This document shows positions 1 through 64,000 of a stretch of 64,000 bases of DNA, one piece after another. The position numbers were made by a program, and so were the translations under genes. Each line of letters opens with the position of its first letter. The first letter of the stretch is position 1. The notes beneath the pieces are model-generated. The model saw only the letters and a list, made by a program, of their open reading frames with translations, made no database searches and was not told where the DNA came from. This DNA is from a virus: IMG/VR virus record IMGVR_UViG_3300020477_001012, positions 64,001 to 128,000 of that record, one strand, 5' to 3'.

Positions 1-2054
1 TAATCAAGTCTGCCAATGACTTAATTTCTACAAACAATCCCAATTACCAGTATGTGGCAGCCAGACTGTTAAATATGCAGTTGCGTAAAGAGGTGTGGGG
101 AAGCTCTGAACCTACGAATTTCGTTACGTTCGTGGAGAGAACAGTAGACAACGGCATCTATGATTCAGAGTTTTTAGACAGATGGTCTGAAGACGATTTA
201 AAAGAGTTTAGTTCTTATATTAACCACGGTCGGGATGAACTTTTTACTTATGCTGGATTGCAGCAACTTATTGACAAGTACCTAGTTAAAAATAGAAGCA
301 CGGGCAAGATCTATGAGACCCCTCAACTAGCGTACATGTCTATTGCCATGTGTCTGTTCGATACCGTCTCAGACGTAAAGCGGGCGTATGATGGCTATTC
401 TACGTTTAAAATAAATCTTCCAACGCCTATAATGGCTGGAGTGAGAACCTGCATCAAGCAATTTGCATCATGCGTTCTGGTTGACATCGACGACGATCTC
501 GACGGCATCTTTTCTTCTCTCCACGCTGTTGGTAAATATACAGCTAGACGTGCAGGCATTGGTATCAACATTGGCCGCATGCGTCCCATCAATTCCCCAA
601 TTAGGGGCGGGGAAGTTATTCATACGGGCCTCATTCCCTACCTTAAGAATTTTGAGTCTGCCGTCAAATCCACTAGTCAAAACGGACTAAGGGGAGGCTC
701 TGCCACAGTCCACGTTCCTTTTTGGCACTATGAGATTGAAGATGTCATGGTTCTCAAAAACAATGCGGGCACCGATGATAATAGGGTTCGCAAGCTGGAC
801 TACTCAGTTCAGTTTTGTAAATTATTCTACGAAAGATTAATCAAGAATCAAGACGTGACCCTATTTAGCCCACACGAAGCAGAGGGTTTGTATGAAGCGT
901 TCGGTAACAACAAATCCTTTGAGAAGCTGTACGAAAAATACGAGAATGCCAGATCTCTCAAGTTCAAGAAAAAGGTTCCTGCTCGAAAACTCGCAGAGAT
1001 TTTTGCAAGGGAGCGACTGGAGACTGGGCGTATATACTCCATGAATATTGACACAGCCAACGAAAACGGCTCGTGGGACGTACCTGTATATATGTCCAAC
1101 CTGTGCCAAGAGATCATTCACCCGACTGTACCCATTAAATCTATTGATGATCCAGATGGAGAAATTGGTATTTGTATCCTTTCAGCGTTGAACCTGCTGG
1201 AACTCAATAGCGAGAAAGATATAGCCGACTCTTGCCAGACCATTGTGAAGTCTTTGGAATCTGTCATAGATTACCAGTCTTACCCAGTCCTTGCTGGAGA
1301 AAACTTTACCAAAAATCGCAGATCTTTAGGTGTGGGGGTAACAAATCTAGCTGGATTCTTGGCGAAAAACAAGCTCGGATATGGCGATCAAGAAGCGTTG
1401 GAGTTGGTTCACGAAACCATGGAGCAAATCCAATGGAACCTCCTTAATGCTTCTTGCAGCTTGGCAGAAGAAAAAGGCCCATGCGCAAAGTTTGGTGACA
1501 CAAAATATTCCAAGGGGCTTCTGCCGATAGACTGGTACAAGAAAGAGGTGGACGAATTAGTCAAACCCAAGTACAACATGGACTGGGAAGGTCTGCGCAA
1601 AAGAATAAAAAAATTCGGATTGCGCCACTCCACAATGTCGGCTGTGATGCCCTGTGAGTCCTCTAGTGTCATCCAGAACAGCACTAATGGTATTGAGCCA
1701 GTCAGAAGCCTACTTTCATATAAAAAGGCTAAGAATGGGGTTCTAAAGCAATTAGTCCCGAACTACCATATGAGAAAAAATTATTATACTTTGGCTTGGG
1801 AAATCACCGACAATAAGGATATAATGAATATGGCAGCAGTGATTCAGAAGTTTGTAGATATGAGTATGAGCACAAACTTATACTACAATTATGATCACTA
1901 CGAGAATGGAAATATTCCACTAAGCCAATTAATTAAAGATCAGGTTTATGGATACAAATACGGACTCAAGAACTTTTATTACGCCAACACCCCAGATGGA
2001 GATGGCGACCTTGAGAAGGAAATGAATTGTGAATCGGGAGCATGTGCTATATAG
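1..2054 (+). CDS. nrdA: Ribonucleotide reductase class Ia alpha subunit (5' end lies outside the window)
   Basis: Frame is open upstream of the listed start (IKSANDLISTNNPNYQYVAARL, ATP-cone end). Motifs PTPIMAG, QFASCVL, SNLCQEI (thiyl Cys), MPCESSS, GLKNFYY and C-terminal CESGAC. No intein seen. Confidence 0.97.
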   Translation, partial: IKSANDLISTNNPNYQYVAARLLNMQLRKEVWGSSEPTNFVTFVERTVDNGIYDSEFLDRWSEDDLKEFSSYINHGRDELFTYAGLQQLIDKYLVKNRSTGKIYETPQLAYMSIAMCLFDTVSDVKRAYDGYSTFKINLPTPIMAGVRTCIKQFASCVLVDIDDDLDGIFSSLHAVGKYTARRAGIGINIGRMRPINSPIRGGEVIHTGLIPYLKNFESAVKSTSQNGLRGGSATVHVPFWHYEIEDVMVLKNNAGTDDNRVRKLDYSVQFCKLFYERLIKNQDVTLFSPHEAEGLYEAFGNNKSFEKLYEKYENARSLKFKKKVPARKLAEIFARERLETGRIYSMNIDTANENGSWDVPVYMSNLCQEIIHPTVPIKSIDDPDGEIGICILSALNLLELNSEKDIADSCQTIVKSLESVIDYQSYPVLAGENFTKNRRSLGVGVTNLAGFLAKNKLGYGDQEALELVHETMEQIQWNLLNASCSLAEEKGPCAKFGDTKYSKGLLPIDWYKKEVDELVKPKYNMDWEGLRKRIKKFGLRHSTMSAVMPCESSSVIQNSTNGIEPVRSLLSYKKAKNGVLKQLVPNYHMRKNYYTLAWEITDNKDIMNMAAVIQKFVDMSMSTNLYYNYDHYENGNIPLSQLIKDQVYGYKYGLKNFYYANTPDGDGDLEKEMNCESGACAI

Positions 2055-2077
2055 CACAGGTTAAATAGGAGAGCAAT

Positions 2078-3634
2078 ATGTTCAAAGACTATGCGGGACG
2101 GAATTTTATAGACGGTGTATGGTGCGGCGATTCGGATCAGATGTTTTCTAAGTTAGATCCATGTACCGGGGAGGAGATGGCTAGGTTTCCCCAATCTACA
2201 GAGTGTGAGGTTAGAGATGCCTGCGCCTTGGCGAGAGAAACATTTAACGACTGGAAAAAACTCAGCCGAGTCAACAGGGCGGAATATCTATATAAAGTCG
2301 CTAAAATTATAGAGAGAGATCTAGAACAGTTTGCCACAGCTATTTCTGTAGAAACCGGAAAGAACTATAACGAATCAATAGCCGAGGTCAACGAGGCCCT
2401 TCATATGGCCCAATATGCCTTTGGCTCTGGCAGAACCCCACAAGGAGAATGCATTGCGTCCGAAATTCCTGAAAAAGATGCCTATATGCTGCGAAAGCCC
2501 AAAGGTGTTATTGCTGTCATTAGTCCTTGGAATTTTCCTCTTGCCATTGGTGCTTTTTGGTGCGCTGCTCCGGCTTTGGTGGAAGGAAACACTGTTATTA
2601 TCAAGCCGAGTGAAGATGCACCCCTCAGCACTGAACTGGCCGTAAAGGCATACGCAGAGGCAGGTATCCCAGCGGGGGTTCTTCAGCTATTGCACGGCGA
2701 TGGAAATGTTGGAGATATGCTTGCTAAGAATGGAGAGGTGGATCACATTTGTTTTACCGGCAGCGCAAAAGTAGGACAACATATCAGAAGGATCTGTGCG
2801 GATAGCTGGCACAAAACGTGCTCCTGCGAACTAGGTAGTAAGTCTGCGGTTATCGTATTTAATGACGCAAACTTTGATCTTGCGGTGTCGGCATGTATTG
2901 CAAGCTCCTTTAAATTATCAGGACAGAGATGTGTATCTGCCGGAAGAATCTTAGTGCAAAGAGGTATATACGACGAGTTTGCAGACAGCTTTGCTAGTTA
3001 TGCGTCTCAAGTTTCTCCCGGGAAACCGTTTAATGATCAAGCCACCGAACTTAAAGAAAGCAGAAACTTTTTTGCGTTTGGAGAGGGTAGATCTAGCTGG
3101 GTAACCCCAGTCGCAAATGAATTGGCGTACATGGGTCCGCTCATCAATCAGCAGCAGATTAATACGGTAATGGGATATAACCACATGGTGCTTGAAGATC
3201 CACAGGCCGAAGTTTTAGTAAAGCCTGCATACTCAGGTCCGGGTTATTTTGTAACCCCGCTCGTATACAAGACTGAGTGGAGAGATGTTTCCTATTTAAA
3301 GAACGAGGTATTTGGTCCCCATGTTTCTATTATTCCCTTTGATAATGTTGATGATGCTGTCCGCATTTATAACGATACTGCTTATGGACTGGCCGTTGGA
3401 GTGATCACCGAAGACTTCAAAAAAGCGAGGATTTGTCGTGACAACTGTGATTACGGTATGTGCTATTGGAATGGTGGTTCTATCGCTGCTGAGTCTCACA
3501 TGGCTTTTGGAGGAGTGAAAAAGTCAGGGAACGGATTCCCGTCAGCGGCCCGAACGTTCAGGGCGGTTACTCATGAAGTGTCATGGACTGTCAACCATGA
3601 TGACACTCTTAGCTTTCCACAGGGGATGAAATAA
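2078..3634 (+). CDS. NAD-dependent aldehyde dehydrogenase (AldH / aminoadipate-semialdehyde dehydrogenase-like)
   Basis: ISPWNFP, KPSEDAP, FTGS, catalytic Glu in CELGSK, catalytic Cys in GQRCVS, EVFGP, FGGVKKSG. AGGAG RBS upstream. Confidence 0.93.
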   Translation: MFKDYAGRNFIDGVWCGDSDQMFSKLDPCTGEEMARFPQSTECEVRDACALARETFNDWKKLSRVNRAEYLYKVAKIIERDLEQFATAISVETGKNYNESIAEVNEALHMAQYAFGSGRTPQGECIASEIPEKDAYMLRKPKGVIAVISPWNFPLAIGAFWCAAPALVEGNTVIIKPSEDAPLSTELAVKAYAEAGIPAGVLQLLHGDGNVGDMLAKNGEVDHICFTGSAKVGQHIRRICADSWHKTCSCELGSKSAVIVFNDANFDLAVSACIASSFKLSGQRCVSAGRILVQRGIYDEFADSFASYASQVSPGKPFNDQATELKESRNFFAFGEGRSSWVTPVANELAYMGPLINQQQINTVMGYNHMVLEDPQAEVLVKPAYSGPGYFVTPLVYKTEWRDVSYLKNEVFGPHVSIIPFDNVDDAVRIYNDTAYGLAVGVITEDFKKARICRDNCDYGMCYWNGGSIAAESHMAFGGVKKSGNGFPSAARTFRAVTHEVSWTVNHDDTLSFPQGMK

Positions 3635-3795
3635 TGGGGATGTGGGCTTTAGTTTTAGCCTTTCTATTATATCTTGTTGTGTCTATAGACTTATTCTCTA
3701 AAAAGAACTATGCTTTATCACTCGTGTTTCTATGTTATGCAGTATCCAACCTTGCATACATCTGGGTCGGTGATTATTTAAGAGGGCCAAAATAG
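3634..3795 (+). CDS. Small two-helix membrane protein, 53 aa (not in the ORF track)
   Basis: ATG overlaps the ALDH stop (TAATG) and its TAG overlaps the next GTG start. Translation MGMWALVLAFLLYLVVSIDLFSKKNYALSLVFLCYAVSNLAYIWVGDYLRGPK fills the gap exactly. Confidence 0.75.
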   Translation: MGMWALVLAFLLYLVVSIDLFSKKNYALSLVFLCYAVSNLAYIWVGDYLRGPK

Positions 3796-4640
3796 TGGGC
3801 AATAATGGTCTGCGGAATATAGGTGTTGTGGGCAATGGCTTTGTCGGCTCAGCCGTAGCGTTTGGATTTTCGCATCTCACAGGGTGCGAGGCAAACGTCA
3901 GGGTGTACGACAAAGATAAATCAAGGTCGTCAGCCGAGCTATCAGATGTTGTTAACGAGTCTGACTTTATCTTCGTGTCGGTTCCAACCCCCGCCAACAG
4001 CGATGGCTCTGTCAATATAGATATAGTAGAAGATGTCTTTGCTGAAATGAATGAGCTTAACACAAGCAAGAACAACATATTCCTACTTCGGTCCACCGTG
4101 GTCCCGGGGACCACAAGAAAGATTCAAGAAGACTGCCCAAACTTGAATATAGTATTTAATCCCGAATTTCTCACCGAGAAGTCGGCCAAGTTTGACTTCA
4201 TAAACCCGTCTCGGTTTATACTAGGTGGCTTTCAGAAGGTGCTGGACTACCATACAATTAAAGCGGGAGACCTTTTAAAATGGAGATTCGGCCCCAGCGT
4301 TCCTATTATAAAGACTGATTACGAAACGGCAGAATTTATTAAGTATATGAATAATTGCTATTTTGCCACGAAAGTGTCTTTTCTAAACGAGATGAATCAG
4401 ATTGCTAGCGAATGTGGGGTCAATTGGGATGCGGCTATAGACGGCTTTTCAAGAGACGGCAGGGTTGGTCACTCACACCTGTCAGTTCCCGGTCCCGATG
4501 GTAAGTATGGTTTTGGAGGTAGCTGTTTCCCAAAGGACATACAGGCTATGATTAGCTTTGCTAAAACATTGGGAGTCGAACCCACCATGTTGGAGGGTGC
4601 GTGGAGCAAGAACTTAGAAGTTAGACCAAGCGATACATAA
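3795..4640 (+). CDS. ugd: UDP-glucose/GDP-mannose dehydrogenase family, short form lacking the C-terminal domain
   Basis: GNGFVG Rossmann motif, SVPTP, RSTVVPGT, NPEFL, KYMNN..ATKVSFLNE, catalytic GFGGSCFPKD. Confidence 0.85.
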   Translation: MGNNGLRNIGVVGNGFVGSAVAFGFSHLTGCEANVRVYDKDKSRSSAELSDVVNESDFIFVSVPTPANSDGSVNIDIVEDVFAEMNELNTSKNNIFLLRSTVVPGTTRKIQEDCPNLNIVFNPEFLTEKSAKFDFINPSRFILGGFQKVLDYHTIKAGDLLKWRFGPSVPIIKTDYETAEFIKYMNNCYFATKVSFLNEMNQIASECGVNWDAAIDGFSRDGRVGHSHLSVPGPDGKYGFGGSCFPKDIQAMISFAKTLGVEPTMLEGAWSKNLEVRPSDT

Positions 4641-4650
4641 GGATGATCAT

Positions 4651-5739
4651 ATGAGAGCAGCAGTAATTGGAACAGGTAGAATGGGTAGCGCCATAGCTTG
4701 GGCGATAGACAAATTATCAGATTTAGATGTGTTAACGCTGGTTGATTCCAACTCGGATAGTCTTAACCGGTGCGCAGATAACGTGGAACGTTCACCACTT
4801 AAAAGCTGTCTTCTATCTGAATGGACACCTGATTATTCACCGCTAAATAATAATGACATAGTGGTCTCTGCAATGCCCTACCATCAAAATTGGAAGGTTG
4901 CCAAATTTTGCATAGACCATAACGTGCCTTACTGCGATCTTGGTGGGCATGTAGAAACCAGCAAGAAGATTAACGAGTACGCTACATCTAATAACCAAGT
5001 AGTAGCAACAGATTTGGGTCTAGCCCCCGGGTGGGTAAACATCCTAGCGGAACGTGGATATCAATCGTATAATGCCAATAGCAAAGTCGCCCGGACCCCA
5101 ACATTAATAGAGATGATGGTTGGAGGACTTCCTATTCATCCTAGTAACTATTTAAAATATAGCTGTACGTGGTCATATGATGGGTTAGTCAATGAATATA
5201 AAGACCAATGTGAAGTTCTGGTTGATGGAGACATCAAGCTAGTTGACGGGATGTCTGGACTCACTCACATACAAACAGGCTTAGGTGACATGGAGGCATT
5301 TTATACAAGTGGAGGGGCTTCTCATACCATCAAGACTATGCTACAAAGAGGTGTTAAGAACTGCCACTACAAAACAATTCGGTATCAAGGACATTGCGAG
5401 GCCATAAAGTTTTTAATGAGCGAATGCGGACTAAGCGACGATGAGCTTGTCAAACTATTGCAAAATGCGTGCCCCCCAGCGGACGACTTAGTGATCATTA
5501 AAGCTAGAGTGGGAATTGGACACGCAAGTGATTGGAATACAGAAAAAGTTATATATCGGAACGATAAATTTTCAGCGATGCAGATGGCCACAGCGTTCCC
5601 GGTGGCTGTTGTAGCTACTATTATGGGAAACAAGGATCGAGATGAGCTAGGCACAGAACCATTGTCTTACAAAGACATTGCCTGCTCCTACGAAGAGTTT
5701 GAAAGTAGCCTAGAATATCTCTTTAGGGAAGTAAAATGA
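4651..5739 (+). CDS. Saccharopine dehydrogenase family, lysine 6-dehydrogenase-like
   Basis: GTGRMG, YCDLGG, DLGLAPG, VGGLP, TWSYDGLVNEY, EAFYTSGG, YKTIRYQGH, SAMQMATAFP. Confidence 0.85.
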   Translation: MRAAVIGTGRMGSAIAWAIDKLSDLDVLTLVDSNSDSLNRCADNVERSPLKSCLLSEWTPDYSPLNNNDIVVSAMPYHQNWKVAKFCIDHNVPYCDLGGHVETSKKINEYATSNNQVVATDLGLAPGWVNILAERGYQSYNANSKVARTPTLIEMMVGGLPIHPSNYLKYSCTWSYDGLVNEYKDQCEVLVDGDIKLVDGMSGLTHIQTGLGDMEAFYTSGGASHTIKTMLQRGVKNCHYKTIRYQGHCEAIKFLMSECGLSDDELVKLLQNACPPADDLVIIKARVGIGHASDWNTEKVIYRNDKFSAMQMATAFPVAVVATIMGNKDRDELGTEPLSYKDIACSYEEFESSLEYLFREVK

Positions 5740-6806
5740 AATCCATATTCAATATGAAGAATGTAGACCCAATGAATCAACCTCTTTTTCTGGGGAAGGA
5801 TCTCGGTGTTCAAAGATACGACATCGTTAAATACCCAGTGTTTAAAAATCTCGACAGTAGACAGATGATGAACTTCTGGAGGCCAGAAGAAATAGAACTT
5901 AAAAAGGATAGGGGCGACTTTAAGGAGATGTCTGATAACGAGAAATTTATTTTTACATCTAACCTTAAATATCAAACGATGCTCGACAGTGTCATCTGCC
6001 GTGGCGTACCCACCCTATTGGAATATGTGACGAACACAGAGCTGGAAGCCTGTATGATGACTTGGCAGTTCTTTGAAAAGATACATAGCCAGAGTTACTC
6101 ATATATTATTCAAAACGTTTATGCCGACAGCAAGGAAGTGTTTGGGGGCATCTATGAAGATAAAGAGATTATGAAAAGAGCAAAAAGTGCCATTGAGGAT
6201 TATAATAACCTAATGGGTATGGCTTGTGATAGCACAAAGATAGCTGATTTAAAGAAGCAAATCTATATGACAATTATGAGTATAAATATTCTTGAGGCCG
6301 TTCGATTTTATGTTAGCTTTGTTTGTTCATTTGCGTTTGCGGAAAACAAAAAAATGGTTGGCAATGCAGATATTGTCAAGCTTATTAAGCGTGACGAGGC
6401 TTTACATTTATCTAATACCCAAGAAATACTTAAGATCTTACACAAGGAAGAAGATGAGGGTTTTGTTAAAACAGCAAAGCAGTGTGAAGAGGCTGCTGTG
6501 GAAATGTTTGAACATGCTGCCAACGAGGAGAAAGAATGGGCATCCTACCTCTTTAAAGACGGTTCTATCATTGGGCTAAACGAAACTGTGCTACACCAAT
6601 ACATTGACTGGTTATGTATGACAAGACGCAAGACCATCGGCCTGCCTTACAGCACGGGAAAAAACCCAATCGCTGGTTGGACTGAACCTTGGATGAATAG
6701 TGAAGCCGTGCAGGTTGCGCCTCAAGAGCATGAGATCACTAGCTATAAAATTGGTGCTAGCACTAATGACTTGGAAGACGTGGACTTCGGAGATTTAAAA
6801 CTATGA
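5736..6806 (+). CDS. nrdB: Ribonucleotide reductase class Ia beta subunit
   Basis: FWRPEEI, QTMLDS, EKIHSQSY (radical Tyr), LEAVRFYVSF, RDEALH, VQVAPQE. Confidence 0.97.
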   Translation: MKSIFNMKNVDPMNQPLFLGKDLGVQRYDIVKYPVFKNLDSRQMMNFWRPEEIELKKDRGDFKEMSDNEKFIFTSNLKYQTMLDSVICRGVPTLLEYVTNTELEACMMTWQFFEKIHSQSYSYIIQNVYADSKEVFGGIYEDKEIMKRAKSAIEDYNNLMGMACDSTKIADLKKQIYMTIMSINILEAVRFYVSFVCSFAFAENKKMVGNADIVKLIKRDEALHLSNTQEILKILHKEEDEGFVKTAKQCEEAAVEMFEHAANEEKEWASYLFKDGSIIGLNETVLHQYIDWLCMTRRKTIGLPYSTGKNPIAGWTEPWMNSEAVQVAPQEHEITSYKIGASTNDLEDVDFGDLKL

Positions 6807-7201
6807 CAGAAGACTCTGAGAATTGTATGCATGATCAGACAGCAAGGATGAAACAATTAGTTGAACATAATGCCAAGCCAAAGGGATGCTGGAGAAAAAA
6901 TCACTTAGATGTTTTGATAAGCAAAGTGATTCTTTGGCACCGCGACCGCAATCTTATTGATGGTAGCTCGGACAAGGATCAAGTACTCAAATTAGCCCAA
7001 GAGCTAGGGGAGCTATCGGATTCGGTGTGTAAGAACAAGGACATTAAGGATGACATCGGTGACATGCTTGTTGTTATGTTAAACATCGTGGAACGAAATG
7101 GTCTATCATTATCGGAATGCTTAGAAACAGCATACGACGACATCAAGGACCGCAAGGGTAAAATGGTAGATGGTGTATTTGTGAAGGAGGAAGACCAATA
7201 G
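6803..7201 (+). CDS. MazG-like nucleotide pyrophosphohydrolase
   Basis: KLAQELGEL...DDIGDMLVV...AYDDIKDRKGKMVDGVFVK, typical phage MazG-like pattern. Confidence 0.85.
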   Translation: MTEDSENCMHDQTARMKQLVEHNAKPKGCWRKNHLDVLISKVILWHRDRNLIDGSSDKDQVLKLAQELGELSDSVCKNKDIKDDIGDMLVVMLNIVERNGLSLSECLETAYDDIKDRKGKMVDGVFVKEEDQ

Positions 7202-7229
7202 CAAAATTACCCTATAAAAAGGCATATTC

Positions 7230-7892
7230 ATGAGAGATAAATCTAATAGAAGGCAAAAAAGATATAACAAAATTGTTCCACTGGAGGCCAAAACTGACAA
7301 TCAGAAAGACTATATCAGAACGATAATAGAGAACGATGTAATTTTCTGTTCTGGTCCGTCAGGCTCAGGAAAATCTTTTGTTGCTTCAGGGGTTGCGGCA
7401 GAACACCTACATACGAAAAAGATTGAAAAGATAATCGTCACCAGACCACTGGTCTGCGCTGGCAAGGATGTGGGGTCTCTACCGGGAGAACTATTTGAAA
7501 AAATAGCTCCCTACCAAGGCCCAATGCAGGAGAATTTAAAGTACTTTCTCACTCAGGCTTATTATGGTCTGTATGTCAACGAGGGAAAGATCTGCTACGC
7601 CCCACTGGAAACCATGAGGGGTGCTACTTTTCACAACGCATACATGCTATTGGATGAAGCCCAAAACTGCACTTTTGATCAAATAAAGATGTTCATCACC
7701 CGAATGGGTCAGAACTCAAAGGTTTTGATCAATGGAGATGTGGATCAAACAGACCTTAGAGGCAGAAGTGGACTTCACGAGTGCATAGATCGGTTGTCTT
7801 CTGTGGAGGGCGTCGGCATATGCGAATTAAACTATTCTGACATACAGCGCAACGGTCTGCTTGGCAGAATATTACAGGCTCTGGAGGAATAA
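7230..7892 (+). CDS. phoH: PhoH-like ATPase
   Basis: GPSGSGKS, TRPLV, GSLPG, MRGATF, LDEAQN, TRMG, GDVDQTD. Confidence 0.95.
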   Translation: MRDKSNRRQKRYNKIVPLEAKTDNQKDYIRTIIENDVIFCSGPSGSGKSFVASGVAAEHLHTKKIEKIIVTRPLVCAGKDVGSLPGELFEKIAPYQGPMQENLKYFLTQAYYGLYVNEGKICYAPLETMRGATFHNAYMLLDEAQNCTFDQIKMFITRMGQNSKVLINGDVDQTDLRGRSGLHECIDRLSSVEGVGICELNYSDIQRNGLLGRILQALEE

Positions 7893-7894
7893 AG

Positions 7895-8221
7895 ATGTTA
7901 TATGACTACAAGTGTACCAACTGTGACAACATTCTTACCGATGTGTCCCAAAAAATGAGAGATCCACCCCTTGTCAAGTGCCCGGAATGCAAGAAGAAGA
8001 CCTTGCAGAGAATAATTACCGGTGGGTGTCATGGATTTATCAAGGGTGGCAGCACTCAAATTGACATGGGTAGGGCAAGAGAAGATGCAGCTAAACACAA
8101 GGAACAGTCTGCTCAACCCGAAAAACCTTGGTATCATAAACATGGAACCGCCTCATCTGAGGATATAAACAAGATGACTAAGAAGCAAAAGGCCGAATAC
8201 ATAATGAAGGGTAAAAAATGA
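7895..8221 (+). CDS. FmdB-family zinc ribbon protein
   Basis: YDYKCTNC...CPECKK..LQRII...FIKGG. Confidence 0.8.
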   Translation: MLYDYKCTNCDNILTDVSQKMRDPPLVKCPECKKKTLQRIITGGCHGFIKGGSTQIDMGRAREDAAKHKEQSAQPEKPWYHKHGTASSEDINKMTKKQKAEYIMKGKK

Positions 8222-8538
8222 AATACGTAGAAAAACACACCCCTGTTGATGAACGTACAGAAATATTGTTTAACAAAAACGCCAAACAGATAAATTCTGA
8301 AACAAAAGAGAAAAGTTATGCAAAAGTAATTGTAAAAAATGACCGAGAGACATATTATATAAGGGTATATCAAAGCGTGCCTCTTGACCCCTTGGGGTCA
8401 TACGGTAACCGAACGCGAGACTTGCAGACGAAAATGACGCCAGTATCTAAGGGCACTTTTGATTTCTACATGCTATACCTGAAAACTAACAATTCTGTTT
8501 ACATGACCAGAGCCAGAAGGGGAATGTCCAATGACTAA
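8218..8538 (+). CDS. Hypothetical phage protein
   Basis: Overlap-coupled ORF in a continuous operon; no motif recognised. Confidence 0.7.
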   Translation: MKYVEKHTPVDERTEILFNKNAKQINSETKEKSYAKVIVKNDRETYYIRVYQSVPLDPLGSYGNRTRDLQTKMTPVSKGTFDFYMLYLKTNNSVYMTRARRGMSND

Positions 8539-8824
8539 AAAAGGACCACTTAGTAAATCCGAGAAGTTCTACATAGAGAGTTTTTGCGAGGAGTACGACC
8601 TCAACACACTCTGCAAGGATTTGGACAGGGCGCAACCAATAGTAAAGAAGCATATTGCAAAATGCAAAAAAGAGTCTACCCCACAGGACATTAGCGAGCA
8701 ATTTGCACGCAACGGAGGGTCTACTGTAATGACTCCTAATGCCTCTGAAATGGCAGACAATTTGAGAGGAAAGATGTCGGGTCAAGGTGTCCGTAAAAAT
8801 CAATGCATAACGAGTATAAAATGA
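8531..8824 (+). CDS. Hypothetical protein, possible N-terminal HTH
   Basis: Coupled ORF; LSKSEKFYIE...LNTLCKDLDR looks HTH-like. Confidence 0.65.
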   Translation: MTKKGPLSKSEKFYIESFCEEYDLNTLCKDLDRAQPIVKKHIAKCKKESTPQDISEQFARNGGSTVMTPNASEMADNLRGKMSGQGVRKNQCITSIK

Positions 8825-9237
8825 ACAATGATAAGTGGCTGGAAGCATACCGGACCAACAAGGATGCTGTTTGGATTAAGTGTAAGCTAACCAATGGCGA
8901 AGAATTCTTTTATGATCACCAAATTGGATGGAAGCTGATCAAGCAGGCGTGCAAAAATAATGGCGTGTTTGTTGAAGAATTACACTTGCAATTTAGGTCT
9001 CACGAGGTTACAATAGATGTTGAGGACGCTGAAGCTGTTTATCTAGTCAGATCTGTCATGGGGCAAATGGGTGGTGAAAGCAGGCAGTATTACACTACGG
9101 GAAGACTAGAGGGCGGCAAGATGCACAAAAAGATGTGGCTTACACCCGAATTGATAGTCGAGAAGGAACTAACTGATGAAATCGACGAATGTTTTGAAGA
9201 GGCGATCATCTACAATGAAAAAACGCAAGAGAACTGA
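8821..9237 (+). CDS. Hypothetical phage protein
   Basis: ATGA overlap at 8821-8824 favours this start over 8803. Confidence 0.7.
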   Translation: MNNDKWLEAYRTNKDAVWIKCKLTNGEEFFYDHQIGWKLIKQACKNNGVFVEELHLQFRSHEVTIDVEDAEAVYLVRSVMGQMGGESRQYYTTGRLEGGKMHKKMWLTPELIVEKELTDEIDECFEEAIIYNEKTQEN

Positions 9238-9682
9238 GAAGAGTAGGTACCAGCACGAGAGCACGGGCGATCATTGCACCTGTGCGGCTTATGTTGCAGA
9301 GATTATGTGCAAGAAAAAGGCAGAGTACAAAAATGTAGGTTCTCTGTCGTTCAAGTTTTGGAATACCGAACCTTGGAAGCACACGTTTCGGTACCAGATG
9401 ACTCTGGCAAACAGTTTGCTTAATGATAAAAAGATTAGTGAGAAAGCCCTTGTTAAGGCAGTAAATTCTGAAGAGTTTAATCGAGCAAATATCTTCTCAC
9501 TCAAACACCCGAAAGCCATAGAGATTATTAAAAAGTACGAGTGTCTCATCTCTCAAGATTCGGACAAGCAGCAAGACTTAGAATTAAAACATAATGCCAA
9601 ATCTAGAAAAAAGACTTTTGGCAAGAGATCACAAATAGACAAACTCAGGAGCATCGACCTGTATGCCGAAGAAGAAGAATAA
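9215..9682 (+). CDS. Hypothetical basic protein
   Basis: Likely start MKKRKRTEK at 9215; overlaps both neighbours. Confidence 0.65.
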   Translation: MKKRKRTEKSRYQHESTGDHCTCAAYVAEIMCKKKAEYKNVGSLSFKFWNTEPWKHTFRYQMTLANSLLNDKKISEKALVKAVNSEEFNRANIFSLKHPKAIEIIKKYECLISQDSDKQQDLELKHNAKSRKKTFGKRSQIDKLRSIDLYAEEEE

Positions 9683-10775
9683 AGTCACATTTGACGACGA
9701 CATTGTAAGCAATCAGATCAACAGTAAATATGGGGATATTATTGAGTCTGGCAGCAAAGTGCTGGCCAGCTTAGAAGAATTTGAGACTCTAGGCGTATCT
9801 CCAGCATTAGACATTGCTCTCGGTGGAGGATTGAGAGAGGGTAGCTGCGTGGTGATCACGGGCGACCCAAAGACTGGAAAAACGACTACCGCTCTCTATT
9901 TCGCAGCTAAAGCGCAAAGGGCCGGTAAAAAGGTGTACTACTTTAACACCGAGGGCCGCCTGACCAAGGAAAATTTCACAGGCATAAAAGACCTGAACAT
10001 AGAAGAAATTAAAATCGTACAGGCAACCGATAATCAGCCAGTTGTCTCTGCTGAGAAGTTTTTAAATACTCTGGAGGCACATGTCAAGGGTACTCCAGAT
10101 CTAGTGGCTATTATAGACTCTGCTTCCAACATGGTCCCGCAAGACGAACTAGATGGAGAAATTCGTACCGGTGTTCGTAATGCCCTACCCCGCTTACTGT
10201 CTATGTTCTTAAAAAGAATCAGCAATGATGTCGCAAGAACTAAGGCCATTCTCATTTTTATCACCCATAATATTGCTAATACTGGCGGTAGTAGATGGGC
10301 ACCCGCAAAGATGGCTGACTGCGGGAACATGTTACAGTTCCAAGCTGGAACCAACATGGTAATAACACACAGGGGCAAATGGGACGCCACCAATGATAGC
10401 GGCAGAGATGTAGGGCAAGTGGCCAACTGGGTGGTTAAAACTTCTGCTGCTGGAGGCATCCCCAACTCTACGGCAATGAGTTGGATTAGGTATGGTGTGG
10501 GTATTGATGAGGTACAAGAGATAGCTCAAATTGCAAATGAGTTTGCGCTGGTCAAACGTAGCGGAGCTTGGTACACGCTCAGCACAGCTATTGAAAACAA
10601 AGACGATCCCACGATTAGAAGTTGGTTGACAGAAATCGGCGTGAACCCAGACTCAGACGAAGAAGTAGAGAAGGCGTTTAAATTCCAAGGTATGGAAAAA
10701 TTAACTTCATTCTTAGAGAACAACGAGACGATAACTAGCTTTATATATGACCAGATCAAAGAGATCCTGCTGTGA
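9663..10775 (+). CDS. recA: RecA/UvsX recombinase
   Basis: LDIALGGG, Walker A GDPKTGKTT, IIDS, YGVGID, VKRSGAWY. Confidence 0.93.
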   Translation: MPKKKNKVTFDDDIVSNQINSKYGDIIESGSKVLASLEEFETLGVSPALDIALGGGLREGSCVVITGDPKTGKTTTALYFAAKAQRAGKKVYYFNTEGRLTKENFTGIKDLNIEEIKIVQATDNQPVVSAEKFLNTLEAHVKGTPDLVAIIDSASNMVPQDELDGEIRTGVRNALPRLLSMFLKRISNDVARTKAILIFITHNIANTGGSRWAPAKMADCGNMLQFQAGTNMVITHRGKWDATNDSGRDVGQVANWVVKTSAAGGIPNSTAMSWIRYGVGIDEVQEIAQIANEFALVKRSGAWYTLSTAIENKDDPTIRSWLTEIGVNPDSDEEVEKAFKFQGMEKLTSFLENNETITSFIYDQIKEILL

Positions 10776-11191
10776 AAGTCGTAGGACTGAACGGAAGGGA
10801 ATACAATCTTGACCTCAAAAAGTACATGAGCAATGACAGATTAAAGGTATCCAAGTATCACTCTAAAGCCCGAGACCTTATCCACCAAGTGTTTCATGGT
10901 TACAATATACTAGAAGAAGTAAAGCTACCGGGATCGGTAAATCCGGCAAGAAAATCTGTTTTATACCTTGACTTCCTAATTCCAAATGTTAAAATGGGGG
11001 TTGAAGTTCATGGCAGACAACACTATGAGTTTGTTCCATTTTTTCATAAAAGCAAAGCAGGGTTTGCAAAAGCAAAGAAACGCGACCTAGATAAAAAAGA
11101 ATGGTGTAGAATCAATGACATCACGTTGGTTGAACTAAAATGGAACGAAGACATAGATCATTGGAGGGAGAAAATTGAGCGTAGCAGATAG
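10772..11191 (+). CDS. PD-(D/E)XK / DUF559-Vsr-like endonuclease
   Basis: LYLDFLIP...GVEVHGRQHY...KKRDLDKKEWC..NDITLVEL. Confidence 0.75.
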   Translation: MKVVGLNGREYNLDLKKYMSNDRLKVSKYHSKARDLIHQVFHGYNILEEVKLPGSVNPARKSVLYLDFLIPNVKMGVEVHGRQHYEFVPFFHKSKAGFAKAKKRDLDKKEWCRINDITLVELKWNEDIDHWREKIERSR

Positions 11192-11636
11192 ACTACAAAA
11201 GTTTCTGTCTGGAATCGATACTTACGTAACCGGAAGCAATATAGCGCCGACTAAGTTCAGTCCAGAATTTGCCGTGGCCGAAACGCTGAGTGTAGAGCAA
11301 ATGGAGAACTTAACTCAGGACGATTGCTTTCATTATGCTTATCAGTTATACCAGTATGCGGATCACATAGCTTGGCAGAGGGCATCATCCGAGAACGTGG
11401 TTAGGTGGTGCAAAGACAGTCTAGGCAGCATTGTAGCCAGTGAAGTAGCAGAAATTGAAGTGCAATTTATGAAATACGAAACAAAAGTTGATCTCATAAA
11501 GCGAAATAATATTATAGCAAAGAATATCAACGAGTGGTTAATGACAGCAGAGAGCAGGCTGGAGATGCTCAAAAGCAGAGAGTATAACGTTCGTCGAAAG
11601 GCAGATATTTTAATTGAAAAAGGTAAGAGAAAATGA
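11175..11636 (+). CDS. Helical protein, possible UvsY-like recombination mediator
   Basis: About 150 aa, helical, two genes after recA. C-terminal LKSREYNVRR resembles the end of T4 UvsY (weak). Confidence 0.45.
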   Translation: MSVADRLQKFLSGIDTYVTGSNIAPTKFSPEFAVAETLSVEQMENLTQDDCFHYAYQLYQYADHIAWQRASSENVVRWCKDSLGSIVASEVAEIEVQFMKYETKVDLIKRNNIIAKNINEWLMTAESRLEMLKSREYNVRRKADILIEKGKRK

Positions 11637-12046
11637 ATCCAGAAGACATGGTCAAGTTCATTAAATCCTTAAATGGTGAACAGAAGAAACAATTTGAAAA
11701 TATCTTTAAAACCGTAGGTGAAACTATGGGAGTTCAAACAACAGGAGAAGAGTCTCTGGAGATAAATCCATCTGAACCTGAACCAACCGTAACAGAAGAT
11801 TTTAAGGTTACAAGACCCGATACCTCGAAGAATAGGAAGACACCAGTGAAGTTCAAAAAAAACAAATGGAAAGATACAGGGGAGTTTGGAGATGTGGAGA
11901 CTCCCAATTTTGAAAAGACGCCCAGAAAGAGAGGCAAGCCCAATAAGAGGCAAGTAGAATGCCACGTCTGCGGTAGAGAATTCTCTATCAATGAAAATCT
12001 TATCTATGGCGAATTTCATCGGTGCAATCGTTGTACAGGAAGATAA
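11633..12046 (+). CDS. Hypothetical protein with C-terminal zinc finger
   Basis: CHVCG...RCNRC. Confidence 0.7.
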   Translation: MNPEDMVKFIKSLNGEQKKQFENIFKTVGETMGVQTTGEESLEINPSEPEPTVTEDFKVTRPDTSKNRKTPVKFKKNKWKDTGEFGDVETPNFEKTPRKRGKPNKRQVECHVCGREFSINENLIYGEFHRCNRCTGR

Positions 12047-12049
12047 TCA

Positions 12050-13495
12050 ATGAGTCCTCAGTTATCAGATATAGGTGCGGAGCGCGCCGTTTTGGCGGGT
12101 TTATTTACCTATGGGCTAGAATCTTACGTAGAAATATCAGACCTGCTTGACCATGGAAGTTTTGGAAATCAGAACAATCAGGTTATTTACAAATGCATAG
12201 AAAAAGTCCTGCAAAATGAGGCTGAGGTTGACCTTCCCGCCATCTTGTCGGCAGCAGAACAGCTCAATCTTTCCGACGCTATAAATACCCGACAGGAGCT
12301 AGAGTATATTAACTCTTTGATGGAGTTTCCCATCAAGAAGGATAATGTAATCTATTTTGCCGCTCAAATCAAAAAGTTTGAGTTTGCCCGAAAGATTAAA
12401 AGCTTAACCTCTAAGATCTCCAGAGATGTAGAATCCATCAATGGGGATGAGTCTATAGATGACATTATTGGGATAGTAGAAAATCCCATTATGGAATTCC
12501 TCAGAGAGGATGACTCCGGGCAAAAGCCAGAAAGGCTAGGGGAAGGAGTCGAAGAGTATTTAGACTTCTTAATGGAGAATAAGTGCGACCAGATCGGCGT
12601 GCCCACTGGCTTTGCTAGATATGACGCTTCTATTGGGGGAGGATTGCGCAGAAAATGTGTTGACTTGGTTTCAGCACGACCAAAAGTTGGTAAAAGTGTT
12701 TTTGCTGATAATGTGGCCCTCAATGTGGCAAATCAGGGTGTTCCCGTCCTCATGCTCGACACCGAGATGTCTAAAGAGGACCACCTCAACCGCATCATTT
12801 CTAACCTGAGCGGTGTGCCCATTAACGAAGTGGCAACTGGTAGCTTCACCGATGACGACGAGAAAACCATTAGTGTCAAAGGGGCTATAGATCAGATCAA
12901 AGATATCCCTTATACTTATATCAGTGTGGCGGGAGCGCCTTTTGAGCAGATCATGAATGCCATTAAGAGATGGATTATGCAAGAGGTGGGTCAAGATGAG
13001 TCTGGTCGTACCAATGAATGCGTCGTCATATATGATTATCTCAAGCTGATGTCGTCTAGCTCTATAACAAACAATCTTCAAGAGTATCAGGCTCTTGGCT
13101 TTCAGATTACTTCTCTGCACAACCTGTCAGTTAAGTATGACTTCCCCTGCCTCTCTTTTGTTCAACTGAATCGAGACGGAATCACAAGAGAAACAACTGA
13201 TACAGTAAGTGGCTCTGACAGACTAATTTGGCTTTGTACATCTTTTTCTATTTTCAAGGTCAAGTCTCCAGAAGAATTAGCCGAAGATGGTCCTAATGCG
13301 GGTAACCGAAAGTTGGTCCCAGTTGTTTGCAGGCATGGCCCGGGAATGGAGGATGGCAACTATATTAACATGAGGATGCTCGGAGACCACGCCCGCTTGG
13401 ATGAGCTACGAACTAGAGATGAATTTCGCGTTGCCCCCGACTCTGATGGAGCCATTGAGGGTGCTGATTTACCATTTGATCTGGAGGATGAATGA
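12050..13495 (+). CDS. dnaB: Replicative DNA helicase
   Basis: AERAVLAG N-domain, GVPTGF, Walker A ARPKVGKS, DTEMS, YDYLKLM, VQLNR. Confidence 0.95.
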   Translation: MSPQLSDIGAERAVLAGLFTYGLESYVEISDLLDHGSFGNQNNQVIYKCIEKVLQNEAEVDLPAILSAAEQLNLSDAINTRQELEYINSLMEFPIKKDNVIYFAAQIKKFEFARKIKSLTSKISRDVESINGDESIDDIIGIVENPIMEFLREDDSGQKPERLGEGVEEYLDFLMENKCDQIGVPTGFARYDASIGGGLRRKCVDLVSARPKVGKSVFADNVALNVANQGVPVLMLDTEMSKEDHLNRIISNLSGVPINEVATGSFTDDDEKTISVKGAIDQIKDIPYTYISVAGAPFEQIMNAIKRWIMQEVGQDESGRTNECVVIYDYLKLMSSSSITNNLQEYQALGFQITSLHNLSVKYDFPCLSFVQLNRDGITRETTDTVSGSDRLIWLCTSFSIFKVKSPEELAEDGPNAGNRKLVPVVCRHGPGMEDGNYINMRMLGDHARLDELRTRDEFRVAPDSDGAIEGADLPFDLEDE

Positions 13496-13869
13496 TGCCG
13501 GTATTGAAAAGGATGTTACTGCATACAGTAAACAAGCCTTGGGGAAAGTATGAGGATCTATATAGAACAGATGAGGTTGTCCTAAAGAAGATTACCGTTG
13601 ATCCCAAACAGAGACTGTCGCTGCAAGCACACAACCATCGAGCAGAGTTTTGGGTTGTTACTGATGGCGAGTGTCTATGTGAGGTTGGACCAAATGTATG
13701 GAGACTAAGGAAATGGGGTACTATTCATATTGAGCGGGGACATGCCCACCGCCTAATAAATGACACAAGCGAACCCTGCGAGATCACCGAGTTGCAATTC
13801 GGTTTGTGTCAAGAAGATGACATAACGAGATACGAAGATGACTACTCCAGAGCAGAGCCACCGTTCTAA
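13492..13869 (+). CDS. Stand-alone cupin, mannose-6-phosphate isomerase type II C-terminal-like
   Basis: KPWGKY, RLSLQAHNHRAEFWVV, HRLIN, ELQFG..QEDDITRYEDDY. Confidence 0.88.
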   Translation: MMPVLKRMLLHTVNKPWGKYEDLYRTDEVVLKKITVDPKQRLSLQAHNHRAEFWVVTDGECLCEVGPNVWRLRKWGTIHIERGHAHRLINDTSEPCEITELQFGLCQEDDITRYEDDYSRAEPPF

Positions 13870-13878
13870 GAGGTAACC

Positions 13879-14946
13879 ATGAATATTGACCACGAAATTA
13901 AATTGGACTTTGATGATGTCTTACTCGTTCCACAGCGATCAAAAGCTGCCAGTAGAAAACAAGTGAATTTAATCCGCAATTTCAAATTCTACCATTCCAG
14001 CAGGAAGTGGAGTGGGGTGCCCGTGATGGCAGCGAACATGGACACAACTGGAACATTTGAGATGGGCAAGTGCCTGTCTAGTCATCTTATAGTAACATGT
14101 ATAAATAAACATTACTCACTAGACGACAGGATACATAACTTTCAAGAACCAGATTATATCTGGTATAGCTTGGGCATTAAAGATAAAGATCTAGATGAGC
14201 TTTTTGATTTTATCGAAAGTACAAGCATTGTGCCCAATCTATGTATTGATGTGGCCAATGGGTACACTGATGATTTTGTGTCATTCTGCGCCTTAGTAAG
14301 GAAAGAATTCAATAATTTAGGCCCAGACTATTCCCCAATCATAATGGCGGGCAATGTGTGTAGCCCAGAAATGGTGCAAGAAATTATTCTGCATGGCGGT
14401 GTAGATATAGTTAAGATTGGCATTGGTCCGGGTTCAGCATGTACTACCAGACTGAAAACAGGCTGTGGTTACCCACAATTATCTTGTATTAGCGAGTGTG
14501 CTTATGCCGCCCACGGCTTAAGGGCTGATTCTGGCAGGCTCGGACTGATTTGTGCCGATGGAGGATGCCGATACGCCGGGGATGTCGCCAAAGCATTTGC
14601 GGCTGGAGCTGACTTCGTAATGCTTGGTGGTATGCTTGCAGGGACCAGTGAGTGTGTTGGAGAGTGGGAATACGACAGAGATGGGTATAAATCCAATTTT
14701 CTATTCTATGGCATGTCATCCGAAAAGGCTCAGGAAAAACATGGGGGTGGATTAAATGGATACCGATCCAGTGAGGGTCGAGTAATGAAAATTCCCTATA
14801 AAGGCCCAGTTGAAAATGTAATAAGAGATACCCTCGGTGGGGTTAGAAGTGCCTGTGCATATACCGGAGCGATTTCTTTAAAGGATTTCTCTAAAACCGC
14901 AAGATTTGTCAGAGTAAACCGAACCCATAACAATCAATCGGTGTGA
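13879..14946 (+). CDS. guaC: GMP reductase
   Basis: LDFDDVLLVP, AANMDTTGT, CIDVANGY, KIGIGPGSACTTR, ADGG, FYGMSS, YRSSEG. Confidence 0.93.
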   Translation: MNIDHEIKLDFDDVLLVPQRSKAASRKQVNLIRNFKFYHSSRKWSGVPVMAANMDTTGTFEMGKCLSSHLIVTCINKHYSLDDRIHNFQEPDYIWYSLGIKDKDLDELFDFIESTSIVPNLCIDVANGYTDDFVSFCALVRKEFNNLGPDYSPIIMAGNVCSPEMVQEIILHGGVDIVKIGIGPGSACTTRLKTGCGYPQLSCISECAYAAHGLRADSGRLGLICADGGCRYAGDVAKAFAAGADFVMLGGMLAGTSECVGEWEYDRDGYKSNFLFYGMSSEKAQEKHGGGLNGYRSSEGRVMKIPYKGPVENVIRDTLGGVRSACAYTGAISLKDFSKTARFVRVNRTHNNQSV

Positions 14947-14947
14947 A

Positions 14948-15973
14948 ATGTACCAACAAAAAACCAAAACCATGTTAGATCTTAATCAGGTTAAACAAAT
15001 CATCTTTGACGATATATGTAAACTTTTAGACGATTTAGATTTGGAATATACCCAAGTTGCAGATAACATATTTATGCGATGTCCAATTCACGAAGGTAGC
15101 GACAATAATCAGGCGGTCTCTATATCTTTGACAAAGAACACATGGAGGTGCTGGACTCGCGGGTGTCACGAACATTATAATACAGATATTTTCGGATTTA
15201 TCAAGGGTGTGCTAGACACAGACTCCTTTTCGGAAGCACTGAAGTATGTATGCGGGTTATATGATGTTAACGGAGCGAGAACCAAAGAACAAAAGAAAGA
15301 CACTGTTAGAGACGACAACTTTAGATGTTTAATGCAAGCTATCCGCGCAAAAAGAGAAGCTAGCACACCGGAGTGGTCTAAAGAGGAAGTAGAAACTTTG
15401 AACAATTCCCCGTATTTTGAGAGCAGAGGTTTTGAGCCAGCAACATTAAAGCATTTCGGAGTAAAAGATTGCTCGGACTCAATGTCTCCTATGAGGCACA
15501 GGTCAATCATACCGATTATTTTTGACGGCGTTAGAGTGGGACACATAGCCAGATCTAACAAGCAATGGTTAACGCCCAAGTATCTATTCTCGGGAGGGTT
15601 AAGAAAAACTGATTACTTATACAACTATGATAATGCAATCTCAGCGGCCCAAAACAAGGTCGCTATGTTTCTAGTCGAGGGTCAGGGGGATGTGTGGAAA
15701 TTGTATGAGTCCGGTGTTTATAATGCAGTTGGACTGTTTGGTAAAGATGTCTCTTCGACACAGCGCACGCTGTTACTCAAAAGCGGAGTAACGACCCTGA
15801 TTATTCTTACAGACAATGATCAGGCGGGTAGAGAATCTAAAATAAAGATTAAAAGAGAGCTGGGTAGGCTGTTTAATTTGGTTTTTCCAAAAATGCACAC
15901 TAAGGATTTGGGAGACATGTCTACCGAACAAATTCACGACCAAATTCTAACAGACTTAAAAGGATGCTACTAA
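14948..15973 (+). CDS. dnaG: DNA primase (CHC2 zinc finger plus Toprim)
   Basis: CPIH...WRCWTRGC, PKYL, LVEGQGDV, TDNDQAG, KDLGD. Confidence 0.9.
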   Translation: MYQQKTKTMLDLNQVKQIIFDDICKLLDDLDLEYTQVADNIFMRCPIHEGSDNNQAVSISLTKNTWRCWTRGCHEHYNTDIFGFIKGVLDTDSFSEALKYVCGLYDVNGARTKEQKKDTVRDDNFRCLMQAIRAKREASTPEWSKEEVETLNNSPYFESRGFEPATLKHFGVKDCSDSMSPMRHRSIIPIIFDGVRVGHIARSNKQWLTPKYLFSGGLRKTDYLYNYDNAISAAQNKVAMFLVEGQGDVWKLYESGVYNAVGLFGKDVSSTQRTLLLKSGVTTLIILTDNDQAGRESKIKIKRELGRLFNLVFPKMHTKDLGDMSTEQIHDQILTDLKGCY

Positions 15974-16746
15974 TGAAGATAGTTGGGATAGCAGGAAAGA
16001 AGCAAAGCGGCAAAAACACTACTGCTAATATTCTACACGGGATAGTTCTTAAAGATCAAGGGCTTGTTAGGGACTGCAACATAGACGGCGATGGTAAACT
16101 GGTGATTCTCACCTCAAATAGTCAGGGAGAGGAAGACTGGGGTGAATTTGACGTGACCAGAAAAGATGCTGCGTTCGTTGAGTACGCAGAACACAATATG
16201 TGGCCGCATGTCAAACTGTATAGCTTTGCTGACAATCTGAAACAAATATGTGTAGATCTTTTTAGTATCCCGCCGGAGTGCGCTTGGGGCACTGACGAAC
16301 AAAAGAACCAACCGCAGGAGCACCTACTTTGGGAAAACATGCCTAAAGCCATCAACTCTTCGATGATGAAAAAGCTTTTGCCGCCAGATGCACGGACATC
16401 TCATGGTTGGAAGGAAGGACCAATGACGGCCCGTGAGTTCATGCAGTTCCTTGGTACAGACGTTATGCGTAAAATGTATGAGCCGGTGTGGGTTCAGTCT
16501 TGCGTCAACAAGATTAAGCACGAGCAATCATCCCTTGCTATCGTCGCAGATGTAAGATTTCCGAATGAGGTCGACGCAATCAAAAATGCTGGTGGCTCTG
16601 TGGTTAGATTGAACAGGGCGAACAGGGCGGATAACCACCCTAGCGAAACGGCCTTAGACGACTATGATTTTGACCATTATATTGACAATACGGGTAGCGT
16701 TGACGCATTGATAAGTCAAGTTAAATCATTTCACAAGAAACTATAG
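15973..16746 (+). CDS. Deoxynucleoside monophosphate kinase
   Basis: GIAGKKQSGKNT, SFADNLK, TAREFMQFLGTD, DVRFPNE, HPSE. TAATG overlap at 15971-15975. Confidence 0.88.
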   Translation: MKIVGIAGKKQSGKNTTANILHGIVLKDQGLVRDCNIDGDGKLVILTSNSQGEEDWGEFDVTRKDAAFVEYAEHNMWPHVKLYSFADNLKQICVDLFSIPPECAWGTDEQKNQPQEHLLWENMPKAINSSMMKKLLPPDARTSHGWKEGPMTAREFMQFLGTDVMRKMYEPVWVQSCVNKIKHEQSSLAIVADVRFPNEVDAIKNAGGSVVRLNRANRADNHPSETALDDYDFDHYIDNTGSVDALISQVKSFHKKL

Positions 16747-16754
16747 AGGACAAT

Positions 16755-17792
16755 ATGCTAATTACTTATATGCGAAGCTCTAGTTACAATAACTACGACT
16801 CGTGCCAGATGCAGTATTTCATTACTTACGTATTAGGGCATCAGTCAGATAGCGGCAAGAAGGCAGAGCTAGGAACGATAGTTCACAAAGTCATGGAAGT
16901 ATTGGCTGGACTTAAAAAGTTTCAACAAGACAACAAAAGGCGTAAGTACCTAGAAATTGTTGACGACGCCGTTGGAAAGGTACGCACCCACAAAGACAAG
17001 CTGCTGACTGACGAATTAGTAGAAGAACTGCTTGATCTCAGCTTTGATTCCTACACCAAGAACTCAAAACATGCGTGGCGTCCAGCAGATAGGCGGGATG
17101 CCTTGAAATTGACACGCACGGCAATTACCTATAATGATGGAGCTTTTGATCCACGTTTTAGAGACATTGTAGATCCAGAGCCTCATTTTGATATCCCCAT
17201 CGAAGAAGATTGGGCAAAATACAATTACACGCTACCTGACGGAAAAACCGTAGAGGGGCAATTAGCCATAAAAGGAACTATTGACCTTGTGACAAGGGTG
17301 GGTGACGACACAATAGAGGTGATAGACTGGAAAACGGGGATGCGAAAGGACTGGGCTACTGGCGAAGTTAAAACATACGAAAAACTCACTGTAGATCCCC
17401 AGTTGCTATTGTATAACTACGCAATATCCAAGCTGTATCCAGACTACGAACAAGCTATTATGACCATATTTTATATTAAGGACGGCGGTCCATTTAGTAT
17501 GTGTTTTGATAAAAAAGACCAAGAAAAGTTCATGAACATGCTAAAAAATAGGTTTGAAGAGATAAAAGACAATTCAAACCCCCAGACCGTCCCGTGGAGG
17601 GACAATTTTAGGCATCCCAACCACTTCAAATGCTCGAAATGCTGCCATTTTTATAAGAATAATTGGCCAGAAACAAGTCAAAATATGTGTATATTTATAG
17701 AGAAGCACCTACAAAAACATGGACTAGAGGAAACAATTAACCAGTGTACACGTCCGGGCTTTGACATAGGCTTCTACGAGGCCCCGGGATAA
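16755..17792 (+). CDS. RecB/Cas4-like PD-(D/E)XK exonuclease with probable Fe-S cysteines
   Basis: SSYNNYDSC, GTIVHKVME, KGTIDLV, IDWKTG, QLLLY, C-terminal CSKCC...C. Confidence 0.85.
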   Translation: MLITYMRSSSYNNYDSCQMQYFITYVLGHQSDSGKKAELGTIVHKVMEVLAGLKKFQQDNKRRKYLEIVDDAVGKVRTHKDKLLTDELVEELLDLSFDSYTKNSKHAWRPADRRDALKLTRTAITYNDGAFDPRFRDIVDPEPHFDIPIEEDWAKYNYTLPDGKTVEGQLAIKGTIDLVTRVGDDTIEVIDWKTGMRKDWATGEVKTYEKLTVDPQLLLYNYAISKLYPDYEQAIMTIFYIKDGGPFSMCFDKKDQEKFMNMLKNRFEEIKDNSNPQTVPWRDNFRHPNHFKCSKCCHFYKNNWPETSQNMCIFIEKHLQKHGLEETINQCTRPGFDIGFYEAPG

Positions 17793-17796
17793 AACC

Positions 17797-18756
17797 ATGA
17801 AGGAGTTTAACATGGATCGCAGCGGAAAACGATTTTTGACGGGAATCTTAACGGCGGCTCTCATTTTTTCTAGTATGACTGTGTCCTACGCCCAGAATGT
17901 GGCCCAGCATCTTCAAGATGTAAGCGTGACCATTAAGTCAGGATTTGCTGAAGGCTCTGGAGTACTGATAACAAGAGAGCTAACAGCAAAAGACAACGAG
18001 AAGATCAAGGTTAATTTTGTCGTGACATGCGCCCACGTTATCGACAATCTCCGATCTACGCGCCAAGTCATTGAAAACGGCAGGCCCAAAACTGTTGTCG
18101 AGTTCAAAGACGCTCAAATTGTTAAAGAGTTGGTGGAGAATGGCAGAAAAGTGGGCGAACTCAAAATGGACGCCAAAGTTATTATGTACTCTGATGCGGA
18201 AGAGGGAGAAGACCTTGCCCTCCTCATGGTGCGGAAAAGAGGTTTTGTTGCCGCAAATACAGAGTTCTACTTAGAAGGCAAGCCTGTTGAAATTGGTACT
18301 GACCTATTTCATGTGGGAAGCCTACTTGGCCAGTCCGGGGCAAATTCGATGACGGCGGGCATAATGTCTCAAGTTGGTAGAGTTCTAAACTTAGGCTCTG
18401 GTGGAGGCACCGTCTTCGACCAAACTACAGTAACCGCATTCCCCGGATCTTCCGGTGGTGGTGTATTTCTCACAGACGGTAAGTATGTGGGAATGCTCGT
18501 GCGCGGAGCTGGCGAAACATTCAACTTGATTGTACCTGTACGCCGCATGCAATCTTGGGTCGAAGCCCGTGGCGCTGGGTGGGTGCTTGATCCCAAATCA
18601 AAAATGCCCACTTTAGAAGAAATTAAAAAAATAGACGTGGAAAATGATTCCGGCTCAAGTAAAACACAAAGCAAGGATGCCAAGTCGTTTCCACACCTTA
18701 TTAGAATCACTAAACCTACAGAAAACAAATCTGAAAAGATTGAGGAGAAGAAGTAG
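17797..18756 (+). CDS. Exported trypsin-like serine protease
   Basis: Sec signal ending SYA|Q; triad TCAHV, EDLALL, PGSSGGG; no PDZ domain. Confidence 0.88.
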   Translation: MKEFNMDRSGKRFLTGILTAALIFSSMTVSYAQNVAQHLQDVSVTIKSGFAEGSGVLITRELTAKDNEKIKVNFVVTCAHVIDNLRSTRQVIENGRPKTVVEFKDAQIVKELVENGRKVGELKMDAKVIMYSDAEEGEDLALLMVRKRGFVAANTEFYLEGKPVEIGTDLFHVGSLLGQSGANSMTAGIMSQVGRVLNLGSGGGTVFDQTTVTAFPGSSGGGVFLTDGKYVGMLVRGAGETFNLIVPVRRMQSWVEARGAGWVLDPKSKMPTLEEIKKIDVENDSGSSKTQSKDAKSFPHLIRITKPTENKSEKIEEKK

Positions 18757-18758
18757 TC

Positions 18759-20000
18759 ATGTTGCAGGTTAATTTTAACAGACGAGATTTTATCAAAACT
18801 GGCGCTCTTGGCGGCTTAAGCTATATGCCGTTCTCTGACGTGGCTTTTGCTCAAGAGGCCATAGTTCCAAACAACAAGTCTGTCGTGTGGCTGTGGCTTG
18901 GGGGTGGTCCTACCCAGTTTGAGACTTTCCACGCCCCCACAGACGCCGTACCAGACCCGTACAAGCCCGTTGCTGGTATGGTGCGTCATCCTAACGGGTT
19001 GGCTTTTGGTGGCTTGTTCAAGGAGCTAATCAAGCGTGGGGACCATCTCACAGCAGTTAATTCTTTTTCTCACGGGGATTCTTCACACCGTCAAGCTACC
19101 CATTGGATGATGACGGGACACCGTAACCCCAAACGAGAAAATACTGCGAACTCTGAGTTCCCGGGTCACGGGGCTATTGTTTCTTCGGTGTTTGGTTCCA
19201 ACGATCCTTCTAATGGTATGCCAGCTTACGTTAAGCAGGGTAAAATTGAAGGTGAGCAGCCTACGTTCTTGGGTGGGGCGCATAAGCCGTTTGACCCCTC
19301 TAACAAAGAGAACTTAGCCCCCCGCATTGCGCTTGCGAGATTTCAGAATCGTAAAGATCTCTTAAGTGCATTTGATCAGGGCAGGGTTGTGTCCAGTGAG
19401 GCCGAGTCTTTTGTACGTATTGGGGATCAGGCATATAACGTTATCTTGGGAAATGCCAAGAATGCGTTTGACCTTGAAAAGGAAAAGCCTGCAACCAGAG
19501 AAAGATATGGCAAGGGTGGCATTGGGGATCAAATGCTGCTTGCTAGACGACTGGCTCAGTTTGGCACCAAGTTTATTACTGTTCACTATGGTGGGTGGGA
19601 TATGCATGGCAATATCGCCAATGCCCTCAAGGGCAGAGTTCCTCCCCTCGACAAGGCCATTTCCGCCTTTGTGGATGATATCTATGATAGCGGGCTGTCT
19701 GACGACGTGCTTTTGGTGGTGACAGGTGAATTTGGCAGGACACGCCTGAATGGAAATGCTGGTAGGGATCACTGGCCATCTATCACCCCCATGCTTCTGT
19801 CTGGCGGAAGCTATGATCACGGCAGGGTTATTGGCAAATCGGATAAGGCGTATTATCCCACTGAAGCCAAGGTTATGCCTATTGACTTGGCGGCCACGAT
19901 GTTCGACCATTTTGGGATTGACCCCAAGATACAGAAGGTTGACCAAGCGGGCAGACCAAGATACCTCTTGGATGGAGATGGTAAACCAATCCTGTCATGA
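18759..20000 (+). CDS. DUF1501 family protein with Tat signal
   Basis: NRRDFIK twin-arginine, WLGGGPTQFETF, LLARRL..G..FI, GWDMH, LDKAISAFVDD, TGEFGRT, GRDHW, ATMFDHFGID. Confidence 0.9.
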   Translation: MLQVNFNRRDFIKTGALGGLSYMPFSDVAFAQEAIVPNNKSVVWLWLGGGPTQFETFHAPTDAVPDPYKPVAGMVRHPNGLAFGGLFKELIKRGDHLTAVNSFSHGDSSHRQATHWMMTGHRNPKRENTANSEFPGHGAIVSSVFGSNDPSNGMPAYVKQGKIEGEQPTFLGGAHKPFDPSNKENLAPRIALARFQNRKDLLSAFDQGRVVSSEAESFVRIGDQAYNVILGNAKNAFDLEKEKPATRERYGKGGIGDQMLLARRLAQFGTKFITVHYGGWDMHGNIANALKGRVPPLDKAISAFVDDIYDSGLSDDVLLVVTGEFGRTRLNGNAGRDHWPSITPMLLSGGSYDHGRVIGKSDKAYYPTEAKVMPIDLAATMFDHFGIDPKIQKVDQAGRPRYLLDGDGKPILS

Positions 20001-20500
20001 AATACCAAACGGGTTTTATAGCTGGATGTTTTGATTTAATACATCCCGGCTATGTTTCAGCTCTCAAGGAGGCAAAGTCGGTGTGCAATCGACTTGTGGT
20101 TGGATTGCATAGCGACCCCTCCATAGAGCGACCCGAAAAGGCAAGACCCATATTGTCAATGGAGGAAAGAACGGAAACACTTCTGGCCCTTAAATATGTA
20201 GATGAAATTAAACCCTATGATCTAGAGCAAGACTTGCTCGAAATACTGAAGTCAGACGACCCAAGAATTGACGTGAGGTTCTTGGGAGATGACTACAAAA
20301 CCAAGGTTGGCTACACTGGATGTGAACTGGGTATTGATGTTCATTTTATCCCAAGGGGACACGGTTGGTCAGCAACGCTTTTGCGTAAAAAGATCATGGA
20401 CACTCGACCCAAAAAATGGTCAGACTCACAGGTTCAAGGATGGTTCGATTGTTGCTATAGTCCAAGCAGTAAAACTCAAGACAAAACTAGGAGGACGTAA
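19997..20500 (+). CDS. Cytidylyltransferase (TagD/RfaE-like)
   Basis: AGCFDLIHPGY (HxGH variant), LVVGL, ER..LL.LKYVDE, GDDY, R.HGWSAT. Confidence 0.85.
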   Translation: MKYQTGFIAGCFDLIHPGYVSALKEAKSVCNRLVVGLHSDPSIERPEKARPILSMEERTETLLALKYVDEIKPYDLEQDLLEILKSDDPRIDVRFLGDDYKTKVGYTGCELGIDVHFIPRGHGWSATLLRKKIMDTRPKKWSDSQVQGWFDCCYSPSSKTQDKTRRT

Positions 20501-20829
20501 TGATTAAACAGATTGTAGTATCCGGCTTACTTGTCTTCATGTGTTGTACCTCCGTGAGTAAAGCGGAAGCACCACCAGAACCAGCGCAAAAAGTGTTACC
20601 CGTAGCAGTACGTCGGCAACTAGTACACGAACGGGCTGCCAGAGAGGCGGAAGCCCGCCGAATGAGGTTAAGGGCGCAAAGAAACGCCAATTTCTTCCGT
20701 CCTCGACCCAGACCCATGTCGTCTTACTATAACTATCGTAGATATTCATATCATTACAGGTATCGCTATTACAATCAGCAGCTTTTTTATCCACGCCGCA
20801 CTGGCGTGTATCTGTATTTTAGGTTTTAA
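20500..20829 (+). CDS. Exported Arg/Tyr-rich small protein
   Basis: GGAGG RBS; signal peptide ending SKA|E; low-complexity Y/R tail ending GVYLYFRF. Confidence 0.7.
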   Translation: MIKQIVVSGLLVFMCCTSVSKAEAPPEPAQKVLPVAVRRQLVHERAAREAEARRMRLRAQRNANFFRPRPRPMSSYYNYRRYSYHYRYRYYNQQLFYPRRTGVYLYFRF

Positions 20830-20846
20830 CTTTAGGGGAATATAAG

Positions 20847-21245
20847 ATGCCTATCCCATCCAAGAAGGGTAAAGAAGACCCCAAGGGGTTTATGTCTCGA
20901 TGCATGAGTAGTGAAGTCATGCAACGGGAATACCCAGATCAAAAGCAGCGTACAGCCATTTGTATGAGCAAGGCTTGTGAGGATTTGAGTTATGTTGAAT
21001 CCGCAGGCTTTCAATTGTGGTATGAGTCCACAGGTGACGACAAGGCTGGATATCCCCCTAACTGTAAAGATGGGTACACAGAAAAGGACGGCAAGTGCGT
21101 ACCCTTGGGTGACCACCTTCACAAAGAAGATAAATCTGACGCCAAAACCTACCGGTATCAAGACCCCAAAACTGGGGAAATTTATAATTACAGGCAGCCG
21201 GGAATTTATAGGAAAAACGGCAGAGTCTTAATTCCTGTTAGATAG
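20847..21245 (+). CDS. Hypothetical phage protein with paired Cys motifs
   Basis: AGGGG RBS; FMSRCM...QRTAICM and PPNCKDGY..KDGKCVP motifs. Confidence 0.7.
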   Translation: MPIPSKKGKEDPKGFMSRCMSSEVMQREYPDQKQRTAICMSKACEDLSYVESAGFQLWYESTGDDKAGYPPNCKDGYTEKDGKCVPLGDHLHKEDKSDAKTYRYQDPKTGEIYNYRQPGIYRKNGRVLIPVR

Positions 21246-21257
21246 GGTTGAGGCAGA

Positions 21258-22265
21258 ATGCAGAAGCTAGACACTTCACAGTGCGTATGTATCCAATCTG
21301 GGTTTTGCCCAATCTTCCAAAAGATAATGGATGGCACCAATCTGAAGTGGTGTCAGAACGCAAGTGAAGAAGAAAGAGAAATATACAAAGAGTCCTACAG
21401 AGGTCCAATACCATTCACCCCTGAAGTGGACCGCTTTCTCCATCAGTATGACTGCGCAGAAGAAGTGGAGACGCTGCCCAAAACAGAGATAGCAATTCTT
21501 GGGCACAGCCCGAAGCAGTTTGACACTATATCGGATCGCCCTTATCTTAAAAAGGTATACCTAGACGACCTTGATCTAGGTAAATACCATAAAAGGTTCC
21601 AGTCCAACTACTTCTCAGAAAGTAGAGCTTTCTTGTGTGACGACCTGTTTGATGACGGTGTAGAATACGTTGGGGTCGCCACCGCCTCTTGGAACATAAA
21701 GTATCAAGGGTTGAACCCTATTGATAATTTTCACAACTGGTGTTCGGCCAAGGCCATGTTCCGCTCCAAGAGAGACAACGTTTTACTCTGCGCGGACACA
21801 AATAGCACGCTTGCTTGGTTTGGAAAATATACCGATGAGAAAAACATAGACAAGCACTCTAGCCCCTTCTGGGCAAATTTTCACAACGATAATCATGTCT
21901 TCAAAAGCTTAGGGTTTAGCATCACCCAAATGAAGTTGATTTGGAGGCTTCTCCAATCTTTAAAACTGTCTTTGAGTAGTCGCCCCACAGCGAACTCCCA
22001 TCAGTTTATATGTCACAGAAATTTATACAATAGGTATATTAAATTCTTCAGAGAAAAAGAAATACTCCCCAGAGTAACCAACCTTTGGAAGAGGCACGAC
22101 ATGGTGACCCACAACCCCCACACTGACACTAGGCCGGTAGGGTATGTGATAGAGTGTATATCCATGATGTGGCTCAATTCTCAGGAGGACGTATTAGTGA
22201 TACCAAATGAGGTACGAGCAGGTGCATGGTCTTTTGGCTCATCCCCAGAGCGAGATAAAGAATGA
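21258..22265 (+). CDS. Putative glycosyltransferase, DUF4422/GT111-like (paralog 1)
   Basis: ILGH, N.FSESRA, EYVG, QFICHRNLYNRY..FF, R.VGY..E...MW pattern; two genes upstream of glf. Confidence 0.55.
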   Translation: MQKLDTSQCVCIQSGFCPIFQKIMDGTNLKWCQNASEEEREIYKESYRGPIPFTPEVDRFLHQYDCAEEVETLPKTEIAILGHSPKQFDTISDRPYLKKVYLDDLDLGKYHKRFQSNYFSESRAFLCDDLFDDGVEYVGVATASWNIKYQGLNPIDNFHNWCSAKAMFRSKRDNVLLCADTNSTLAWFGKYTDEKNIDKHSSPFWANFHNDNHVFKSLGFSITQMKLIWRLLQSLKLSLSSRPTANSHQFICHRNLYNRYIKFFREKEILPRVTNLWKRHDMVTHNPHTDTRPVGYVIECISMMWLNSQEDVLVIPNEVRAGAWSFGSSPERDKE

Positions 22266-23107
22266 CCAGAAAAGAATTAAGAATATATGAGGCTGAGGCA
22301 AGGCGTTTTGTAAACAAATACAGGGACGAGGAAACGCCAGACACATCTAAAGTACAGATTGCCGTTCTAGGACACAGCGAGAAACAGTTCAACACAATAA
22401 AGGATCGGTCATACCTTAAGAAAATATACTTAGATGATATGGATCTAGGTGAATATCATGAGTTCCAGTCAAACGCTTACGGCGAAAGCAGGGCTTTTTT
22501 ATGTGATAAACTTTTTGATGACAGTGCAGAATATGTAGGCGTCGTCACGGCGTCTTGGAATATTAAACACCAAGGGTTCAACCCTATCGACGAGTTCCAC
22601 AATTGGCATGCGAGCAAGGGACTATTGTTATCAGGAAAGGAGGACGTGGTGCTGTGTGGCAACATGTACTATGCTAGTCAATGGCTTCTCAAAAACAAGG
22701 GGTCGGTTTTTAGGCATCTATATTTTTCTAAGCGACAGAAAGAAGAGGTTGAAAAGCTATTACTCAAGACTTTGAACTTAAAGGTTAATCCCGACAGCCC
22801 GAAAGTGGCAGCGTGTAATCAAATTATATGTCGCAAGACTTTGTATGACAAATATACAAAGTTCTTTAAAGACAACGAAGTTTTGCCCATACTACGTCAC
22901 TTTTGCCGTACTAATGATATGACTACCGGCGTAGACTGGGTAGACCAAAGAACAGTGGCATATATTGCTGAGTGCGTAACTATGCTGTGGCTCAACCAGC
23001 AAGACATATTAACCATACCAACAGAAATAGCAAAAGAGAAGTGGTATTACAATTCAAATAGGTCAGCACGAGTCGATTGGTATAAAGGGAAAAACAATGA
23101 CCTCTAA
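22262..23107 (+). CDS. Putative glycosyltransferase, DUF4422/GT111-like (paralog 2)
   Basis: Clear tandem paralog of 21258-22265 (IAVLGHSEKQF..IKDR.YLKKIYLDD.DLG, ESRAFLCD.LFDD..EYVGV.TASWNIK). Confidence 0.55.
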   Translation: MTRKELRIYEAEARRFVNKYRDEETPDTSKVQIAVLGHSEKQFNTIKDRSYLKKIYLDDMDLGEYHEFQSNAYGESRAFLCDKLFDDSAEYVGVVTASWNIKHQGFNPIDEFHNWHASKGLLLSGKEDVVLCGNMYYASQWLLKNKGSVFRHLYFSKRQKEEVEKLLLKTLNLKVNPDSPKVAACNQIICRKTLYDKYTKFFKDNEVLPILRHFCRTNDMTTGVDWVDQRTVAYIAECVTMLWLNQQDILTIPTEIAKEKWYYNSNRSARVDWYKGKNNDL

Positions 23108-24200
23108 GTATGACTATCTCGTAGTGGGATGTGGTTTATTTGGGTCAGTCTTTGCGAGACAAGCCACCGACGCTGGCAAAAAATGCCTGATTGTAGACAA
23201 GCGTAACCATATCGCGGGCAATTGTTACACAGAAAACAATAACGGTATTCACGTACATAAGTACGGCCCTCATATTTTCCATACCAACAACGACCGCGTG
23301 TGGGAATTTATGAACCAGTGGGCGTCGTTCAATAATTATGTGAACAGACCAAAGGTTAACTTCGGGGGAGAGATCTACTCTTTTCCGATCAATTTATTTA
23401 CTCTGCACCAGCTATGGGGCGTCAATACGCCCGAAGAAGCAAAGCGGGCGTTGGAGGATGTGCAAATTCCGTGCTCAGACCCAAAAAATTTAGAGGAGTG
23501 GATTCTTTCTCAAGTGGGACGAGAAATATACAATACTTTTATTTATGGGTACACGAAGAAGCAATGGAACAAAGATCCTAAAGAATTGCCAGCTTCCATC
23601 ATAAAAAGATTACCTATCAGGCTCACGTATGACGATAACTACTTTAACGACAAGTACCAAGGCATACCGATTGGGGGCTATACTGCCATATTTAAGAGAA
23701 TGCTAGATGGGATACCAGTTGAACTAGGGATAGATTATTTGTCTGCCCAAGACTACTGGGATAGCAAAGCCAAGATGGTTGTATATACAGGGGCTATTGA
23801 TGAATTTTTCCGCAGCGCTTATGGCACGTTGGAGTGGAGGAGCTTGAGGTTTGAGAATGAAGAAATAGAAAACTGTGACTACCAAGGCAACGCTGTTATC
23901 AACTACACGGAAGAAAGCGTGCCATTTACAAGAATTGTAGAGCACAAGCACTTTGATTATGCAAATCAGCCAGACACAGTCATCACCAAAGAATACCCCA
24001 AAAGCTGGTCAGTGGGCCAAGAGAAGTTTTACCCCGTGAATGACACAAGGAACAACGATCTATATTTTCACTACAAAAAATTGATTGACAGATCCAAGTA
24101 TATCTTCGGTGGAAGGCTGGCCGATTACAAATATTACGACATGCATCAGGTCGTGGCCTCCTCACTTCATCATTTTTCAAAAATTAATTTGACAAATTGA
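23097..24200 (+). CDS. glf: UDP-galactopyranose mutase
   Basis: VGCGLFG, HIAGNCY, HKYGPHIFH, YTKKQW, YFNDKYQGIP, TRIVEHKHF, GRLADYKYYDM. Confidence 0.96.
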   Translation: MTSKYDYLVVGCGLFGSVFARQATDAGKKCLIVDKRNHIAGNCYTENNNGIHVHKYGPHIFHTNNDRVWEFMNQWASFNNYVNRPKVNFGGEIYSFPINLFTLHQLWGVNTPEEAKRALEDVQIPCSDPKNLEEWILSQVGREIYNTFIYGYTKKQWNKDPKELPASIIKRLPIRLTYDDNYFNDKYQGIPIGGYTAIFKRMLDGIPVELGIDYLSAQDYWDSKAKMVVYTGAIDEFFRSAYGTLEWRSLRFENEEIENCDYQGNAVINYTEESVPFTRIVEHKHFDYANQPDTVITKEYPKSWSVGQEKFYPVNDTRNNDLYFHYKKLIDRSKYIFGGRLADYKYYDMHQVVASSLHHFSKINLTN

Positions 24201-24217
24201 CTCACTCTTGCTATAAT
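24189..24217 (+). promoter_or_regulatory. Consensus sigma70 promoter driving the polymerase operon
   Basis: TTGACA (24189-24194), 17 nt spacer, TATAAT (24212-24217), extended -10 TG at 24209-24210; GAGAGG RBS before 24251. Confidence 0.85.
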
Positions 24218-24250
24218 AGAGTGAAACTTAACACATTGAGAGGTTGAAAT

Positions 24251-25879
24251 ATGAACTGGTTTCCACTGTGTAATTATACCCACTATTCCCTGCTTAAGGG
24301 ATTCTCCAAGCCTGCACAGCTTGCAAAGAAATGTGCAGATAATGCATACAGAGCATGCGGCATCGCGGACTACAAGTCCCTGTCTGGAGCGGTGACATTC
24401 TATCAGGCATGCATAAAGAACGACGTGAAGCCTATCATTGGGTGCTCGTTCGATGGATTCTCCCTGTTTGCAAAAAATAAAGAAGGCTGGCTAGACCTTA
24501 TCCAGATAGTGTCATCTTTAGATGACTCTGGTGAGGTAAACAATGCTTTACTAACACATGTCTCTAGTAAGGGCAACTTGATTAGTATTGCTGGTAGCGA
24601 AGCCAACTCCCCCATCAGAGGCGAAGACTTTTATCGCAAGTCCGAGTCATTTATGGACATTTATTATACCGACAGGGAGGACGCACCGTTACATCGCATT
24701 TTACTATGCTCTAGTATGAAGACCACTTTACCCAAAGTAAGTAAACAGTTAACCGCTGGGGAAGAGGTTAAAAATCAAGTTTTCTTTGAATCAAACGACT
24801 TCTTTTTAAAGAACAAAACGGAGATCTCCGAGGTTATTGTGCTAGACCCGCAGATTGGAAAATTTGATGAGATCTACAACAAATGCGAGAACTACAACAT
24901 ACTCAACAAGCCAATGCTTCCAAAATTTTCTACACCAAGCGGGCTTGGGGAGAATGAATACCTAACGCAGCTTTGCAGGGATGGATGGAAAGAGAAAATG
25001 ATCCCAAGCGGAAAGGTAGACGACGAGGCGGAAAAAAATAGATATGCAAACAGGATCAAAGAGGAGCTGGATGTAATTTTTGAGGCCAACTTGTCTGGGT
25101 ATTTTTTAATTGTACAAGATATTGTAGATTATGTCAATCGGCAAGGATGGCTGTCGGGTCCGGGGCGAGGCTCTGCTGCTGGGTGTCTGGTTTCTTATAT
25201 GATCGGTATTACTAAAATTGACCCGATTGAGTTTGACTTATTGTTTGAAAGGTTCTATAATAGTGGGAGAAACACGGGGGGTCACATATCCCTACCAGAT
25301 ATTGATATGGATGTACCCGGGAACAAGCGCGATGAGATTATCTCCTACCTCAAAGATACCTATGGCCACGGCAACGTGAGCCAGATGCTTACATTCGGAA
25401 GACTCCAAGGAAGAAGTGCGATAAAAGAAGTGTTGCGTGTTAACAGTGCGTGTGGATTTAGTGAAATGAACGAAATCACAAAGGCCATCCCAAACGAGGC
25501 CGACATTTCTGATCAGTTGCAGGAGATGGACGAAGAGGACCGCTCGATCATCAGGTGGGCGTTAATCAACAATCCAGAAGACCTTAGAGATTACTGCTTT
25601 GTCAATGATAGAGGAGAGCTTGACGGAGACTACGCTGACTTCTTTGACCAAGCCATTAAAATAGAGGGCACATTCAAAACCCAAGGTAAACATGCGGCGG
25701 GTGTTGTGATTTCAGTTGATGAACTCAACACAGTTTGCCCCATGGTGAACCAAAGAAGCGGTGGAGAGAAAATTGCGGGACTGGAAATGGCCGACCTAGA
25801 AGCGCTGGGTCATGTTAAATTTGATGTCTTGGGGATCAACCTCCTAGACAAGATTATGAAAATAGAGGAACTAATATGA
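24251..25879 (+). CDS. dnaE: DNA polymerase III alpha, N-terminal half (degenerate PHP plus palm/thumb)
   Basis: KPIIG, YFLIVQD, GRGSAAG, LLFERF, PDIDMD, GKHAAGVVI; ends just after KFDVLG. Confidence 0.93.
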   Translation: MNWFPLCNYTHYSLLKGFSKPAQLAKKCADNAYRACGIADYKSLSGAVTFYQACIKNDVKPIIGCSFDGFSLFAKNKEGWLDLIQIVSSLDDSGEVNNALLTHVSSKGNLISIAGSEANSPIRGEDFYRKSESFMDIYYTDREDAPLHRILLCSSMKTTLPKVSKQLTAGEEVKNQVFFESNDFFLKNKTEISEVIVLDPQIGKFDEIYNKCENYNILNKPMLPKFSTPSGLGENEYLTQLCRDGWKEKMIPSGKVDDEAEKNRYANRIKEELDVIFEANLSGYFLIVQDIVDYVNRQGWLSGPGRGSAAGCLVSYMIGITKIDPIEFDLLFERFYNSGRNTGGHISLPDIDMDVPGNKRDEIISYLKDTYGHGNVSQMLTFGRLQGRSAIKEVLRVNSACGFSEMNEITKAIPNEADISDQLQEMDEEDRSIIRWALINNPEDLRDYCFVNDRGELDGDYADFFDQAIKIEGTFKTQGKHAAGVVISVDELNTVCPMVNQRSGGEKIAGLEMADLEALGHVKFDVLGINLLDKIMKIEELI

Positions 25880-26550
25880 ACAGGGATATTATTGTTTTTG
25901 ACTTTGAAACCGGTGGCCGAAACCCATTAAGGTGCCAGCCAACTCAGATTGCTGCCATCGCCTTGGATGGGAGAAACTTCAAACTGAAGGGCGAGTTCAA
26001 CAGTGAAATGAGACCGATCCTAGACGACAAGAAAGCTGCCGAAGCCGGAGTCGACCCAGTGGAAGACGAGGCGTTAAGGATCACAAACAAGACTAGGGCA
26101 GGCTTAGCCAAGGCCCCACTCCCGAAGGGTGTTTGGAAGAAGTTTGTTAACTTTGTTAATAAGTACAACTGGAAAGGAACACCCTATTTTGCTCCCATTC
26201 CTGCCGGATTTAACATTATTGGGTACGACATGAAGATCGTAGACAGATTGTGTAAAGCATATGGCCCTTGGGACGACAAGAGGAAATGTCAAAAGTTGTT
26301 TCACCAAATCTATAAGATTGATGTTATGGATGACGTGTGGTTGTGGACTGAAGGAGACCCAGACGTGAAGTCTATTAGTATGGATTCCTTGAGAGAGAGA
26401 ATGGGGCTGTCGTCAGAAAATGCCCACGACGCCCTTCAAGATGTCAAGGACACCGCCAATATATTTATCAAGCTGCAAAAGTCCCGCAGGGCGGTGTATC
26501 GCAACATGAAATTTGAAAAGGCTTTTGCAGATGGAAAGTTGTACGTATGA
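25876..26550 (+). CDS. DEDDh 3'-5' exonuclease (DnaQ/epsilon-like)
   Basis: DFETGG, GFNIIGYD, AHDALQDV. Confidence 0.9.
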   Translation: MNRDIIVFDFETGGRNPLRCQPTQIAAIALDGRNFKLKGEFNSEMRPILDDKKAAEAGVDPVEDEALRITNKTRAGLAKAPLPKGVWKKFVNFVNKYNWKGTPYFAPIPAGFNIIGYDMKIVDRLCKAYGPWDDKRKCQKLFHQIYKIDVMDDVWLWTEGDPDVKSISMDSLRERMGLSSENAHDALQDVKDTANIFIKLQKSRRAVYRNMKFEKAFADGKLYV

Positions 26551-27029
26551 TTGAAGTAAAAATAACTAAAACCATGCTCACTAGGGCCAAGAAGAAGGCC
26601 AAGGAAATGGGTGTAATAAAGAATAGCATCCTTTCCGGCGAGGGAAATTTAGCTGGATTTCTCGGAGAAGAGGTTGCAAATCGCATTTTACGTGGTAAAA
26701 TAAACAACACATACGACTATGACATTGTGTGTGGAGACAAGAAATACGACGTGAAGACCAAGCGGTGTACTAGTCCCCCGAAGCCTTATTACGAGTGTAG
26801 CGTGGCAAAGTACAATACTAAGCAGGGATGTGATAGCTATTGCTTTGTGCGAATAGAGTACAAGAATGGGAAGTGGGGCCGAGCATGGTATCTTGGAGAA
26901 AAAGACAAAAAAGCGTTCTACAAAAAGGCGAAAGAACTAAAAAAGGGTCAGGTTGATCCAGACAACAACTTCGTTGTCAAGGCAGATTGTTTTAATTTAG
27001 CTATCAAAGATTTGAAAATAAATGATTGA
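26547..27029 (+). CDS. Basic PD-(D/E)XK-like nuclease / hypothetical protein
   Basis: GFLGEEVA...YDYDIV....YDVKTK pattern. Confidence 0.55.
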   Translation: MIEVKITKTMLTRAKKKAKEMGVIKNSILSGEGNLAGFLGEEVANRILRGKINNTYDYDIVCGDKKYDVKTKRCTSPPKPYYECSVAKYNTKQGCDSYCFVRIEYKNGKWGRAWYLGEKDKKAFYKKAKELKKGQVDPDNNFVVKADCFNLAIKDLKIND

Positions 27030-28581
27030 CTACAAAGACGATAAGACTTGGGACTTGTTCAAAAATGGTCGAACCAAAGGGGTTTTCCAACTGGAGAGCA
27101 ACCTTGGTAAGTCGTGGTCCAAAAAGGTGTCACCGGACAACCTTGAGGAACTGGCAGCATTAATTGCCCTGATTAGGCCGGGATGTTTGAAGGCCATGTC
27201 TGAAGGCAAATCTATGACCCAGCACTACGTTGATCGTAAGAGCAAAAAAGACAAGGTGACCTATCTAGATGAGTCTCTTGAGGAAATTTTAAGCCCCACA
27301 TATGGGGTTCTGGTATACCAAGAGCAATCTATGCGTATCGCCCAAAAAATCGCTGGGTTTGATCTTCAAGAAGCTGATATACTTAGAAAGGCTATTGGAA
27401 AGAAGAAGGCTGGACTTATGGCCGAGGTTCGAGAGTCATTCTTAGAGGGCGCTCAGTTCGTAGGATTGGTTAGTAATGATGTTGCCGAAGAAATTTTTAG
27501 TTGGATTGAAAAATCTTCTAGATACTCTTTTAATAAGTCCCATGCCGTGGCTTATGCTATTAACTCCTATTGGTCAGCATGGTATAAGGCTAATCATACC
27601 AAGGAATTCTTCTTGTCGTATTTCTTCCACGCCGCCGACAAGCAAGATCCCCACCAAGAGGTATACGAACTATTGTCTGAAGCTAAGCTCTTCAACTTGG
27701 AAGTTAAGATACCTAATCTGTCTAGATTTAGTGAGAAATTCAAGCTGTACGGCAGAAGTATACAATTCGGTATCAAGGATATCAAGTCTTTAACAGGCGT
27801 GACCGGAGACAAGGTTATGCAAGCAATAGCAGACACAAAAAAAGAACTCGGAAAAAAGCCAGAAGAATTTAGCTGGCTGGACATAGTAATCTATCTGTCC
27901 CCTAGAATCAATGCAACCGCCTTCAAGGCCCTTTGCTCAATTGGGTTTTTCTCTACGAAGGAGGCTAATGTTTCTAGAAATAAGGCCCTGTACGAGTATC
28001 TTATTTTTAGAGAGTTGACTAAAGCAGAGGTTAACTGGGTCACAAAGAATTATCCAGATAAACAATGGTCTAGAATGTCTGATTGCTTCCGAGACCTTGC
28101 GCCCGTAAAGAAAATGGGTGGAGGAACCAGCAAGGTAGAACGAAGTCAAATTGTTTTAAATGAGGCAGAGATGTTAGACAATCCCCCGTATGATTTGAGT
28201 GACGATCCCGCATGGATCATTGAGCAGGAGGCCAAGTTTTTAGGGTGCCCGGTGTCACTTGCTCGTATTGAGTCATCTGACACGTCTACTGCCAATACGT
28301 CTTGTAAAGATATTACAAACGGCAAGACTGGCAAGGGGATTTGTGTGGCCGCCAACGTAAACAGGGTTGCTAACTACAAGGTAAAAAAGGGCAAGACAAA
28401 GGGAAAAACAATGGCCTTTCTGACAATAGAAGACGAAACATGCTCACTGGACAGTGTTGTTGTCTTCCCAGAAGCCCGAGAAAAACATCAATACATATTG
28501 TACGAGGGCAACAATTTACTCTTCTGCGGATCTGTAGAAAAAGACAGTTCCTTTATTATAGAAAAAATTCACGAAATATAA
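27022..28581 (+). CDS. dnaE: DNA polymerase III alpha, C-terminal half (fingers, HhH, OB fold)
   Basis: TKGVFQLES, ALIRPG, TYGVLVYQEQ, ADILRKAIGKK, YSFNKSHAVAY, MAFLTIED...VVFP. Confidence 0.93.
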   Translation: MIDYKDDKTWDLFKNGRTKGVFQLESNLGKSWSKKVSPDNLEELAALIALIRPGCLKAMSEGKSMTQHYVDRKSKKDKVTYLDESLEEILSPTYGVLVYQEQSMRIAQKIAGFDLQEADILRKAIGKKKAGLMAEVRESFLEGAQFVGLVSNDVAEEIFSWIEKSSRYSFNKSHAVAYAINSYWSAWYKANHTKEFFLSYFFHAADKQDPHQEVYELLSEAKLFNLEVKIPNLSRFSEKFKLYGRSIQFGIKDIKSLTGVTGDKVMQAIADTKKELGKKPEEFSWLDIVIYLSPRINATAFKALCSIGFFSTKEANVSRNKALYEYLIFRELTKAEVNWVTKNYPDKQWSRMSDCFRDLAPVKKMGGGTSKVERSQIVLNEAEMLDNPPYDLSDDPAWIIEQEAKFLGCPVSLARIESSDTSTANTSCKDITNGKTGKGICVAANVNRVANYKVKKGKTKGKTMAFLTIEDETCSLDSVVVFPEAREKHQYILYEGNNLLFCGSVEKDSSFIIEKIHEI

Positions 28582-28637
28582 TTGTCTTTTTCCTCGGTAG
28601 CAGCTATTACATATAACGCTATAGGACAAGGAAATTA

Positions 28638-28955
28638 ATGAACATCTGTAATTTTACCGGCTTCTTGTTAGAAGACCCCGAGCTATCTATTAGTAGTAAT
28701 GTGAGCCATCTTGTTTTTAAGCTGGTCACCTATACATATAGAAGAAGCAAAAATACCGGAGAGAAGCAAAGAATGCCCACTGTCTTAACTTTTGAGGCGT
28801 GGCACACAGGGGCCGAAACTATTGCCAAGCTGGCTCAAAAGGGCACCAAAATGACCGTGTCTGCTTCTGCCAAGAATGGAAAAGGGGAAGCCGACATACT
28901 CTTCAGGGTGAATGAATTTGATTTTGGGTGCCTTAACCAAGAGCAGGAATTATGA
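28638..28955 (+). CDS. Single-stranded DNA-binding protein-like OB fold
   Basis: MN...TG.L..DPEL...FEAW...AE.IAK..QKG..MTV; short, no DDDIPF-type tail. Confidence 0.7.
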   Translation: MNICNFTGFLLEDPELSISSNVSHLVFKLVTYTYRRSKNTGEKQRMPTVLTFEAWHTGAETIAKLAQKGTKMTVSASAKNGKGEADILFRVNEFDFGCLNQEQEL

Positions 28956-30640
28956 GAAAAAAACGTATATTGTTTTGCAGTGAGGCTACGTTCTTAAATA
29001 CTGGTTACGCTACATATACCAGAGAAACACTGAACTATCTTAACAGCACAGGGAAGTATGAACTTGCTGAGATGGGTTCTTATGGAGAGCGTAACGACCC
29101 AAGGGCAGCGAATATACCTTGGAAGTACTACGGTGTGGTTCCCAATCAGTCAAGCGAACCCAAGGCATCTAAAGAAGAGATGGATGCATACGGAGCGTCG
29201 GGCAGCAATCAATTTGGAGAGTGGATATTTGAACACGTTTGCTTGGATTTCTTTCCAGATATCGTTTGCGACATCCGTGATTTCTGGATGCTAGAATTTG
29301 CTGAGCGGTCTCCATTTAGGAAATACTTTAAGTGGGCGTTGATGCCCACGGTGGACGCACGACCCCAAGCGAGGCAATGGGTGGCGACATATCAATCAGC
29401 CGATGCGTGCTTTACTTATTCCGACTGGGCTGGCGGAATATTAATGGATCAATCTGGCGGGCAAATCAACTACTTGGGCAGTTCGCCGCCGTCAGCCCAC
29501 CCTGCTTATAAGCCAGTAGAAGACAAAAGAGGCCACAAAGAACAGTTTGGGATAGACCCAGACTGCAAGATTATCGGCACGGTTATGCGCAACCAAAGAC
29601 GTAAGCTTTACCCAGATTTGTTTGAGGCGTTCAGAATATTTCTCAACAAGTCAAAAGACAAAAATTTCTATTTGTATTGTCACACGTCGTATCCAGATTT
29701 GGGCTGGGACTTACCAGAACTACTGCAAGAGCATGAGCTTTCGTCACACGTTCTGTTTACGTATATATGCCCAGAAACAAAAAAACCGTTCCCCTCGCTA
29801 TTCAAGGGGGCTATTGCCCAGTCTCCATTCACCGGAAAGTGGGGGGCAACCCTGTCCAACGTGAAGAATGGGGCATCTTATGAAGATCTTTCTGATATTC
29901 AAAACTTATTTGATCTGTATACACAATATGCGAACTGTGAGGGGTTTGGGCTTCCCTATGTTGAAGCTGCCGCATGCGGAGTTCCCGTGTGTGGAACTGA
30001 TTACTCTGCCATGGAGAGTGAAATTCGCAAGCTAGAAGGGCACCCAATAAAACCCAAGGCTTTATACAAAGAATTGGAAACGGGATGTTTGCGGGCTGTG
30101 CCGGATAATGAAGGGGCCGCATCTTACTTTTTGGATTTCTTTAATGCTAGCGATGAATATAGAGAGAAAGCTGGCAAAAGGACTAGAGAGTTGTTTGAGA
30201 AGCACTTTCAATGGCACCTGAGTGGCAAGAAATGGGAGGACTACTTTGATAGCGTGGAAGTGCCCCCGGTAGAGCAAACTTGGGCATCACCGCCAAGCAT
30301 TCACCAGCCAGAGGCAAAGCCAGAAAATATTCCACCAAATGTAAACCATAGTGAGCTTGCCAAGTGGCTGATATTGCATGTTCTTGGAGACCCCTCTCGT
30401 ATTGGTACCTTTTTTGAAGCTAGGCTTACTAGGGATCTGATGTATCAGTCTTCCACGTCTTCCACTGGGGGTATGTACTTCAATGAGTCTTCAGCCGCAT
30501 TTGATGGATTAAATGTAAGGGCAAACTTCTCTTTTGATGATGCATACAACAACCTGCACGCTCAGTGCGAAAAGAACAATGCTTGGGAAAGAAAAAGGAT
30601 CGAAACTATAAAACAAAGGATGTCTACCGAGCAATCATGA
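28952..30640 (+). CDS. GT-B (GT4-like) glycosyltransferase with C-terminal extension
   Basis: TGYA, MRNQRRK, EGFGLPYVEAAACGVP..TDYSAM. Confidence 0.9.
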   Translation: MRKKRILFCSEATFLNTGYATYTRETLNYLNSTGKYELAEMGSYGERNDPRAANIPWKYYGVVPNQSSEPKASKEEMDAYGASGSNQFGEWIFEHVCLDFFPDIVCDIRDFWMLEFAERSPFRKYFKWALMPTVDARPQARQWVATYQSADACFTYSDWAGGILMDQSGGQINYLGSSPPSAHPAYKPVEDKRGHKEQFGIDPDCKIIGTVMRNQRRKLYPDLFEAFRIFLNKSKDKNFYLYCHTSYPDLGWDLPELLQEHELSSHVLFTYICPETKKPFPSLFKGAIAQSPFTGKWGATLSNVKNGASYEDLSDIQNLFDLYTQYANCEGFGLPYVEAAACGVPVCGTDYSAMESEIRKLEGHPIKPKALYKELETGCLRAVPDNEGAASYFLDFFNASDEYREKAGKRTRELFEKHFQWHLSGKKWEDYFDSVEVPPVEQTWASPPSIHQPEAKPENIPPNVNHSELAKWLILHVLGDPSRIGTFFEARLTRDLMYQSSTSSTGGMYFNESSAAFDGLNVRANFSFDDAYNNLHAQCEKNNAWERKRIETIKQRMSTEQS

Positions 30641-31251
30641 ATGAACCAATAGATGTATGGAAATCCGAATTCCTGTTAGCCCACAGCATATTGTTTTCGG
30701 GTGTTAAAAACAGAATAGACACCGTGGAAGTTCAATCAGAAGACGGCGAGGGTACCCGAACTGTCAACACCAGAGACCACATATTTAGCCAAGTGCTCAA
30801 AGAGTTTTATCCTGAACCCATTAGAGTGTTTCAAGTAGGAGCTATAGAAACTTTCAAATCCGAGTGGAGAATAGGGTCTGGGTGGAGCGATCTGATTTTC
30901 GGGGCGTATATCAATGCTCATGGAGGTCGGCTAACACTTGTAGACATAAATCTGGACCATTTAGCAAATTCAACGCTGGCATCCCATGCGTTGCAATACC
31001 CAGTGGAGATTATGCTTGGGGATGCCATCGACGCAATTGGCCAAGGCGAATACGACATTTACTATTTAGATGGGGGTAATGACCCACAAGAAACACTAGA
31101 CCAGTTCAATAAAATTAAGGACAAGAAGTGTGTAGTTTTGGTTGATGACTTCTCTATAAAAGGAACGCTACTCAGTGAAACAGACTATGACTTTACGGTC
31201 CACGACGCCGTTAATGGTTTTGGCGTACTAGACTTAAGGAATCAGGAATGA
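30637..31251 (+). CDS. Class I SAM-dependent methyltransferase-like
   Basis: ATGA start at 30637; VFQVG, LTLVDIN, DIYYLDG, VLVDD. Confidence 0.65.
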   Translation: MNEPIDVWKSEFLLAHSILFSGVKNRIDTVEVQSEDGEGTRTVNTRDHIFSQVLKEFYPEPIRVFQVGAIETFKSEWRIGSGWSDLIFGAYINAHGGRLTLVDINLDHLANSTLASHALQYPVEIMLGDAIDAIGQGEYDIYYLDGGNDPQETLDQFNKIKDKKCVVLVDDFSIKGTLLSETDYDFTVHDAVNGFGVLDLRNQE

Positions 31252-32381
31252 AAATTTTATATATAGGCCACTACAAAGAGCAGGGCGGGTGGGCGCAGGC
31301 AGCAACAGATTACATATTAGCCCTAGACTCAGTGGGGGTAGATGTAGTCTGCCGTAACGTTACCCTAACGAGAGATAAAGCAATCTCTGGTAGGTTGGCA
31401 GAGTTGGAAAGAAAGGATACGCAGGGTGTTGATTTCTGCGTCCAGCACGTTCTTCCGCACCATCTGGTGGGCACGAAAAAATTCAAGAAGAACATAGCAT
31501 TGCTAGACGCAGAGTCTACCAGTGTTAAACATCTGCCATGGTTTAATTATTTACAGCAAATGGATGGCGTGTGGGTTCCTAACTCTCAGTGTAAAGAATT
31601 CCTAGAGAAAGACAAGCTGGGAATCCCCATTGAGGTAGTTCACCATACATGCGACCTTACAAAGTACACCAAAAAATATAGCCCTTTGCAGATACCTCAT
31701 ATACAGGGCAAGTTTGTGTTTTATTACATAGGCGACCTGAATGATAGAAAAAATATTGAGTCCATTGTCTCATGTTTTCATAGCGAGTTTGAAATATCTG
31801 AGGATGTTACCCTGCTTTTAAAAATTAATAAATTTGGCCACTCCCCAGATCAACTGCAAGAGGTAATGGAGCAAAAACTTTTTAATATTAAATCGTCCCT
31901 AAGAATGTTTGACGACCCAAGTAAATACAAGAAAGACATTATTATTTCTGACAGAGCTACTGAAGATCAGATCTCTGCCTTGCATCAGCAGTGTCATTGT
32001 TTCTTGTGCCCGTCTCATGGAGAGGCTTGGTCCATTCCGTCGTTTGACGCCATGGCGTTTGGTAGTACGCCAATATGTAGCAACTTTGGAGGCCCCAGAG
32101 AGTTTATTTCCGATGATGACAACACAGGGAAGTGTATTGATGGGGTTTATAGCGTGTGCAAGTGTTCCGATGCTGCTTTTCCAGACATGTTTACCGCCCG
32201 TGAGTATTGGTTCTCACCATGCGAAAAAAAGATAAGAGAACAGATGCGGACGTACTACAATAGATACAAGTCAAACCCAATCAAATATAAGGCTCAAGCT
32301 CAATCTGCGGGCATGAAAAGCGCCCAAAGGTTCTCATACGACATTATCGGAGAACAGATAAAGGGACTACTGAATGACTAA
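31248..32381 (+). CDS. GT4-like glycosyltransferase
   Basis: GGWA, WVPN, DRKNI, PSHGEAWSIPSFDAMAFG. Confidence 0.88.
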   Translation: MKILYIGHYKEQGGWAQAATDYILALDSVGVDVVCRNVTLTRDKAISGRLAELERKDTQGVDFCVQHVLPHHLVGTKKFKKNIALLDAESTSVKHLPWFNYLQQMDGVWVPNSQCKEFLEKDKLGIPIEVVHHTCDLTKYTKKYSPLQIPHIQGKFVFYYIGDLNDRKNIESIVSCFHSEFEISEDVTLLLKINKFGHSPDQLQEVMEQKLFNIKSSLRMFDDPSKYKKDIIISDRATEDQISALHQQCHCFLCPSHGEAWSIPSFDAMAFGSTPICSNFGGPREFISDDDNTGKCIDGVYSVCKCSDAAFPDMFTAREYWFSPCEKKIREQMRTYYNRYKSNPIKYKAQAQSAGMKSAQRFSYDIIGEQIKGLLND

Positions 32382-33369
32382 TAAAACCATTTCAATTATT
32401 AATAAAGCCAATAGGGTGAAAGAGAAATATGACATATTAACTTTTGATACCCATGAAAGATATCAGACACAGCTCTGTAAGACGGGGCACAATTTTTATT
32501 CATTTAGGTACGATGACTGCAAAGAGTGGGATGATACATATGCCCCAAAACCCAGCAACCATTACGTGCTTCCCAAGAACTCCATACTGAATGGCATTGA
32601 CTTTGATTTTATTTTGAGTCAAAGTAAGTTTGGGCAGTTTCAGGTTTCACAACAGATAAACCAGACGTTAAGAATCCCCGTAGTGTCTTTGGAGCACACA
32701 CTTCCTATTCCTAGCTGGCCCGCAGACCAAACCAATGCTTTCAGGCATATGCTTGGGGATATTAATGTCTTTATCTCTGAGTATTCAGTTGACAAGTGGG
32801 ACATACAGGGTGATTACGAAGGCCCCTTTGTTGTTCACCACTCAGTGGACTCCGAGACATTCCAACCAATGGACATCGAAAAAAAACCGGTAGTTCTCAG
32901 TGTGGTTAACGACTTTGTTAACAGAGACTACTGTTGCAACTATAGTGGCTGGCAGCGTATCACAGAGAACTTTGAAACAAGACTGGTCGGAAAAACAGAA
33001 GGATTATCCAAACCAGCCGCTTCAGTTAAAGAGTTGGCTGAGGAATATAATACGGCACAAATCTTTTTGAACACATCCACAATTAGCCCAGTCCCAACCT
33101 GCCTGCTTGAGGCCATGTCTTGTGGGTCTGCTGTGGTAACTACCGCAACATGCATGATACCTGAAATAATTGAAAACGGTGTCAATGGGTTTATGTCAAA
33201 CGACGAAGAGGAATTAAAAGGGTATATTAAACAATTGTTAGACGACGAGGACTTAAGAAACAAGATGGGCAAAGCGGCCAGAGAAACTATTTTGACTGAT
33301 TTTTCAGAAAGCAAGTTCATCGATACATGGAACAATATTTTTGACAAAGCTCATGGAGTTATTATATGA
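32374..33369 (+). CDS. GT4-like glycosyltransferase
   Basis: VFISEY, FLNTS..SPVPTCLLEAMSCG, PEIIENGVNGF, MGKAARE. Confidence 0.9.
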   Translation: MTNKTISIINKANRVKEKYDILTFDTHERYQTQLCKTGHNFYSFRYDDCKEWDDTYAPKPSNHYVLPKNSILNGIDFDFILSQSKFGQFQVSQQINQTLRIPVVSLEHTLPIPSWPADQTNAFRHMLGDINVFISEYSVDKWDIQGDYEGPFVVHHSVDSETFQPMDIEKKPVVLSVVNDFVNRDYCCNYSGWQRITENFETRLVGKTEGLSKPAASVKELAEEYNTAQIFLNTSTISPVPTCLLEAMSCGSAVVTTATCMIPEIIENGVNGFMSNDEEELKGYIKQLLDDEDLRNKMGKAARETILTDFSESKFIDTWNNIFDKAHGVII

Positions 33370-33782
33370 AATTACACATTGTTAAACCGGGTCAAGAGTC
33401 CATCGAAAACTATACGAGGGTTGAAGCCTCTCCCAATTCCTTGGATATATCTACGGTGTCCGATAATGAATGCACCTCTATCGTGGCTAATGATATATTG
33501 GATCTTTTTAGCATTGATAATATCCCCAAGGTTTTGGAGCATCTGGCCACTAAAATGCGCATGGGGGGAGATCTGGTAATAGGCGGAACAGACGTTAGAC
33601 TGTTTTGTAAATATGTTATCAACGATCAGGTAGACGAGCTATCCGCTGCCCAGTTAATTGGCGTCTGCGAATCAATGACCACATGCGATCAAATTTCTAA
33701 TACTCTGCAATCTTTGGGTTTAAGGATCGCATCTTCTCAAATAAATGGCATGCACTACGAGATTAAAGTAACGAGAGGATAA
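33366..33782 (+). CDS. Degenerate methyltransferase-fold protein
   Basis: DNECTSIVANDILD...KMRMGGDLVI resembles the post-motif-II/III region of type 11 methyltransferases; no GxG SAM motif. Confidence 0.45.
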   Translation: MKLHIVKPGQESIENYTRVEASPNSLDISTVSDNECTSIVANDILDLFSIDNIPKVLEHLATKMRMGGDLVIGGTDVRLFCKYVINDQVDELSAAQLIGVCESMTTCDQISNTLQSLGLRIASSQINGMHYEIKVTRG

Positions 33783-33784
33783 AT

Positions 33785-34555
33785 ATGGATTGTGCTGGTT
33801 GCATATTTGCGGAGCTGGAGCAAGCTGAAAATGGGAATGATACCCAGACAGGTTGCAGCGTGTCTAGATTAAATGAAGATTGTACCATTATAGTAGATAC
33901 GGGTTTTTACAAGTTGCCACGAGTATGCAACATGAAAAGGGGTGAAGACTGGCTAAAGACAAAGTGCGACCCCAAATATAATGAGTATCACGCAACGGAG
34001 ATAGCCAGAAAAGAGGTGGAGCCTACTTTTGGTATAGTTGTATATGAGTACGATGATGGACAAAATGACATTCACAAAACAATAGAGAGTATTCGAGGGG
34101 CAGATTACAACAAAAATAAAATCACCATACTGTGGTCTACCACCGAACTTACAATGAGGCGTCGGGAAATATACCTCATAGATGCAGTTAAGGCTATTCA
34201 ATCTTTGAAGGTGGATGGATATGACGCTTGGCTTAGCTTATTCAAAGAAGAAGACAACGTCACCCTAAGAGACAAAGAGTGCTTCTCTAAATTAGTAAAT
34301 CGCTCTCACTGGATCAAGATACGATGCGGAGACATACTACCAAAATACGCCCTGAAGCATGTAGATCATTCCGTTAACGAGAAGCAAGAAACCATCGCTC
34401 TTTTCGAGGATGCCGGGCAAACATTTTCTATCATTCCCGCTAGTGTCGCAAGGCTGAAATATTTAGGCTACAATGATTATGACTTAATGGTTGACGCCAT
34501 TAGAGAGGAAAGTCATAAAGAAGGTTTACATACGGAACTAAATGAAACGAAATAA
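33785..34555 (+). CDS. Hypothetical protein: Cys-rich N-terminus plus degenerate GT2-like domain
   Basis: CAGC...C...C; FGIVV...IHKTIESI...DY..KITI resembles a GT2 start; no DxD. Confidence 0.45.
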   Translation: MDCAGCIFAELEQAENGNDTQTGCSVSRLNEDCTIIVDTGFYKLPRVCNMKRGEDWLKTKCDPKYNEYHATEIARKEVEPTFGIVVYEYDDGQNDIHKTIESIRGADYNKNKITILWSTTELTMRRREIYLIDAVKAIQSLKVDGYDAWLSLFKEEDNVTLRDKECFSKLVNRSHWIKIRCGDILPKYALKHVDHSVNEKQETIALFEDAGQTFSIIPASVARLKYLGYNDYDLMVDAIREESHKEGLHTELNETK

Positions 34556-35288
34556 GAAATATATAACTAGCCCCAAGAGTAAAACTGGCAAGGACGAGCG
34601 CGGAGACTTGGTTTCCGTGGTTCTGCTAAGTGAAAACCATGGGTATAGAATGAAATCTTATGGGCCTATTTCATTGGTTCAAGTCGGGGGAAAGAGCCTC
34701 ATTGAGCGTCAAATAGAATCTATTCAGGCGGCATTTTTAAACTTTGAAATAATATTGTGCTCTGGTTTTGAAACCGAAAAGATTGTCAACTTTGTCAAGG
34801 ACAAATATTATGACGTAAATATTAGGGTGGTGGAGAATCAAGTACACTACAATTCCAATTGCTGCGAAAGCGCTAGGCTGTGTATTAACAATACTACCAA
34901 TAACAAGATATTGCTATGCGGCGGAAGCGTATTGATACATCCAACACACTTGGAAATGATAGACCTACAGCAATCGTCTATTGTGACGCAAGATGAAAAC
35001 TCCAATTCTTCATTTGAAGTCGGTGTGATTCACAACCAAAAAAATAGACTAGAGACACTGTCTTTAGGGGTAAAATTTAACTACTGGACAGAGATAGTCT
35101 ACCTATCTGATGAAAAAATCATAAGAGCGATATATTCCATAGTGTCTAATCCCGAATACAAGAACAGATTTGTGTTTGAGGCGATTAATGAGCTTTCCTC
35201 TAAGCATGACATACGAGTTTTAAATAACCACCAGACGCCGCTTCGCAAGGTGGATAACCTCAAAACACTGAAAAGGATGCAAGACTAA
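34542..35288 (+). CDS. NTP-transferase (LicC/GlmU-like) fold protein with degenerate signature
   Basis: VVLLSENHGYRMKSYGPISLVQVGGKSLIERQI, compared with canonical ILAAGxGxR..PK.L; EIILCSGF; C-terminal KVDN. Confidence 0.7.
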   Translation: MKRNKKYITSPKSKTGKDERGDLVSVVLLSENHGYRMKSYGPISLVQVGGKSLIERQIESIQAAFLNFEIILCSGFETEKIVNFVKDKYYDVNIRVVENQVHYNSNCCESARLCINNTTNNKILLCGGSVLIHPTHLEMIDLQQSSIVTQDENSNSSFEVGVIHNQKNRLETLSLGVKFNYWTEIVYLSDEKIIRAIYSIVSNPEYKNRFVFEAINELSSKHDIRVLNNHQTPLRKVDNLKTLKRMQD

Positions 35289-36166
35289 TGAAAACCTTGA
35301 TACACAATTATTCATCGGGCATGACTACTGAGCCGATGTATTTCAATAGGTGCCTTGAATTGTGCGAGACCCCAACGCACCTGTGGGCAAATGAAGTCAG
35401 CGCATTTGATATGTTTGATGCTACTCAACCAGATGTGTTCATAAGTCACTATGCAATGTTAACCAACGATATTGTTAAATATCTTAGCCAAAATAAGAAG
35501 ATTAGCACCGTGTTAAATGTGACGGGGGCAAATAATCAAGAGCTGCAAACAATCGAACAGGTTTTTTTGGACAACAAGATGAACATCCCGTTCGTGTTTA
35601 CTAACCACCATGACTCTCTTTACAAACACAAAACCAAACAAATAAAAATGGTCAACATATGGCCTTCGGTCGACATATTTTTGCCTCGTAATCCCTTGCC
35701 TGATTTTAAAATAAACTTGGCGGTGCTAGCAACAGAGATGAGTGATCTGGTTAAAAGAGCAATCGCTTCCAAGGACACGTATCACCTGTTGTCATTGTCG
35801 GGTGACGCAGAAGGGTTTGATCTTGCAGTCAATGTGCAATCTTTGGGTAACATGTACGACAAATACGACGAAGTTATGATAGCGTCGGATGTAGATACAG
35901 TGTTTTCTCAGGTGCTTTTCGAGGCCGCCTTAAGCGCAAAGAAATTGTCGATAAGAGTCAACAAGCAGCAGCAGGGGACACTAGATAAGGTTTTGGCGTC
36001 ACTCTTTCATGACGACGGAAACAAGGATGTAGGCAGTCTGGTAAAGCAACAAATAAAAAGAAAACACACCTGTGTTAACAGGGCCGCCAGACTATGCAGA
36101 TTACTAAAAAATGAAGATGCGGCCAAGCGGCTTGGAAAACTTGGAGAGCAGCTATGCGAACAGTAG
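35288..36166 (+). CDS. Hypothetical protein, degenerate CgeB/GT-B-like
   Basis: QPDVFI N-domain, VLFEAA, C-terminal KHTCVNRA resembling the CgeB-type HTYxxR. Confidence 0.45.
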   Translation: MKTLIHNYSSGMTTEPMYFNRCLELCETPTHLWANEVSAFDMFDATQPDVFISHYAMLTNDIVKYLSQNKKISTVLNVTGANNQELQTIEQVFLDNKMNIPFVFTNHHDSLYKHKTKQIKMVNIWPSVDIFLPRNPLPDFKINLAVLATEMSDLVKRAIASKDTYHLLSLSGDAEGFDLAVNVQSLGNMYDKYDEVMIASDVDTVFSQVLFEAALSAKKLSIRVNKQQQGTLDKVLASLFHDDGNKDVGSLVKQQIKRKHTCVNRAARLCRLLKNEDAAKRLGKLGEQLCEQ

Positions 36167-37050
36167 TAACAGGTGGATGCGGATTTATTGGGTCACACCT
36201 AGTAGACAGGTTGATAGACCAAGGCCATGAAGTTATGGTCATCGATGATGAATCATCTGACGCTCATGACAATTTTTATTATAACAATGATGCCGAGTAT
36301 ATCTGGTATGACATTGCTAACTATCACCAGATAGAACATTTGTTTGAAGGTGTAGACTACGTATTTCACCTTGCAGCCGAGGCTAGGATACAGCCAGCAA
36401 TCGAAAATCCTACCTTAGCGGTTAGAACGAATGTGACAGGAACCTGCAATGTCTTGCAGGCATCTAGACAGCATGGCGTCAAAAGGGTCATGTACTCTTC
36501 AACTTCATCAGCCTATGGATTAATCAATGAGCCTCCCCTGCTGGAGACAATGCCGAGGGACTGTCTAAACCCGTATTCGGTCTCTAAGTGCGCTGGAGAA
36601 GATTTATGTAGAATGTACTGGGATCTTTTCGGGTTGGAGACTATTATATTTAGGTACTTTAATGTGTATGGAGAAAGACAACCCACTAAAGGTCAGTATG
36701 CTCCGGTTATCGGGGTCTTTCAGCGTCAAATATCTGAGGGAAAACCGATGACAGTGGTTGGAGATGGATTGCAAACTAGAGACTACGTACATGTATCCGA
36801 CGTTGTTAACGCCAATATTTTAGCCTCACAGGTAAACTACCCGGAGGCCATTGGGCAGGTGTTTAACATTGGTACTGGAACCAGCCACAGTGTAATTGAC
36901 TTAGCAGACATGATGGGAGGCACCAACGCGCAGGTTGTTCACGTAGAGCAGAGGCCCGGAGAAGCAAGGCACACGGCGGCAAATATTTTTAAAGCGCAGC
37001 GAATCTTGGGGTGGCACCCCGAGATAAGATTGGAGGACTGGCTAACATGA
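36154..37050 (+). CDS. NAD-dependent nucleotide-sugar epimerase (UDP-Glc/GlcNAc 4-epimerase-like)
   Basis: TGGCGFIG, HLAA, SSTSSAYG, YSVSK, RYFNVYG, GDGLQTRDY. Confidence 0.92.
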   Translation: MRTVVTGGCGFIGSHLVDRLIDQGHEVMVIDDESSDAHDNFYYNNDAEYIWYDIANYHQIEHLFEGVDYVFHLAAEARIQPAIENPTLAVRTNVTGTCNVLQASRQHGVKRVMYSSTSSAYGLINEPPLLETMPRDCLNPYSVSKCAGEDLCRMYWDLFGLETIIFRYFNVYGERQPTKGQYAPVIGVFQRQISEGKPMTVVGDGLQTRDYVHVSDVVNANILASQVNYPEAIGQVFNIGTGTSHSVIDLADMMGGTNAQVVHVEQRPGEARHTAANIFKAQRILGWHPEIRLEDWLT

Positions 37051-37781
37051 AATTCCTGATTCAATTCCCAACACTAAAAAGGCCAGACAAGTTTCTGGGT
37101 GTTTTAAACAAATACGTAAACAAGGCTAGCGGGCATTGGTACGATAACAAACGTAGCCCTATAGCGCTGTTCTTTAATATCAACTGCGACTTTGACGACG
37201 CAAGCATGAACAATACTTTTATGAAGAATAGGATAAAGCAGGTTTTCTTAAACAATGTCCACGCTGATTACCGAATACACTACGACAAAAATACTGACAA
37301 GATTAGCGCCATCAACGCTCATATAGATAGCGTGGATTTTGATGTTGTGATCTGCGCGTCAGACGACATGGTGCCGCAGGTGAACAATTGGGATTTTGAG
37401 ATCGCTGACGCTATGCAAGAATTTTTTCCAGACCTCGATGGTTGTGTTCATTTTAACGACGGCCACACTAACGGCAAATTAATCACCTTCTCGATTTTAG
37501 GCAGTAAACTTTACAATCGCTTTGGATATATTTATCATCCAGACTATAAGAGTTTGTACTGTGACAACGAATTCACGCAGGAAGTGACTAGGATGGATAA
37601 GGTGCAGTATGTAGACAAGGTCATTGTCAAACATGAGCATTATGGCGAAGAGGGTAACGAAAACTCTGGGGACTTTGACTTTGCCGCCCAAAAAACCTTG
37701 CACTACTCAGGTAGAGATGGGCAGGTGTTTCAGTTACGTCAGGGCAGAGGATTCCCAAAGGAAAGAATTACATTAGACTAA
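37047..37781 (+). CDS. GT2-like glycosyltransferase
   Basis: ATGA start at 37047; FPT..RP, KISAIN, ASDDM, YCDNE, HEH. Confidence 0.75.
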   Translation: MKFLIQFPTLKRPDKFLGVLNKYVNKASGHWYDNKRSPIALFFNINCDFDDASMNNTFMKNRIKQVFLNNVHADYRIHYDKNTDKISAINAHIDSVDFDVVICASDDMVPQVNNWDFEIADAMQEFFPDLDGCVHFNDGHTNGKLITFSILGSKLYNRFGYIYHPDYKSLYCDNEFTQEVTRMDKVQYVDKVIVKHEHYGEEGNENSGDFDFAAQKTLHYSGRDGQVFQLRQGRGFPKERITLD

Positions 37782-37793
37782 AGGGCTAATCAA

Positions 37794-38447
37794 ATGGAAA
37801 TACTTGGTCAATTGCCGCAAATATTAGATCAGCTAAAGCAGCGCGGTAGATTTTTAAACGTGCGCGGATGCATACATATCGGTGCCCACGAGGGGCAGGA
37901 ATACCCCCTATACAAACATTTCAACATTCGCAACCTTCTATTCTATGAGGCCCTGCCAGATAATTTTCAAAAACTCAAGAGTAACGTTTCTGGAGACATG
38001 TCAATAGACATTAGAAATATTGCGTTAGGTAATACTTCCGGCACCGTAGAGATGTACCTTGAGGATCGCGGCCTATCTTCATCTGTCTTGCCGCCCAAGC
38101 ATCACCTAGAGCAATACCCACAGATTGCCTTTGAGGAAAAGGCGACCGTAAATATCACACGTCTTGACGACGAAGAGTTTGACAGGCTGAAATACAATTT
38201 CATCAATATTGATGTCCAAGGTTATGAAATGGAAGTTTTTAAGGGGGCCACAGACACCTTAAAGCACATAGACCTTATTATTACCGAAATCAACAAAGAA
38301 GAAATGTACGAAGGCTGTGCCCTAGTAGAAGATATGGATGCATTTTTATCTACACATGGGTTTTCCCGCATAGCTACTTACTGGCAGCAAGACGGAGGGA
38401 CTTGGGGAGACGGGCTATATCTAAAGGCTAGCAAGGAGCTACAGTGA
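37794..38447 (+). CDS. FkbM-family methyltransferase
   Basis: IHIGAHEG, YEALP, SSSVL, NIDVQGYEMEVFKGA, WGDGLY. Confidence 0.9.
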   Translation: MEILGQLPQILDQLKQRGRFLNVRGCIHIGAHEGQEYPLYKHFNIRNLLFYEALPDNFQKLKSNVSGDMSIDIRNIALGNTSGTVEMYLEDRGLSSSVLPPKHHLEQYPQIAFEEKATVNITRLDDEEFDRLKYNFINIDVQGYEMEVFKGATDTLKHIDLIITEINKEEMYEGCALVEDMDAFLSTHGFSRIATYWQQDGGTWGDGLYLKASKELQ

Positions 38448-39313
38448 CCCATATATGCTGCGTTTCAGATTACAGCTTCTTGCCAAGAGGACTTGCTTTG
38501 TATGAGTCCCTGTCTAAGTATAATCCAGACTTTTATTTGCACTACCTATGCATAGATAAGCAAACACATGAGCGTCTGCAAGGCGAGAATGACAGGATTG
38601 TGCCTTATGATCTAAACGACTTTTTATCAAGAGACGAGGCGCTACTCAGCTTAAAGGAAAGCGACTACAGATATTTTTGCTGGACGCTCGCATCTTACTT
38701 TACAGATTTCTTGGTTGGGAACCTACAAGAAGATGTTACGTATATAGACAGCGATATTTATTTTTACAGCAGCATACACAGCGTGATTGCAGAGATCGGA
38801 CAAAAAGACATAGGGCTATTTCGGCATAGGCAAAACCCACTAGAGGTGCCAAACGGAAACGGTTGGTTTAATGTTGGAGTTGTTCACTTTAAAAACACCC
38901 ACATCTCTACTGAAGCTTTAGCATGGTGGAAGGACGCAGTTCTACACAAGAAACACCCAGAATTGGCCACATGTGGAGATCAAAGGTATCTAGACGCCTT
39001 TGTGCAATTAGATAAAAAGCACTTGTTTATAGAGGGCGACATAGGACATGGTTCTCCTTGGGAATGGCAGCTTTATAATTTTGATTCATATGATATAGAT
39101 GGATGTATTACGTGGGGTGATAAAAAAGAGAAGCTGGTGTTCAGTCACTTTTCACAGTTTGAATACTCTATAGAAGAGGAAAGCTATACCCCTTCAACTA
39201 CCCATTATTGTTTTACCCCCTTGGATATGTATAGTAGTATTCCACAGCTCAAGTCGATCCACGATGATTACTTTGGGCACATAAAGAAAATCCACAAGGA
39301 GTACAACTTATGA
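38444..39313 (+). CDS. GT-A (GT8-like) glycosyltransferase
   Basis: GLALYESL, FCWTL, YIDSD (DxD), FNVGVV, GDQRYLD, HFS. Confidence 0.8.
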   Translation: MTHICCVSDYSFLPRGLALYESLSKYNPDFYLHYLCIDKQTHERLQGENDRIVPYDLNDFLSRDEALLSLKESDYRYFCWTLASYFTDFLVGNLQEDVTYIDSDIYFYSSIHSVIAEIGQKDIGLFRHRQNPLEVPNGNGWFNVGVVHFKNTHISTEALAWWKDAVLHKKHPELATCGDQRYLDAFVQLDKKHLFIEGDIGHGSPWEWQLYNFDSYDIDGCITWGDKKEKLVFSHFSQFEYSIEEESYTPSTTHYCFTPLDMYSSIPQLKSIHDDYFGHIKKIHKEYNL

Positions 39314-40203
39314 TTTTTACGGTAACGGGTGGCAGAGGGTTTATCGGAAGTCATTTTGTAGATCGGGTGCTCAACGATGGGCATCAGGTAATAGATATAG
39401 ATAAAATGACCTATGCATCAAATTCAGTTTTGCCTTGGGATAATAACCCTAAATATACACATATAAAAGAGGACATATGTGATTTAAAACACATACCGGT
39501 GTGCGATGTGCTCGTAAACTTTGCGGCGGAATCTCATGTAGACAATTCCATAGAGGCTCCCAAGGTGTTCCTGAGATCCAACGTAGAGGGTGTGTTTAAT
39601 ATCCTTAGTCTTCTTAGAGCAAAGGTGTATCAGAAGCCCAAATTTATCCATATAAGCACAGACGAAGTGTATGGCGATGTTAATGAAGGCAAGAAGACAG
39701 AAGACAGTATTCTGAATCCCAGCAACCCATACTCGGCAACCAAGGCTGCTGCGGAGATGCTTATACTCGCCTATGCTCGCACCTTTGATATTGACTACCA
39801 AATAGTTAGGAGCACTAACAATTACGGCCCCCGGCAATACCCAGAGAAGTTAATACCAAGAATTTTACACTGCCTTGATACCGGTCAGAAAATACCACTA
39901 CATGGCGATGGGTCATATGTCAGAGACTGGTTGTTTGTGGAAGATAATGCCAATGCTATATACAAAATTTGCCAAACTGACCGCATGAACGAGATATGGA
40001 ATATATCCACATACAATTACATGAGAAACATAGAGGTTGTAAAAGAAATCTGTCGGTGGCACGGGATAGAAGGTTATCACGATCATATCGAGTTTATAGA
40101 AAACAGAATGGGCCAAGATTACAGGTATTCCATTTGCTCCGAAAAAACTAGGACTCAACTGGATTGGCTTCCAGAAAAAAAGTCACTATTCAAATTCATT
40201 TGA
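39310..40203 (+). CDS. rmlB: dTDP-glucose 4,6-dehydratase
   Basis: TGGRGFIG, DKMTYA, NFAAESHVD, ISTDEVYG, YSATK, NNYGPRQYPEKLIP, RDWLFV. Confidence 0.93.
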   Translation: MIFTVTGGRGFIGSHFVDRVLNDGHQVIDIDKMTYASNSVLPWDNNPKYTHIKEDICDLKHIPVCDVLVNFAAESHVDNSIEAPKVFLRSNVEGVFNILSLLRAKVYQKPKFIHISTDEVYGDVNEGKKTEDSILNPSNPYSATKAAAEMLILAYARTFDIDYQIVRSTNNYGPRQYPEKLIPRILHCLDTGQKIPLHGDGSYVRDWLFVEDNANAIYKICQTDRMNEIWNISTYNYMRNIEVVKEICRWHGIEGYHDHIEFIENRMGQDYRYSICSEKTRTQLDWLPEKKSLFKFI

Positions 40204-40210
40204 GGTTATT

Positions 40211-41104
40211 ATGAAAATTGCATTCGGAATGATAGTGTTCGAGGGGGACTATGTCCTTAAGGAATGTCTAGAACAGGTATATCCATTTGCGGAACAGATC
40301 TTAATAGCAGAGGGACCAGTAGAGTTCTGGCAGCGCCAAGGTAGGACAACTTCCACAGATGAAACCAACAAGATTCTGGATGAATTCCCAGACCCCGAAA
40401 ATAAAATCAGAATTACGCATGGACAATTCTCAGAAAAGGATGACCAGTGCAAGGCTTACATGTCGTTTATTAATGACGATATAGATTACATTTGGAACTT
40501 GGACTCAGACGAGATCTATAAATCAGAAGACCTTAAGAAAATAATTGCCTTCTTAGAGGCCGAAAGGCCCACTAGTGTCGGGGTTAGAAGCTGCTCATTT
40601 TACGGCGGAATAGACCACTACCTCACTGGCTTTGAATTGGCCACTGATAATTTCTTAAGAATATTTAAATATGAAAAAGGGTCTACTTGGCTAACGCACC
40701 GACCCCCCACCATTCAATATCCCCCAGATAGCACAGTAGTCAAGAAGCATGTAGATAGTGACACTCTATACGAGGCCCTCGGCGTTCAAATGTACCACTA
40801 CTCATACGTGTTTCCAGACCAAGTATACAGAAAAGTTTCCTATTACAAAGACAGCGTATCTAAGGAACTGTGTATTGATAACTATTTCAATACTATATAT
40901 CTCCCTTGGGTTGTGGGTAATGATCGCGTGGCGATAGAGGACAAGTACTGGGGCGTTCACGAATTTAAACCTTCCGTCAGGGGGGAATGCAGAACAGAAC
41001 GGTTTACTGGTACTCATCCCCAGAGTATTATCAACAATGTGAAGACCCTCTCGAATAAGTTCCGTTCGCAATTAACTAAATACACAAAGGTGAGTGAACA
41101 ATGA
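40211..41104 (+). CDS. GT2-like glycosyltransferase
   Basis: ILIAEG, STDET, LDSDE, HYSYV. Confidence 0.75.
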   Translation: MKIAFGMIVFEGDYVLKECLEQVYPFAEQILIAEGPVEFWQRQGRTTSTDETNKILDEFPDPENKIRITHGQFSEKDDQCKAYMSFINDDIDYIWNLDSDEIYKSEDLKKIIAFLEAERPTSVGVRSCSFYGGIDHYLTGFELATDNFLRIFKYEKGSTWLTHRPPTIQYPPDSTVVKKHVDSDTLYEALGVQMYHYSYVFPDQVYRKVSYYKDSVSKELCIDNYFNTIYLPWVVGNDRVAIEDKYWGVHEFKPSVRGECRTERFTGTHPQSIINNVKTLSNKFRSQLTKYTKVSEQ

Positions 41105-42228
41105 ACACAAGTATCAAAATTAATATAGTCAGGCCGTTTTTGCCTGCGATAGACGAGATATTTCATGATCTTAAAGAGTGCCTAGATAGTGGTATGGTCA
41201 CCAATAACTCGAAACACGTCGTTAATCTGGAACAGCGGTTACAAGAGTATTTTGACTCCAAACTAAAGCCTTTATGTTTTTGCAATGGTGAAATGGCTTT
41301 ATTCAATCTGATACAAGCGCATAAATTAAAGATGGGCTACGGACCACATGATAGCTTTAATGTTCTGGTGCCTTCTCTGACTTTCTCTGGCACACTTAAT
41401 GCCATATTAATGAACAATCTCAAGCCAGTCTTTTGTGACGTTGATGATACGCTAACCATCGACCTAAGTAAAGCTGAGTTCGATGACGTGAAAATGATCG
41501 TCTTGGTTGGTGCTTATGGTAATTTACCCGACGTAGACCTTTTGTCTAGCATGGTAAACGAGCATGAGCTAGACGTAATATTTGATAATGCTCCAGCATT
41601 TGGTTCAACCTATAAGGGTAAATTTGTTTCTAATTATGGATATAGCGAAATTTTCAGTTTCCATGCATCCAAAATAATGAACAGTATGGAAGGCGGAACC
41701 GCCATAACTAGTGATGAAGACGTATGGAGCACATTATACAAACTGCGAGATTTTGGTCAATACGAAAAAGTTAGAGGAAATGTTGATGTCGCTGGCCTAA
41801 ACTCAAAGATGCAAGAGGTATCAGCTCTGGTCGGTTTAAAGAACTTAGAAAAAATAGACCTAATCGTAGATAAGCGTACCCAAAACGTACAAAGATACAG
41901 CGATTTCTTTGAAAACTTTGGAGACGAGATTGACACTATGTCAATTAGAGATGATGTTTTTTGCACATACTTATATTACCCCATCATCCTAAAGGAAGAG
42001 GCTACCGAGTTTGTTGACTATATGCAGAGTAATGGGGTGGTTGCCCGCAGATATTATACGGCAGTACATTTATTGGATTTGTATAGAGACAAATACAAAA
42101 CCCAAGATTTGAGTTTTACAAACAGCGTCAAAGATAGGCTGGTCGCCCTACCAATCCACACGATCATGAATGATGACGAGATAAATCACTTATTTGAGAC
42201 CGTGAGTAACTTTTTTAAGAGAAGCTAG
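41101..42228 (+). CDS. DegT/DnrJ/EryC1/StrS sugar aminotransferase
   Basis: PSLTF, PVFCDVD, FDNAPAFG, SFHASK (PLP Lys), EGG, GLNSKM, LPIH. Confidence 0.92.
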   Translation: MNTSIKINIVRPFLPAIDEIFHDLKECLDSGMVTNNSKHVVNLEQRLQEYFDSKLKPLCFCNGEMALFNLIQAHKLKMGYGPHDSFNVLVPSLTFSGTLNAILMNNLKPVFCDVDDTLTIDLSKAEFDDVKMIVLVGAYGNLPDVDLLSSMVNEHELDVIFDNAPAFGSTYKGKFVSNYGYSEIFSFHASKIMNSMEGGTAITSDEDVWSTLYKLRDFGQYEKVRGNVDVAGLNSKMQEVSALVGLKNLEKIDLIVDKRTQNVQRYSDFFENFGDEIDTMSIRDDVFCTYLYYPIILKEEATEFVDYMQSNGVVARRYYTAVHLLDLYRDKYKTQDLSFTNSVKDRLVALPIHTIMNDDEINHLFETVSNFFKRS

Positions 42229-42243
42229 AGAGGAACATAGATA

Positions 42244-43263
42244 ATGAAAACAGCATTAGTTACTGGTGCAGGCGGATACATAGGCTGCATAATGTGTGAA
42301 GAATTACTTAAACAAAATTATCACGTAATCTCCCTAGATAGATTCTTCTTCGGTCTCGACAAAATCGATCATATTAAGTCTGAAAATTTAACTGTGGTTC
42401 AGGACGATATCAGATACATTGATGAGAAACTGCTAGTAGATGTGGATGTCGTGATTGATCTAGCGGGGTTAAGTAATGACGCAACTGCTGAAATAGACCC
42501 AGTTTTTACTAAAGAAATTAATTGTGACGGCGCGATTAGATTGGCCAAGTTAGCAAAGAAACATAAAGTTAAGCAATATATCTACTCTAGTTCCGCTAGT
42601 GTCTATGGAGCTGGCGGTAAAAAAGCCTTAAAAGAAACTGATCCCTTAAATCCGTTGACCGATTACGCTAAGAGCAAGGTTGCGGTCGAAGATGCGTTAA
42701 AAGAACTACAAGATGACGAATTTAACATCACGTTGCTGCGTAACTCAACGGTATACGGCCTGTCGCAGAGGATGAGGTTTGACTTAGCTGTGAACATTAT
42801 GACATACAAAGCGTGGAAAGAAGGAATCATCTATATCATGGGAGATGGGGAGCAATGGAGACCCTTTGTGCATGTTCGGGACGTTGTCAAAGCCTTCTTG
42901 CTGTCCATTGACAATAAGCAAGCTTACGGGGAAACTTTTAATGTGGGTAGCAATGAGCAGAACTACACCGTAAAAGATTTGGCAGCGAGTATATCTAGAT
43001 ACACCAAAGGCACCCAAATAACTTATATCCCCAATGACCCAGACCATAGAACATATAATGTTAATTTTGATAAGATCAGCACCGCTTTAGGGTTCAGGCC
43101 CAGCTTTACCATCAAGGACGGTGTTTTAGAGATAGAGCAAGCATTAATTGATGGAACCCTAACTGACAATGATCCGACGTACCACACTTTAAAATGGTAT
43201 AAAACATTAATAAAGTATAATGAAATCATTGAGGGTGTCAAGAAATACGACAAGATACTATAG
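42244..43263 (+). CDS. NAD-dependent epimerase/dehydratase
   Basis: TGAGGYIG, LAGLSND, SSASVYG, YAKSK, RMRFDL, QWRPFVHV. Confidence 0.9.
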   Translation: MKTALVTGAGGYIGCIMCEELLKQNYHVISLDRFFFGLDKIDHIKSENLTVVQDDIRYIDEKLLVDVDVVIDLAGLSNDATAEIDPVFTKEINCDGAIRLAKLAKKHKVKQYIYSSSASVYGAGGKKALKETDPLNPLTDYAKSKVAVEDALKELQDDEFNITLLRNSTVYGLSQRMRFDLAVNIMTYKAWKEGIIYIMGDGEQWRPFVHVRDVVKAFLLSIDNKQAYGETFNVGSNEQNYTVKDLAASISRYTKGTQITYIPNDPDHRTYNVNFDKISTALGFRPSFTIKDGVLEIEQALIDGTLTDNDPTYHTLKWYKTLIKYNEIIEGVKKYDKIL

Positions 43264-43272
43264 GAACCTAAC

Positions 43273-44424
43273 GTGAAACATAAACTATTAGTACTCCCCT
43301 GCGCTACACAAATGGGGGTAGAGCAATATCATAGCTTAAAATATAACAAAATTGTTGAATTGGTGGGAGCGGCCCACAACGACAACGATGAATTGTTTTT
43401 GGACTACACAAAGTTGAACCACTCAGTGGAGAAACCTGAATTTATAGAAGAAGTCAAGCGCATAGTTAAACTACGCGACATAGATATGATCCTTACGTCC
43501 CACGACGACATGCTTTACACCTTAAAGAACATCCCAGAGCTGGAATCCCTCATTCCGGGCAGCCCTAAAGAAGCAATAAATATTTGTCGGTTTAAAAGTA
43601 AATCCTATGAAAAACTAAAAAGTCATCCCAATTTACGGGACAGGGTTCCCGAGTATAGCCTGCTAGCCCCGGGATTTTTAAAACCCGATAGGGGGCAAGG
43701 GTCCAGAGGTAGCTTACAAATCAGTCAAGATTATGTATATTGTGAACACCTACCCGGAAGAGAATACACCATAGACTGTTTCACTAATAGCCTAAATGAA
43801 GTAATACACGTTAACCCTAGATTAAGGAAAACTATTGTCAACGGAATCAGTGAGACCACATCTTTGGTGTCGCTACCTGACATTAATAAGATAGCCACTT
43901 GGATCAACGAGGTTATCCATTTTAAAGGGGCGTGGTTCTTTCAGATGAAGGAGGATGAAAGGGGCAACCTAAAGTTTCTAGAAATAGCCCCTAGAATAGG
44001 AGGGGGATCAAACATAAACAGATTAAATGGCATCAATCTCACCTTATCAGACATATACCAATATTTAGGACATGATACAGAGTTTTACTGCCAACATTTA
44101 GTAAAAGAAGTAAAAAGAAAGCAGCCCAGATACAACTTGAATTATGATACTATCTTCGTTGATTATGATGATACTTTTGAATACATTAAACATATCTTAC
44201 CCAGACTGAATAAAGAGGTGATAATAATCACAAGAAGCGAGACCCCAGTACATACCCCACACCAAACTGTTTACGTAAAGAGTCATGAACGCAAAAGTAG
44301 TGTTATAAACAAGATGGGCAAACCCAGACCGGTATTTATTGACGATTCTTTTAAGGAAAGGAAGGATGTGTTTCTAAATTGTGAGATACCTTGCCTAACC
44401 CCAGAAGAAGTCGACTACTTATAA
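43273..44424 (+). CDS. ATP-grasp protein fused to a HAD-like domain
   Basis: FLKPDRGQGSRG, EHLPGREYTID, FLEIAPRIGG; C-terminal FVDYDDT...ITR...KS...FIDDS. Confidence 0.8.
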   Translation: MKHKLLVLPCATQMGVEQYHSLKYNKIVELVGAAHNDNDELFLDYTKLNHSVEKPEFIEEVKRIVKLRDIDMILTSHDDMLYTLKNIPELESLIPGSPKEAINICRFKSKSYEKLKSHPNLRDRVPEYSLLAPGFLKPDRGQGSRGSLQISQDYVYCEHLPGREYTIDCFTNSLNEVIHVNPRLRKTIVNGISETTSLVSLPDINKIATWINEVIHFKGAWFFQMKEDERGNLKFLEIAPRIGGGSNINRLNGINLTLSDIYQYLGHDTEFYCQHLVKEVKRKQPRYNLNYDTIFVDYDDTFEYIKHILPRLNKEVIIITRSETPVHTPHQTVYVKSHERKSSVINKMGKPRPVFIDDSFKERKDVFLNCEIPCLTPEEVDYL

Positions 44425-44438
44425 GGAAACGCAAAGTA

Positions 44439-45260
44439 ATGCTGAGCTTAGAACAAGGTAATCAGTTAATAAAAGATGCAATAGTATCTAAAAAGCCTTT
44501 CTCCGTGGCCAGATTAGGTATGCATGAGATGGATTTATTTTATAGAGTCGTCAATGATCATGGTATAACAAAGGGCGACATCATGCAGCTTAATAGCTTT
44601 GGTGGAGTATACGGTGATTGCCTGAGCGAGTTTATAGAGATATACTTACACTCAACCACAACCGCTGACATACATTGTTACTGGGCTGATTGCGGGTTAG
44701 AGTTGAAACAAGAAAACTTCTTTTCAAAAGTTTCACCTAATTCACCCAAAGTTCCCCATAGGACAGTTGAACCTTTTCATATTAAAAATCCATGGTCTCA
44801 ACTATTAAAAGGCAAAAAAGTGCTGGTGATTAACTCATTTCCAGAAACCATTAAACACCAATATCCCAAGAGAGACCAAATATGGGGAGACAAACAGGTC
44901 TTGCCAGAATTTGATTTGATCACATATAAATCAGTCCAGTCCATAGGTGATTTAAAACCTCATGGTTCGTGGGTCGAATCATTAAATGTGATGAAAAAAG
45001 ATATAAGCGGCATTGACTTTGATATTGCATTATTGGGTTGTAGTACTTACGGTCTGCCATTGGTAGATTTTATAAAGAATCATCTTAACAAAACGGCAAT
45101 CTATATTGGCGGTGGTATTCAAATCCTATTCGGCATTAAAGGCAAGCGGTGGGACACCCACGATGAAATCAGCTTGTTCTTTAATGAGCACTGGGTGAGA
45201 CCTTTTGAGAATGAAAGAGTACGCAATTATAAGATTTTAGAAGGTGGATGTTATTGGTAA
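44439..45260 (+). CDS. Glycan-cluster protein, GT-D/DUF1792-like
   Basis: FSVARLG..E, PWS..LKGKKVLVI, FDIALLGC..YGLP, AIYIGG..QILFGIKG.RW. Confidence 0.65.
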   Translation: MLSLEQGNQLIKDAIVSKKPFSVARLGMHEMDLFYRVVNDHGITKGDIMQLNSFGGVYGDCLSEFIEIYLHSTTTADIHCYWADCGLELKQENFFSKVSPNSPKVPHRTVEPFHIKNPWSQLLKGKKVLVINSFPETIKHQYPKRDQIWGDKQVLPEFDLITYKSVQSIGDLKPHGSWVESLNVMKKDISGIDFDIALLGCSTYGLPLVDFIKNHLNKTAIYIGGGIQILFGIKGKRWDTHDEISLFFNEHWVRPFENERVRNYKILEGGCYW

Positions 45261-45290
45261 CTACATGGTTTTTTATTTGAAGGGAATAGA

Positions 45291-45860
45291 ATGAACGATA
45301 CGGTAGAGAGAATACAATCTTTTTGGTCTCCAGACATAGGACATTTAAGTGAGACCCAACGAGACTTTGTGATACACGAACTTGAACAAATCAACCCATC
45401 CTCTGTGTTGGAAATAGGCTTTGCTGGAGGCCGACACACAGTAACGGTTTTAAGCTGCTGTAATCCAACCAAAATGATTTCTATTGATATAGATTTTGAT
45501 TATCAAAATGGAAGGAGCAAGGTAGACTTAATTAATGAACAGTTCGATAATATCGAATTCCTAGAAGAGAATTCTAGCACAGCCTTGACCGAAGAATTTT
45601 TTGAATCAAACTTTCCGAATGGGTTAGACTATATACTTGTAGATGGCTGCCACTCTTATGAAGGGGCAATTGCCGATATGGAAAAATGCTATCCCCACCT
45701 AAATTCTGGCGGATTGATGGTAGTGGATGATTATCAGAGCAAGGTGTGTCCTTTGCCCCCGGTAGACAGGGCGGTAGAAGATTTTGCGAAAGTTTCAGAC
45801 TTAGAGTTTGAAACAGTTAGTTTATCTGATGGTAAAGGAATGGCGTTGTTTAGGAAATAG
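45291..45860 (+). CDS. Class I SAM methyltransferase (Methyltransf_24-like)
   Basis: VLEIGF, SIDI, ILVDGCHSYE, GGLMVVDD. Confidence 0.88.
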   Translation: MNDTVERIQSFWSPDIGHLSETQRDFVIHELEQINPSSVLEIGFAGGRHTVTVLSCCNPTKMISIDIDFDYQNGRSKVDLINEQFDNIEFLEENSSTALTEEFFESNFPNGLDYILVDGCHSYEGAIADMEKCYPHLNSGGLMVVDDYQSKVCPLPPVDRAVEDFAKVSDLEFETVSLSDGKGMALFRK

Positions 45861-45861
45861 C

Positions 45862-46803
45862 ATGATCAGTTTATTTAATATACCCAACTACACTATTGAT
45901 ACTTCAAGATTCTCCAACCTACTTCATGATGGGGTGGTGGGCGAGTTAGAGGAAAACTTTGCCCAATATGTTGGGGCCAAATATGCATGCACTGCCAACA
46001 GTGCATCCAGCCTTTTGTTCTTATCGCTACTCAAATACAAAGAGATTATAGATATACCTAGCACTATGCCCATAGTTGTGCCAAACGCTATAGTAACGTC
46101 TGGGAATAAAGTTAGATTTTATAACGATACGGATTGGGTTGGGCACTGCTACCATCTTCACGACAATATTTTTGATTCAGCACAAGAGGTCAGGAGAAAC
46201 CAATATCAAGATCTAAAGAACGACGACGCCGTGGTGATATTTAGTTTCTATCCAACCAAGCCAGTTAGCGGGTGCGACGGGGGAATTGTGGTATCTAACA
46301 ACAAAGACTTAATAGAATATTATAAAACCATGACAATGAATGGTACCAGCTTCGCAATGGACAATTGGGACCGGAAACACACGGTCGCGGGATACAAGAT
46401 GCATTGCAACTCTATACAGGCATTTGTCGCTAACGAGAACCTAAAAAAAATAGACCAGAAAAATGACATTTTAGATGAAATAAGCTGTGCCTATAATAGG
46501 ACTTTAGGCTATAATAATAAAAGTAGGCATCTGTATAGAATCAGAGTCAGAAACAATAAAGAGTTCATACAGTACATGAAAAGTAACGGAATTCAGTGTG
46601 GGGTGCATTACGCGCATTGTCACGGTAAACCAGCATTTGTAGAGGCCGAGGTGCGTCAACCTAGCGAAAGCATGCTGAAATCCGAAAAGGAGTCGCATTC
46701 AACGGTTAGTTTGCCATTCCATGAAAACCTTACAAAATTAGAAATCGAAAGGGTTACAAAATATGCGTTGGACTCAGGACTACTTGACAGAGGTTCACAG
46801 TAG
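45862..46803 (+). CDS. DegT-family sugar aminotransferase (compact)
   Basis: EENFAQYVGAKY, FDSAQ, SFYPTK, DGG, GYK, GVHY, SLPFH. Confidence 0.88.
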   Translation: MISLFNIPNYTIDTSRFSNLLHDGVVGELEENFAQYVGAKYACTANSASSLLFLSLLKYKEIIDIPSTMPIVVPNAIVTSGNKVRFYNDTDWVGHCYHLHDNIFDSAQEVRRNQYQDLKNDDAVVIFSFYPTKPVSGCDGGIVVSNNKDLIEYYKTMTMNGTSFAMDNWDRKHTVAGYKMHCNSIQAFVANENLKKIDQKNDILDEISCAYNRTLGYNNKSRHLYRIRVRNNKEFIQYMKSNGIQCGVHYAHCHGKPAFVEAEVRQPSESMLKSEKESHSTVSLPFHENLTKLEIERVTKYALDSGLLDRGSQ

Positions 46804-47155
46804 CGAACGTGGATCGCTAACTGTCATGGAAAAAAATATACCCTTTATTCCTAAGAGGATATTCTATGTCAAAGATGTCCCCAAGGGGTCTCGCAGGGGA
46901 GAGCATGCCCACTACAAAAACAGGCAGGTTCTCATATGCATCAAGGGCAGCATATTAGTAGAGCTAGATTATGGAAACAGGGTAGAGCAAGTGACCCTGA
47001 AAGAAAACGATGGCGTCCTTGTCGAGAATATGGTGTGGGACTCACAGGTATATCAAACTGGCGAAGACATATTAATGTCGATATGCTCTACTGAGCATAA
47101 CCCTGAAGACTACATTACAGATTACGGTGTTTTTCTAAAAACTTTAACCCCATAG
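46763..47155 (+). CDS. dTDP-4-keto-6-deoxyglucose 3,4-ketoisomerase (FdtA/QdtA cupin)
   Basis: RGSL, PF.PKRIFY, RGEHAH, Q..ICI.G, W, DYI.DY. Confidence 0.9.
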   Translation: MRWTQDYLTEVHSSERGSLTVMEKNIPFIPKRIFYVKDVPKGSRRGEHAHYKNRQVLICIKGSILVELDYGNRVEQVTLKENDGVLVENMVWDSQVYQTGEDILMSICSTEHNPEDYITDYGVFLKTLTP

Positions 47156-47168
47156 AGGAATCTTTACA

Positions 47169-56600: not shown

Positions 56601-57746
56601 GGTAATAGGTATTGCTGCCCCGCTCCCTAGAACCAAATGTTTTGGGTCTTCTGTGTCGTCTAAAACATCCTTGTTGTCTTGGTCCTCCATGTCTTTTGCT
56701 GTGGCGGCCCATGTCGCGGCGGGAATGGTCTGGGAAATTTTAGCTAACATCTGTTTACTTCCAGATTGCCATTTACCCGTCATGTGGTTCATGTGCATAT
56801 CCACATCTCCCACCACCTTGTTCTCGGGCTTATCTTCTACTTCCGAAATTTCTCCATCTTCCGAGTTTCCGTCCCGGCCAGCCACGTCTCTTGGCACCCC
56901 AGCGTGTTTCATGGCGCTCATAATGGCTGTTCTTCCGGTCTTTCTCTCCGACCTTTCATCGTAAAGGTACAATTGAATGTTAAAGGATTCCGTCTTGTGT
57001 GCCGGAACAAGGTTTCCAGCATCATCACTAAATAGTTGCCCCGGCGCTACATCAAAGGTTACTGCCACCGGGTATATTAAGCAACCAGATTTGCTGGTTT
57101 TAATATCTTCAATGAACCTATGCCGGGCTTGAGCTTCGTCATTCCACTTAGACACATCTGGCTCTTTCACTAAGTAGTCACGCACCCAGTCATTCATGGC
57201 AATAATATTAGTCACCTCGTATGTCCCACCGTCAGCGACTGGAAGTCCAAGAAGCCTTTTTGGTTCCAACAAATTAGAAAAAGTTCCATCGTTAATATCA
57301 TCACTTGCGGCTGGAATCCACTTAATGGCTTTGAAAAAATCTATGTCTAAGTCCGCGTAGTCGTAATTATTGCCATGCCACGGTTTATCTTCTGCCTCTG
57401 GTCTACCGTCAGCATAAGCCCAAGTTAGGTCAAATTTCTTTTCTTGATACTTACCCTTGTTGTTTCCCTCAAACCTCCACACTTCAGATGTCCCCTGTGA
57501 GGGCGGGTGTGGACCTGCGGCCCCCGCTATTGTCGGAGTCATGTTAAAAAACACACTGGGCGTTATGTGCGATTGGTCCTGTAAGACTAGAGACCTATTT
57601 ATAAACTTACCCCCTGCACCCCTATGGTACCACCAGTCGTACAGTGTTCCTGTTGTAAATGTAGAAAGACCTAGCTCTTTCATCCACTCACTGTCGGTCA
57701 CAAAGACGTGAAAATCCTCGGCCTCATTATTCTTAAATAAATCCAT
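53631..57746 (-). CDS. Large putative virion (tail/baseplate) protein, 1371 aa
   Basis: Long ORF with AGGA RBS; DTDGDGIPD Ca-binding-like loop; G.NYKVGD.FTI motif near the C-terminus. Confidence 0.6.
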   Translation of the reverse strand: MDLFKNNEAEDFHVFVTDSEWMKELGLSTFTTGTLYDWWYHRGAGGKFINRSLVLQDQSHITPSVFFNMTPTIAGAAGPHPPSQGTSEVWRFEGNNKGKYQEKKFDLTWAYADGRPEAEDKPWHGNNYDYADLDIDFFKAIKWIPAASDDINDGTFSNLLEPKRLLGLPVADGGTYEVTNIIAMNDWVRDYLVKEPDVSKWNDEAQARHRFIEDIKTSKSGCLIYPVAVTFDVAPGQLFSDDAGNLVPAHKTESFNIQLYLYDERSERKTGRTAIMSAMKHAGVPRDVAGRDGNSEDGEISEVEDKPENKVVGDVDMHMNHMTGKWQSGSKQMLAKISQTIPAATWAATAKDMEDQDNKDVLDDTEDPKHLVLGSGAAIPITMQNGNPMQWTPNYVLPKDCRKDNKEKFKVIVHNPDPGRIWETDTTVILNEINGLWMPLEFGSGVTEDAVGVSVFEGRWDFTYFATSLQYFFRDKNNARISPERAEKSFHVQYYHGDADNWNADPAQSPHLYTRNISSFDTELDGYHQFTSFDFMDRYVGGTRGETRSLGATVYGQDPIGTVISDPPPETSGPFFGCVFPNGYKGADEDVDRNGAEYYSDTRSFEVSPRQNAAYFNAGGIDSTEIAFDGGTSMESDRHVYSESPSIIDPNDPDKTIRLAMFADIFNGNHDVPHLPADIAMNASPSGSYGRPLTSLYEITKAVHNTTLTGSALRTHLKDHFFYSPDDPLGNCAYNWLHKRKYTDGDTVSHDATLGSDYTGVGAADDSAYDFQPKTANKIQFRPLKAEVYAGVTPMSETAAVLAEFERRDFYHYGERKMSQLASHGLFSIPGGTLVSKTSRDREKQFGPGGFNNLYMNGAPDFHNRPAYGLSFNVDYPQSLFASNDPSEHFSSHDSWSAHQNKWPLGPTTSDSEPAGAVGVIGAICTVSASQFINFTTDQIFGMQSDFGYRIGDTTKWLSTWGGPSLTYNDFHTTNLSARIYYAWPREQTIYDPRFFAVHHFNHGATIFDVAVRREGQDTDGDGIPDHNIAIADSTVDIRIPTCVKKADQEDTTVLNLPTELLNDYQIFGDACKDTAAAINDPLLPSGKWEINKIRRGKLLPFKYAYKRVAFPWDVGDKITLTDHVASLATQSAGVYHSGGLPQTHLSTHKFIDEPSTPDAQTKTPWVVNMVVQDLGKNYKVGDRFTIAGSDCELKVSYVTDLGDHKGFINQFELVSSGTYFDHTKLFKLSNQGNMTQAHMNKLKSFTQGSAKIEPVSSVSVHGKGFKAYLVQGRVKTMDATDAKPQMATSIDNFQLSIQAPNYPKEHSDPKELTQGNKVTQAMIDNPSDEGKYDIFFHFQNDISHTFWSRGDWGSYANNSDQYIDLTIDPV

Positions 57747-57758
57747 CTTATTCCTTTC

Positions 57759-60700
57759 TTATTCCGGTCTTGGCTTTGGTGGTTTCGGGGCGGGCATATC
57801 AGGTTCATTGGGGTCATTAGAAACCCATTGAGCTAAAGAGTCATGGGCATCATTTAAGTTACCAATAATGTTAATAGCCATCTTACCACCATTTATAATC
57901 GCATCAAGCATTCCTGCGTCTGCCTCTGTGGAGGTGGCTTCCGTTTGATCCGGCCCCGATGTAGCTCCCCCTTGAATAGCTGTACTTACCACATCTTTGG
58001 TTCCATCAACAGGAACTCCATGGTTATATCTTTCTTTATATCCAACCAAATAATCCATACGAGCTGCCTCGCCCTTTTCTAAAGTGGTAAAATGCTCCTC
58101 TGTTGATTTTGTTCTCGCCACTAGTTCCGCTCCCCCCGCAGATAGAACACTACCAAACAAATTGACGTTGCTCGAAGATTTGCCCAACCCTCTTCTAATT
58201 GCAGAATTGTTTTGATCTATAATTTTTTGTCTTTCTCTGGATATTGTTGCTATGTTGCCCTCTTTTTGTTTTTGCAGCTTACCAAAGCTGGAAGTATATA
58301 GATCCATTTTTACGGCAGTGCTGATCTTATCAGTCCCAATGTCAACGCTAATCGAAGTGACCAGTGGGCCGCCCTTCTTTAATGCTTTTGCCAGACTTAT
58401 ACCTGTGGGAGCTTGAGGAAATGTAAAACCTCCACGCTCACTAAACAGAAGCAAGCTGTTAGAAAATTGGGCCTGCAATGATCCTGCCGCATTCATGAGC
58501 TGATACCCAGCAAAATTCCAAGGGGCAAGGTTTTCATCCTTAACAAATTCTATTTTGCCCCCAATATTCATCACCCCCGGAGATCCAGTGTTAGGATCTA
58601 ATGATGTTGCGGACAGCCAAGGTCCATAACATCTCTCCATTGACATTAATGGCATAGCCACCATGCTAGGGTATACCGGAGAAGGCGATATGAAAGATAG
58701 CTTACTAGCATCAAGGCTGGCCCCCTGCATCGCCTGCTTCTGCAATCTTCTTGCTGTTCCCAGATCCTCGAAATCAAACTTGACCACTTTATCCACATGT
58801 ATAGGTTTATCGCTATTTACAATCGGGGCCGGTTTGTCAAAGCCCGGGACACCCCTAACTACATCTCGCGTCATAAGGTTATACATACCAACCGCATTAA
58901 AAGAAGCTAATGGGCCATCTAGGTACCTCATGTCTACACCGGGTTTAATACGTCCCGGCAGTGTAATTAAGGCATACACATTGCTGGCGTCCAAATTATC
59001 CGTCCTTGAATTAACAATTTCGCCTTTCAGATTGTCATCATAGAATCTTACAAAGTCTTCATTTTGAACAGTTTTTTTCTTCCCCTCTGCTGGGGAAAAG
59101 CTAGGTTGTAATTTTTCAGTAACCTTTTTAGCCACCTTGCACCCATCCGAATCTTTGGTGAATTCTACTCTAACCTTGGGTTTTGATATTTTTACCTTAA
59201 AATCCCTTGCCCACACTTTTGTGGGAACCTCTGCTGTGCGAGGGGGCATATATAATTCTTCACTGACATCACATTTGACATAAGCAACAGACGGTCCCTG
59301 ACGTTTCAAAAGCTTATCATCTGCAATTTTGGCCTGCACCTGCTGCATGCTCATTTTCCTATCTGGATGAAGATTGTCTAACTCCTCCATCACATCAGGA
59401 ATAAAACCTTTCGCTGTAATACTTTGCTGAGCAATAGACTTAGAATCAACAGTGCTAAAATCGAGGTGTTCACTGTGGTCATACCTAGCATAGCAAGACA
59501 CCCTACCCCCATCGCCCAGCAGATTAGTTAAATCCATAGGGGCTAATGATTGCTGTGAGGCTGGAGGGAGGTTAGCAAACGGAACATTGCTTGCTTCTGC
59601 AAGCGACAAGTTTCTGTTATAGAGAGCAAAATTAAAGAACCCTCCTTGTGGCTCAGGCTTGTAATTAAATTCCCACTTTTCAGAGATAGGATTGAAGCTG
59701 CCCTTTAAAGCACCGTAGGTATACTTAGCCACATGAGTGTTGTCTAAATAATGCTCATATGTATCTTTAAACAGCACATTGCTTTGTAATATCGACATTT
59801 CTGTTGTAAATGAAAAGCTACTCGCAAAGTTCAGGGTGTTGTTCACTGGCTGGGGTCTAAAGCCAAACGGACCATTCTCTATGCTCCCAACCTCCTCTGG
59901 GCTGTACAGAGTTATATCAGAGGAATAATTTACATTGCAAGAGTTGGGAATCTTCACCAAGAATTTTTTGCCCAAATTCTCCTCAGCAACCTTCTTTACA
60001 AAGTTGTAAACTTTTTTTGCGTTTTTCAGGTGCTCTTTGGCCATACGGGACATATTTTTCACTAGACCCATGTTGGCATTAAGGGTGCTTTTTATTTCTT
60101 GTAGTTCAACCTTATCACTGGCCTGAATTGATGCCAACATCTGATCAAGTGTCTCTGAATATTTCTTGGCTTCCGCTATAGCGGTTGCGACTTCGGCTAA
60201 CTGGGCTGCAAGCTTGATTCGATCTGGCCAACCCATATCACCAAGAAGCAACCGATGCGTTCTCGCAAACGCTTTCTCCAATCTTGTTATTTCCTCCATC
60301 GCGTCGTCTTTTAAAATTTTGAACTCAGGAGCGTTGTTGTCTAGTTTCTTTTTAAGTCGCTCAACATTACTCATGCATGACGTGACTGCGCTTTGAATAG
60401 ACGCGATGCCGCCCTCGGGAATACCTATTTTCTCAGCGCGCTTGTAGTATAATGGATAACCATAAGGAGGCGCACACGGGCTGGCAGGAAGGCCATCTGG
60501 CCCCATGTAATTTTTATCAGAATTAAATAAACATCTTGGTACAGACACGCCGAAATCTCTACCCGTGAACATGGATTTTAGGGCATCTTTTGCGTCTGCG
60601 TCACCAGATAGTGCATCAATCTTGTTCTCTGCATCCGCCGTGAGTCCACCGCCCGCAGCGATCAATGTGGTCTCCCAAGTCTGGTTCTCTGACAATTCCT

Positions 60701-62588
60701 GCATGTACACTTCGTCATATTGCAATAATAATGTCTTCCACTGTTCATATGACACTAGAGCGGCACGAAGCTCAATTTCTGTAGCTATGTAATAATTCCC
60801 CACACCATAGGCATTTAAAGAGGTGGCATCTAGCATTATTTGTTGATAAGAACCAAAACCCTTGGGTATTGTTACAGCTTTATCTGCCCCAAGGAAACCA
60901 TAAAAGGGCAAAATTTGTTGTTTTAGGGATGTAGACAATCGCCACTTATCGGTCTGCAATAATTCATAGGAGTTGGGTCTGCCGTTGTTCTTTTTTCTAA
61001 GCTCTAAATTGTCCCTGTCTTTATTGTTACTAAAATAATACATCTCAACTTCTTGAGCGCCAACTACAAACTTGTCAGTTGTAACGTTAGACAACTCGTA
61101 ACCTAAATCTTGACTCTCTACGTCTACACCCCGTGCGTGCAGAGTATCCAAATAGGATTTGATGGCCCCGTATTTTGGAGGCTTGCTTTTATCTATAGCG
61201 TCCACGCGAATAATACCGGCAATGACCTGAGACGCATTAATGGGCGCTATATATTTATTCCACTCGTCGATAAAACTACAAGCAGGATGATCAATTATGG
61301 GCAATAAGCTAACAAACAGCTCATGACTTGTAACGTCACATATCTCTTGGGCCAACTCCAAAAGATTCATCTGATCAAAATCCATAAAATACATTGACGG
61401 AATATGCTTTGTGGGCAGCCCAGAGAAATCTACAACATATTTATATCCCCTAAAATCTATCGCCCCGCCAAAGCCAGCGTCAACATACTCTTGTGGTAGC
61501 AACCCATTGTAATTAAATAGCGATACTAACGCTTGTTCAATTCTGTACCAAGGCATACCCTTGTCGCTTCTTCTAGAGAAGCCTTGACCAGTAACCGGGA
61601 AGTACTCAGGAAGTTCACCAAAGGGCGGGGGCACATTGCATTTTCTAGCAGGGGCGCCAACTGGACCCAAGTAATACATATCATTACCAAAATACCCAAC
61701 GTTTCCAAATGCGTCCACCCCTTTAGTAAGTATGCTCTTACCCATAGCATTGCTGTCTAAGCAGTTCCGAACGCTATCGCTAAGATCATATTCTAAGAAA
61801 CCATATACATTAATTAGATTCTTATTATTAAATGTGCTTCCTTGGTAATTATTTAATAAGATAACCGCGTTGGTCAAAATTTCTCTAGGGTCAGTAACCT
61901 GCACTGAGTACAGCGGGTTGCCAGCAGAGCTACGATTTTGAGTGTAGCTCTGTAAAATTCCACCAAATGCAAAATGGTCTTTACCTCTCCATTTTGTATT
62001 TGGATTCCATAAAGCTGACCTGTCTTCCCATATCCCCTTCTTTGCATCTGAATCAGTGGTTTTTACCAAGAAGTGATGGGGCAATTGGACTTCTGTTGAG
62101 CCTGCTACTTGAGGGAAAGCAACTGGGGCAGCCAATGTGTCGCCGTAACTTGGGTATGTGTCATCAAATGTCTTTCGGTAAGCCTGCTCAATGTCTGCGG
62201 GGTTTCCACCAAACTTAAAATAAACAGGTGTCCCAACCACGGGGGGCATGAATTGATCCCTACCCCCGTTGTGGTAAGCGTCATCTCCGCTACCAAGAAG
62301 TGTCTGGTCAGACAAATTATACTCGTCGTTAACTAGTTCCACAGATAGAGTGGACGTGGTATCTCCAAAACCTGCGTTAAGATTAAAACTTCTAATTGAT
62401 GCGCCCAGAAAGGTCTGCTGAGGGAGGCCCTCATTACCCTTAGTCCACCCAGCCGACGAGAAAGAACCCCCTTTCCCGTGAGGCAGGTTGTGGTGCTTGG
62501 GCCAATCTTGCTGATAATATCCACTGGGTCTTACGAACCCATGAACATTGTCTGTGTCATAATTGTAACTCATAATATCCTTCCTCAA
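57759..62588 (-). CDS. Large putative tail tip / baseplate hub-like protein, 1609 aa
   Basis: N-terminal FLGASIRSF...STLSVELV, FGGILQSY...YSVQVTDPREIL; central coiled coil; C-terminal P.VTSISVDIG. Confidence 0.55.
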   Translation of the reverse strand: MRKDIMSYNYDTDNVHGFVRPSGYYQQDWPKHHNLPHGKGGSFSSAGWTKGNEGLPQQTFLGASIRSFNLNAGFGDTTSTLSVELVNDEYNLSDQTLLGSGDDAYHNGGRDQFMPPVVGTPVYFKFGGNPADIEQAYRKTFDDTYPSYGDTLAAPVAFPQVAGSTEVQLPHHFLVKTTDSDAKKGIWEDRSALWNPNTKWRGKDHFAFGGILQSYTQNRSSAGNPLYSVQVTDPREILTNAVILLNNYQGSTFNNKNLINVYGFLEYDLSDSVRNCLDSNAMGKSILTKGVDAFGNVGYFGNDMYYLGPVGAPARKCNVPPPFGELPEYFPVTGQGFSRRSDKGMPWYRIEQALVSLFNYNGLLPQEYVDAGFGGAIDFRGYKYVVDFSGLPTKHIPSMYFMDFDQMNLLELAQEICDVTSHELFVSLLPIIDHPACSFIDEWNKYIAPINASQVIAGIIRVDAIDKSKPPKYGAIKSYLDTLHARGVDVESQDLGYELSNVTTDKFVVGAQEVEMYYFSNNKDRDNLELRKKNNGRPNSYELLQTDKWRLSTSLKQQILPFYGFLGADKAVTIPKGFGSYQQIMLDATSLNAYGVGNYYIATEIELRAALVSYEQWKTLLLQYDEVYMQELSENQTWETTLIAAGGGLTADAENKIDALSGDADAKDALKSMFTGRDFGVSVPRCLFNSDKNYMGPDGLPASPCAPPYGYPLYYKRAEKIGIPEGGIASIQSAVTSCMSNVERLKKKLDNNAPEFKILKDDAMEEITRLEKAFARTHRLLLGDMGWPDRIKLAAQLAEVATAIAEAKKYSETLDQMLASIQASDKVELQEIKSTLNANMGLVKNMSRMAKEHLKNAKKVYNFVKKVAEENLGKKFLVKIPNSCNVNYSSDITLYSPEEVGSIENGPFGFRPQPVNNTLNFASSFSFTTEMSILQSNVLFKDTYEHYLDNTHVAKYTYGALKGSFNPISEKWEFNYKPEPQGGFFNFALYNRNLSLAEASNVPFANLPPASQQSLAPMDLTNLLGDGGRVSCYARYDHSEHLDFSTVDSKSIAQQSITAKGFIPDVMEELDNLHPDRKMSMQQVQAKIADDKLLKRQGPSVAYVKCDVSEELYMPPRTAEVPTKVWARDFKVKISKPKVRVEFTKDSDGCKVAKKVTEKLQPSFSPAEGKKKTVQNEDFVRFYDDNLKGEIVNSRTDNLDASNVYALITLPGRIKPGVDMRYLDGPLASFNAVGMYNLMTRDVVRGVPGFDKPAPIVNSDKPIHVDKVVKFDFEDLGTARRLQKQAMQGASLDASKLSFISPSPVYPSMVAMPLMSMERCYGPWLSATSLDPNTGSPGVMNIGGKIEFVKDENLAPWNFAGYQLMNAAGSLQAQFSNSLLLFSERGGFTFPQAPTGISLAKALKKGGPLVTSISVDIGTDKISTAVKMDLYTSSFGKLQKQKEGNIATISRERQKIIDQNNSAIRRGLGKSSSNVNLFGSVLSAGGAELVARTKSTEEHFTTLEKGEAARMDYLVGYKERYNHGVPVDGTKDVVSTAIQGGATSGPDQTEATSTEADAGMLDAIINGGKMAINIIGNLNDAHDSLAQWVSNDPNEPDMPAPKPPKPRPE

Positions 62589-62591
62589 TAA

Positions 62592-63146
62592 CTAAGCATA
62601 TATTGTAGCAGCGTAGGGGACATATGCCGTGCTTACAATGTAATCAGATACGTATGGGATAAAAACTGGCAGACCTGTATCCAAATCGTAATGGTGAACG
62701 TAGGGATTGAAAACATTGAAATCGGTAACTGGCGGGACTGTCCCATGCTTGTTAAACTTTCCTTCAAATCCATTGTAATAAAAAACTCCGGTGTGCCCTG
62801 CTGCACTTGCGCCGGTCAAGACGCCATAAGTCTTCCAATGATTCAGATCGGGGTTCTCTGCTGGTACTTCCCCATCAGTTTTAATTAATCCTGACGCCGC
62901 CCAATACTCATCAGAAAACTTCCCATCCGCAGGGTGAGGAAAATACACATTAATACCACTACCATTATGATACTCGTGAGCCTGCCTAGTGTCATAAAAA
63001 TGAGCCTCTGAAGATGGCAACATCACCCCGCTACCTATACCCCACTGGTCTTCCCCAAGGGGCAAGCAAGGGTTATTCCAATGATAAGTATCATCAGTTT
63101 CTACAACGGTCGAAGTTGGTTGACACGTAGTCGTAGTAGTAGTCAT
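62592..63146 (-). CDS. Hypothetical virion-module protein with poly-Thr N-terminus
   Basis: TAATG overlap; begins MTTTTTTCQPTST. Confidence 0.65.
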   Translation of the reverse strand: MTTTTTTCQPTSTVVETDDTYHWNNPCLPLGEDQWGIGSGVMLPSSEAHFYDTRQAHEYHNGSGINVYFPHPADGKFSDEYWAASGLIKTDGEVPAENPDLNHWKTYGVLTGASAAGHTGVFYYNGFEGKFNKHGTVPPVTDFNVFNPYVHHYDLDTGLPVFIPYVSDYIVSTAYVPYAATIYA

Positions 63147-64000
63147 TATTTATCCATCTCATATGTGAACGAGATATTAAAACTATAATTTCCATCCTTT
63201 GGACTCCAAGTCTCCGAAGGGGGAGACACAAAACACTTCCTGACACCCGGCTCGCTATTGGGGCTAACCTCACGCAATAATTCTGCAATCTGTGTGGCCA
63301 TTGGCTCAACTACGCTGGGCTTTTTAAGTATCAATGGGTTTCTACCAGAGCCATAAGGAATCTTAGTATAATCCATAACTAAATTCAAAGACACATCTCT
63401 TTTGTACTCTGTCCTGCCCCCAATATTTTGTAATATAGGACCAGTTGCTCTTCCTATAACGGGGACAATGGCAAAAACATCACCGGGATATGTATCGCTC
63501 ACTTGCAAAGTCTCTACTATCGCTCCAGATATAATATTTGTGGGACGATTATCAAACGCTAAACTGTAGCTAAGTTCTCCAGTGTACTCATTAGACCCTA
63601 TAGACACCGAAAGCGGTTGAGAGTTAAGCTGAACAGCAACCATATTGTTGGCACGCCTATAAATGTCTGACCCCACCCCAAAAAGCCCACTGTTGGATAT
63701 AGTGTTATATTTTCTTACGGCATTTTGATATGGGGTCTGCGCTGTTGTGGGTGTCGCCGGTGGTGGCGCCGGAGCCAAAGATTGAGGGAACCCACCAACA
63801 GGGCCTCCCAAGCCAATGCCGCCATACATTTCTCCACTGGGAGTGATGGTGCTCAGTCCCTTAATGTTGCCATCGATATTAACGCTCACGAACGGGGCGC
63901 TGTTGGATGTAGATAAATTAATATTGTAGTTCTCAAAAGCTGTGCCACTGGCCAAGAACCAGTTTTCAGTGACACTAAATGTACCCGCAGATTCACTAAC
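63146..64000 (-). CDS. Putative virion structural protein (5' end lies outside the window)
   Basis: Frame open to the window edge (VSESAGTFSVTENWFLASG...); beta-strand motifs GELSYSLAFD and GNYSFNISFTY. Confidence 0.65.
   Translation of the reverse strand, partial: VSESAGTFSVTENWFLASGTAFENYNINLSTSNSAPFVSVNIDGNIKGLSTITPSGEMYGGIGLGGPVGGFPQSLAPAPPPATPTTAQTPYQNAVRKYNTISNSGLFGVGSDIYRRANNMVAVQLNSQPLSVSIGSNEYTGELSYSLAFDNRPTNIISGAIVETLQVSDTYPGDVFAIVPVIGRATGPILQNIGGRTEYKRDVSLNLVMDYTKIPYGSGRNPLILKKPSVVEPMATQIAELLREVSPNSEPGVRKCFVSPPSETWSPKDGNYSFNISFTYEMDK

What the first reader, a model, noticed from the sequence alone, without database searches (positions are those of the whole stretch)
2078..5739. 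Lysine-6-dehydrogenase-like plus aldehyde dehydrogenase pair inserted between nrdA and nrdB
Seen: four genes (ALDH, small membrane protein, short Ugd, saccharopine-DH family) separate nrdA from nrdB, and the last overlaps nrdB (ATGA). Known: LysDH plus aminoadipate-semialdehyde dehydrogenase converts lysine to 2-aminoadipate and yields two NAD(P)H; the same superfamily includes carboxy(nor)spermidine dehydrogenases. Inference: a phage amino-acid catabolic pathway co-expressed with RNR, perhaps supplying reducing power for dNTP synthesis, or making a polyamine or osmolyte. This is not a commonly described phage auxiliary pathway.
Basis: partly seen in the sequence, partly recalled or inferred. 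Interest (0 to 1): 0.72.

Follow-up and report, generated by a model that had tools for sequence, protein, structure and literature searches.

The report
Phage lysine-to-aminoadipate enzyme pair
A large uncultured marine phage carries, between its two ribonucleotide reductase genes, a conserved pair of enzymes that most likely oxidise the amino acid lysine to 2-aminoadipate, a metabolic add-on that I did not find described for phages.

Summary
Four tightly packed co-directional genes lie between nrdA and nrdB: an ALDH, a 53-aa membrane protein, a short Ugd, and a saccharopine-DH-family protein. The last overlaps nrdB by ATGA.

The core inference, lysine to 2-aminoadipate, is well supported in silico.
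- **Saccharopine-DH-family protein.** Its closest solved relative by sequence and by fold is P. horikoshii L-lysine dehydrogenase. It keeps the Y-x-T-x-R residues that bind lysine's alpha-amino and carboxylate groups.
- **ALDH.** It is a divergent clade, not an ALDH7 equivalog. It still keeps the ALDH7A1 Glu121 and Arg301 equivalents and an ALDH7-type C-terminal tail.
- **Bacterial parallel.** In Bacillales and Acidobacteriota, an ALDH carrying these same features sits directly upstream of LysDH.
- **Co-occurrence.** In 67 of 67 distinct related phage loci with enough flanking DNA, this ALDH is accompanied by the LysDH-like gene (54), a lysine 6-aminotransferase-like gene (8) or both (5).

The short Ugd is variable and elsewhere sits in phage glycan clusters, so it is probably not part of this pathway. 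A polyamine role is not supported. Both enzymes look NAD-type, which weakens the idea that they supply NADPH for RNR.

The physiological role is inferred only: nitrogen and energy mobilisation is my preferred guess. The scan noted a similar ALDH-HAD-LysDH-like operon in another genome.

The parts
3..2054 (+). nrdA, class Ia ribonucleotide reductase alpha subunit (5' end outside the window); upstream flank of the insertion
   Evidence: NF006578 scores 847 bits against a cut-off of 813; PF02867 and PF00317 also match
2078..3634 (+). Aldehyde dehydrogenase, 518 aa; proposed 2-aminoadipate-6-semialdehyde / P6C dehydrogenase of a divergent, phage-specific clade
   Evidence: PF00171 matches at E 5e-125. 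The catalytic residues N152, E251 and C285 are present. E106 and R284 are the equivalents of ALDH7A1 E121 and R301. It has an ALDH7-type C-terminal tail. In 67 of 67 loci it is accompanied by a LysDH-like or LAT-like gene.
3634..3795 (+). 53-aa protein with two hydrophobic segments, function unknown; in 13 related loci it lies directly upstream of the LysDH-like gene
   Evidence: Translation; no Pfam or NCBIfam hit; tblastn positions
3795..4640 (+). Short Ugd-family dehydrogenase, 281 aa, with the NAD-binding and central domains and the catalytic Cys but no UDP-binding domain; probably a glycan-pathway gene rather than part of the lysine pair
   Evidence: PF03721 and PF00984 only; TIGR03026 scores 175 against a cut-off of 190. 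The GGSCFPKD Cys aligns to the Ugd catalytic Cys. There are more than 7,900 homologues of about 283 aa. In the two other contexts read, it lies at the end of a glycan cluster.
4651..5739 (+). Saccharopine-dehydrogenase-family protein, 362 aa; proposed NAD-dependent L-lysine 6-dehydrogenase (epsilon-deaminating)
   Evidence: PF03435 and PF16653 match. The best PDB match is 3abi LysDH, by sequence at 1e-21 and by fold at E 5e-26 with TM 0.77-0.84. The AF2 model has pLDDT 91.9. G7-x-G9-x-x-G12, D32, Y240, T242 and R244 are invariant in the family.
5736..6806 (+). nrdB, class Ia ribonucleotide reductase beta subunit; its start overlaps the LysDH-like stop (ATGA)
   Evidence: NF006576 scores 382 bits against a cut-off of 346; sequence read

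Best explanation
The conserved core of the finding is a two-enzyme lysine catabolic module carried by a lineage of large uncultured marine phages.

Step 1 (inferred from family, fold and conserved substrate-binding residues): the 362-aa saccharopine-DH-family protein acts as an NAD+-dependent L-lysine 6-dehydrogenase. It oxidatively deaminates the epsilon-amine of L-lysine, releasing NH4+ and NADH. The product is 2-aminoadipate-6-semialdehyde, which cyclises to delta1-piperideine-6-carboxylate (P6C).

Step 2 (inferred from conserved residues, the C-terminal tail and gene partnership): the 518-aa ALDH oxidises the open-chain semialdehyde to L-2-aminoadipate with a second NAD(P)+.

The genes are packed without terminators among early DNA and nucleotide metabolism genes, here between nrdA and nrdB. 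They are therefore probably expressed while the phage replicates its DNA (inferred).

My preferred physiological reading is a weak inference: the module mobilises nitrogen (ammonium) and reducing equivalents or carbon from the host's lysine pool during infection. Related phages add or substitute a lysine 6-aminotransferase-like gene, an arginine dihydrolase-like gene and an ornithine cyclodeaminase-like gene, which fits a wider theme of basic amino acid catabolism.

The short Ugd and the 53-aa membrane protein are not needed for this chemistry. The confidence given is for the biochemical assignment, not for the physiological role.
For: **LysDH-like protein**
- The best solved relative is P. 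horikoshii L-lysine dehydrogenase 3abi, by sequence (80.8 bits, E 1e-21). AASS scores 42 bits and saccharopine reductase 26 bits; CASDH and HSS are absent at E<1.
- By fold, on an AF2 model of pLDDT 91.9, 3abi matches at E 5e-26 with TM 0.77-0.84. AASS/SR come next at 1e-19 to 1e-16, CASDH at about 1e-17 and HSS at 1e-10.
- The residues that PMC6697735 assigns to binding lysine's alpha-NH3+ and alpha-COO- in G. stearothermophilus LysEDH are Y238, T240 and R242. They align with window Y240, T242 and R244. All three are invariant in 22 diverse phage homologues.
- A Natribacillus orthologue carries exactly the published numbering, which anchors the mapping.
- GxGxxG plus the invariant D32 indicate NAD.

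**ALDH**
- The catalytic Cys, Glu and Asn are present.
- The equivalents of ALDH7A1 Glu121 and Arg301, the ion pairs to the substrate's amino and carboxylate groups (PMC11362210, PMC13162559), are E106 and R284. Both are invariant in the phage family.
- The C-terminal tail TVNHDDTLSFPQGMK matches the tail of a bona fide P6CDH equivalog (L220, 778 bits against a cut-off of 730; TINWGTELPLAQGIKF).
- With the last 64 residues as query, only ALDH7-type PDB chains align to the very end: Pcd 6rtr, 6dbb, 10fm, antiquitin 2jg7 and human AASADH 4x0t.
- 20 other ALDH paralogues from three genomes lack this tail.

**Partnership**
- Of 84 phage loci with the LysDH-like gene, 68 have this ALDH within 10 kb.
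- Of 67 distinct ALDH loci with at least 6 kb downstream, 54 have the LysDH-like gene, 8 have a LAT-like aminotransferase and 5 have both. None has neither.
- The aminotransferase's best family by far is TIGR03251, L-lysine 6-transaminase, at 455-468 bits. The next family scores 227.
- In about 24 Bacillales genomes and 2 others, an ALDH lies directly upstream of the cellular LysDH homologue. In each of three such genomes, that ALDH is the paralogue most similar to the phage ALDH: 272 against 229, 284 against 198 and 245 against 169 bits. The best PDB chain scores 233 bits.
- An AU test does not reject a clade of phage ALDHs, LysDH-adjacent ALDHs and P6CDH (p 0.40).

**Operon-like packing**.
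Against: - No enzyme was assayed, and specificity within both families cannot be read from sequence with certainty.
- The ALDH is far below the NCBIfam P6CDH cut-off (252 against 730 bits). Several unrelated ALDH models score slightly higher.
- Trees place the phage ALDH clade on a long stem (about 1.6), unresolved relative to the P6CDH and LysDH-adjacent group.
- ALDH7A1 Thr303 is Val in the phage ALDH.
- LysEDH His181 is Glu in the phage protein and V172/F173 are T/W. The same holds in P. horikoshii LysDH.
- The Glu plus Arg/Lys pair also occurs in P5C dehydrogenases, so a C5 substrate (ornithine or glutamate semialdehyde) is not excluded.
- The LysEDH residue roles come from a homology model, not a crystal complex (PMC6697735).
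- Frequent neighbours are unexplained by this pathway: VOC/glyoxalase-like in 61 of 80 loci, HAD-like in 31 and AdoMetDC-like in 12-17.
- The locus samples contain close relatives, so the co-occurrence counts are not independent events.
- The host and the fate of 2-aminoadipate are unknown.
Confidence: 0.65

Rival explanations
1. The same two-step logic (omega-amine -> aldehyde -> acid) operates on a different omega-amino acid. Candidates are L-ornithine -> glutamate semialdehyde/P5C -> glutamate, or a non-proteinogenic or D-amino acid.
For: The Glu plus basic-residue pair before the catalytic Cys is shared with P5C dehydrogenases (PMC13162559). In Acidobacteriota a P5CDH lies between the ALDH and the LysDH homologue. 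Related phages carry arginine dihydrolase-like and OCD-like genes that make or use ornithine.
Against: The closest characterised and solved relatives of the first enzyme are lysine-specific LysDHs (PMC6697735). The aminotransferase that substitutes for it in relatives scores 455-468 bits with the lysine 6-transaminase model. It scores only 148-178 bits with the ornithine aminotransferase models. The ALDH tail is ALDH7/Pcd-like and is absent from the P5CDH paralogues.
Confidence: 0.12
2. The two genes are independent auxiliary genes that merely travel together. The ALDH, with the VOC/glyoxalase-like gene, would detoxify reactive aldehydes such as methylglyoxal or lactaldehyde, or act as a non-phosphorylating glyceraldehyde-3-P dehydrogenase. 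The LysDH-like enzyme would feed P6C to the host's reductase to make pipecolate, an osmolyte.
For: A VOC gene lies directly upstream of the ALDH in 61 of 80 loci. In this genome and in L011 the VOC gene instead pairs with a GAPDH-like gene. GapN chains are among the ALDH's better PDB hits. A class I aldolase lies in the module in 7 loci.
Against: Detoxification does not explain why the ALDH always comes with a LysDH-like or LAT-like gene (67 of 67). It also does not explain the invariant E106, R284 and ALDH7-type tail. The GapN similarity is no better than the similarity to many other ALDH families.
Confidence: 0.1
3. The SDH-family protein is a polyamine enzyme: a carboxy(nor)spermidine or carboxyaminopropylagmatine dehydrogenase, or a homospermidine synthase. 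It would work with the AdoMetDC-like gene seen next to it in some relatives.
For: These enzymes belong to the same Pfam family, PF16653 (PMC10599626). An AdoMetDC-like gene lies directly upstream in 12-17 related loci. Phage-encoded polyamine enzymes are known (PMC9992855).
Against: CASDH and HSS chains are not detected by sequence at E<1. By fold they rank below LysDH and saccharopine reductases. The protein is about 40-110 residues shorter than those enzymes. It has the NAD-type Asp32, whereas CASDH/CAPADH prefer NADPH (PMC10599626). The lysine-binding Y/T/R motif is kept. None of the 20 neighbour clusters annotated out of the top 30 is a carboxyspermidine decarboxylase. The window's own genome has no AdoMetDC-like gene.
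Confidence: 0.04
4. All four genes form one pathway. The short Ugd, a four-electron alcohol-to-acid dehydrogenase lacking a nucleotide-binding domain, would act on a lysine-derived or sugar-linked intermediate. An example would be a glycan substituent made from 2-aminoadipate.
For: The short Ugd recurs next to the lysine module in 22 of 80 ALDH loci and in all 13 LAT loci.
Against: The short Ugd is absent from most loci with the pair. In the two other contexts read, it follows an SDR epimerase at the end of a glycan cluster with no ALDH or LysDH nearby. In LAT loci it is followed by glycosyltransferases, so it may simply mark the border of the next module.
Confidence: 0.05

Closest known systems
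L-lysine 6-dehydrogenase (EC 1.4.1.18): P. horikoshii PH1688 (PDB 3abi) and G. stearothermophilus LysEDH
   Same: Same two-domain PF03435 plus PF16653 architecture and a similar length (about 350-385 aa). It is the best sequence and fold match. Both have an NAD-type Rossmann motif and the Y-x-T-x-R substrate motif. The T-W pair in the hydrophobic wall matches PH1688.
   Different: Identity is only 22-33%. The phage proteins form their own clade, split from 26 cellular homologues by a fully supported branch. They lack an insertion of about 14 residues after the motif region and have a different C-terminus. His181 of LysEDH is Glu.
ALDH7-type 2-aminoadipate semialdehyde / P6C dehydrogenases (human ALDH7A1, bacterial Pcd/AmaB; NCBIfam NF050084)
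   Same: The catalytic Cys, Glu and Asn are shared. So are the Glu121 and Arg301 equivalents, the Phe168 and Trp175 equivalents, the x-A-E anchor loop and the C-terminal L-x-x-x-Q-G-[IM]-K tail. Both are partnered with an enzyme that makes AASA from lysine.
   Different: The phage ALDH scores 252 bits against the equivalog cut-off of 730. Thr303 is Val. The clade has a long stem branch and is not resolved as sister to ALDH7. Some members, including the window's, carry a variable insertion of about 29 alignment columns (about window residues 320-347).
lat + pcd route to alpha-aminoadipate (lysine 6-aminotransferase plus P6C dehydrogenase) of actinomycetes and Flavobacterium (from my own knowledge)
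   Same: Sister phages carry exactly this combination: a LAT-like aminotransferase next to the same ALDH.
   Different: The window uses a dehydrogenase, not an aminotransferase, for the first step. It would therefore release free ammonium and NADH rather than making glutamate.
ALDH-LysDH gene pair of Ureibacillus, Lysinibacillus and some Acidobacteriota
   Same: Same gene order, with the ALDH directly upstream of LysDH. The ALDH has the R-C motif, the Glu and a related C-terminal tail.
   Different: Identity to the phage proteins is about 30-35%. As far as I know, the cellular pair is itself uncharacterised as an operon.
Phage auxiliary metabolic genes in general, including phage polyamine enzymes (PMC9992855)
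   Same: Host-like metabolic enzymes placed among phage early or nucleotide-metabolism genes.
   Different: The held literature has no report of phage-encoded lysine catabolism.

Membership tests
L-lysine 6-dehydrogenase branch of the saccharopine dehydrogenase family (PF16653) | Two-domain architecture: an N-terminal NAD(P)-binding domain (PF03435) plus the Sacchrp_dh_C domain | tested here: met
   PF16653 at 4e-22 and PF03435 at 2e-10; the AF2 model has pLDDT 91.9
L-lysine 6-dehydrogenase branch of the saccharopine dehydrogenase family (PF16653) | Closer to characterised LysDH than to saccharopine reductase, CASDH/CANSDH or HSS | tested here: met
   By phmmer against PDB, 3abi scores 80.8 bits, AASS 42 and SR 26, with no CASDH or HSS. 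Foldseek gives 3abi 5e-26, against about 1e-19 to 1e-16 for SR, about 1e-17 for CASDH and 1e-10 for HSS. No tree with characterised outgroups was built.
L-lysine 6-dehydrogenase branch of the saccharopine dehydrogenase family (PF16653) | Residues assigned to binding lysine's alpha-amino and alpha-carboxylate groups (LysEDH H181, Y238, T240, R242) | tested here: inconclusive
   Y240, T242 and R244 are conserved and invariant. H181 is Glu, as in P. horikoshii LysDH and most cellular homologues. The roles come from a homology model (PMC6697735).
L-lysine 6-dehydrogenase branch of the saccharopine dehydrogenase family (PF16653) | NAD+ dependence (GxGxxG plus an acidic residue at the end of beta-2) | tested here: met
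   G7, G9, G12 and D32 are invariant. This is a sequence signature only.
L-lysine 6-dehydrogenase branch of the saccharopine dehydrogenase family (PF16653) | Oxidative deamination of the epsilon-amine of L-lysine | not testable with these tools
   Needs an enzyme assay
ALDH7-type P6C / 2-aminoadipate semialdehyde dehydrogenase (NCBIfam NF050084) | Score above the curated equivalog cut-off | tested here: not met
   252 bits against a cut-off of 730, so it is not filed as a member of this equivalog family
ALDH7-type P6C / 2-aminoadipate semialdehyde dehydrogenase (NCBIfam NF050084) | Catalytic Cys302, general base Glu and oxyanion Asn | tested here: met
   C285, E251 and N152 are invariant
ALDH7-type P6C / 2-aminoadipate semialdehyde dehydrogenase (NCBIfam NF050084) | Substrate ion-pair residues Glu121 and Arg301; Thr303 | tested here: inconclusive
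   E106 and R284 are present and invariant, but Thr303 is Val. The residue roles come from PMC11362210 and PMC13162559.
ALDH7-type P6C / 2-aminoadipate semialdehyde dehydrogenase (NCBIfam NF050084) | ALDH7-type C-terminal extension | tested here: met
   The tail aligns to the L220 P6CDH equivalog and to 6rtr, 6dbb, 10fm, 2jg7 and 4x0t up to the last residues. It is absent from 20 other paralogues. That this tail helps form the active site is from my own memory of ALDH7A1 structural work and was not checked here.
ALDH7-type P6C / 2-aminoadipate semialdehyde dehydrogenase (NCBIfam NF050084) | Phylogenetic placement with ALDH7 / LysDH-adjacent ALDHs | tested here: inconclusive
   Unresolved in the quick ML trees. 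The AU test does not reject the joint clade (p 0.40).
Carboxy(nor)spermidine dehydrogenase / homospermidine synthase (polyamine enzymes of PF16653) | Sequence and fold closest to CASDH/CANSDH/CAPADH or HSS | tested here: not met
Carboxy(nor)spermidine dehydrogenase / homospermidine synthase (polyamine enzymes of PF16653) | Adjacent carboxy(nor)spermidine decarboxylase partner | not tested
   No dedicated search was made. Of the 30 commonest neighbour clusters, the 20 that were annotated are not of this kind.
UDP-glucose/GDP-mannose 6-dehydrogenase (for the short Ugd, 3795-4640) | N-terminal NAD-binding domain and central domain with the catalytic Cys | tested here: met
   PF03721 and PF00984 match; the GGSCFPKD Cys aligns to Ugd GGYCLPKD
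UDP-glucose/GDP-mannose 6-dehydrogenase (for the short Ugd, 3795-4640) | C-terminal UDP-binding domain, and a score above the TIGR03026 cut-off | tested here: not met
   The protein ends about 35 residues after the catalytic Cys. TIGR03026 scores 174.9 against a cut-off of 189.8 and covers profile positions 60-294 of 413. Homologues are uniformly about 283 aa.

The most novel reading that the evidence does not exclude
A widespread lineage of large marine phages encodes a modular toolkit for catabolising basic amino acids. Lysine would be handled by LysDH or LAT plus a dedicated non-ALDH7 aminoadipate-semialdehyde dehydrogenase. Arginine and ornithine would be handled by an arginine dihydrolase-like and an ornithine cyclodeaminase-like enzyme. 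The toolkit would strip nitrogen, as ammonium or glutamate, and reducing equivalents from the host's lysine and arginine pools to fuel phage nucleotide synthesis. That would be a new class of nitrogen-scavenging auxiliary metabolic genes, expressed together with ribonucleotide reductase.
Probability: 0.3. Interest if true: 0.75.

Novelty: new member of a known kind. Interest (0 to 1): 0.6.

Why it matters
If the assignment holds, lysine catabolism joins the list of host pathways that marine phages carry and rewire.

The module is not a one-off. The LysDH-like protein has about 1,000 homologous clusters. All 11 distinct contexts read, and all 6 top MAG hits, look like phage DNA.

The module would change how infected cells use lysine. 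It would release ammonium and 2-aminoadipate, which bears on nitrogen flow and on the dissolved organic matter released at lysis.

Two further points are of enzymological interest.
- A clade of ALDHs outside ALDH7 appears to have the same substrate-recognition features, in phages and next to LysDH in Bacillales and Acidobacteriota.
- The phage proteins are a compact, highly diverged clade of epsilon-deaminating amine dehydrogenases. This scaffold is already used to engineer amine dehydrogenases (PMC6697735).

The complementary LysDH-or-LAT pattern gives a directly testable prediction.

Tried and rejected
- **Public phage records.** Megablast of the first 8 kb found nothing. tblastn of the LysDH-like protein gave one weak hit in a 636-kb uncultured phage. 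The ALDH gave one 50% hit in a 595-kb uncultured phage, and otherwise generic hits of about 30%. The split DnaE N-terminal half (542 aa) has no close isolate, so no cultured relative or host could be named.
- **Single-protein scan of genome contigs.** It found no relative. The alignment-based scan was needed. Its three best MAG hits (SAR202, Pseudomonadales, Vicinamibacteraceae) carry phage genes around the match and look like binned phage contigs, so I did not use them for host inference.
- **NCBIfam for the LysDH-like protein.** No family at all.
- **P6CDH equivalog in 121 Bacillales genomes.** None found. One was obtained from a Legionellales MAG instead.
- **41-residue tail query against PDB.** Too short, no hits. 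The 64-residue query worked.
- **Careful ML tree of ALDHs.** It did not finish in the time allowed, so only quick trees are reported.
- **Literature.** Searches for phage or AMG reports of saccharopine or lysine dehydrogenase, or of lysine degradation, found nothing relevant. I also did not find an open paper describing the role of the ALDH7A1 C-terminus.
- **Rejected readings.** Polyamine enzyme, and the four genes as a single pathway; see the rival explanations.
- **Not done.** I sent no complex-prediction job, because I make no claim that the two enzymes bind each other.

Full report
**1. What is there**

The window is bases 64,001-128,000 of a 173,842-bp IMG/VR virus record that CheckV rates complete.

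At the stated coordinates lies an uninterrupted run of co-directional ORFs:
- nrdA, 3-2054
- an aldehyde dehydrogenase, 2078-3634, 518 aa
- a 53-aa ORF, 3634-3795
- a 281-aa Ugd-family protein, 3795-4640
- a 362-aa saccharopine-dehydrogenase-family protein, 4651-5739
- nrdB, 5736-6806

MazG and PhoH follow.

Pfam and NCBIfam confirm all the family assignments. The junctions are TAATG, TAGTG, an 10-nt spacer with an AAGGA, and ATGA. Terminator-like sites are fewer than chance. The 53-aa product has two hydrophobic segments.

**2. What kind of phage**

The rest of the window encodes the following:
- RecA, DnaB, primase, a GMP-reductase/IMPDH-like protein and a dNMP kinase
- a PD-(D/E)XK nuclease and a Trypsin_2/DUF1501 pair
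- UDP-galactopyranose mutase, a split DnaE and many GT1 glycosyltransferases

No cultured phage is close. Relatives are plentiful in IMG/VR and in ocean metagenome assemblies, on contigs of up to 178 kb.

**3. The pair co-occurs, and the ALDH is never alone**

I ran tblastn with a panel of proteins over 84 viral loci that hold the SDH-family gene. This ALDH was found within 10 kb in 68 of them. Several of the rest are cut off upstream.

I then started from the ALDH and fetched 80 further loci. After removing duplicates, I kept the 67 loci with at least 6 kb downstream. Of these, 54 carry the SDH-family gene, 8 carry a class-III aminotransferase instead and 5 carry both. None has neither.

The aminotransferase's best NCBIfam model by a factor of two is L-lysine 6-transaminase, TIGR03251. 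It scores 455-468 bits against a cut-off of 520.8. The next family scores 227 bits.

LysDH and LAT are the two known ways of turning lysine into 2-aminoadipate semialdehyde/P6C. Their interchange next to one and the same ALDH is the strongest single argument for the pathway and its substrate. These loci include close relatives, so the counts are not independent events.

**4. The SDH-family protein is on the LysDH branch**

- Against all PDB sequences, the best match is P. horikoshii L-lysine dehydrogenase 3abi (E 1e-21).
- The saccharopine-reductase-type enzymes follow. CASDH and HSS chains are not detected.
- An AlphaFold model built with 22 homologues has pLDDT 91.9.
- Foldseek ranks 3abi first (E 5e-26, TM 0.77-0.84). 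AASS/SR, CASDH and HSS rank lower.
- Cellular homologues of about 30-33% identity occur in Ureibacillus, Lysinibacillus, Natribacillus, Acidobacteriota, Ignavibacteriota, Zixibacteria and Thermoplasmatota.
- The Natribacillus protein carries V130, V172, F173, H181, Y238, T240 and R242 at exactly the positions published for G. stearothermophilus LysEDH (PMC6697735).
- In the alignment these map to window L124, T173, W174, E182, Y240, T242 and R244.
- Y, T and R are assigned to the alpha-amino and alpha-carboxylate groups of lysine. All three are invariant across 22 diverse phage homologues, as are GxGxxG and Asp32.
- E182 and the T-W pair match P. horikoshii LysDH.
- In a FastTree, 19 phage proteins are separated from 26 cellular ones by one fully supported branch. 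The gene is therefore an old phage lineage gene, not a recent pick-up.

**5. The ALDH has aminoadipate-semialdehyde features without being an ALDH7 equivalog**

- No NCBIfam model reaches its cut-off. The P6CDH model gives 252 of the 730 bits needed.
- The catalytic Cys, Glu and Asn are present.
- I aligned the ALDH with a bona fide P6CDH, L220, which scores 778 bits and is over the cut-off.
- The phage ALDH keeps the equivalents of ALDH7A1 Glu121, Phe168, Trp175, Arg301 and Cys302. Thr303 is Val.
- Glu121 and Arg301 pair with the substrate's amino and carboxylate groups (PMC11362210, PMC13162559). Their equivalents E106 and R284 are invariant in the phage family.
- The phage ALDH ends in TVNHDDTLSFPQGMK. 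The P6CDH ends in TINWGTELPLAQGIKF.., and the LysDH-adjacent ALDHs end in YVDYSGKLQRAQID... Twenty other ALDH paralogues from three genomes have no such tail.
- With the last 64 residues as query, the only PDB chains that align to the very end are ALDH7-type: Pcd 6rtr, 6dbb, 10fm, antiquitin 2jg7 and human AASADH 4x0t.
- From memory, not checked here, this tail helps close the ALDH7A1 active site.

**6. A cellular counterpart of the pair**

In about 24 Bacillales genomes and two others, an ALDH sits directly upstream of the LysDH homologue. In each of three such genomes this ALDH is the paralogue most similar to the phage ALDH, among the 5-12 ALDH matches of each genome: 272 against 229, 284 against 198 and 245 against 169 bits. 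It also scores above the best PDB chain, at 233 bits.

In quick ML trees the LysDH-adjacent ALDHs form a clade. They join the P6CDH with SH-aLRT 87. The phage clade sits on a long stem and is unresolved beside them. An AU test does not reject uniting the three groups (p 0.40). The phylogeny is therefore compatible with common ancestry but is not proof of it.

**7. What does not belong, or is unexplained**

*The short Ugd.* It keeps the catalytic Cys but lacks the UDP-binding domain. It belongs to a very large marine family of about 283-aa proteins that are 66-73% identical to it. In the two other contexts read, it closes phage glycan clusters right after an SDR epimerase. It lies near the lysine pair in only 11 of 84 and 22 of 80 loci. 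In the LAT loci it is followed by glycosyltransferases. I therefore read it as a glycan-pathway gene lying at a module border.

*The 53-aa membrane protein.* It lies directly upstream of the LysDH-like gene in 13 loci. These include distant ones, with 46-50% identity of the LysDH-like protein. Its role is unknown.

*Other frequent neighbours.*
- A VOC/glyoxalase-like gene lies directly upstream of the ALDH in 61 of 80 loci.
- A small HAD-like gene occurs in 31 loci.
- An AdoMetDC-like gene lies directly upstream of the LysDH-like gene in 12-17 loci.
- In the window's own genome, HAD, VOC and a GAPDH-like gene lie together about 18 kb upstream. That genome has no LAT-like, arginine dihydrolase-like or OCD-like gene, and no AdoMetDC-like gene.

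The two-step pathway explains none of these.

**8. Mechanism and role**

The chemistry I commit to, at about 0.65, is two steps:
- L-lysine + NAD+ -> P6C/AASA + NH4+ + NADH
- AASA + NAD(P)+ -> L-2-aminoadipate + NAD(P)H

Both enzymes carry NAD-type signatures:
- Asp32 in the LysDH-like protein
- Glu179 in the ALDH, in the K-P-S-E motif. It aligns with the K-P-A-E motif of an ALDH paralogue. I recall that motif's Glu as Glu195 of ALDH2-type enzymes.

The position between nrdA and nrdB holds only for the closest relatives. Elsewhere the module sits among other replication and nucleotide genes.

Sister phages add other genes:
- a LAT-like aminotransferase
- an arginine dihydrolase/DDAH-like enzyme, which scores 218 bits and is below its cut-off
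- an OCD/mu-crystallin enzyme
- in two loci, an Ldh_2 enzyme

All of these fit catabolism of basic amino acids with release of nitrogen. I therefore favour mobilisation of nitrogen and energy from lysine during DNA synthesis. This is inference only.

**9. Novelty**

The enzymes belong to known families and the chemistry is textbook. A phage-borne lysine catabolic module was not found in the held literature. The survey of virus-encoded polyamine enzymes mentions LysDH only as a relative of HSS.

I class the finding as a new member of a known kind, auxiliary metabolic genes. A first-stage note of this scan recorded an ALDH-HAD-LysDH-like operon in another genome. That matches the gene order I see in 31 loci.

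Noticed in passing
window 3795-4640; L193:7001-7864; L195:7001-7885: The short Ugd (about 283 aa, catalytic Cys kept, no UDP-binding domain) belongs to a very large marine metagenomic family. There are more than 7,900 hits, mostly 66-73% identical. In the two other contexts read, it is the last gene of a phage glycan cluster, overlapping an SDR epimerase gene. How a Ugd works without its nucleotide-binding domain is open.
   Followed up: partly
L292:11463-13459; L285:12243-13451; also L283, L287, L291, L293, L296-L298, L301, L079, L083, L092, L279, L282: Sister phages carry an arginine dihydrolase/DDAH-like gene (NF052232, 218 bits, below its cut-off) and a lysine 6-transaminase-like gene between the ALDH and the short Ugd. 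Five of them also have OCD_Mu_crystall and the LysDH-like gene. Together this looks like a wider set of genes for catabolising basic amino acids.
   Followed up: partly
own genome C1:46494-48564 (about 15.4-17.5 kb before the window start): A HAD-like, a VOC/glyoxalase-like and a GAPDH-like gene lie together (the last is 78% identical to the one in L011). In most relatives the VOC gene instead sits directly upstream of the ALDH.
   Followed up: partly
L009:7337-7687; L090:13443-13799 and about 15 other loci: An AdoMetDC-like (PF02675) gene of 116-118 aa lies directly upstream of the LysDH-like gene. It could be a true SpeD, or a neofunctionalised pyruvoyl decarboxylase.
   Followed up: no
L008:5620-7858; L012:5600-7833: A Volactin/MreB-like actin homologue (408-417 aa) and a class I fructose-bisphosphate aldolase-family gene lie between the ALDH and the LysDH-like gene in one sub-lineage. 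Ldh_2, GDPD and OCD genes lie on the opposite strand.
   Followed up: no
window 17797-20000; L009:12183-14365: A Trypsin_2 peptidase plus DUF1501 gene pair is conserved across this phage lineage. A second DUF1501 copy lies at own genome 23386-24642.
   Followed up: no
L095 (VFHP01000009.1, SAR202 MAG, 93.7-kb contig); L093; L094: Contigs binned into bacterial MAGs carry the phage module. In L095 the ALDH is 77% identical, the 53-aa protein 86% and the LysDH-like protein 50-52%. These are probably phage contigs in the bins, or possibly prophages.
   Followed up: no
L287:11479-11844: A 121-aa SET-domain protein is encoded directly after the ALDH in one related phage.
   Followed up: no
window about 3035-3115 (ALDH residues about 320-347): A variable insertion of about 29 alignment columns follows the PGKPF motif. 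It is present in the window's ALDH and in some relatives, and absent in others such as P0293 and P0321. It is probably a surface loop.
   Followed up: no

What the first reader, a model, noticed from the sequence alone, without database searches (positions are those of the whole stretch)
24251..28581. Intein-free split DnaE with the proofreading exonuclease gene placed in the break
Seen: DnaE is cut cleanly between palm (ends KFDVLGINLLDKIMKIEELI) and fingers (starts MIDYKDDKTW...GVFQLES). All three catalytic Asp (PDIDMD, KFD) are in the N-half; fingers, HhH and OB are in the C-half. There are no intein ends, and the cyanobacterial split-intein site (Y/SFNKSH) is uninterrupted. The four genes overlap (25876-79, 26547-50, 27022-29). 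Inference: a non-covalent heterotrimeric replicase (alpha-N, epsilon, alpha-C) whose active site forms in trans, analogous to the split NrdA of phage Aeh1.
Basis: partly seen in the sequence, partly recalled or inferred. Interest (0 to 1): 0.82.

Follow-up and report, generated by a model that had tools for sequence, protein, structure and literature searches.

The report
Phage polymerase split around exonuclease gene
This uncultured 174-kb aquatic phage encodes its only DNA polymerase (bacterial Pol III alpha type) as two separate proteins cut cleanly between palm and fingers, with an exonuclease gene between them, and the same intein-free layout is kept under strong selection across a very large family of uncultured phages.

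Summary
Four overlapping + strand ORFs encode DnaE-N (PHP plus palm, all three catalytic Asp), a DEDDh exonuclease, a 160-aa protein, and DnaE-C (fingers to OB).

- **The break:** it removes only a loop of about 16 residues (E. coli alpha about 565-590). No intein, intron or Rfam hit is present.
- **Conservation:** N-Exo-C order holds in every related IMG/VR contig with enough flank (about 45), and in metagenome contigs down to 41% identity. 142 of the 150 nearest 50%-cluster representatives end at this break.
- **Selection:** dN/dS is 0.03-0.05 and catalytic residues are invariant. No other polymerase was found in the genome.
- **Best reading:** a two-piece Pol III alpha that assembles non-covalently.
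- **Not shown:** that the exonuclease is a bound third subunit.
- **The 160-aa gene:** it is not part of the replicase. It is a patchy, mobile PD-(D/E)XK nuclease. Both junctions are landing sites for free-standing endonuclease genes.
- **New here:** rare unsplit relatives carry the orthologous exonuclease gene upstream of dnaE, and they are not one clade, so the split/unsplit state changed at least twice.

I found no paper describing this layout. The scan had already noted it on other genomes (e1-5306582).

The parts
24189..24217 (+). Promoter-like site, TTGACA-17-TATAAT with an extended TG, 34 nt upstream of the N-half start
   Evidence: 12 of 12 consensus matches, the best in the region. 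No + strand terminator-like site lies between it and 28581. This is a consensus match only; function is inferred.
24251..25879 (+). DnaE-N: degenerate PHP, palm and thumb of Pol III alpha, 542 aa, with catalytic D350, D352 and D525
   Evidence: PF07733 1-260/260 at E 9e-70, and PHP over residues 10-93. Aligns to E. coli alpha 12-71 and 239-564. The Asp triad is invariant in 50 loci. Median dN/dS is 0.051.
25876..26550 (+). DEDDh (DnaQ-like) 3'-5' exonuclease, 224 aa, with a conserved but disordered C-terminal tail
   Evidence: PF00929 1-164/164 and phrog_192 'DNA polymerase exonuclease subunit'. D9, E11, D118, H184 and D189 are invariant in 48 loci. AF2 pLDDT is 82.7, with residues 214-224 below 50. 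The fold resembles DnaQ domains, RNase T, ExoI and the PolC exonuclease. Median dN/dS is 0.033.
26547..27029 (+). Mobile free-standing PD-(D/E)XK nuclease gene (ORF3, 160 aa), a candidate homing-type endonuclease and not a replicase part
   Evidence: No Pfam, PHROG or NCBIfam hit. The AF2 model has pLDDT 87.6, and the top PDB folds are NhoI, the Eco15I N-domain and DpnI (E 5e-5). D57, D68 and K70 are invariant. Its position differs or it is absent among relatives.
27022..28581 (+). DnaE-C: fingers, HhH region and OB fold of Pol III alpha, 519 aa, with no tau-binding C-terminal domain
   Evidence: PF17657 at E 6e-48 and a weak OB match. Aligns to E. coli alpha 591-853 and weakly to 981-1057. 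On NF004226 it covers 587-1050 of 1146. GVFQLES, RPG, the RKAIGKKK residues and FNKSH are invariant. Median dN/dS is 0.035.
28638..28955 (+). SSB gene directly downstream (context: the replication module)
   Evidence: PF00436 at E 6e-6. It follows the C-half in nearly all relatives, and follows the unsplit DnaE in L064.
12050..13495 (+). DnaB-type replicative helicase (context)
   Evidence: PF03796 hit at G000:C1:76596-77192, inside this ORF.

Best explanation
The phage's only DNA polymerase is a Pol III alpha (DnaE-type) enzyme made from two polypeptides that associate without covalent joining.

- DnaE-N carries a PHP domain with lost metal ligands, plus the palm with the three catalytic aspartates.
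- DnaE-C carries the fingers (dNTP and template contacts), the HhH region and the OB fold.
- The cut falls in the surface linker at the palm/fingers boundary, and almost nothing is missing.
- The genes appear to form one operon, running from a consensus promoter with overlapping stop/start codons. That would give coupled, roughly equal synthesis of the parts.
- The DEDDh exonuclease encoded between the halves is most likely the proofreader for this polymerase. Its conserved, disordered C-terminal tail is a candidate docking peptide.
- The 160-aa gene is a separate mobile nuclease that has landed in one of the two gene junctions.

Shown: the anatomy, the conservation, purifying selection, the absence of inteins or introns, and the absence of any other recognisable polymerase. 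Inferred: physical assembly of N with C, the proofreading role and binding of the exonuclease, and co-transcription.
For: - **Clean break:** it maps to profile positions 573/587 and 614/626, and to E. coli alpha 564/591. Unsplit relatives have a linker of about the same total length.
- **Conserved order:** N-Exo-C is kept in all related loci with enough flank (about 45; 60-97% identity). It is also kept in contigs at 51% and 41% N-half identity and in two further contigs (L068, L069).
- **Same breakpoint widely:** 142 of the 150 best 50%-cluster representatives end at this break.
- **Selection:** median dN/dS is 0.051 (N), 0.033 (Exo) and 0.035 (C).
- **Invariant residues:** the Asp triad, the DEDDh residues and the finger motifs do not vary.
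- **Only polymerase found:** the CheckV-complete genome has one DnaE, one RNase_T gene, and no PolA or PolB.
- **No RNA element:** no Rfam family matches 23000-30000.
- **Operon signals:** a promoter-like site lies upstream, no internal terminator is seen, and stop/start codons overlap.
- **Linked exonuclease:** its ortholog (46% identity, same tail) sits in the same replication module in unsplit relatives.
- **PHP ligands:** they are replaced in the window's protein (PLCNYTHYSLLKG, GIADYK), against PLHMHS..LLDG and LTDHG in relatives.
Against: - No direct evidence of association or activity exists.
- The exonuclease fold is generic DEDDh, so proofreading is an argument from context.
- The split relative P0243 keeps intact PHP motifs, so the split and PHP decay are not linked.
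- No fused exonuclease-polymerase protein was found that would show a physical link.
- No clamp gene and no tau-binding domain were found, so how the enzyme achieves processivity is unknown.
Confidence: 0.78

Rival explanations
1. The two halves do form the polymerase, but the exonuclease is not a bound subunit. It would be a stand-alone 3'-5' nuclease (repair, recombination or DNA degradation) whose gene simply sits in the break.
For: The fold search returns RNase T, ExoI, DinG-exo and Cas-linked DnaQ domains as readily as polymerase exonucleases. In unsplit relatives the gene is not adjacent to dnaE; a 348-aa gene lies between them. No fusion proteins were found. In some relatives up to four other genes lie between N and Exo.
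Against: The gene stays in the replication module in every lineage examined, and directly upstream of the C-half in most. It is the only DEDDh gene in the genome. The window's PHP has lost its metal ligands, so no other proofreader is evident. A conserved but disordered C-terminal tail suggests a docking motif.
Confidence: 0.3
2. The halves are joined after all, by protein trans-splicing with a cryptic intein, RNA splicing, or translational bypass.
For: Related phages do use inteins in this same gene. L013 has a full intein and L024 a split intein in the C-half. N-half inteins occur in P0254 and P0281.
Against: There are no extra residues at the break: the N tail plus the C head equal the linker of unsplit relatives. 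No intein blocks are present (C/S at +1 with a Hint domain, or HN-C/S/T). The 1.1 kb between the halves encodes proteins under strong purifying selection. The gap content varies from 0.7 to 2 kb among relatives. No Rfam intron matches. The N and C halves are in different frames.
Confidence: 0.03
3. The split gene is a decaying remnant and the phage relies on the host polymerase.
For: The window's PHP domain has lost its metal ligands. No clamp or clamp loader was found.
Against: dN/dS is 0.03-0.05 in both halves. All catalytic and finger motifs are invariant over 42-50 loci, and the ORFs stay intact down to 41% identity.
Confidence: 0.03
4. The layout is an assembly artefact or chimera of the metagenome contig.
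For: The record is a metagenome assembly, and the reads were not available.
Against: The same order and breakpoint appear in about 45 IMG/VR contigs and in ENA, JGI and Logan contigs from different samples.
Confidence: 0.01

Closest known systems
Cyanobacterial split DnaE (dnaE-n / dnaE-c with the Ssp/Npu split intein)
   Same: A C-family replicative polymerase alpha subunit encoded as two genes.
   Different: The cyanobacterial break lies at Y|CFNKSH in the fingers. It carries a split intein that ligates the halves, and the two genes are at distant loci (background given in PMC2677866). Here the break is about 190 residues earlier, at the palm/fingers boundary, with no intein. The halves are in one operon and the FNKSH site is intact.
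'Fractured genes' of environmental phages (Dassa et al. 2009, PMC2677866), including three dnaE loci
   Same: Phage-type dnaE in pieces, with a free-standing endonuclease gene between the pieces. The relative L024 shows exactly this layout: N-intein, Vsr-like nuclease gene, C-intein.
   Different: Fractured genes are defined by split inteins flanking the endonuclease. The N|C break studied here has neither intein halves nor a conserved endonuclease. The conserved insert is a DEDDh exonuclease.
Genes-in-pieces made by free-standing homing endonucleases: Aeh1 nrdA split by mobE (PMC3045599) and Aeromonas phage 25 gp43 (cited in PMC2677866)
   Same: An intein-free split of an essential replication enzyme in a phage, with the pieces presumed or shown to assemble non-covalently.
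   Different: In Aeh1 the intervening gene is the homing endonuclease, and element-derived tails mediate assembly (PMC3045599, abstract). Here endonuclease genes are only occasional lodgers, no added tails are seen, and the split is ancient and family-wide rather than confined to one or two phages.
Minimal split Pol III alpha of group 2.2 jumbo phages (Iyer et al. 2021, PMC7824862)
   Same: A phage Pol III alpha-type catalytic module divided into N- and C-terminal proteins predicted to reconstitute an enzyme.
   Different: That version is minimal: it has none of the other Pol III domains, its halves are encoded by distantly located genes, and it accompanies a family B polymerase. Here a full-size DnaE (PHP to OB) is cut once, the halves are in one operon, and no family B polymerase is present.
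E. coli Pol III core (alpha plus the epsilon proofreader)
   Same: An alpha subunit with an inactive PHP, paired with a separate DEDDh exonuclease gene product.
   Different: The phage exonuclease has no detectable specific similarity to epsilon beyond the DEDDh fold. Its binding to the polymerase is untested, and alpha itself is in two pieces.

Membership tests
C-family DNA polymerase, DnaE type (Pol III alpha) | Palm (Pol beta-like nucleotidyltransferase) with three catalytic Asp | tested here: met
   PF07733 1-260/260 at E 9e-70. PDIDMD and KFD align to E. coli PDFDVD and KFD and are invariant in 50 loci.
C-family DNA polymerase, DnaE type (Pol III alpha) | Fingers domain with the GVFQLES, RxxxGKKK and FNKSH motifs | tested here: met
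   PF17657 at E 6e-48. Aligns to E. coli alpha 591-853. The motifs are invariant.
C-family DNA polymerase, DnaE type (Pol III alpha) | N-terminal PHP domain | tested here: inconclusive
   Pfam PHP covers only residues 10-93 (profile 6-98/164). The metal-ligand motifs are replaced compared with relatives.
C-family DNA polymerase, DnaE type (Pol III alpha) | One polypeptide of about 1000-1200 aa | tested here: not met
   Two ORFs of 542 and 519 aa, separated by 1.1 kb of other coding sequence.
C-family DNA polymerase, DnaE type (Pol III alpha) | HhH / clamp-binding region, OB fold and tau-binding C-terminal domain | tested here: inconclusive
   The OB match is weak (E 0.0098, below cut-off), and HHH_6 is not called in the window although it is in relatives. 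The alignment stops at 1050 of 1146 on NF004226, so the tau-binding domain is absent.
Split-intein DnaE (cyanobacterial type) | Intein N- and C-fragments at the break | tested here: not met
   No Hint or intein Pfam hit in either half. There are no extra residues, and the tails match the unsplit linker.
Split-intein DnaE (cyanobacterial type) | Break at the Y|CFNKSH site | tested here: not met
   RYSFNKSHA is continuous at C-half 167-175. NF007079 and NF005616 meet at about C-half residue 170.
Fractured genes (split intein plus free-standing endonuclease) | A free-standing endonuclease gene flanked by split-intein halves | tested here: not met
   Not met at the window's break. It is met at a different site in the relative L024.
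Homing-endonuclease-made genes-in-pieces (Aeh1 nrdA type) | The conserved intervening gene is the homing endonuclease | tested here: not met
   The exonuclease is the conserved insert. ORF3 and the other nuclease genes are present in a minority of loci and at varying junctions.
DnaQ-like DEDDh 3'-5' exonuclease | Exo I, II and III motifs (D-x-E, D, H-x4-D) and the RNase H-like fold | tested here: met
   PF00929 1-164/164. D9, E11, D118, H184 and D189 are invariant. Foldseek E is 3e-10 to DnaQ domains, RNase T and ExoI.
Pol III epsilon-type proofreading subunit | Stable binding to the polymerase and removal of mismatched 3' ends | not testable with these tools
   Supported by context only. The co-folding job gave no verdict (see Tried and rejected).
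PD-(D/E)XK nuclease superfamily (ORF3) | Restriction-endonuclease-like fold with a D...(D/E)-x-K catalytic motif | tested here: met
   Model pLDDT is 87.6. The top matches are NhoI, Eco15I-N and DpnI. D57, D68 and K70 are invariant in 20 homologs.
Homing endonuclease (ORF3) | Site-specific cleavage of element-free alleles, followed by copying of the gene | not testable with these tools
   The only support is a patchy, position-shifting distribution and far fewer homologs (443) than for the N-half (over 7900, capped). Its strong conservation (dN/dS 0.02) is not typical of a decaying selfish gene.
Minimal split Pol III alpha of jumbo phages (Iyer 2021) | Minimal catalytic module, halves at distant loci, accompanied by a family B polymerase | tested here: not met
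   Full-size domains in a single operon, and no PF00136 hit in the genome. The family description is from PMC7824862.

The most novel reading that the evidence does not exclude
The split is not a tolerated accident but a selected architecture. The N-Exo-C gene order would program co-translational assembly of a three-part core, with the proofreader docking through its C-terminal tail at the palm/fingers seam. Pol III alpha would then be naturally modular at this seam, so lineages have switched between one-piece and two-piece forms more than once.
Probability: 0.3. Interest if true: 0.78.

Novelty: new variant of a known kind. Interest (0 to 1): 0.62.

Why it matters
Replicative polymerases are among the most constrained enzymes. 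Pol III alpha is known in pieces only where an intein re-ligates it, or as a minimal accessory module.

A full-size DnaE that works as two non-covalent chains, in a very large family of uncultured aquatic phages, would matter in three ways:
- It would show that the palm/fingers seam is a natural module boundary.
- It would give enzymologists a ready-made split system for studying fingers closure and exonuclease hand-off.
- It would offer a case of a switch between split and unsplit forms that happened at least twice in an essential gene.

The two gene junctions also act as landing sites for at least four families of free-standing endonuclease genes. Inteins and a split intein occur in the same gene in relatives. 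The locus is therefore a compact natural display of most known ways in which mobile elements interrupt a gene.

Tried and rejected
- **Co-folding:** Complex prediction with N (full), C (1-230) and the exonuclease as partner scored 0.00 in both runs. The verdict was 'no answer', so it counts neither for nor against binding.
- **Rfam:** a scan of 23000-30000 at E up to 1 found nothing.
- **Fusion proteins:** the search for longer proteins containing the exonuclease found one 430-aa protein. It looks like a chimera of an aminotransferase-like piece and a partial exonuclease on a 1.8-kb contig. It is not a polymerase fusion.
- **Exonuclease fold search:** it cannot separate epsilon-like from other DEDDh enzymes.
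- **AU test on the 52-row set:** it did not finish in two 300-s runs. A 24-row set was used instead, leaving out the long-branched P0347.
- **Deposited phages:** the best DnaE-N, DnaE-C, exonuclease and DnaB matches are only 24-36% identical, so I found no cultured member of the clade and cannot name a host. The Bacteroides phage SJC03 exonuclease homolog is followed by a terminase, not by polymerase halves.
- **Other genome searches:** terminase PF17289 and clamp PF02768 were not found.
- **Literature:** searches on split DnaE or split polymerase in phages found related but different cases only.
- **Stop-codon read-through:** rejected as a way to join the halves, because N and C are in different frames.

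Full report
**1. What is in the window**

The window is bases 64001-128000 of a 173,842-bp IMG/VR virus record that CheckV rates complete. Four + strand ORFs sit at the reported coordinates: 24251-25879 (542 aa), 25876-26550 (224 aa), 26547-27029 (160 aa) and 27022-28581 (519 aa). Their stop and start codons overlap as ATGA, ATGA and ATGATTGA.

A 12/12 match to TTGACA-17-TATAAT lies 34 nt upstream of the first ORF. No + strand terminator-like site follows before 28581. A single operon with translational coupling is therefore plausible, but it is inferred.

**2. Identity of the parts**

- **First ORF (DnaE-N):** it has a partial PHP match and a complete palm domain (PF07733, 1-260/260).
- **Fourth ORF (DnaE-C):** it has the fingers domain (PF17657) and a weak OB match.
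- **Where the break falls:**
  - On phrog_405 the N-half ends at profile position 614 and the C-half starts at 626.
  - On NCBIfam NF004226 the figures are 573 and 587.
  - Against the E. coli alpha structure, N-half residue 534 aligns to residue 564 and C-half residue 4 to residue 591.
- **Size of the gap:** only a loop of about 16 residues at the palm/fingers boundary is missing. In unsplit relatives the linker is about as long as the N tail plus the C head of the split form.
- **Catalytic residues:** the Asp triad (PDIDMD, KFD) is in the N-half. GVFQLES, RKAIGKKK and FNKSH are in the C-half. Any active site must therefore be built from both chains.
- **Missing domain:** the C-half ends with the OB region and lacks the tau-binding domain.
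- **Second ORF (exonuclease):** it is a DEDDh exonuclease, matching PF00929 and phrog_192 'DNA polymerase exonuclease subunit'.

**3. No intein or intron at the break**

Neither half has a Hint or intein match or extra residues. No Rfam family matches 23000-30000. The intervening 1.1 kb is fully coding. The cyanobacterial intein site is intact, and the NCBIfam models for the cyanobacterial halves meet at about C-half residue 170.

**4. Conservation**

- A scan of IMG/VR returned 57 related loci at 48-97% identity.
- Every locus with enough flank (about 45) has N, then the exonuclease, then C, with the same breakpoint.
- In an exhaustive profile search, 142 of the 150 best 50%-cluster representatives end at this break.
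- Contigs carrying representatives at 51% and 41% N-half identity, plus two more (L068, L069), show the same order. Sometimes one to four extra small genes, including a UDG, lie between N and the exonuclease.
- Median pairwise dN/dS is 0.051 (N), 0.033 (exonuclease) and 0.035 (C).
- The Asp triad, the DEDDh residues and the finger motifs are invariant in 50, 48 and 42 loci respectively.
- The genome has one DnaE, one RNase_T gene and a DnaB. No PolA, PolB or beta-clamp was found.

Together these results exclude an artefact or a decaying gene. They make a functional two-chain polymerase the best reading.

**5. The exonuclease**

Its AF2 model (pLDDT 82.7) is a generic DEDDh fold. The nearest structures are DnaQ domains, RNase T, ExoI, DinG-exo and the PolC exonuclease. 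The fold therefore does not prove proofreading. The arguments for a proofreader role are these:
- It is the only such gene in the genome.
- It stays in the replication module in all lineages examined.
- The window's PHP has lost its metal-ligand motifs (PLCNYTHYSLLKG, GIADYK), whereas relatives have PLHMHS..LLDG and LTDHG.
- Its last 11 residues or so are conserved in sequence (A216, F217 and G220 are invariant) but predicted disordered, as expected of a docking peptide.

Against a simple 'dead PHP needs DnaQ' story, the split relative P0243 keeps intact PHP motifs and still has the exonuclease gene.

**6. The 160-aa gene is a lodger**

- It has no family match.
- It folds confidently (pLDDT 87.6) as a PD-(D/E)XK nuclease. 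The nearest structures are the methyl-directed restriction enzymes NhoI, the Eco15I N-domain and DpnI. D57, D68 and K70 are invariant.
- Among relatives its position varies:
  - between the exonuclease and C: the window, L032, L053;
  - between N and the exonuclease: L006, L038, L044, L052;
  - several kb upstream: L009, L010, L041, L047;
  - not seen in the fetched stretch of most other loci.
- The same two junctions elsewhere hold endonuclease VII/HNH-type genes, a NaeI-like gene, HTH-HNH genes and unknown genes.

The junctions are therefore landing sites for free-standing endonuclease genes. Homing activity of this gene is untested, and its strong conservation (dN/dS 0.02) is unusual for a selfish gene.

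**7. Unsplit relatives and history**

Five of the 150 representatives have palm and fingers in one chain.
- In contig L070 the unsplit DnaE (1151 aa) sits in the same module: DnaB, primase, dNMP kinase, PD-(D/E)XK, and glycosyltransferases downstream.
- The orthologous exonuclease gene (46% identical, with the same C-terminal tail) lies two genes upstream of it.

On trees of the palm region the unsplit forms are nested among split ones:
- FastTree on 141 rows and IQ-TREE on 52 rows both need three changes of state, and well-supported branches force at least two.
- An AU test rejects a single clade for P0241, P0242, P0291 and P0359 (p 6e-5).
- Two caveats apply: the group was named after the tree had been seen, and the trees are unrooted.

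The state has therefore changed at least twice. The direction is open: re-fusion is the more parsimonious reading, repeated fission the alternative.

**8. Comparison with known systems**

- **Cyanobacterial split DnaE:** it uses a split intein at a different site and has unlinked genes.
- **Fractured genes (PMC2677866):** these need split inteins around the endonuclease. That layout is present in relative L024, but not at this break.
- **Aeh1 nrdA (PMC3045599) and phage 25 gp43:** these are intein-free splits made by a homing endonuclease. In Aeh1, element-derived tails mediate assembly.
- **Minimal split Pol III alpha of jumbo phages (PMC7824862):** it has distant genes, no other Pol III domains and a PolB partner.

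None of these matches the present layout. I found no paper describing it and no cultured member of the clade. The scan itself had noted the same layout on other genomes, and one follow-up (e1-5306582) reached the same reading. My tests agree with it. They add the unsplit relatives with an upstream exonuclease gene, the non-monophyly of unsplit forms, the mobility and fold of the 160-aa gene, and the intein variants.

**9. Verdict**

This is a new variant of a known kind. It is of real interest to polymerase and mobile-element biologists, but it remains a prediction until the proteins are tested.

Noticed in passing
L013:8331-10679: In this relative the C-half ORF (782 aa) carries a full in-frame intein with an HNH-type endonuclease region, inserted at ...ILRPG|CVSGDTLV...FIVHN|CLKSV. 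The window has the uninterrupted RPGCLKAM at that site.
   Followed up: partly
L024:8241-11130: The C-half is broken again by a split intein, three residues after the cyanobacterial site (...RYAFNK|CLDPETVV... and ...NNMVVSN|SHSVAYAK). A free-standing 297-aa Vsr-like / homing endonuclease gene lies between the pieces. This is the 'fractured gene' layout, and it makes a three-piece DnaE in this phage.
   Followed up: partly
L024:11977-13043: The glycosyltransferase gene downstream of SSB is also interrupted by about 1 kb in this relative.
   Followed up: no
L051:6525-6679 and L052:5350-5626: The tblastn match to the N-half is broken into two pieces in these relatives (at about residue 140 and about residue 350). 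The cause, whether an insertion, a frameshift or a further split, was not examined.
   Followed up: no
P0254, P0281 (metagenome proteins): Split-type N-halves of about 990-1000 aa carry inteins inside the PHP or palm region, one with a LAGLIDADG domain. They still end at the same break.
   Followed up: partly
P0346 (metagenome protein, 762 aa): An N-half that continues past the break into a circularly permuted YpsA/SLOG domain instead of fingers.
   Followed up: no
L070:5227-10456: An unsplit relative with the exonuclease gene (223 aa), then a 348-aa unknown gene, then a one-piece DnaE of 1151 aa, in the same replication and glycosyltransferase module.
   Followed up: yes
L022:7613-8137, also L025 and L026; window 30565-31251: In these relatives the N|Exo gap holds a 174-aa gene that shares a motif (IFQIGAIET...RIGSGWSD) with the window ORF at 30565-31251. 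Non-nuclease genes therefore also move into the junction. This was judged by eye only.
   Followed up: no
window 24189-24217: A perfect sigma-70 consensus (TTGACA-17-TATAAT with an extended TG) lies in front of the polymerase operon. It may say something about the unknown host's promoter type.
   Followed up: no
L059 (Bacteroides phage SJC03, 133872-136196): The nearest cultured-phage homologs of the exonuclease (27-28% identity) are in 167-179 kb Bacteroides phages. There the gene is followed by a terminase-like gene, NAD-dependent ligase and DnaB, with no DnaE halves nearby.
   Followed up: partly
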